The notes: generated by a model from the letters alone, not told the origin. Shown: positions 1-64,000, numbered from the stretch's first letter. The stretch is DNA of 64,000 bases from Squalus acanthias (GCA_030390025.1 CM059436.1:68882001-68946000); one strand, 5' to 3'. Numbers and translations: made by a program.

Positions 1-14800: not shown

Positions 14801-17800
14801 NNNNNNNNNNNNAGTCCTGGTGCTTTTCAGTTGACTTGCTCATTGAATATTCTGAACTAAAAAGGCTGCAACAGGGGGTTAGCTATGAACTTTTTAACTG
14901 GGTAAAATTTATACAAAAGTAAATTAGTGTGACAGCGAAAATATGAGAAAAATTTCTGATTAATTTCCACTTCATAATATCAATGACACCTTTGGTTCCA
15001 CTTATAGTTCTCCTACAAGGGAAGCTGATAAAGAGTGAATGAAGCTTGTGTTCTTCACAGTGAATGTTTAGTGGTTTTTTAATAGCAATGTACTATATAA
15101 AGGCACCAGGAAGTACTCTGCATTAGCAATTGAGATCAGTAGTTAATAGGATGATGTCTTTTAGCTTTTGTCACAAGATTATTAGGAAGGATAGGTTTTC
15201 TGCCTCATCATTCCATGCTTTTAAGGGCCTGTTGAACATAAGTGCTAAAATACAGGTTTCTCGGCACTGTTTTCTGTGTATAGTAAAAGCCTTTTAATGG
15301 AACACCTTTTACAGTTTTACCAGGTGATTTTGTCATTGATCTCTCATCTGCTTCTCTTGCTGTATTAATTACTTGAAGGGTTCTGCTTTTCACAAGACCC
15401 TTGATGTTATCCCTATATACAAAGTAGAAAAGCAACCCTCAAGCAGGCCTTAGCATTCCCCATTACTTGTCAGTATTTGTATAATGACATTAGACTTTAC
15501 CAGTTTTATTCAATGAACATTCTCTATACGCTTGACTATTAGGTGATCAAAAGTTAATGCTCAGCAAACTGTAATGAGATTAAAATTATTATACTACAGT
15601 AAAATGGCAAAGCTATATAATTGTTGATTTTTTGGGTAATGTTTTGATTATACCGATAAAAGGCAGTAATTTTTCGCAACTGGTAACTGAAAAAAGTATT
15701 ATAATTGTTGTAAATAAAGGAGAAATAAATAAAAATGTTGGATTTGAATGTTCTCTTGCAACTTAATGATTTAATTGCCCAACTCACCAACAGTAAAAGG
15801 GAAAACTACATATTGTAATTTGATTGGCGCAACCATTTCTTTTGTTTTGCTTTCAATTTTACTTTTATTAGTTTTCAATACAATTCACTGAAAGATAATA
15901 GACAAATATATCAAAGAGATTTCTGTTGGTACCATGGCAACAATAGTGTTGTAGTACCAAGTTGGACAGTATTACATATCGGAGAAAGACAAGTTGCGCA
16001 GCTGCATTAAAAGTACTGAGGTCAGAATAATTTTAGGTTTTGTCCAGATTATCTTTAAGAGTGTTTGAATAAATAGAAGCATGCAAAAGGGACCATCTGA
16101 TTCTGTATTCCAGTAATCATTCCTGTTCAGTCATGGGGGGGATGTTTTCCAAGGTAAGCAAAATTGTTAATATTCTTACATATACACTGAGCTTTCCTGT
16201 TGTTGACTGAAACATAATTGATAGCACAGGGTTCTCTTTCCATTTTTCTTGTGGTAAATCTCCAGGTGAAAAAGAGCGACAGAAAGAGATTTATAGCATT
16301 TGACAACATGTGAAGCGAAATTAAATTAGCACTGCCTTTTAAATCTCCCATAGCCAAGATTTATTTGTTCTAGCTGATGTTATTAGTTCAATCATGTTAT
16401 CCCTTCATATGCAAAGAAAATGGTGTTTGCTGAGGGGAATTACATACCACTGTAATATAGATACTGTAAAATAAAAATGTGGCTGGCTGTACTTATTTTT
16501 CTGTAACAACATAATTCTCTGTGATAATACACAGTTTGAAGGGCTTAAGTAAAGAGTCTTGGAAGTTGCCTGGATTTTTTTCCACACATTGGCATATCTA
16601 GCCAGGGAAAGTTAAACAAGCAAAAATGTGTTATGCTCGTTTTTTTGTTTTTTTTAAACGCCAACAGTACTAGTTTTAAACAACAAAAGCAGTGTGCTTT
16701 CATATCTAATCTTGAGATTAGGTATTGTGACAGAAGCTAAACTGCCTTTTTATGGTGCCAGAATACAACCTTTTTTCTCCCTAACAAGACTGGTCTACCA
16801 CCATAGCCCACTCAACGTAATTAAATCAATCCTTTGTACTTGCCATTTTCTCCTCTAGTGACAGTGCTAGATCTGATTATATGCTTCATGCATATTCAAA
16901 GTGTGGTGCTGACAGCTCTTTAATGAGCTCTTACTTAATCAGTAGGAACAATGTCCATCTTGTTCTTTTTTTCCCTTAGACATTAGAGGTAGAAACAATC
17001 GAGCAAAAATGAAACATAAGGCATTCATCTGCAAAATATTGTTCTTTTAAAAGTATATAAGCCTGCTAAGTTACATTCTGCTCCATAAAATTCTGATCAA
17101 CAAATTGGATTAATGCTATTGGATTAAATAGCAAATGGTTAGAGATGAAATGAGGAGCCCTTGTTTTGATCAGACATTAATAATTTTTGTAATTTGATAA
17201 ATCTGTCTAGGTCTTCAATTGGAGTTATTAATAACAGGATTAATTTATCCCTGGTGTTAGTTACTTTCTGTAAGCCTTTTATTTTGAAACAAAGACTTAA
17301 ATGAGTATATCAATTTCTAAACTGAGAAATAATTAGTTCTTTTTAAAAAGAATCTTGCATGATTGTTTTGATAAATTTCATTTTGATACATCTTTACATG
17401 GACAACTTTCCATCAATACTACATTAAAAAGAACAAAATGCATTTCAAAAAATGCCGTCTTATGGATTCAGAGCTGTTACTATTTATGCACATGTGTTAT
17501 TTTGTTAATCAAACAGGACTTTGGAACCATAAACCTGCAGATTTCGCAATGACAAGTCTTTCCTCCTCCACCACTGTTCTTTTATCTTCGATATTTCTCC
17601 TTTTGTTACTGCCCAGGGATTTGTGCCCATTGTAACCATCACATAACTGGTGTTGGTTTGACTTGCCTATATATGACTACAGTTACTGCTATGTCGATGT
17701 GACATTTTTTTTTAAACTGTGTAATCTTTTATTCATGTCAAGGAAAAACATGTACATTTTGCATCAGCTGGGATATAAAACTCATTGCTTTCAAAATGAA

Positions 17801-18994
17801 ATTGCGCTGTTGAGAAGAGTACTTTGAGACAATTATATATTAATTAGTGTCTGTTGAACTTTGTTTTAATTCTGTATCTCTGTCTTAAGTTTTAGCTGCC
17901 GGCTTCTTAGTGCATTAGTTCAACAAAGTAATGAGTTTGTACAAAATGCTGCTGATTTGGAAAATAATTTTTTCACTGTCAACTATTTGTTATAGTTGTT
18001 TTGATGGGTATACTTGGACTGAAATTTAAAACAGAAACAGAAAAAAAATAAAGTTTAATGTAATTTCTTTCTTGGAAAAAAGATTGTTTAACTTCTGGAA
18101 TTTATAGCCAGCTTTGTTTTGAAGAATGTATTTGAAGTATTTGTTATGGTCAAAATAGACTAAATGGTTAAAATAGACTAAAAGGTTGTGATGAACAAAT
18201 GTAATATTTGCAAAGTATGACCCCCCCAGCAAAACAAATTGGTAGGATTACTATTAATGTTGTATAGTTTAATCTAATTTGTTTCTTTCTGTCTGTGGCA
18301 ATCATATGCATGGTCTAATTTGTAAATTTGTGTAGTTTAAAATGAGCTGCTTTATTGACAGATATTGACATCTGCATCATTACTCCCATGGTTTACTTCA
18401 AAAGTAAATTATCTGCAGTTTTTTTTAGCTAACGGAATGTTCAGCTAATACATAGACGATATTTGGAGCAGGATGCCTCAATGAAAGTGTTCATTAGCTA
18501 ATGGGTACTGAAGTAAAATACTCTCTCAGGTGAAAACATTTATTCAGCATTTGAAAAGTAAATCAATTTAAAATTGATTATTTTCTGTTGTCTTTTTGCT
18601 GCATAGCTTTATTTTCTTAGCATAAACCATTTGGAAGTTATTGTGAAGGAGAGAGAAGTAGTTGCCTTTTCACTGCAGTGTTGCAACCAAATTGTTACAG
18701 CTCCTCTATTCAATAGTTGTGAATATAATGAGGAGATAGTCATGTAAAATAGGAAATGCAGTTATAAGTACATTTTGATTTCTGAATTCCAATGTAGCCT
18801 TCACACTTTGACCTTTTAAAAACCAACTGTAGAAAAAAAACTTGCATTGTTATAGCAGAACTCTATATTCTATTTTTAAAATAGCAAATTTAGAAATTTC
18901 TTTAGTTTGTGCCAGTGGAGATGTTCTTACTCATCACCTTAATAGTCTTACTTTCATTTTTTTAAATTTTATCTTTTCTATTTTTTTTTAATAG

Positions 18995-19420
18995 CGGTAG
19001 GGCAACTAGCTAGTGCAGTGGTTTAAAAGATTGACCTTTCACCAGTGAGATCATGAGTTTGAACCCAGCACAGAATGATTGGATGGAAATTTCTTCTCTT
19101 TGCTGGCTTTAATGGTCCTATGTTAAATGTCTTTGGGCAGTCTCTAGCGGGCAGAGGCCAATAGGACAAAACTACTCACAGTTCAACACAAATTGGCAGT
19201 CTCAAGATGTATTTACACTACAAGCCTAGATTTGGTGCAAATCATCGCACTGATGATAAACCTGTGTAGTGTAAGTGGAGAGTTACGGCCTGAACTGATT
19301 GGAAACAAAGCAAAGCGAGATCTCCCTCTTCCAGGGAGTCTCGTACTGCTTCGCTCCAGTGTTAGGTCAGGTACGGGCAAAACTGCTTTGCACCAATGCT
19401 GCATTTATAGTGTAAATGTT
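18995..19420 (+). mobile_element. Degenerate tRNA-derived SINE, LF-SINE-like
   Basis: tRNA-like head (tagtgcagtggtt...gagtttgaaccc) followed by blocks resembling the LF-SINE consensus as I recall it (cctttcacc, cctatgttaaatg, acaaaactac, aattggcagtctca). Confidence 0.45.
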
Positions 19421-20766
19421 CCCTATTCAGCCATAAAGATTGTTGGTGTGAGAAATAGAAATTGTTGGGGGTGGGGGTGGGGGGGGGTGCAGAAGCTTTG
19501 CCTTGTACTTCATCTAAACTTCGATGCTGAAACTGAGTACTTAAAATGGAAAAGTATTCCATTCTACAGGGCTGATATTCTTCAATTTGATGAGAATAAA
19601 TGGTGAAATAAAAAAGAAAAAGTAGCCTCTTTTTATTAGCAGTACAACTCGCCTGGTAGTGATGCAGCTGGTAGACCTCTATATCGATGTCGTCAGCGGC
19701 CATTTTACTTCTTGTGGGCTGGAAAAATGAGATTTTATGTAGCGGGAGTCGTAGCAAATTTGTTTAATCCTGCAGGAGTAGTAAGAAAGTGTTATCTTAT
19801 CTCAGAAATACATCTGAAGAGGTTCAAAAATTCTATTTTATACCAGACTAGCATCTACATGGATTAGCAAAACATAATTCAAAGAGCAGGAAAGGTTGTC
19901 ACTAAATCATCTGAGTTACAGAAGGATTGTAAAATTTACAGTGACATCAGTGGGAAACTTTACTGATTCTGAGATACGATTAATCATGGCTTCCAGATGT
20001 ACACCAGTATCTTGCACAGGCAAGGATTAAAATCAACAGAAAAGAGGAATCTTAATTGCTTTCTCTGTACTGATTTTGGATTTTCCCCCTGCACTGTGGT
20101 CAACTACACTGAGTCAAGATGAGCTCCTATTTGATTAGCTTCCTTTTGCCCATTATGTCTCTGCGTTTTGAAATACTTGGATAATGCTCCATGTGCGACA
20201 AACTGCACTCGTTTTGGAGAGAACACCAGTGGGGGTGGGAGAAAGAACAAAAAAAGTGAAAGCATCTAGTAAAATGTTATAGTTTGGGGATTTTTATTCA
20301 TAATTAGAAACAAAGTTCAAATACCAGCTGTAGGTCTGGGCTGGACTGCTGTATAGAACAGTTGTAGCAAAAAGTAAACCGATAGATCCAGCTGCACAGA
20401 AGTGCAGATTTCTTTAAGCCAACCAAAGTGCCATGTCAGCCATGGAAATATCCACAACCTAGAACTTCCTGCTTTGTTATCCAAAGGAACTTGGAGGAAA
20501 GTGTAGTGTGGCTGGCAACAGATGGATATAAGGGGATGACGATAAGGTGAAACGTAAGTGAATGAAAGGGATAGTAGAGGTCAGTCAACTATTCATGCCT
20601 GTAAGCTTTACAATAATGTCCTGTAAATCGATAAATGCTGCACAATTATAGCTTCTGAAGTTATTTGTTGAAATATGATTGTTGCAAGATTTCATTTACA
20701 GCTAGCTGGCTGTTGGGTGGTTCCTGATTTTAAGCCTTTATATAATTCTGTTCCTCTGTTTTTCAG

Positions 20767-20866
20767 GAAACAATAAAGAGGAGGAAGAAGCAATGATGCA
20801 AGAGTGGTTTGTGTTGGTGAATAAGAAGAATGCCTTGATACGACGACAGAACCAGCTTTCACTTTT
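20767..20866 (+). CDS. EHBP1: EHBP1 coding exon (first of the last four; bMERB domain)
   Basis: Acceptor ttcctctgtttttcag|G and donor TT|gtaagt. Translates (G)[32 protein letters not shown](L), matching the remembered vertebrate EHBP1 motif [23 protein letters not shown]. Confidence 0.95.
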
Positions 20867-23569
20867 GTAAGTGCAAAGAAAACTAAACAAATAACCAGTG
20901 TATTTTGTCAAGTTGTATAATGATCTACATGAATGTAAAGCAGCATTTATATGTCCATTTACTTTATTTACACGGAACTTTATTTCTCTTTGTTGTTAAA
21001 GGTTACTTGATTAGAATGTGTTTGTGAAATTCAGAAATAATGTTTATCAATTGACGAGCAAAGCTCAATAATGTGGCACATCTGCAACATTCATTCTTGT
21101 TACTTTTATAATTCAATTTTAAATATTTTATGATTTCTACTAATACCTAATTTCACACTGTTTGAAAAGGGTGTGAAATTGGGTATTAGTAGGATTCTTT
21201 TCTTGGTTGGTGTAAGGACGTAGGTTTGTATTTTCATGAAGATGTATAAAGAATGATTTGCATTTCTAGTGCTCCTCATGTGCAGAGAAAACATCGCCAA
21301 AGTGCTTTTCAGGATGATGGACAAAGATGGGCCACGAAGCAGGGGGAGGAAAAGGAAATAGAGGAATGGGGTGGCAAAACATAGTGGAAGAGAAGAGCCT
21401 TAAGGAGGAAGGTGATGTGGGAGCGATACCAAGGAAGAGAGTTCCGGGGGCATGCACATAATAGCTGAAGAATTGAACAGAGGGAGCCAGGAACAAGGAG
21501 TGGAGCAGAGTGAGTGTGCAGGGATTTGATTGTTGAGGTAGGATAGGGCAAAGTTACTGAGGAAAGTTTCAGCTCATCCAGGTCTTCCTGTTAGACAGGC
21601 AAGAGGTTGCAGAGAGTGGTAACGGCCTTGAGGGGATGATCAATGGTGGAGGCAGAATTGAGCCGAGGATCATCAACATACGTGTGGATGCTGATCTCAT
21701 GCTTCTTGATAATGTTGCCATGGTATAACATATAAATGATGAAGAGGAAGGGTCAAGGATGGAGTTCTGGGGTATACCAGAGGTGACCATGCAGGCATAG
21801 GCGGAGAATCCATTGGAGGTGATATCGTACCAATGATGCAACAAGTAGGAGTCAGAGAGCAATGCAACAAAGGTGGACTGTGGAAGAGAGACAATTGAGG
21901 AGGATGATTTGGGCTGAGCAAAGGCAGCAGAGGAGGATCAGGAGGGACAGTAGGTCACGTTCACACTCGCAAGCACAGGATGCCGTTTTCATGGCAACAG
22001 TGTTGTGGGCAAGGCAGGATAACAAACTGGGAATGGTGGGAGTGTAATTGCAAGACCATAATTCATTCCAGAGAGAAAGGGAGTATTGGAGATGAGCCGT
22101 GGTTGGACATAATGGAGGGGTCAAGAGTAGGTTTTTAGAGATGAAGGATGGTCATGGCAGTTTTGAAGGATGTAGCAACCATGCTGGAAGATAGCGGCAG
22201 GTTGATGATGTCGACGCGCATGGAGCTAAGGACAGCAAGCTGGGACAGATGGGGTTTGAGGAAGCACATGGTGGACTTCATGGTTGAGAGGTGGTTAGTA
22301 AGGTCTGATGGGGAGGTGGAGGATAAACTGGAGTAATGCAGGTGAGGACTTAGTTGGGAGATGGATTGGGAACAGGAAAGTAGAGGAGTCACTGAGGCAG
22401 AGGCAGCAGAATGGATGATCTTGTTTTGGGACATGAAGACATCCATGAAGTCTTTGCATTTGATGTCGAAGGTGAGGATGGAGAGTACAGTGGGGTGAGG
22501 TCGGAGGCGATTGTTAGAGATGTGCCCACAGGATGATATGTGGAACGGGAGTGACTAGCCTTTGATGTATCCATGCCACATTTGACAATGGATAGCCAGA
22601 GTGGTTACTAGCCAAGATTGCTTAAGGTTACGGGCTATGGACTGGCTGTTGTACCAATGGAGATGGTGGAGAAAGTGATCTAATGGGGATAAAGTGGGAA
22701 TAAGACATTTTTTCAGATCAGTGGAGGTGTTGGTATCATCATAAGTAGACCAGAGTTACGGTGAGATGCGAGTTGACATTTGTGAGGGAGTTGATGTGTA
22801 ATTTTTTCCCAGGGGGAGGAGAATGAGGGTGGAGGGGTTTGGCAGATGCAGAGGGATAAGTAGGAGAAGGGAGATCAGGAAAAGATTGGAGAGGATGTCA
22901 GTAACCGAGACCTAAGAGGTATCAAGACCCTGTATGATGCAAGGTCTAAGGGCAGGCCATTTGTGTGGGGGCATTGATGGGAGGGGAGACAAGGGAAGTC
23001 AGCTACGGTGTGAGAGGGTGAGCTAAGATGGAGGTTGAAATCACCAAGGATTCCCTTGGCGCAAGGACAGGGGGCAGAAAGGAGACAGGAGATTTCAGTG
23101 AGCAAGACATCTATCTGCCCTGGGGTGGGGCAGTTAGATAAGGAGGACATGAAAGAAGTGGAGGAGGCTAAAGTGTTCAACTGTGGAAAAGGAACCAGAG
23201 GAATAAGGGGAAAGATCAAAGTAGGATTTGTAGATAAGTGCTACGCTAGCAACGTGACAGTTTGCGTGGGGGACATGGTATAACGTCATGCCAAGTGGGC
23301 AGTCTTGGCGAGACAGATTTCAGTAAATCAAGATGTTGATACACTCCTCCGGGATGAGGTCATGTATGGAGAGGACCTTATTTGCAAGAAGGCAGATAAT
23401 TTGTAGGATAAAGCGTAGTTGGCTGGAGACTCATCAAGGCAATAGGGAGACTTGATTGGGGGTCAGAAAGGGCGAGTGAAGAAGCAGGAGGATGGAGAGA
23501 AGGTTTGAATTATATGGAAAATGCTGGAAATACTCAGCAGGTCAGGCAGCATCTGTGGAAAGAGAAAGA

Positions 23570-23606
23570 GAGTTAATGTTTCAGGTCGATGACCCTTCGT
23601 CAGAAC
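23570..23606 (-). ncRNA. Minimal hammerhead ribozyme motif (PLE-type), - strand copy
   Basis: GUU-CUGACGA-A-GGGUC(AUC)GACCU-GAAA-CAUU-AAC. Stem I GUU/AAC is intact; the stem III CG has changed to CA. Confidence 0.6.
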
Positions 23607-23643
23607 GTGCTGACGAAGGGTCATCGACCTGAAACGTTAACTC
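23607..23643 (+). ncRNA. Minimal hammerhead ribozyme motif (PLE-type), + strand copy
   Basis: CUGACGA-A-GGGUC(AUC)GACCU-GAAA-CGUU-AACUC: both catalytic boxes, stem II, and a palindromic ACGU stem III. Confidence 0.65.
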
Positions 23644-24499
23644 TGTTTCTCTCTCCACGGATGCTGCCTGACCTGCTGAGTATTTCCAGCATTTTCTGTT
23701 TTTATTTCAGATTTCCAGCACCCGCAGTATTTAGCCTTTGAATTATATGGAGATGGTTTGAGAGATTAACTGCAGAGAAATGTGCTGGGTGGGGAATGTG
23801 CTGAGAAAGGGGGATGAAGCAGTTTGGGTGACTGTTGCAGCAGAGAAACTGGCAGAAGCTATTGAGCATGGTGAAAAATGCCAACATTGAGGCAGATGAA
23901 GACCTAGGCAGTGAGAGATTGGAGCCAAAATTCCAATGGACCCAGCTCTGCCTTTGCAAGTGAGGTGGAGCGGAACCCATGACTGCTCAAATTGAAGGAC
24001 GCTGACCCCGTCCCAAATTGCAGGGCATGGTTATTGTGTTCAGGGCAGGCGCCGGTGCCTGTAAGGAAAGACAGAGCAGCACCTAGCTACTCTACTAGGC
24101 TACCCTTCCCAAGCTAAAAGTAAACCAGCACTGAAAGATCTTCAGTTCCAATGGGATCTATAACTTTGGCAGCATATGAAGAGTCGCTCAGTGCAGAGGC
24201 TGAGGGAGGAAAGGAGGGACAATATCTCTGAGAAACTCGAGGTGGGGCATTGGGGTGTTCGAGGAGGAGGCTTTTAGAGGTGAGGTGAGAGAGGTGGAAG
24301 AAGGCGAGGTGCTTGAAGGAGGAGAAGGAACCAGAGGAACGGGGGCAAGAGACCAAGGTGGGGTTTGGTGATGAGGGCCCACTGTGGTAGTTTGGCCAGG
24401 GCAGGTGGGGGAATGTATACCAAAACCATGAGGGGTCAGTAAGGGCAATGTGCCGACACCTGTGTAGATTATGTATGTAGCCTCCTACTGCCCACAATC

Positions 24500-24783
24500 C
24501 CCGGCCCCTAAACTTGCTGTTCCTCTGAGTCACGGCCTCTACTGCATTCCCCACTCCTTTCACCCCACCATTGGTAGCCGTACCTTCAGCAGCCTAGGTC
24601 CTACTTTCTGGAATTCCCACTCTGAACCCCAACACCTCTCCACCTCTCCCTCCTCCTTTAAGACCACCTCCTTGATCAAGCCTTTGGCCACCCTTCTAAT
24701 TTGTCCTGCTTTGGCTTGGTCCTCTGTTTACCTTTTGCCTCTGTGAAGCATGTTATATGCACCATGTAAATGCAAGTTGTTAA
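24500..24783 (+). mobile_element. Old L2-type 3' fragment
   Basis: Translates PTIGSRTFSSLGPTFWNS, homologous to TIGGRAFCCLGPKLWNS of the 27809 ORF. Tail tgtaaatgcaagttgtt. Confidence 0.75.
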
Positions 24784-25865
24784 GTCATAAACATATTCTA
24801 TCGTATCTTTACAAATTGTGACAGCTTGTAAGGTCAGTTATTGCAACTTAGCAGTCAAAAATTGCTGTCTTGACTGCTATCACTTTAACTATATTGGGGG
24901 AGTGGCATTAATTTGATGCTGTAATTAAACATGTACTTAATGTCTTTTAAGCCATCTGAACATCATTTTTATAATTATACCATTATTTTTAACAATTTAG
25001 AAACAATGTAACACATAATTTAGTTATGATTTACTATCAGTGTGGCATATTTAAAATATCACCTTCTTGTCGTAAATCACAGTACTCAGCTTCACATTTT
25101 CCTAATTTTGTTTAATTAGCTACAAGATTTAAATGAGGAGATGAGTGAAGATTAAATTTAGCTGCAAACTAACTCTATACCGTAGAGCCTCAGAACAGTA
25201 GCACTGAACAGTATGCAACTAGATCTGTATAAAATGGAATGTAGCTTTTCCAGATTATTTATACACCAGAAATATGATTTATGAAATTATTGCAATAATT
25301 ATTGATTGACAACTTTATCACAACATAACAGGGATGATTCGTGAGTCGGTAGGTGGCCCCAGCCAGGAGCAGCACACGCAGGCAGCAGTGGTGGGGAAAT
25401 CTTGGGCCCACAGCTCCTGATTTTTCATTAATTCATTTAAATAGATGGAAAGTCAAGGTCAAGGTTTGCAGGCCAGCGCTTTCTCGGCCAGCATTACTCG
25501 TGAGTGCCACTTCATGCCGGACTGCCCAACTAAGCAATCAGCCCTGCACTTACCATTATTTTCCATTACTTTTGAATGTATCTTGATCTTCTTGTAAGGG
25601 AACCTAATCTTTCTTATCTCCCTTTTAGCCCCCCTTCACTGATTTCTGGGGCTCCACACCTCCTGAGACACGCAGGACACTTACCAAATGATTTTCTTCC
25701 CTTTTCTGCCACAGCAGGGTGGAGCATCAAACCTGTGTCCCACTACGCCTCTGTTGTGCCACTGTATGCCACTATAATTCTTCATTGGACGTTAAACATT
25801 TATATTAGAATAACATGGAGTAATAGCTCTATTGTTTATTGCTGTATTATGATCATGTTCTCTAC

Positions 25866-26160
25866 GAACATAGGAATATATGAGACCAGAAAAGAGCTTT
25901 GCACCTGGCTGGTTTCAGCATCTCGGAAGTATCATATCCCACAATATTTATCATATCCCTTTACCAGTTCTTTCTTTGGGTACTTATCCAATTCTCTCTT
26001 GAATTTGATTATACACTCAGCCCCACTGCCTCCTTGGCAGTCCATGCCATTCATTCATTACCTCCTGCATAAAGCAGTTAAATCTTAACCATCTTTTCAG
26101 CATCCCTTTTCTACGTTTAAGGATATGCCCTCTTGTTGTCGAATAGTAACTATGTTAAAA
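25866..26160 (-). mobile_element. Highly decayed CR1 3' end
   Basis: Begins with gaacataggaatata (reverse-complement CR1-type tail) and follows the layout of the CR1 3' end at 43140-43515, but is very diverged. Confidence 0.4.
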
Positions 26161-27599
26161 GTTTATTTTTCAGGATGTGGGATGCATATATTGCCCAACC
26201 CTTGTTTTCCTGAGAAGGTGATGATGGACCTTCTCCTTGAACCGGTGCAGTCCTTGTGGTTATGATTCTCCCACAGCGGTGTTGGGAATTCCAGAATATT
26301 GATCCAGTGATGTATTTCCAATTCAAGATGATGGTGTGTGACTTGGAGGCATTGCTGTTCTTGTCCTTCTCAGTGGTAGAGATTGAAAGGGAGGGAAATG
26401 CTGTTCAGGTAACCTTGATGAGATAGCTTCCAAAGATGGCTCCTGGGCTGGCAGCCCCTTTCTGAGCTGCTCTTCTCTTCAACTGTATCCATGGTCATCC
26501 ATTGCCATCTTTTGCCCTTTCTTCCCCCAATCGCCTTTCTTCAATTGCTGATAGTGAAGGCATTTCAGCCCAAACTACAAGTTCAAAGCTACCCCTGCAG
26601 AGTCCACTGCCCATCCCCCGGCATCTTTGTTCTCTCTCAGCTCCTTCAACTGCTGAAACTCTGCTAAAACTTGACCTCCATCACTGAATTCATTGCGGAC
26701 AGGACTTCGTTGACTACACGGTTTGACTCAGAGGCTGTGGCGCTGCTCTGCTTTTCAGTCACTTCAAGTCTTAAGCTGCGGAATTCTTTTGTCAAATTGG
26801 TTTACGATCTCCTGGACTTCTCTGGACATCTGGACTACGTTTCTGCTTTGAACTACATTGGATTACACTATGTTTCTGCACTGGATTACACTGTAAGACT
26901 TACCTGCTTTGTCTCTATCTTTGCTGCAAAAAGATTTTTACCTTTAAACTGCAGCTGTGTCTCTGCTGAACTGGTTCTACTGGTTGTTCAGCTCTGCTGG
27001 CCTCTAGCTAGCAGCTGCTGCTCCACTTGCTCTACTGGTTTTCAGCTTTGCTGGTCGCTGGCTTGTAGTTTTACTTTTTCTCCGCTGCTTTGATCTACGG
27101 TGACCTCCAACTTGCGTCATTTTAGCCATCATCTTTCTGCATCGCTACCAACTCTCATTCCTACAGCAACAACCTCCATCCTCGAACTCTCTACCCTTCA
27201 AATAGCGTCTGGACTTCACTCACCTGCTTTGGACAGTGATTCGGCGATACTCCGTGCCGGCCCCATCCTGCTTACGTTGGCTTTGTCCCTCCATGGGACC
27301 TCTGACTTTGACCCTGGTCTCCCTACTATTGTCCCCAACCTATTCCCTGCTACCAGGAAATATGTATTCCATTAATTACATTTAAACAGGCCTATGTAAC
27401 CTGAGTTTATCTCGTGTCCATTCACGTGCGCACTTTGGCTGCCGCTCCGGACCCAAGCCATTCCACTTTTTCCCCCTATTTTCCTTTTCTCTCTATCCCT
27501 TCCTAACTGCTCTCTCCTGTCATTATGCCTCCTTTCATCTCTCCTCTCTCGGATACACTGCCCTACCAAATCCCTACCCCAATCCATCATTACTCTTTG

Positions 27600-28814
27600 A
27601 CCTTCCTACTCTCCTGCCGCCACTCCATCCTTCTCCAACTCCTCTCCACCGTCGTCCAGCTAGGTGGGACTGCACTCACCTGGTTCCATTCTTATCTATC
27701 TAATCGTAGCCAGAGAATCACCTGCAATGGCTTCTCTTCCCGCTCCCGCATAGTTACCTCTGGTGTCCCCCAGGGATCTATCCTTGGCCCCTCCTATTTC
27801 TCATCTACATGTTGCCCCTTGGCGACATCATCCGAAAACACAGCATCAGTTTCCACATGTACGCTGACGACACCCAGCTCTACCTCACTACTACTTCTCT
27901 CGACCCCTCTACGGTCTCTAAATTGTCAGACTGCTTGTCCGACATACAGTTCTGGATGAGCAGAAATTTTCTCCAATTAAATATTGGGAAGACCAAAGCC
28001 TTTGTTTTCAGTCCCCGCCACAAGCTCCGTTCCCTAGCCACTGACTCCATCCCTCTCCCTAACATCCGTCTGAGGCTGAACCACACTGTTCGCAACCTTG
28101 GTGTCAGATTTGAAATGAGCTTCCGACCACATATTCGCAGCATAACAAAGACCGCCTATTTCCACCTCTGTAACATTGCCCATCTCCACCCTTGCCTCAG
28201 CTCATCCGCTGCTGAAACCCTCATCCATGCCTTTGTTACCTCTAAATTTGACTATTCCAACGCACTCCTGGCTGACCTCCCACATTCTACTCTACGTAAA
28301 CTTGAGGTCATCCAAAACTCGCCTGTCCGTGTCCAAACTCGCACCAAGTCCCGTTCGCCCATCACCCCTGTGCTCCCTGACCTACATTGGCTCCCAGTTA
28401 AGCAGCGCCTCGATTTCAAAATTCTCATCCTTGTTTTCAAATCCCTCCATGGCCTCGCCCCTTCCTATCTCTGTAATCTCCTTCAGCCCCACAACCCCTT
28501 GAGATATCTGCGCTCATCTAATTCTGCCCTCCTGAGCATCCCTGATTATAATCGCTCAACCATTGGTGGCCGTGCCTTCTGTTGCCTAGGCCCTAAGCTC
28601 TGGAATTCCCTGCCTAAACCTGTCCGCCTCGCTACCTCTCTTTCCTCCTTTAAGACGCTCCTTAAAACCTACCTCTTTGACCAAGCTTTTGGTCACCTGC
28701 CCTAATTTATCCTTATGTGGCTTGGTGCCAATTTATTTGTCTTTTAATACTCCTGTGAAGCACCTTGGGACGTTTTACTACGTTAAAGGTGCTATATAAA
28801 TACAAGTTGTTGTT
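27600..28814 (+). mobile_element. Relatively young L2 LINE, RT C-terminal half and 3' tail (pseudogene)
   Basis: SGVPQGSILGP, then a frameshift into ORF 27809-28705 (HMYADDTQLY, LNIGKT, LHWLPV, FKTLLKTYLF). Tail aaaggtgctatataaatacaagttgttgtt. Confidence 0.92.
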
Positions 28815-29704
28815 ACTGTAGTACATCCTGTAGTATGTACTGTAGTCACCTTGCACCAGTGAGGGAGGGGATGAATACTGAGTACAATGGCAGGGACACC
28901 AATCAGTGAACTGCTCTGTCCTGGATGCTGTTGAGCTTCTTGCATGTTGTTGTGCCCATCCAGGCAAGTAGTGAGTGTTGCATCACGCTCCTAATTTGAG
29001 CCACTCATTGCAGAGTACCAAGCCTTTGCCCTGCTCTTATAGCTATGATCTTGATATGACTGTTCCATTTAAGCTTCTGTCAGTAATGTCTCCCCCCACC
29101 CCCCCCCCTCAAGATGTTGATGGTGGGGGACTCAGCAACAGTGGTGCTGTTGAAAGAGGAGATGGTTGGAAATTCTCCTCTTCAAGATGGTCATTACCTG
29201 GTACTTATGTGGCACAAAAGATACCTGCCAGTTGTCAGCCCAAGTCTAAATGTTGACCAGCTTCTGCTGTAGGGTGGCATCGGCTGCTTCATTATTGGAG
29301 GAACTTAACGCTGTGAAATTGTCAGCGAACAGCCTTATGACTGAGGGAAGATCATTGATGAAGCCGCTAGAGATGGTTGGGCTCAAAAACACTTTCTTGA
29401 GGAACTCCTGCATCAGTGTCCTGGGACTTTGATGATTGGCCTCTGACAACCACGGCCGCCTTTGTTTGTGTCCGGTATGACTCCAGCCATTGAAAGGTTT
29501 TCCCTTTAAGCCCCATTGACCTCAGTTTTGCTAGGGCTCCTTGGTGCCACACTCAATTGAATTATGCCTTGTTTTGAGGGCAGCTGCTCCCACCTCTCCT
29601 CTGGATCAAAGCTGTAATGAGGTCTGGAGGTGAGTGGTTCTCGCAGAACTGAAACGGATCAACAGTGAGTGGGTTATTGGTGACTAGCTGTTGCTTAATG
29701 GCAC

Positions 29705-29878
29705 TATTTTTTTAATTAATTTATGGGATGTGGGCATCGCTGCCAAAGCCAGCATTTATTGCCCATCCCTAATTGCCCTTGAGAACGTGGTGGTGATCCG
29801 CCTTCTTGAACCGCTGCAGTCCGTGTGGTGAAGGTACTCCCACAGTGCTGTTAGGGAGGGAGTTCCAGGTTTTTGACC
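29705..29878 (-). mobile_element. Younger 3'-terminal fragment of the same LINE family nested in the old copy
   Basis: gggatgtgggcatcgctg...gcatttattgcccatccctaattgcccttgagaa...ccttcttgaaccgctgcagtcc is a better-preserved homologue of 26165-26300, with a T-rich end. Confidence 0.75.
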
Positions 29879-32289
29879 CTTCCATCTTTTTCACTGATAA
29901 TTGGGAGGAGGCTTATAGGGCAATAATTGACCAAGTTAGATTTATTTGTTTTTCTTTATATACCTGGGCAGTCTTCCACATTGTCTTGTAGATGCCAGTA
30001 TCATAGTTGTAGTGGAATAGTTTGGCAAGGGGATCAACTCGTTCTGGTGCACAGGTCTTCAGCACTACAGTTGGGATGTTGTCAAGCACAAAACCTTTAC
30101 GTTTTCCAATGGATTCAGCCACTTCTTAATGTCACCGAGGTGAACCAAATTGGCTGGAGACTCGCATCAATGATAGTGGGGACTGCGAGAAAAGACCAAG
30201 TAGATTGTACACTTTGCACATTTGGCTGAAGATACTTGCAAACACTTCAGCCTTGTTTCTTGCACTCGTGTGTTGGGCTTCACCATTGTTGAGTATGGGA
30301 TGTTCATGGAGCTTCCTGCTCCGTTAGTTGCCTGGTTGTCCAACACTATTCTCAACTGGATGTGGTAAGACGACAGAGCTTTGCTCTGATCCATTGGTTG
30401 TGGGACTGCATAGCTCTGTCTCTGGCCTGCTGCATTTTGTATTTAGTGTGCAAATAGCCCTGTATTTAGTTTCACTAGGTTGATACTTCATTCTAAGGTA
30501 TGCCTGGTACTGCTACTGGCACAGGTTTGGTCCCCTGGCTTTGATGGTGATGGAGGAGCATGGGATATGCTAGGCCACGAAGTTACAGATTGTGGTCATT
30601 TATAATTCTGCTAATGATGGCCAACAGCATCTCATGGGTGCCCAGTTTTGGGTTTCCAGTTCTGTCCTTAGTCTGTTCCACTTTGCATGGTGGTAGTGCC
30701 ACACTACACGATGGAGGATGCCCTCATTGTGGAGACGAGACTTTTTTTTCACAAGGACTTTGCAGTGGTCACTCCTACGATTGCTAATGTGGACAGATGT
30801 GTCTGTAACAGATAGGTTTGTGAGGATGCAGTCAAGAAGGTTACTTCCTCGTATTGGTACCCTCACCACCTGACAATGGCCCAGACCGGCAGCTATGTCC
30901 TTCAAGACTGGACTACCTCAGTTACTGGTGGTACTACCAAGATACTCTGGGTGGTAGTCGCCCACCAAAGTACATTCTGATCTTCTTCCAAGTGATATTT
31001 AACATGGAGGAATAGTAATTCATCAGTTGACTTGGGTAGGCGGGCTGTTGGTGGTAGTCACCAGGACATTTTCTTGACCTTGTTTGACCTAGACTTCATG
31101 GGGTTTGGAGTCTATGTTGAGGATTGCAAAGGTCGCTCCCACCCGACTGTATATCACTGTGCCCCCAGCTCTAGTGGGTCTATCTTTCCTGTGGGACAGG
31201 ATATACCAGGGGTAGTGATGGTGAGTCTGGGATGTTGGCTGATAGATCTGATTCTGTGAGTATGACTATGTCAGGTTGTTGCTTGACTAGTCTGTGGTAC
31301 AGTTCTCCCAACTTGGGCACTAATCCCCAGATCTTAGTGAGGAGGACTTTGCTGAAATTGCATAAGTCTTGCCTGGGTCATTATGAATCTGTCTGATTTT
31401 ATTCTTATTTTTCAATTTGGTCATGATTTTTTACAACTGAGTGGCTTTCTCAGCTACTTCAGAGGGCATTAGAGGTCAATCACATAGTGTGGGACTGGAG
31501 ACACATGCATGCTAGTCCTGAAGGACATTAAGTGAACCAGTTTTTTTTTAACAAAGCGGCAGCTTTTATGGTTATTTTCCTAGCATTAGCCTATAAATTT
31601 AAAAAAAATTATTAAATTCAATTCCATAACTAGCCTAATTTGGGATTTTAATTCAAGATCTCTGGTTTGCTAGTCAAGTACCATAATTACACTACTGTAT
31701 CCCTATTATTGCACTTACATTGGTGCTTTCTATAGTTGTGAAACTGCTATTATATCTCAAATGATCCATAATCTTCTAAGTTCTGGCTTAATCCATTATT
31801 GCCAATGTGGTTCTGAGCAATTTTGTTGCCTTATATTATGTACATCTGGAAATCTCCACTTGAACACTTTGGTGAACTTTTGTCATTGCTTTGGACATCT
31901 CCAAACATTTAACAAGGTCTCGCACTCAGCACATCTGAACAAGGTACCATCATATAACCTCCCAGCAGAACTACGTTGATGGCTATAAAGTTTCCTCTCA
32001 AATTGGTTTATTTGCTGGGTTATCCTCCAATTCTTTTTCCATTAACTCGGGGTCCCAGGACTCTGTATTACTCTGTTCCTTCTTCATATCAAATCCTCTT
32101 TCATCATCGTCCACTCCTTTGCTGAATGCCTCCCAAATCTCCTTTGTTGCTGAAGATTCCTCAAGAAATTTATTTCCACGATACTAAACACTTATTTTCC
32201 CCAAAACAACTCTTAACTCGATAAAGTCCCAACTTCATCCAAGACTTGAATACTGTCTCCATATTGAGGATGCGGTCCTAGTACCTAGT

Positions 32290-35200
32290 GTCGTCAGCTG
32301 GAGGAGCTCGAGCTCCAGGTTTCGGAGCTTGAGCAGCAGCTGGCGTCACTGCGGTGCATCCATGAGGCGAGAGCTTCGTGGATAGCACGTTTCAGAAGGT
32401 GGTCATCCCGCAGCTAAGGAGTGCGCAGGCAGACAGGGAATAGGTGACCGCCAGACAGAAAAGGAGGACCAGGCAGGTAGTGCAGGAGTCCCCTGAGTGT
32501 ATCTCGCTCTCTAACCAGTATTCGGTTCTGAGTACTGGTGAGGGCAATGGTTCCTCTGGGGAGTACAGCCAGAGCCAAGTCCGCGGCACCATGGGTGGCT
32601 CAGTTGTACGGGGAGGAGGAAGAAGAGTGGGAGAGCAATAGTGGTAGGGGATTCAATAGTTAGGGGAGCAGACAGGTGTTTCTGCAGCCACAGACATGAC
32701 TCCAGGATGGTATGTTGCCTCCCTTGTGCCAGGGTCAAGGATGTAACTGAGCAGCTGGAGAACATTCTGAGGGGGGAGGCTGAACAGCCAGAGGTCGTGG
32801 TCCATATTGGTACCAACGACATAGTTAGAAAGAGGGATGAGGTCCTGCAGGCAGATTTAAGGGAGCTAGGAAAGAGATTAAAAAGCAGGACCTCAAAGGT
32901 AGTAATCTCTGGATTACTCCCGGTGCCACGCGCAAGTGAGTATAGAAATAGGAGATAGAGCAGATGAATGGGTGGATGGAGAGATGGTGCAGGAGGGAGG
33001 GCTTCAGATTCCTGGGGCATTGGGACCGGTTCTGGGGGACGTGGGACCTGTACAGGCCGGACGGGTTTCACTTCAACAGGGCCGGAACCAATATCCTCGC
33101 GGGAAGGTTTGCTAGTGCTGTTGGGGAGGGTTTAAACTAATTTGACACGGAGATATTCCTGGTTATAAGGTGTTCAGGAAAGATGGGGAAGGAAAGATGG
33201 TGGTGTGGCAGTATTGGTTAAGGAGAATGTTAGTGCTGGAGAGGGAGGATGTCCTGGAGGGGTCAAGGACAGAATCTATATGGCTAGAGTTAAGAAATAA
33301 TAGAGGTGCCATTACACTACTAGGTGTATTCTATAGACCACCAAATAGTGGGAAAGATATGGAGGAGCAAATTTGCAGAGAAATTACAGAGAGGTGCAAG
33401 AACTATCGAGTAGTAATAATGGGGGACTTCAACTATCCTAATATAGACTGAGATTGTAATAGTGTAAAGGGCAGAGAAGGGGAAGAATTTCTGAAGTGTG
33501 TTCAGGAAAACTTTCTTGATCAGTATGTTTCCGGCCCGACGAGGGAGGGGAGGCATTGCTGGATCTGGTTCTCGGGAATGAGATGGGTCAAGTGGAGCAA
33601 GTGTCAGTAGGTGAACATTTAGGGAACAGTGATCATAGTATCATAAGGTTTAGATTACCTATGGAAAAGGACAGGGCGCAATCTAGAGTAAGAATGTTTA
33701 ATTGGGGGGAAGGCCAATTTCAGTGGGATGAGAATGGATCTGGCCCGGGTAAACTGGAATCAAAGATTGGCAGGCAAAACTGTAGTGGAACAATGGGCTG
33801 CCTTTAAAGAGGAAATTGTTCGGGTACAGTCGAGGTACATTCCCACGAGGGGGAAAGGTAGGTCAACTAAAGTCAGAGTTCCCTGGATGATGAAACAGAT
33901 AGCCAATATGATGAAGCAGAAAAAGAGGACGTATGACAGTTGCAAATACATCTGAGAATCAGGCTATATACAGAAAGGTCAGAGGAGAAGTGAAAAAGAA
34001 AATAAGAGGGGCAAAGAGAGGGTATGAGAATAGAATGGCAGCCAGCATAAAAGGTAATCCAAAAGTCTTCTATAGGCATATAAATAGTAAAAGAGTAATG
34101 AGAGGAGGGGTGGGGCCGATTAGGGACCAAAAAGGAGACCTATGCATGGGGGCAGAGGGTATGGCTGAGGTACTAAATGAGTATTTTGCATTTGTCTTCA
34201 CCAAGGAAGAGGATGCTGCCATAGACATAGTGAAGGAAGAGGTAGTGGAGATACTTGATAGTATAAAAATTGATGATGAAGAAGTATTGGAAAGGCTGGC
34301 TGTACTTAAAGTAGATAAGTCACCAAGAGTGGATGGGATGCATCCTAGGATGCTGAGGGAATTGAGGGCGGAAATCGCGGAGGTACTGGCCATAATATTC
34401 CAATCCTCCTTAGATACGGGGGTGGTGCCAGATGACTGGAGAATTGCAAATGTTACACAATTGTTCAAAAAAGGGTGTAAAGATAAACCCAGCAACTACA
34501 GGCCAGTCAGTTTAACCTTGGTAGTGGGGAAGCTTTTAGAAACAGTAATCAGGGACAAAATTAACAGTCACTTGGATAGGTGTGGATTAATTAAGGAAAG
34601 CCAGCACGGATTTGTTAAAGTCAAATCGTGTTTAACCAACTTGATAGAGTTTTTTGATGAGGTAACAGAGAGGGTTGATGAGGGTAATGCGGTTGGCGTA
34701 GTGTACATTGATTTCCAAAAGGCGTTCGACAAAGTGCCACATAATAGGCTCGCCAGCAAAGTTGAAGCCCATGGAATAAAAGGACAGTGGCTGCATGGAT
34801 ACGGAATTGGCTAAGTGACAGGAAACCAGAGAGTAGTGGTGAACGGTTGTTTTTTGGACTGGAGGAAGGTAAACAGTGGCGTTCCCCAGGGGTCGGTTCT
34901 AGGACCACTGCTTTTCTTGATATATATTAATGACTTGGATGTGGGTGTACAGGGCACAATTTCAAAATTTGCAGATGACACAAAACTTGGAAGTATAGTG
35001 AACAGTGAGGAGGAGAGTGTTAGACTTCAGGAAGACATAAACAAGCTGGTGAAATGGGCGGACACATGGCAGATGAAATTTAATGCAGAAAAGTGTGAAA
35101 TGATGCAATTTGGTAGAAAGAATGAGGAGAGGACATATAAACTAAATGGTACAATCCTAAAGGGGGTGCACGAACAGAGACACCTGGGGGTATATGTGCA

Positions 35201-35862
35201 CAAATCGTTGAAGGTGGCAGGGCAGGTTGAGAAAGCAGTTAAAAAGGCTTATGGGATCCTGGGCTTCATAAATAGAGGTATAAGAGTACAAAAATGTGGA
35301 AATTATGATGAACCTTTATAAAACACTGGCTCGGCCCCAACTGGAGTACTGTGTCCAATTCTGGGCACCACACTTTAGGAGGGATGTGAAGGCCTTAGAG
35401 AAGGTGCAGAAAAGATTTACAAGAATGATTCCAGGACTGAGGGACTTCAGTTACATTGTTAGACTGGAATAGCTGGGGTTGTTCTCTTTGGAGCAGAGAA
35501 GATTGAGAGGAGATTTGATAGAGGTGTTCAAAATCATGGGGGTGCTGGACAGGGTAGATAGAGAGAAACTGTTCCCATTGGCAGAAGGGTGGAGAACCAG
35601 AGGACACAGATTTAAGGTGATTGGCAAAAGAACCAAAGGCGACGTAAGAAAAAACTTTTTTACTCAGCGAGTGGTTAAGATTTGGAATGCACTGCCTGAA
35701 AGGGTGGTGGAGGCAGACTCAATCTGGAGTTGGAAAGTATTTGAAGGGAAAAAATTTGCAGGGCTATGGGGAAAGGGCAAGGGAGTGGGACTAGCTGAGA
35801 GTCCGCACGGACTCGGCAGGCCGAATGGCTGCCTTCCGTGCGGTAACCATTCTATGATTCTA
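32290..35862 (+). mobile_element. CR1 LINE, near full length, disrupted (ORF1 SGNH esterase; ORF2 APE endonuclease plus RT)
   Basis: ORF1 VGDSIVRG...CCLP.ARVKDV...VHIGTND (32641-32958). ORF2 pieces GVFYRPPN/MGDFNYPNID, LDLVL..SDH, NYRPVSLT..QHGF..DFQKAFDKV, GVPQGSVLGP..FADDTK, FFTQRVVKIWNALP. CR1 tail cattctatgattcta. Several frameshifts/stops and a deletion near 33145. Confidence 0.95.
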
Positions 35863-36548
35863 CCTCTGTCATGCTGCTGAACAAAGTTAAAAAGCTTGTC
35901 AAATGATGCTCCTTTCAGCTTTCCTCTTTTTTTTATTTCAAAAACTGCAAACTCACAATCCTGTACACTCTTCCCTACATTCCTACTGTGTTGAAAGCAA
36001 GATTCATTGCCTAGCCGCCAATTTAACTCCTTTTTCCCAGGACCTCAAATCTGTGGAATTACATTTCTCCCCAATCTTTCATTCATCCTACAGTCTTCAG
36101 ATTTTAAAACCCAGTCTTGGCATTGCCTAATCCCTGCTACCTGATTTACTTTGTTTTATCTTTATTCCTAGTTTCAACCTGGGAGCCCATTGTATGAGGT
36201 TGATTTCTAACAACCTTACCCAACAACTATCTCTCCTGCCGAAAGACAAGAAAAATCAAAAGACCAGTGTACCTAGTGTCAAATCTCATTTTGCCCTCTT
36301 TCCAAATAATTGAATAAAATTTATAGCAATACAAATGAGGTAATATTGTATGATATGCCACACACTAATTTTAAATTCGCCATAATTAGAACACTATCAG
36401 TGAAGGTTTGTATATCAGTCATTTGGAGTAGATTAAAGGTTTGAGAAAAGACAATGGTCAGTCCCAGTAATCAATGAATCTTAAAGGTGCTTTTAGTCAG
36501 TAATGATTTGTTAATTACTGTATTGATGAACTTTTTTGACTTGCCTAG

Positions 36549-36622
36549 GGAAAAAGAACACGATCTTGAGAGACGCTTTGAGCTGCTAAATAGAGAATTA
36601 CGGGCTATGCTTGCAATAGAAG
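36549..36622 (+). CDS. EHBP1: EHBP1 coding exon (bMERB domain)
   Basis: Acceptor gacttgcctag|G and donor G|gtaagt. Phase fits the previous exon (TT+G=Leu). Translates EKEHDLERRFELLNRELRAMLAIE. Confidence 0.95.
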
Positions 36623-36786
36623 GTAAGTGATGAGTGATTATTTCTCATTTTTCAAAATTATTTACATTTTCCTTTTCAAAGCCTCAATCACTTTAATATT
36701 TTGGCAAAGTTAACTGCTCATAAATTCTCCTGGGCTAAGTGTCCAAGAAAATGTTGATCATTGCAAACACAGTATCTGACTTTAAA

Positions 36787-37232
36787 AGAAACATAGAAAC
36801 ATAGAAACTAGGAGCAGGAGTAGGCCATTCAGCCCGTCGAGCCTGCTCCACCATTCAATACGATCATGGCTGATCATCCAAATCCAGTACCCTGTCCCTG
36901 CTTTCTCACACAGAATCCCCACATCGAGCCTGCACCTATCCCACCCTATCCCCGTAACCCCACGTATTTAATTCCCCCTAACATATCCCATCCTATCCCC
37001 ATAACCCCACATATTTAATCCCCTCCTAACACTAAGGGTCAATTTATCATAGCCAAATCAACCTAACCCGCACATTTTTGGACTGTGGGAGGAAACCGGA
37101 GCACCCGGAGGAAACCCACGCAGACACGGGGAGAATGTGCAAACTCCACACAGACAGTCACCCGAGGTCAGATTCGAACCCGGGTCCCTGGCGCTGTGAA
37201 GCACCAGTGCTAACCACTATGCCACCGTGTTG
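36787..37232 (-). mobile_element. HE1-like V-SINE with CR1 (HER1-type) 3' tail
   Basis: Minus-strand A box TGGCATAGTGGTTAG and B box GGTTCGAAT. V-domain (gtttgcacattctccccgtgtctgcgtgggtttcctccggg). Internal ~46-bp tandem duplication (~36938-37030). Tail seen as (catagaaa)n on +. Confidence 0.88.
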
Positions 37233-37393
37233 TATAGAAACTGTGTGTCCTATATTTAGAAATTAAAACTAGTACAAATGTATGTAAAAAATCGTAATAT
37301 CAAGTTCTTTGAATAACTGTGAAATTCTAGATGTTCATATTGGCAGTATCTGTTGCAGTAACTCTTATCCTCAAATTACTCTAGACTTGCAGT

Positions 37394-37450
37394 TAAGCGC
37401 CTTGGGACGTTTTACTATGTTAAAGGCGTTATGTAAATACAAGTTGTTTT
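37394..37450 (+). mobile_element. Isolated L2 3'-terminal stub
   Basis: aagcgccttgggacgttttactatgttaaaggcgttatgtaaatacaagttgtt matches 28757-28814. Confidence 0.75.
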
Positions 37451-50880: not shown

Positions 50881-52201
50881 GCCAGCCAGCCCTCAAACCC
50901 TTTACCCCTCAAACCCTCTCCTCCCACAACCTGCGGACAAGGGCATTTGGGCAATTCGGCAGTCGCCTTTTTCAGAAATTAAGAATAACATTGTTAAAAC
51001 GCATACATTTAAATAATCTAGATTAAAATTAAACCATAAGTTTTTTAAAAATCTGCAGCCTTCATTGGTCTTTGAACTGGAAGTTAGTTGGCTAAATTGA
51101 TCAAATCTACGTTGAGAACTGCTAATTTACTATGTACCTGTCTCAATGTGCTGGCTTTCTGTTTCCCCTTAAGTAGATGCATGCTATATACACTCTTATT
51201 TAAAGGTATGATGTGCTGTTTGTTGCGTTACACAAAATACCAATCTTAAAAGTTACTTAAAACCATTTTGAACTTGTATTTTTTAAAAAGCTGTTTGCTA
51301 AGAATGTGCTGAAATCCGAGTTGTGTTCTTTATGTAGTGGAGTTTCTGGCGCCTCTTGCATATTAAGCCTGATATGAACGGATTGAACCACGCGTTTGAC
51401 AATTTAGTTAATTCTTGATAGGCAGGGGATGGTAAATCTGTAGAATACTATTGATAACATTTGAGGCCGCCCGGTGATGCATTTCTCTGGTGAAGTGGTT
51501 GTAAAGTATACGCCGTGCTGAAGAATGCAGCAACTCACTTTGCTGGAGTTTTGCTGTTCTCTGTTTATACACAGCGCATGCAATGTTCTGTAATAAGCAG
51601 AGTTTGTTTACCTTTAAAGGATTGGATATTTGGGATATATTTGGTGTTTTGGGATCAAAATGTCACTGGCGCACACACCAAAAGAGGAACTAATGCCGTT
51701 TGTACCAGAAATAAATAACGACGTCCCCTGCGCCTCTTTCTGCTGACAGGTAATGCAGCGGTAAAGCCAACTGAAAGAATGCAGAAAGCCGAAACTGAAT
51801 GTTGGGCTGCACTGTGGCACCAAACCCCGAATAAAGTCATCGTTCCTCTCACCAACGTAACGTGGTCATTCTAACCTGTGGCGAGAATGGGTTATGTAAT
51901 CAGCATGCTGTGATTAAAACATAACGCTGTTAATGAAGGTATTTGTTGTGTATAATCGCAAAACTCGTGAAATAATCGATTGAATCAACTTGGAAAGTTT
52001 GAATGCCCAGTTCCAAATTGTTTGAACTGTAATGGCAGATGATTGCCAATGTCTGCTTGATGCTTTCAAAACCAACTATCATTTCTAAGTACTACATGGT
52101 TTACATTTGGAGTTTCGGGTGATACTGAGAGTTTAAGCAGAAAACAAAAAAAGTACTCCTAGCAAACAGAGAATAAATGTACTGTATACTTGTGTTTTCA
52201 G

Positions 52202-52316
52202 ACTGGCAGAAAACAGAAGCACAGAAGCGACGTGAACAGCTCTTGCTCGATGAACTAGTTATTCTAGTTAACAAACGGGATGCACTTGTCCGAGATTTGG
52301 ATGCCCAGGAAAAACA
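52202..52316 (+). CDS. EHBP1: EHBP1 penultimate coding exon (bMERB domain)
   Basis: Acceptor tgtgttttcag|AC and donor CA|gtaagt. G+AC=Asp. Translates DWQKTEAQKRREQLLLDELVILVNKRDALVRDLDAQEK(Q). Confidence 0.95.
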
Positions 52317-52562
52317 GTAAGTATTCCACTGGGGAAGGAAACTCTTCCATCTCCATACTGGCTTAAAACTTTTCTCATTGTTTAAGTATACTGACGGGCT
52401 GTGTACCGATATATACAATCATATCAAATCTTGTAGTTTCTGAATTTTGAAATATAGTTTGATGGTGTTGATTGTTAGATTCTTAATGTATAACAACGAT
52501 CCAGCCAGCTCCATGGAATTAGTGTGTCGATTTGCTGATGCTATCTGTGTTTCTGTTTACAG

Positions 52563-52653
52563 GGCAGAAGAAGAAGATGAACACTTGGAACGAACTCTCG
52601 AACAAAACAAAGGCAAAATTGTCAAGAAAGAAGATAAATGTGTACTTCAGTGA
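52563..52653 (+). CDS. EHBP1: EHBP1 terminal coding exon with CaaX prenylation motif (CVLQ-stop)
   Basis: Acceptor ttctgtttacag|G. CA+G=Gln, then AEEEDEHLERTLEQNKGKIVKKEDKCVLQ*. The four exons total 380 nt and stay in frame. Confidence 0.96.
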
Positions 52654-53860
52654 GATGCACAAAAAGTGATCCCACATCATATAGAAAACTGTTATTGTCA
52701 TATTTTAATAAAACATATGCGATGGAATTTGAATGATCCAATGTCATATGTAGGGTTGTAAACTGTAATGTTTTATGTTGACAGCATTTAATCCTCCCAA
52801 TGCCGGACATCCGTGTATTTGGCTGCATTCGTTGTTTTTATGAAATTGTATTTTGTAAAAAAAAATGCTGAGTGTAATTGTTTTATTTGTATCAGTGGCA
52901 TTTAATCTCTATCCGATATAGTTTGGAGAATTCTTACTTCTGTACCGAGGGGAAAAACACCAAATTGTTACAAATGTAGCAGGATTGTTACTAGCTTTTT
53001 TTGTTCATACTGGGTTTAGTTTTCATGTTACTTTACATCGTACAGGACTGATTGGCTTTCCGATTGATTTTTAATCAGTTTTTAAATACTGTTGCCCAGA
53101 AAGGAAGGGTTAGGGGTAACCGTCACCTGCTTTCTCCATGTGGACTGGATTTTAAAGCAAAATCATGTGATGCAGAATGATATTAAAGCAGAGCCAGACT
53201 CTACAGGTTTACATTGGAAGTTGAACAAATTGACCGCCAAGTTCATTTTTTTTCAAAAGTACTTAGGATTGTAATTTTCATTAAGCTGCTTCACTTTTTA
53301 TAATTATAGAAAAATATTTAAAAATCGGAATGTTGAGGCTTGCTAGTGCTGCATTTCAAATATTTGGTTTTATTTTCATTGAGAATTGGGCGTTTCATTT
53401 GCTCTGTAAAGTCTGTTGAAATCTCTTTCTATAAATAGTAAGCTTATACAGACCGGCCATGTTGTAAATGATGTTGTCTGAAGCTAGTTTTAGTTTGAAC
53501 TCTTAAAAGGGCTGATAAACCTGCACCAGTTAGTGAAACTGACTCTCTGGTGTTTAATTGATGTTTATTTATTACCCCGAACAACACAATCTGATTGCGT
53601 GAGCTGCAGGTATTTTGCTGAACCTTCTTTCCTGGGTTCTGAGATCGTTGTTATTTGTACTCTGAAAAGAAAGGATTTCTTTAGGAGCTCCAAATTATGT
53701 TCAGTGCAAACTCCTGCATAAATCTGAAGTCAGCTGCAGCTGCTGTTTGTGGGAAGAAACATTTCTGTTTATTTATTCCAGGATCATCCACGAATCCTCA
53801 ATAAAAACTGAACTTTTAAGTGTTTCATGTCGAAAAAGATTGTTGTTGGTGTTTTACCCT
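52654..53860 (+). other. Probable EHBP1 3' UTR with candidate poly(A) signals
   Basis: AT/T-rich sequence after the stop. AATAAA at 52707-52712 and 53800-53805; the latter is followed ~35 nt later by a GT-rich tract (gattgttgttggtgtttt). Another AATAAA at 54080-54085. The true end cannot be determined here. Confidence 0.55.
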
Positions 53861-56800
53861 CATAACTTTCGCACAAGGTTCCAACCTTGCGCTCTGTATA
53901 TTATTGTGCGTATAAGAGTTTTATTTGTACATAGTTTGTTACCAAACAGAACAGTTCCTAAGGGGGATTCCCTCTGAAGTAGAAATAGCTGGCTTTATTG
54001 GAACACAATTTACTTTAAATGGGACCCATTTAATGCGTTACTGAAGTTGAAAGCTGCGTCCTTCATTTTCTGTTGAACCAATAAACTTAAGTTTTAACAA
54101 TTATACATCAGCAATTACATTTTGGTTGGTAAAGGTCAAGGTTTCGATTTAATTATAAACAAATACAATCTCTCTGAAATGTCGGCAGATTTACACGGCA
54201 GATAACGCTGAAAACCCGGTGCTTATAGCCAGTAATCTCTTGCGGTAAATAACGCTCTCATCATGCACCAGTTTGCTGTTAACTCGTTCATGATCATTCC
54301 ACTTTCAGCAATAAGAAATATTTGGCACCATTGGTTCAAAAAAAAACTCGGGGGAAAAAGGTCACAAGTCCAAATCTAAAGTGCATCTTTGATCGAAATT
54401 AAAAATAAAAACGTGAATCTAGTTTTCTAGCAGTACCTGAATGCCTAAACTCTGGAATCTGTTCTTTTCGTTGTATCTTTTAACTCAACGTATCCTACAG
54501 ATGCCCATCAGTCAGCCATTATACATGTAAACGAATTCAACCACAACCACTGGATTTATATTATGCTTTTTAGACTTTGGATAGCAATGGCAATCGATCT
54601 TGTGTTAACATTTTAAATTGCACGAGAGCATTATTCTTTACCTTTAAAGCAACTAAGCCCATTTTATGTTTCTTTGAAACAAGGCTAATAAAATGTTCTA
54701 AAATATGCTGTGCACCTTGGTTGGTAATGGCTGATTTCCGTATAATCGATTCTAAATGAGGGTGGAATAATACCTCGATCATCTATTCCTATTCACACAC
54801 GCTGCCGAAGTGGACCAGGAGATTGAGCAAACGCGCGAACCACCGCCCAACCGCAGCATTAAAGCTTAAAGTTTTAATAAAGTTCTTTATTGCTGCAAAA
54901 TAATATATACTGCCATTTCAGTTTGAGACCCATTCTATAGATAACTTAGAACATGCCAACACTAATCCCATCAGATCAGTTAGAGGTTACAGCCGTGAGC
55001 TTGTTTATTTTATATCCGTGTGTATATTTCTGAATTATATTACAATCTTCCCTCACGTTTCATCGACACAAAATGCTTGGGATTGTGATGTTTAACTTTG
55101 ATACCATTCTCAGGTGAGGTTGACTGTTATTGCACCAACATTGATGCCCCCGTCAATAGAAGGAAATAGCCTCCCATCCTGTATAATATTGTTTGAAGCA
55201 TCTCAATTCAATTGCCAACGTTTTAAGCCTCGAAACGTAAATGTTTCAAGGTCTTTTATGCTGAACACGTCATCTGTGTAATACACTGATTATTTCATAA
55301 ACCTCAGATATGTAATTCCTAAGTTTGAGGCGGTGTAATATGCTGCCTACCTCCTAAGGCTCATGTTGATGGTATATTTTTAATTTGGGTTAATGTAGGC
55401 CATTCATTCCTAGGAGGGAGATTAGAAAAAACAATTTTCTAGGGAACATCTGTTTACACACAGAGCCTTTTGCAATGGCTTGATTAGGAGCTTGACTAAT
55501 GACACCAGAATGCAGGCTCATCACAGCCGCCTTCTCCATGATTAAATAGTGGAAATAAGTTTTGACGGCTGACGTCCACTCTGGCCGCCTTAATATTTTA
55601 AAATTAATTTGCTGATATGATCTCAGTTTGTGCCATCTAGTTTTACAGGACAGCTCTTGCCCATCGGTAGCTGGGATCGCTCGCGCTCTATTTTATAGGA
55701 CGAATACAGTTTTGAAACAGGCTCGTATTTCAGACCATGCAAAAGCAGGTTTTTGGTTACTAAACGCAAACTAAATAAGCTGCATACGTTCTGCTTGCAC
55801 CGTTTAGTATTAGTGCAGGTTTGTAGCATTGCTGTAAATAGAAATCTAGAGTAAGTCCAATATATCAGCACCGTACTAAAGAGGTGTCTACTCTCACTCT
55901 CCATGTTTCGTAGGAAAGTACAAGTTATGAACTAAAACAGGCAATAAATCCTCATACTGTAAAGATGAAACGTGCACTTTAACTACACTGCGATATCAGA
56001 AATATGTTGCCAACATAACAATGCAGTTATCACCTGTGCCACATAAGAATCGGATAGGCGCCATTTATTCAAGCATCTTAACAGCTTCCAATTATATAGT
56101 TAGGTGGTGTAAATAATGCTATACTGGAAAATTTCTAAATCAATGTAACATTACTACTCCATCTGTAATATAAAAATTACTTGCAATTAATGGTAGCCAT
56201 GTTCTCAGTTCTTACCTGTTTAGCTCCTGGATGCACATAGTTACAAGTAGATTCTACAAACACTCTCAAAACGGCTGAAACAAAGCTCGGACACGCAGTT
56301 TTAAAACTTTTCGGTCCTTCACCTGCTGAATTAGGAGTTGATGAAGGGGTTTAGTCGCGATCGAGACTGGGGAAGTCTCTTGTGAATTATTACATCTGGG
56401 CTCTTTGAAGTGCTTAAATGTAGCTCTAGGTGCTGATCACTGGGATTCCAATCCCCCTTTTCACGGACGCAGTTACACAATCCTTGATATGATTTCCTTC
56501 TCTGTGTAAAGCAAATTAAACCAAGTGTGGCCGTTACAATCTGCTGGAGAATTTATCCTGAAACCAGCTCGCATTGCCGCTCGAGTGCCACATTTGCCCA
56601 TATTTTATTTATTTTTGTCTGTGTGAGGATCAGCAGTGTTCGGAATCCTGCCACAATCTTCTGACTTTAACCTTTGAAGGAACAAGAGACAAAACTTTTT
56701 TTTCTCCCCTGCCTCAATCCAAGGCTTCAGTCTCGGCTTTAAGAAAATTCGCCTGCAATTTCGGATTAGACAAATACTCTTATTACAAAGGTTAGTGCCA

Positions 56801-58754
56801 CTTGATACCTTGATACTTAACACAGGCTTGATCAGCTCATCTTAAACAGAGACTTCACAGAATAAAAACAGCCAGTAAATCCCTGGTATTGCTATGGAGG
56901 TATACTCGATTGTGCTTCACCGACCAAATTAGCATTATGTTTTGTTTGGTTATTGCGAGCTTAAAACCAGGATTCAAAAAAATGTACATCTTAAAATATT
57001 ATTCAAACGGCACAGCTGGGCAGTGCAGTCGTATTCCCGAAGGTTTCCATACAGTACTACAAATCTAGTGTTATAAATGAGAAAGGATTGGATGATTAGT
57101 ACAATAGTTTCCGCAAATATCACAGCAAAATATAACCTTGTTATCAATAACTATAACAATAGATGCATAATCATGTATAAACAATAGCAGTCCAACCCAA
57201 AACTGTGCAGTCTGTATGCATAATGAAGTAACAATGGCCATGTGGGTTGTGATCTTATATTTTTTCCGAAGGTATTAGCTTTTTTTTACGTTTAGCAAAT
57301 ACTAATGTTAATCCCGAACAATTTCTAATTATTTCGAATGGTTGGTTGCATCCTTCTTGCTCATGGTAACGAGATCTTATTATCATGGAAATTGTCTGCT
57401 TCAATGTAAAATTATGTTCCTTGAAGTTTTCACTTTTCAAACAGAGCAAAAACCAAAACAAAAAAAACTTCTTGAAAAGTGCATTATTTGGTGAGTTGGC
57501 GCTGAATTGACCGCGCTTCTTTTGTTATAAAAGGTGCTGGTGTCGATGACTTTAGTGAACTATAGGGAAAGTCTTGTAAGACCTCCCTTTGATGAGCTGG
57601 TTCCATATAGTAAAAAATGTAATTTCGTCGTCTGGCGGCCGGTTTCTTTGAACATTAGCTCGCTTTCAGCTCCCGCTTCAATTAGAATGAGTTGATTTTC
57701 TGCGAACAACAAAAGAGTGACCAAAGGCTTATTAAGGTCTTCAGAAGAACTCACCGAACCTTTCAAAAACAGTTAAGGAAACACTGTGCCCTCCATGATA
57801 TTCTGTTACCGTATTTTATTTGTTCACTAAAGAAAAGTGACGCTTGAAAAGTGGTTTCTTTGATACCCAGCGACCGACAGTACTTGTCTAATTCATTTAT
57901 TTTCCGCGTCGGCGTATTTTTTCTTTTGAAATTTCGATTAAAGGCAGTCCCATTAAACTTTACGCTGACTATTCCGAAATGTAATTCTAAGTGGGGATTA
58001 GGCCGTCATCAATATTCATGAGAACGTACAATTCCAAACAAAACAAAAAAATCTCAACACATATTTCTAGGGGTAATTATTTCGCAAGTAAGAATCGAAC
58101 TTGGCGAAAAGAAAATCAACACATGTTTAATATCGGTTCCTTTTAGAGGTTAGGAAGGGCCGTACCTTTAAAAAGAGAGAGAAGAGATAATAGTTTAATT
58201 TGTGGCCAACATTCGTTTAAACTTAAACCAAGTTTAACATGCAGTCTGCTGAAACATTTAAAGCGTACAGGGAGGACCTACCATGATGCAGATGTCTCAA
58301 TGAACATTAATACATTGGCTTTATTTAATGTAGTGTGCACCATGAAGCTCACAACGAAAATTACATGTGCACAACTATTTAAACACAGTTAGCTTCGCCC
58401 AGTTATTCCAGCCCAAAATCTCTATTTGTACACTTCTATAAATTTCACCAGATGAATAAAAAAGCTGGATAGCTGGCAGTTACACAGATATGAGATGACA
58501 GAAAACATACTCTCATTAATGTTTTCTGAACTTTTCAGTCTCACAACAATGTGCTAGGTTTAGTGCCTAGACTTCCATAACAATAAATACCTGCAGTATT
58601 TAACTACTGCTCAGTAATATTTCTTCATTAATAACTTAGCTTGGTGTATAGAAATTGCTAGTTTAGTGGACTTCCCTGGTAGAAGGTTGTGTGTGCTGAC
58701 CAATTTCAACTGACCTTTTTACCAAGCTCTGGAAGGAGTGTATCACGTCTCTGG

Positions 58755-59100
58755 GAAAGTAGTGCGCTGGCGTCACCGGGCGACGCGCTGTCAGTCATGG
58801 GCAGGGCGCTGGGCGATTGGCCGGCGCCTGCACTGCGTCAGGCGGTTCCGCCAGGCTCGCGCTCACATAGAGAAGGCTGCGCCGGAGCGCGGTGATCAAT
58901 CTCCATCAGTCTCCATTTACACCGCCAGCAGACAGCCAGGTACAAACACACACTCTCAAACTTTCCAGCTTACTTTCGCTCTTAACTCATTTCAGCCGCG
59001 TCACGCTTGACTTCATCAACCACTCTCCGGCGCTTCCAAGTTTCTAACTTTGCTACTTGTTTTGTGGAGGGGCGATTACTTTGCCCATCCGCCCCAGCCT
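58755..59100. promoter_or_regulatory. Small CpG-rich promoter-like patch
   Basis: Dense CpG (gcgctggcgtcaccgggcgacgcgctg...). Reverse CCAAT box (gattggc, ~58816), CRE-like half-sites tgcgtca/gcgtca, and GC box ccgccc at ~59089. Confidence 0.45.
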
Positions 59101-59642
59101 AATCTTGTGTCATGTTGTGTTACAGGCCAGAGAAGTGGCTCCTGCCCTCATTTACTGAGTTTATTTGTGTCCAACCGTGTGAAAAAGCTACGCAGGTGAG
59201 TGTGAGACTAGCTGCGTTTATGGGAAGTGTATCATGGAAACTAATTTGAGTTGAGACGATCAGTAAGTTTCTTTTATTAAAAAGGAAGTAGTTTTGGAGG
59301 TGTGGCAGTTTTAAAATCAAATGCATTTTGTTGTGGTTTGTTGCTAAAGTACAGCCGTTTTTGGTGCTGTTTAATTGTGAATGAGTTATTTTTCCTGTCA
59401 TAGTATTTCTAAATGTTTATATTTGTGCTATGTTGCTAAGTAAAGCAATTTATAGCTGTTAGCTGCGTCCAAAGTATGTGGATCGTCTCATTTGCTTCAT
59501 TTTTCTCACGGAAATTTACAATTGTAGTGTCCAAGGGTCGAATAAAAGCCTTGAATCCACTTACCGGCTAATTGGAGAGGCGTGTTTTCGCTTTTTGTTA
59601 ATTTATTTTGCTGATAAGGTTTCCCTTTAAATTGTCTCCCCC

Positions 59643-60234
59643 GAGGTCTAGTCTAAATTGTAATTGACTTAATTTGCACACAGCGATCGCCTTTTAAATG
59701 AGAGCACGGTTTTATCTGGGTCCTGTGGAGGTGAAAATTTGGTTTAGGACACTGTTGATTGAGGATAGCTGCAATTTTGGCTGCCGGTTAATTTTTTTCT
59801 GCAAGTGCTCTGATGTTATCCTTACTGTTTTGAGTGTGTATTCGATTAAAATGCCCACACTGAATATTCAGATTGATCTAATTGTTTTTTTAATTGGAAG
59901 CTAGTTTTTTGGGGGGAAAGCAAGCTTGATATTTTTTGTCGACTTTATATGTAACTTCTATTATACACAACAGGTTTTAGGATGTGATGGTAACAAATCT
60001 AACACTTTTATTAAACGCCAGGTAAAAGTGGTCCCGAAGGTTTCTAAACACTAAATTTGTCTGTTCGATTATATCTCAGATTATTGAAGAGTTTAGTCAA
60101 GGAAACCAAAACGGAAAATTGTCACTTTAGTTCATCCTTTCGTACTCAGTGATATTTTACTTTGATTCCAGAGGTCTAGTCTTAATTGTAATTGATTTTA
60201 ATTTGCTCCCTGCAATCGCCTTTTAAATGAGAGC
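59643..60234. repeat. Dispersed direct repeat pair (59643-59705 and 60171-60234), TAAT-rich
   Basis: gaggtctagtct(a/t)aattgtaattga..ttaatttgc......atcgccttttaaatgagagc occurs twice, differing by ~6 substitutions and 1 indel. Confidence 0.9.
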
Positions 60235-62104
60235 TGATGTATATCCAGTCCTCCCGAGGAAAGATTAAAATACTATATCAGAACTTCACTGTAGGACAAG
60301 CTCGATGTATTTGAATTGTAACTTTTCTCTCCAGTTTTTATCATGAGCCAAGTCACCAATTGGAATCGTCACTTTAATCTTCTAACCGCCATTACTGTAC
60401 AGTTCGCCTAATTACAAGGTACACACGCAACTTCAGTTAAATGTGTCTTGATAAAAACAAGACATTTTAGGATGGATGAAGTTTAAAAAAAATCAGATAC
60501 TGTGAAGTAGAGGAAGATTAAAATCCCTCGAACGAGTGCCTGTAATTAAGGAACGTGCGCCTGTAGGATTATCTCATTAGTTCATCAGGACACATCTACA
60601 ATAATGAATTCTTAATCACATGAATGATTCCTTTAATCGCCAGACATACGCCGGTTGCAATTGTGGAGAACATTCAACTCCAAAAAGTTATACTGGTGAT
60701 GGAGTGGACTGGCGGCTGCAAAGTTCGAACTCCCGCTGCGCGCCTCATACTTGGTTTTCTCCCCATAAATGATTTACATTTTTTAACAAGACTACAGAAG
60801 TGAGTCAGAGTTGGTGGACTATTTAAATTTGGAGTTCTACCTCGCGGTGTAAAAGTAAGATACATTTTGGGGGCCAGTGCTTGGTCTAACACATTTTTGG
60901 GAACCTTTCAATATTCACTCCACAATAGTTATAAAACTAAGTTTTTTGGAACATTTTCCTTGCCTTAATCCAAGAACCAGTACTTTAATTTTGGTCCAGT
61001 GATGCCTGATACATCATGTTAGTAATTTTATGGCTCTTGACCAAGTTCCATGTCCCACTCTGTGGAAAATGACCAACGTTTGTGCTGAGCCCCGAAACAA
61101 TGCCGCCATTTTGGATTCGCTAATCTTTTAGACCATTTCTACTTTACCAGAACAGTAAACTGTTGAATCCAAAATCGACATCCTCCTGTAAGGAATAACT
61201 TGAGGCTCCGGCCAATTTTTTTTAAACGCTGGAGTTGAAACTGCCAATTTTTCAAATCCTTGTGGATGCTCATTAAATGTTAATTTCAAAAAGTTAATTT
61301 CAATGCAGATTTATTGCAGGGCAGATGAGATTAATATTTAGATCTGATCACTGCATGGTTGTGTTAGGCTTGAGAGTCAGCAATGATCAAATGTTTCTGA
61401 ACTATCCCGTGTTCTGTAATTAACACAAATCTATTAATTTGCGGTTTTCTGCCCACCTGTACCTCGGACACGTCAGTCACGGCCATTCATGTTTTCAGTA
61501 CTGAAATGCAATGAGTTATTTGACTTTAAAGCATTCTATCCTCTGATTATAACGGGCCGCCTTAGTAAAAGTTGTGTAAAAATATTTTTTTTAGCGAACA
61601 CAAAAGCTGACGAGGATCGGACTTGGGGACCATCCGAACTGCAACCAGAAACTAGATTTTAAGTTTTGAAGATTTGGAGAGCAAATCGTACAGTTTTTAG
61701 CATGATGTCATACCTCAAACAGCCTCCCTATGGCATGAACGGCCTGAGCTTGACCGCACCTGGCATGGATTTGCTGCACCCGTCTGTCGGGTACCCAGGT
61801 GAGGGGAGCAACGCGCACAGACCACTCCAATATTTAAATGTTTAATATATCAAGTTGCAATCTTAACGATGCAGAACATTTCGTCAAATATTGTAAACTT
61901 GGAGGCTTTTTTTTAGAATTGTAAAGTTTGGATTTAATAGCAACCTTGTAACTTACACAGTAATCTTGGTGCATAACTTTATAATGCGGTTTTGGTGGGG
62001 TTATATTCTTCTCAGTATACGGGGAATGGGGACTAATTACTGGGGTATTTACCTTTTTATAACGAAAGCAAATAGTTGTGGAAGATTGAACTCAATCTTT
62101 CTAA

Positions 62105-62311
<207 letters not shown>

Positions 62312-62560
62312 TGAAGTAGCCAATAATGTAATTCTAAATGTCTGATTGTGGTAGCGACACTTAAACCTTCTCGGCCAGGAGAATACAAGAAATGGCCAAA
62401 GATTGAAACTATAATCGCCACAGGGAAGCGCAGGGCCACCTTTAAATCGTCTGCTACGGTTTTGCAGTGAGATTTTATGCTTGCGGTATCTAAAAAATGG
62501 TTCAAATGTGCAGAAAGGTAAAGTTTTGCTGTCGCTCTTGGCTTTAACCTGCCAAGTCCT

Positions 62561-62578
62561 GAGCGGCCCCTAGTGGAA
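62561..62578 (-). promoter_or_regulatory. Candidate CTCF site
   Basis: Minus strand TTCCACTAGGGGCCGCTC, one core mismatch from CCACTAGGGGGCGC, in a CpG-rich patch. Confidence 0.4.
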
Positions 62579-64000
62579 CCGCCTCGGGTTCAACCGACTC
62601 AAAGTGCCGTCGCATCAGGCGCTTGTCGCGATTCCGGGGTTTCAGGGTTTGGGGCGAGTATTTTCCTGTAATGTAGCGGGCATTAAGCGTTTTGTATTTA
62701 ATATTGCAAATTGGGGGAAATATGAAAAGATCGCAAACAGTTGTAACTGCATTTCAAGTTACCTTCAAACACCAAACGACGCAATGCTTAATGTCTCAAA
62801 CCGTCATAACATTCCGCGTTCTGGAAGTGGATATTTCCGATTGAGACGGTTGCTTGTGAAGCATTTTCAGACCATATTTGGTTAGAGACAGTTTAAGATG
62901 TTGCGTGCCAGCGATTGGCTACGGCATGTTTGCAAAACAAACCGATATGCAGGTGTATTTCATAGTTTATATATTTTTTTAAAATCTCCGCACCTATGTT
63001 GAAAATATTTTGAAAACTTTGGTTGCATAAATTATCTTGGTTTTTCCAATATATTCGCCAAATCAATTTAAAAGATGACCCTATCCAACACGAAGCCCCA
63101 CATTTCTGCAATCTTAGCTTCTGATATCTCGGTCACTTCTAAGCCAACATCAACAAACCAATTTAATTTTCGATATTAATACTTGCGCCAGTCAGTGGTT
63201 TTGGGAGACCCCGCAAAGTAGGATTTTGAAATGTGGAATCCAACTCCGACTCAGAAAAAAGTCATTGATGCAAAATGATTTAAAATGAATCGAGGTGAGC
63301 AACATAAATGGTTTGACTAGAACTCAACCAGTATTGACACTGGTCCTCTGAACACTACAGCAGTGGCGTGAGGAATCCCACACCTTAACGCTGAAGATTA
63401 TAAATCGGTTGTAGTCGAAATTGGTGCCATTTGGTGCATTAGAATGTGTTTACAGGAAGTAGTGGCATTTTGTTTGATGGGACGGGCTGTAGTGACCAAT
63501 GAGGTTGAAAATGGGACTGAGTTTGTATAAATTTTTAAATTAATTTGGCACCAAGATGTAGCTGTTTTATTGGGGGAAATGTGATGCTGGAAGCCAAGAT
63601 CTGTAAGCAACACGTCTCGCGTGTTTATGCGATTATGGACAGATTATAAAGGGATGGCGACATTTGTGAATGGCGATTGGACTGCACTCCCCTTACAATC
63701 TTTTAAGGAAATTAAAAACCCATGTGTTCGGGTTTTTAACCTTCACTATGATTCGAATTGACAATCCCAGAAAACCAGCTAAAGCAACAGACTTGGTGGA
63801 AAATTAAGGCCGGTAAAGCTCTTTTTTTTTCTTGTACGAGTAGTGGGGAGAAACATGAGCCAGTTTCAATAGTTTAAATGTTGCCTTCTCCAACCCTCTC
63901 GCCTAATGCAAGTACATTTTATCGGAGTTTTGCACTTTAGTTAGGAGAGGGTTAAATAAAATTGGACAAAAGGCTTTCATCCAGTGAACCCGCAGCGGGA

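Follow-up and report, generated by a model that had tools for sequence, protein, structure and literature searches.

A lineage-restricted fold-back insertion in an EHBP1 intron, with two head-to-head ends of a very abundant, likely Penelope-like repeat and probably inert hammerhead motifs

The 64-kb window (the whole stretch of DNA analyzed, 64,000 nucleotides) carries the gene EHBP1 on its + strand. Coding frames at about 20,770, 36,550, and 52,200 are bounded by canonical splice sites (AG/GT) and are consistent in phase, and the exons upstream of the host intron and at about 52,200 match EHBP1 in the PDB with E values of 1.5e-14 and 7.8e-22, respectively. Splice sites, phase, and PDB matches agree with the original prediction, made from the sequence alone, that the intron between the first two of these frames belongs to EHBP1. 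Within this intron is an insertion of 218 bases that folds back on itself (Table 1). Among nine inverted repeats found within 400 nt in the window, none approaches it in length, and a similarity comparison within the window found no second copy.

We re-paired the two arms (23517-23603 and 23610-23696) and recovered what had been described before: an 87-bp inverted repeat with a 6-nt spacer, a 40-nt unpaired tail, and four positions that are not Watson-Crick pairs, namely 23577/23636 (T.G), 23568/23645 (G/G), 23560/23653 (A/C), and 23554/23659 (T.G), two of which are G-U on the + strand. The flanking 15-bp direct repeat was likewise confirmed to be exact, and no extension of it is possible. Only one other exact repeat pair of at least 15 nt at a spacing of 100 to 1,000 nt occurs in the window once two low-complexity tracts are set aside. 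The left arm and the left duplication overlap by 2 nt (23517-23518), at the outer end of the former and the inner end of the latter. The predicted fold of the insertion has an energy of -174.2 kcal/mol (z -22), and none of 200 shuffled sequences folded equally well.

Table 1. Features of the fold-back insertion and its host intron, in window coordinates
Feature	Position	Strand	Basis
EHBP1 host intron, between two C-terminal-domain exons	20867..36548	+	Splice sites, exon matches
Left target-site duplication, 12/15 A/T; last 2 nt pair as inverted-arm end	23504..23518		Sequence and empty site
Inverted copy of element 3' end, tail-less; begins 3 nt ahead of CUGA box	23517..23606	-	Sequence
Minimal type I hammerhead motif, - arm	23572..23606	-	Descriptor match, PMC4209133 Fig S3 consensus
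Junction/loop; readable as a blunt head-to-head join between 23606 and 23607 with one change	23604..23609		Sequence and family upstream letters
Minimal type I hammerhead motif of + arm, oriented like the EHBP1 pre-mRNA	23607..23641	+	Descriptor match
Direct copy of element 3' end, truncated at hammerhead 5' edge	23607..23696	+	Sequence, family contigs
One-sided 40-nt tail; family-like letters extend into first 4 nt of right duplication	23697..23736	+	Loose contig ends behind 23732 and 23740
Right target-site duplication, 15 bp	23737..23751		Sequence

Contigs from other organisms cover the locus. In organism C, a contig (X6 record 25) covers 23200-23502 and resumes at 23737-24049; it is gap-free in its own coordinates (3701-4004 and 4005-4315), and one copy of the 15-mer remains (within 1 nt). 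This contig shows the empty site, and the fold-back in the EHBP1 intron is therefore a true insertion. In run X1 of organism A, possibly the sample from which the window derives, records 1 and 8 matched both insertion junctions with no differences. Organism B is probably also without the insert: the listed piece of its 13-kb contig begins at 23737, with equal depth on the left flank, for which the left piece is unlisted. The flanks differ by 8% from organism B (right flank) and by 13% from organism C and the arms differ from each other by 4.6%, which places the insertion after those splits.

A near-perfect 87-bp hairpin on the pre-mRNA strand, to which Rfam miRNA models assign scores, could in principle be a regulatory hairpin exapted by EHBP1, whether as a microRNA precursor, an editing substrate, or an intronic ribozyme. 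However, the Rfam hits fall far under the gathering score (best, 49.3 versus 90), the miRNA matches are those of a generic hairpin, and organism C lacks the insertion at the orthologous site, and we consider exaptation extremely improbable. No Rfam hit anywhere in the window reached the gathering score.

Each arm contains a minimal type I hammerhead motif. The - arm motif comprises a stem I of GUU/AAC with all three pairs, CUGACGAA, a stem II of GGGUC-AUC-GACCU, GAAA, and a non-palindromic CAU (stem III ACAU), with U as H17 at 23575. The + arm motif has a palindromic ACGU stem III, a stem I of GUG that forms two of three pairs, and U as H17 at 23638. Neither arm combines a palindromic stem III with a fully paired stem I. 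Both motifs read as originally spelled (GUG/ACGU on the + strand and GUU/ACAU on the - strand). The bare CUGANGA..GAAAC pattern is within chance expectation, with at least two matches in 33 of 100 shuffles. A full descriptor (CUGANGAH, GAAA, N-N-U-H, and a stem II that opens with G and has four or more pairs) gave a single match when 40 Mb of dinucleotide-matched random sequence was scanned, and its only two matches in the window are the insertion arms. Rfam hammerhead models gave no match to the insertion even at an E value of 10.

The motifs resemble metazoan hammerheads of Penelope-like elements (PLEs) presented in PMC4209133 in their U-rich lead, CUGANGAH, G-started stem II, GAAA-N-N-U-H, and short stem I. 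They fit the minimal-hammerhead consensus of Fig S3 in that paper except for G.U at 10.1-11.1 and, in the - arm, the palindrome. The G10.1-C11.1 pair is absent from both arms, where G.U replaces it, and the same wobble is present in several published motifs, those of the cichlid and X. tropicalis(1) among them (PMC4209133). Dual minimal hammerheads on opposite strands, 100 to 700 bp apart, have been reported in PLEs (PMC4209133, Fig S4A), whereas the motifs of the insertion are 6 nt apart. The 56-motif alignment in PMC4209133 includes no shark, and literature listings, drawn from few subscription papers and from sources other than Repbase and Dfam, named no paper on a Penelope hammerhead family of sharks or on a hairpin-shaped nonautonomous PLE.

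The two motifs lie on opposite strands, and therefore no single RNA holds both. In a + transcript, the + motif is accompanied by the - motif in reverse-complemented form, and a - transcript shows the converse. In folding calculations, opening the hammerhead core and stem II costs 45.5 kcal/mol relative to the hairpin, stem II pair probabilities are below 1e-15, and the hairpin is already dominant in transcript prefixes that end just past the cut site. Under these models the core is predicted to be unable to form at the insertion locus. A heterodimer of both motifs in trans was rejected: stem III would pair at only three of four positions, and the motifs' own hairpins or a sense-antisense duplex would be far more stable. 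The ACAU of the - arm is a CpG transition at 23636, and its share of the family depth was 4.7, 5.4, 10.6, and 16.6% across the four runs aligned to the + arm alone. The earlier suggestion that the two copies have complementary defects thus fails on three counts, namely the opposite strands, the hairpin penalty of about 45 kcal/mol, and the commonness of the ACAU variant; the supposed defects are ordinary variation. The motifs are likely inert, being on opposite strands and, by prediction, trapped within the 87-bp hairpin. PLE hammerheads have low activity even as dimers, as summarized in PMC6765202.

The layout of the insertion is already published for PLEs. In descriptions of endonuclease-bearing (EN+) PLEs, a complex insertion with an inverted truncated end, a one-sided tail, and a target-site duplication is standard (PMC3846280, PMC8557442, PMC8969392); one example has an inverted pLTR, a 31-bp tail, and a 9- to 10-bp duplication (PMC3846280). 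Four of five EN+ PLE features were found here: an inverted 5'-truncated copy beside a direct repeat, a 30- to 40-bp tail at one end, a target-site duplication with an empty site, and a terminal-repeat hammerhead. A close likeness is to Pen2/Pen2a of Adineta vaga (PMC3846280; scheme in PMC8557442 Fig 2), which share the head-to-head inverted end, the one-sided 30- to 40-bp tail, the duplication, and a near-palindromic junction. Unlike those elements as described, the insertion has no ORF, its arms retain only about 90 nt each, and its duplication is 15 bp versus 8 to 10 bp in the rotifer. It is also like PAc (Poseidon from Anolis carolinensis, PMC11167929) in its AT-rich target with ATT, in end points about 40 nt apart, and in a hammerhead upstream of the ends.

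We searched for a parent ORF and for relatives at several levels. No GIY-YIG domain was found among the 150 window ORFs scanned, out of 159 of at least 70 aa. CR1/L2-like reverse transcriptase (RT) fragments are frequent in the window. A HMMER search of 1.84 billion proteins with the open frame of the arm returned 13 hits; 11 are spurious translations of other copies, and the remaining two (P0001 and P0007) were discarded as repetitive chance matches. None of the 13 has an RT or GIY-YIG domain. A horn shark gene model (P0009) contains pieces of the arm repeat. In a word-index search of longer proteins for a parent ORF, neither of two candidates passed. DNA pattern scans found nothing in metagenomes and, for two patterns, nothing in viral contigs; 2 viral and 11 prokaryote pattern loci were taken as chance, their likeness being limited to 17 to 35 nt around the pattern. 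A link to an ORF with RT and GIY-YIG was not obtained, and the assignment to Penelope is therefore likely, resting on layout and motif. The originally proposed origin through a Penelope RT accordingly stands in part: a noncoding retro-inserted piece with type I hammerheads, an inverted end, and a duplication was found, and the sequence link to an ORF was not.

The richness of the window in CR1/L2-like RT fragments, together with a 15-bp duplication and an AT-rich site that suit LINE priming, would also fit a SINE or LINE tail mobilized by CR1/L2 machinery through ordinary twin priming. In twin priming an internal piece is inverted but stays single copy. The insertion, by contrast, contains one 90-nt segment in two copies, a poly(A) or simple-repeat tail is absent, the arm is unlike the LINE fragments of the window, and a minimal hammerhead of PLE consensus is present, all of which makes a CR1/L2 origin very improbable.

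The arms belong to a very abundant repeat. Contigs aligning to the element numbered 47,460 in X1, 75,716 in X2, 46,747 in X6, and 119,696 in X11, and those on the + arm alone numbered 43,099 in X1, 4,226 in X15, 91,838 in X9, and 41,905 in X6. Five runs that are not RNA, from five organisms, thus contain 42,000 to 120,000 family contigs each. These contig depths should not be read as copy numbers, and X15 and X16 were presumed, as a guess, to be RNA. In all four runs compared (X1, X2, X6, and X11), 566 to 1,203 contigs per run depart from the reference at 23610 with common U-rich upstream letters. These shared letters show that the family is longer than the EHBP1-intron copy. Judging by these sequences, the family has T at 23609, and the G of the EHBP1-intron copy is most simply explained by a single change. 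Breakpoints at 23610 and 23660 are where the EHBP1-intron copy differs from the family, and junction positions are therefore approximate.

Joints within the family are numerous and varied. We counted 1,294 in X1, X2, X6, and X11, most of the 15 detailed ones skipping 37 to 85 nt across the center, and 140 on the + arm in X1, X15, X9, and X6, where 12 of 15 detailed are strand switches. The depth across the insertion center is 0.05 to 0.24% of the depth in the 23635-23663 bin. Centers shorter by 1 nt recur in all four organisms (21, 21, 12, and 16 contigs at 23607 and 21, 11, 9, and 5 at 23609), and the center-crossing pieces among the 32 detailed, out of about 288,000 pieces, have 10 to 27 differences and 0 to 13 gaps. 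One spurious ORF (P0008) spans another fold-back, the junction of which differs from that of the EHBP1-intron copy. Fold-back junctions appear to cluster near the hammerhead 5' edge, with details that vary, and the recurrence of near-symmetric centers may reflect a small subfamily in which the junction is fixed.

These observations bear on whether the hairpin itself is a mobile unit. The original prediction held that the insertion might represent a discrete amplifying family of about 220 bp, a claim left unsupported by a family that continues upstream, by highly varied junctions, and by a center depth at or below 0.24% of that of the arm. A nonautonomous hairpin unit of this length, retrozyme- or MITE-like and copied whole by a Penelope RT, would gain some credence from the near-symmetric center that contigs cross in all four organisms (X1, X2, X6, and X11) and from published trans-mobilization through pLTRs and published nonautonomous PLE derivatives (PMC3846280, PMC8557442). 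Yet more than 1,200 other joints accompany that low center depth, the detailed center-crossing pieces are divergent, the window holds a single copy, and same-strand tandem hammerheads are absent, which leaves no route to a circle. We therefore regard such a unit as quite improbable. The insertion does share with animal non-LTR retrozymes (PMC7229834; bioRxiv 10.64898/2026.07.22.740005) a short, noncoding, hammerhead-bearing form, a relation to PLE terminal repeats, and long target-site duplications. Retrozymes as described there are head-to-tail tandems with same-strand hammerheads that release circles, whereas the insertion is head to head with one motif per strand, and the retrozyme-like label was accordingly not borne out. 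There is a slim chance that a small subfamily of fold-backs joined at the hammerhead 5' edge exists in which the whole hairpin is copied by the Penelope enzyme, as an RNA-borne, MITE-shaped passenger that would need no working ribozyme.

We consider it probable that the fold-back is a single lineage-restricted insertion in which two ends of a highly abundant repeat, likely a Penelope-like terminal repeat, stand head to head, and that its hammerheads are likely inert because of their opposite strands and the hairpin lock. The first step of such an insertion is visible at the locus: an AT-rich 15-bp site in the EHBP1 intron was duplicated, and its empty counterpart is present in organism C. A or T occupies 12 of the 15 target positions, versus 52% in the flanks. 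The GIY-YIG nuclease of the element would then have nicked both strands, 15 bp apart, and each nick may have primed reverse transcription on element RNA from starts about 40 nt apart, the outer start giving the tailed arm and the inner start the tail-less arm. Both copies would end at the hammerhead 5' edge and would then have been joined head to head. In the experiments of PMC11167929, a purified PLE protein nicked AT-rich DNA on both strands and extended each of them, two internal RT starts bounded the tail, and hammerhead cleavage was dispensable. The outer junctions show short identities between target and element, of 2 nt on the left and of 4 nt on the right, where 7 of 8 letters agree with the next letters of the family (X15 and X9 loose-end consensus); PAc, by contrast, is described as needing no such homology with the cut DNA when it primes in vitro (PMC11167929).

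More tentatively, each arm may derive from a source RNA of its own. Of the four differences between the arms, three match family alleles at a frequency of at least 3% (nominal chance, 0.004), in a family allele table that covers 23636 to 23704 only and is blind near the ends. Two of these three shared alleles are at CpG sites and may postdate the insertion, so the weight rests on the transversion 23645 G>C, which is present at 6.7% and 15.2% in organism A versus 0.4 to 0.5% in organisms C and D. The arm alleles would modestly favor an origin from two RNAs over one in which a single template primed itself.

Self-priming would involve the same parent and the same inert outcome, but the mirror arm would have been primed by the first in a snap-back on one template, as in the model proposed in PMC3846280, and the four arm differences would postdate the insertion. 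The junction is nearly symmetric, and in the loose-end consensus the family letters ahead of the CUGA box are close to a short palindrome, which could allow folding back. CpG transitions account for two of the four arm differences, and the 4.6% arm divergence is within the bracket set by flank divergence, so a single self-copied template remains compatible with the age. Against this, the sole arm transversion matches an allele enriched in organism A, such transversion alleles numbering 3 among 122 possible; both outer junctions appear to have been primed separately; and the PLE enzyme extends both strands in the in vitro work of PMC11167929. We judge self-priming unlikely on balance.

The insertion is likely an inert stub and not a self-spreading element. 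The EHBP1 pre-mRNA is predicted to carry a long double-stranded hairpin and no active ribozyme, and the 87-bp double-stranded stretch that the insertion adds to it is a side effect deserving attention. Taken alone, the insertion is one among tens of thousands of dead repeat ends and is of modest mechanistic value. Its worth is as a clean record of how a PLE inverted end is constructed, since the orthologous empty site, the two outer junctions, and the allele table of the family are all available, for a question left open in the accounts of PMC8557442 and PMC11167929. A genome-wide tally of such stubs could separate two-strand priming on two RNAs from self-priming. A recurring junction, even without copying of the whole unit, would mark the start of the element RNA, and arms from two subfamilies, if true, would mean that two RNAs contribute to a single insertion.

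The fold-back insertion lies inside or next to the remains of a decayed LINE on the - strand, recognizable by RT similarity and by a frame with a GDFN motif, which is typical of APE endonucleases. The same EHBP1 intron also holds a nearly full-length but broken LINE, which is CR1-like, and an RT fragment that is L2-like.

LINE remains and other repeats in the window
Feature	Coordinates	Strand	Details
RT similarity	21645-21853	-	decayed LINE around or next to the insertion
Frame with GDFN motif	22878-23240	-	decayed LINE around or next to the insertion
LINE RT fragment	27507-28705	+	same EHBP1 intron as insertion
Near-full LINE, broken	32542-35880	+	OSK/GDSL-type ORF1 domain, endonuclease, RT
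Long GA-rich tract	1221-3445		N gap inside
Imperfect AT-rich palindrome	4444-4531		~90 nt, self-complementarity 82%
Pyrimidine-rich tandem array	48030-49217		~22-nt unit
Direct repeat pair	59640-59705 / 60168-60234		67 bp, 88%, 528 nt apart

Another hairpin in this intron (21132-21197; 32-nt arms, 84% complementarity) lies ∼270 nt past the 3' end (20866) of the preceding EHBP1 exon and had no match in Rfam at the gathering score.

Across the + arm and the 40-nt tail of the insertion, one frame is open throughout (43 codons, 23607-23735, + strand) and includes an ATG at 23661. Protein searches with this frame matched only spurious translations of other repeat copies.

Two stretches of the + arm (23642-23662 and 23692-23709, + strand) resemble 3' splice sites in the sense of the EHBP1 pre-mRNA. 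The AG of the first is gone in the EHBP1-intron copy, where position 23659 is G; A is the most frequent allele of the repeat family at this position in sequencing runs X1 and X6, from organisms A and C, respectively. The second stretch, whose last base is 23709, has kept its site intact and lies partly beyond the hairpin. Two pieces of the same repeat as the + arm are contained in a horn-shark gene model, P0009, and their inclusion there is probably a mis-prediction.
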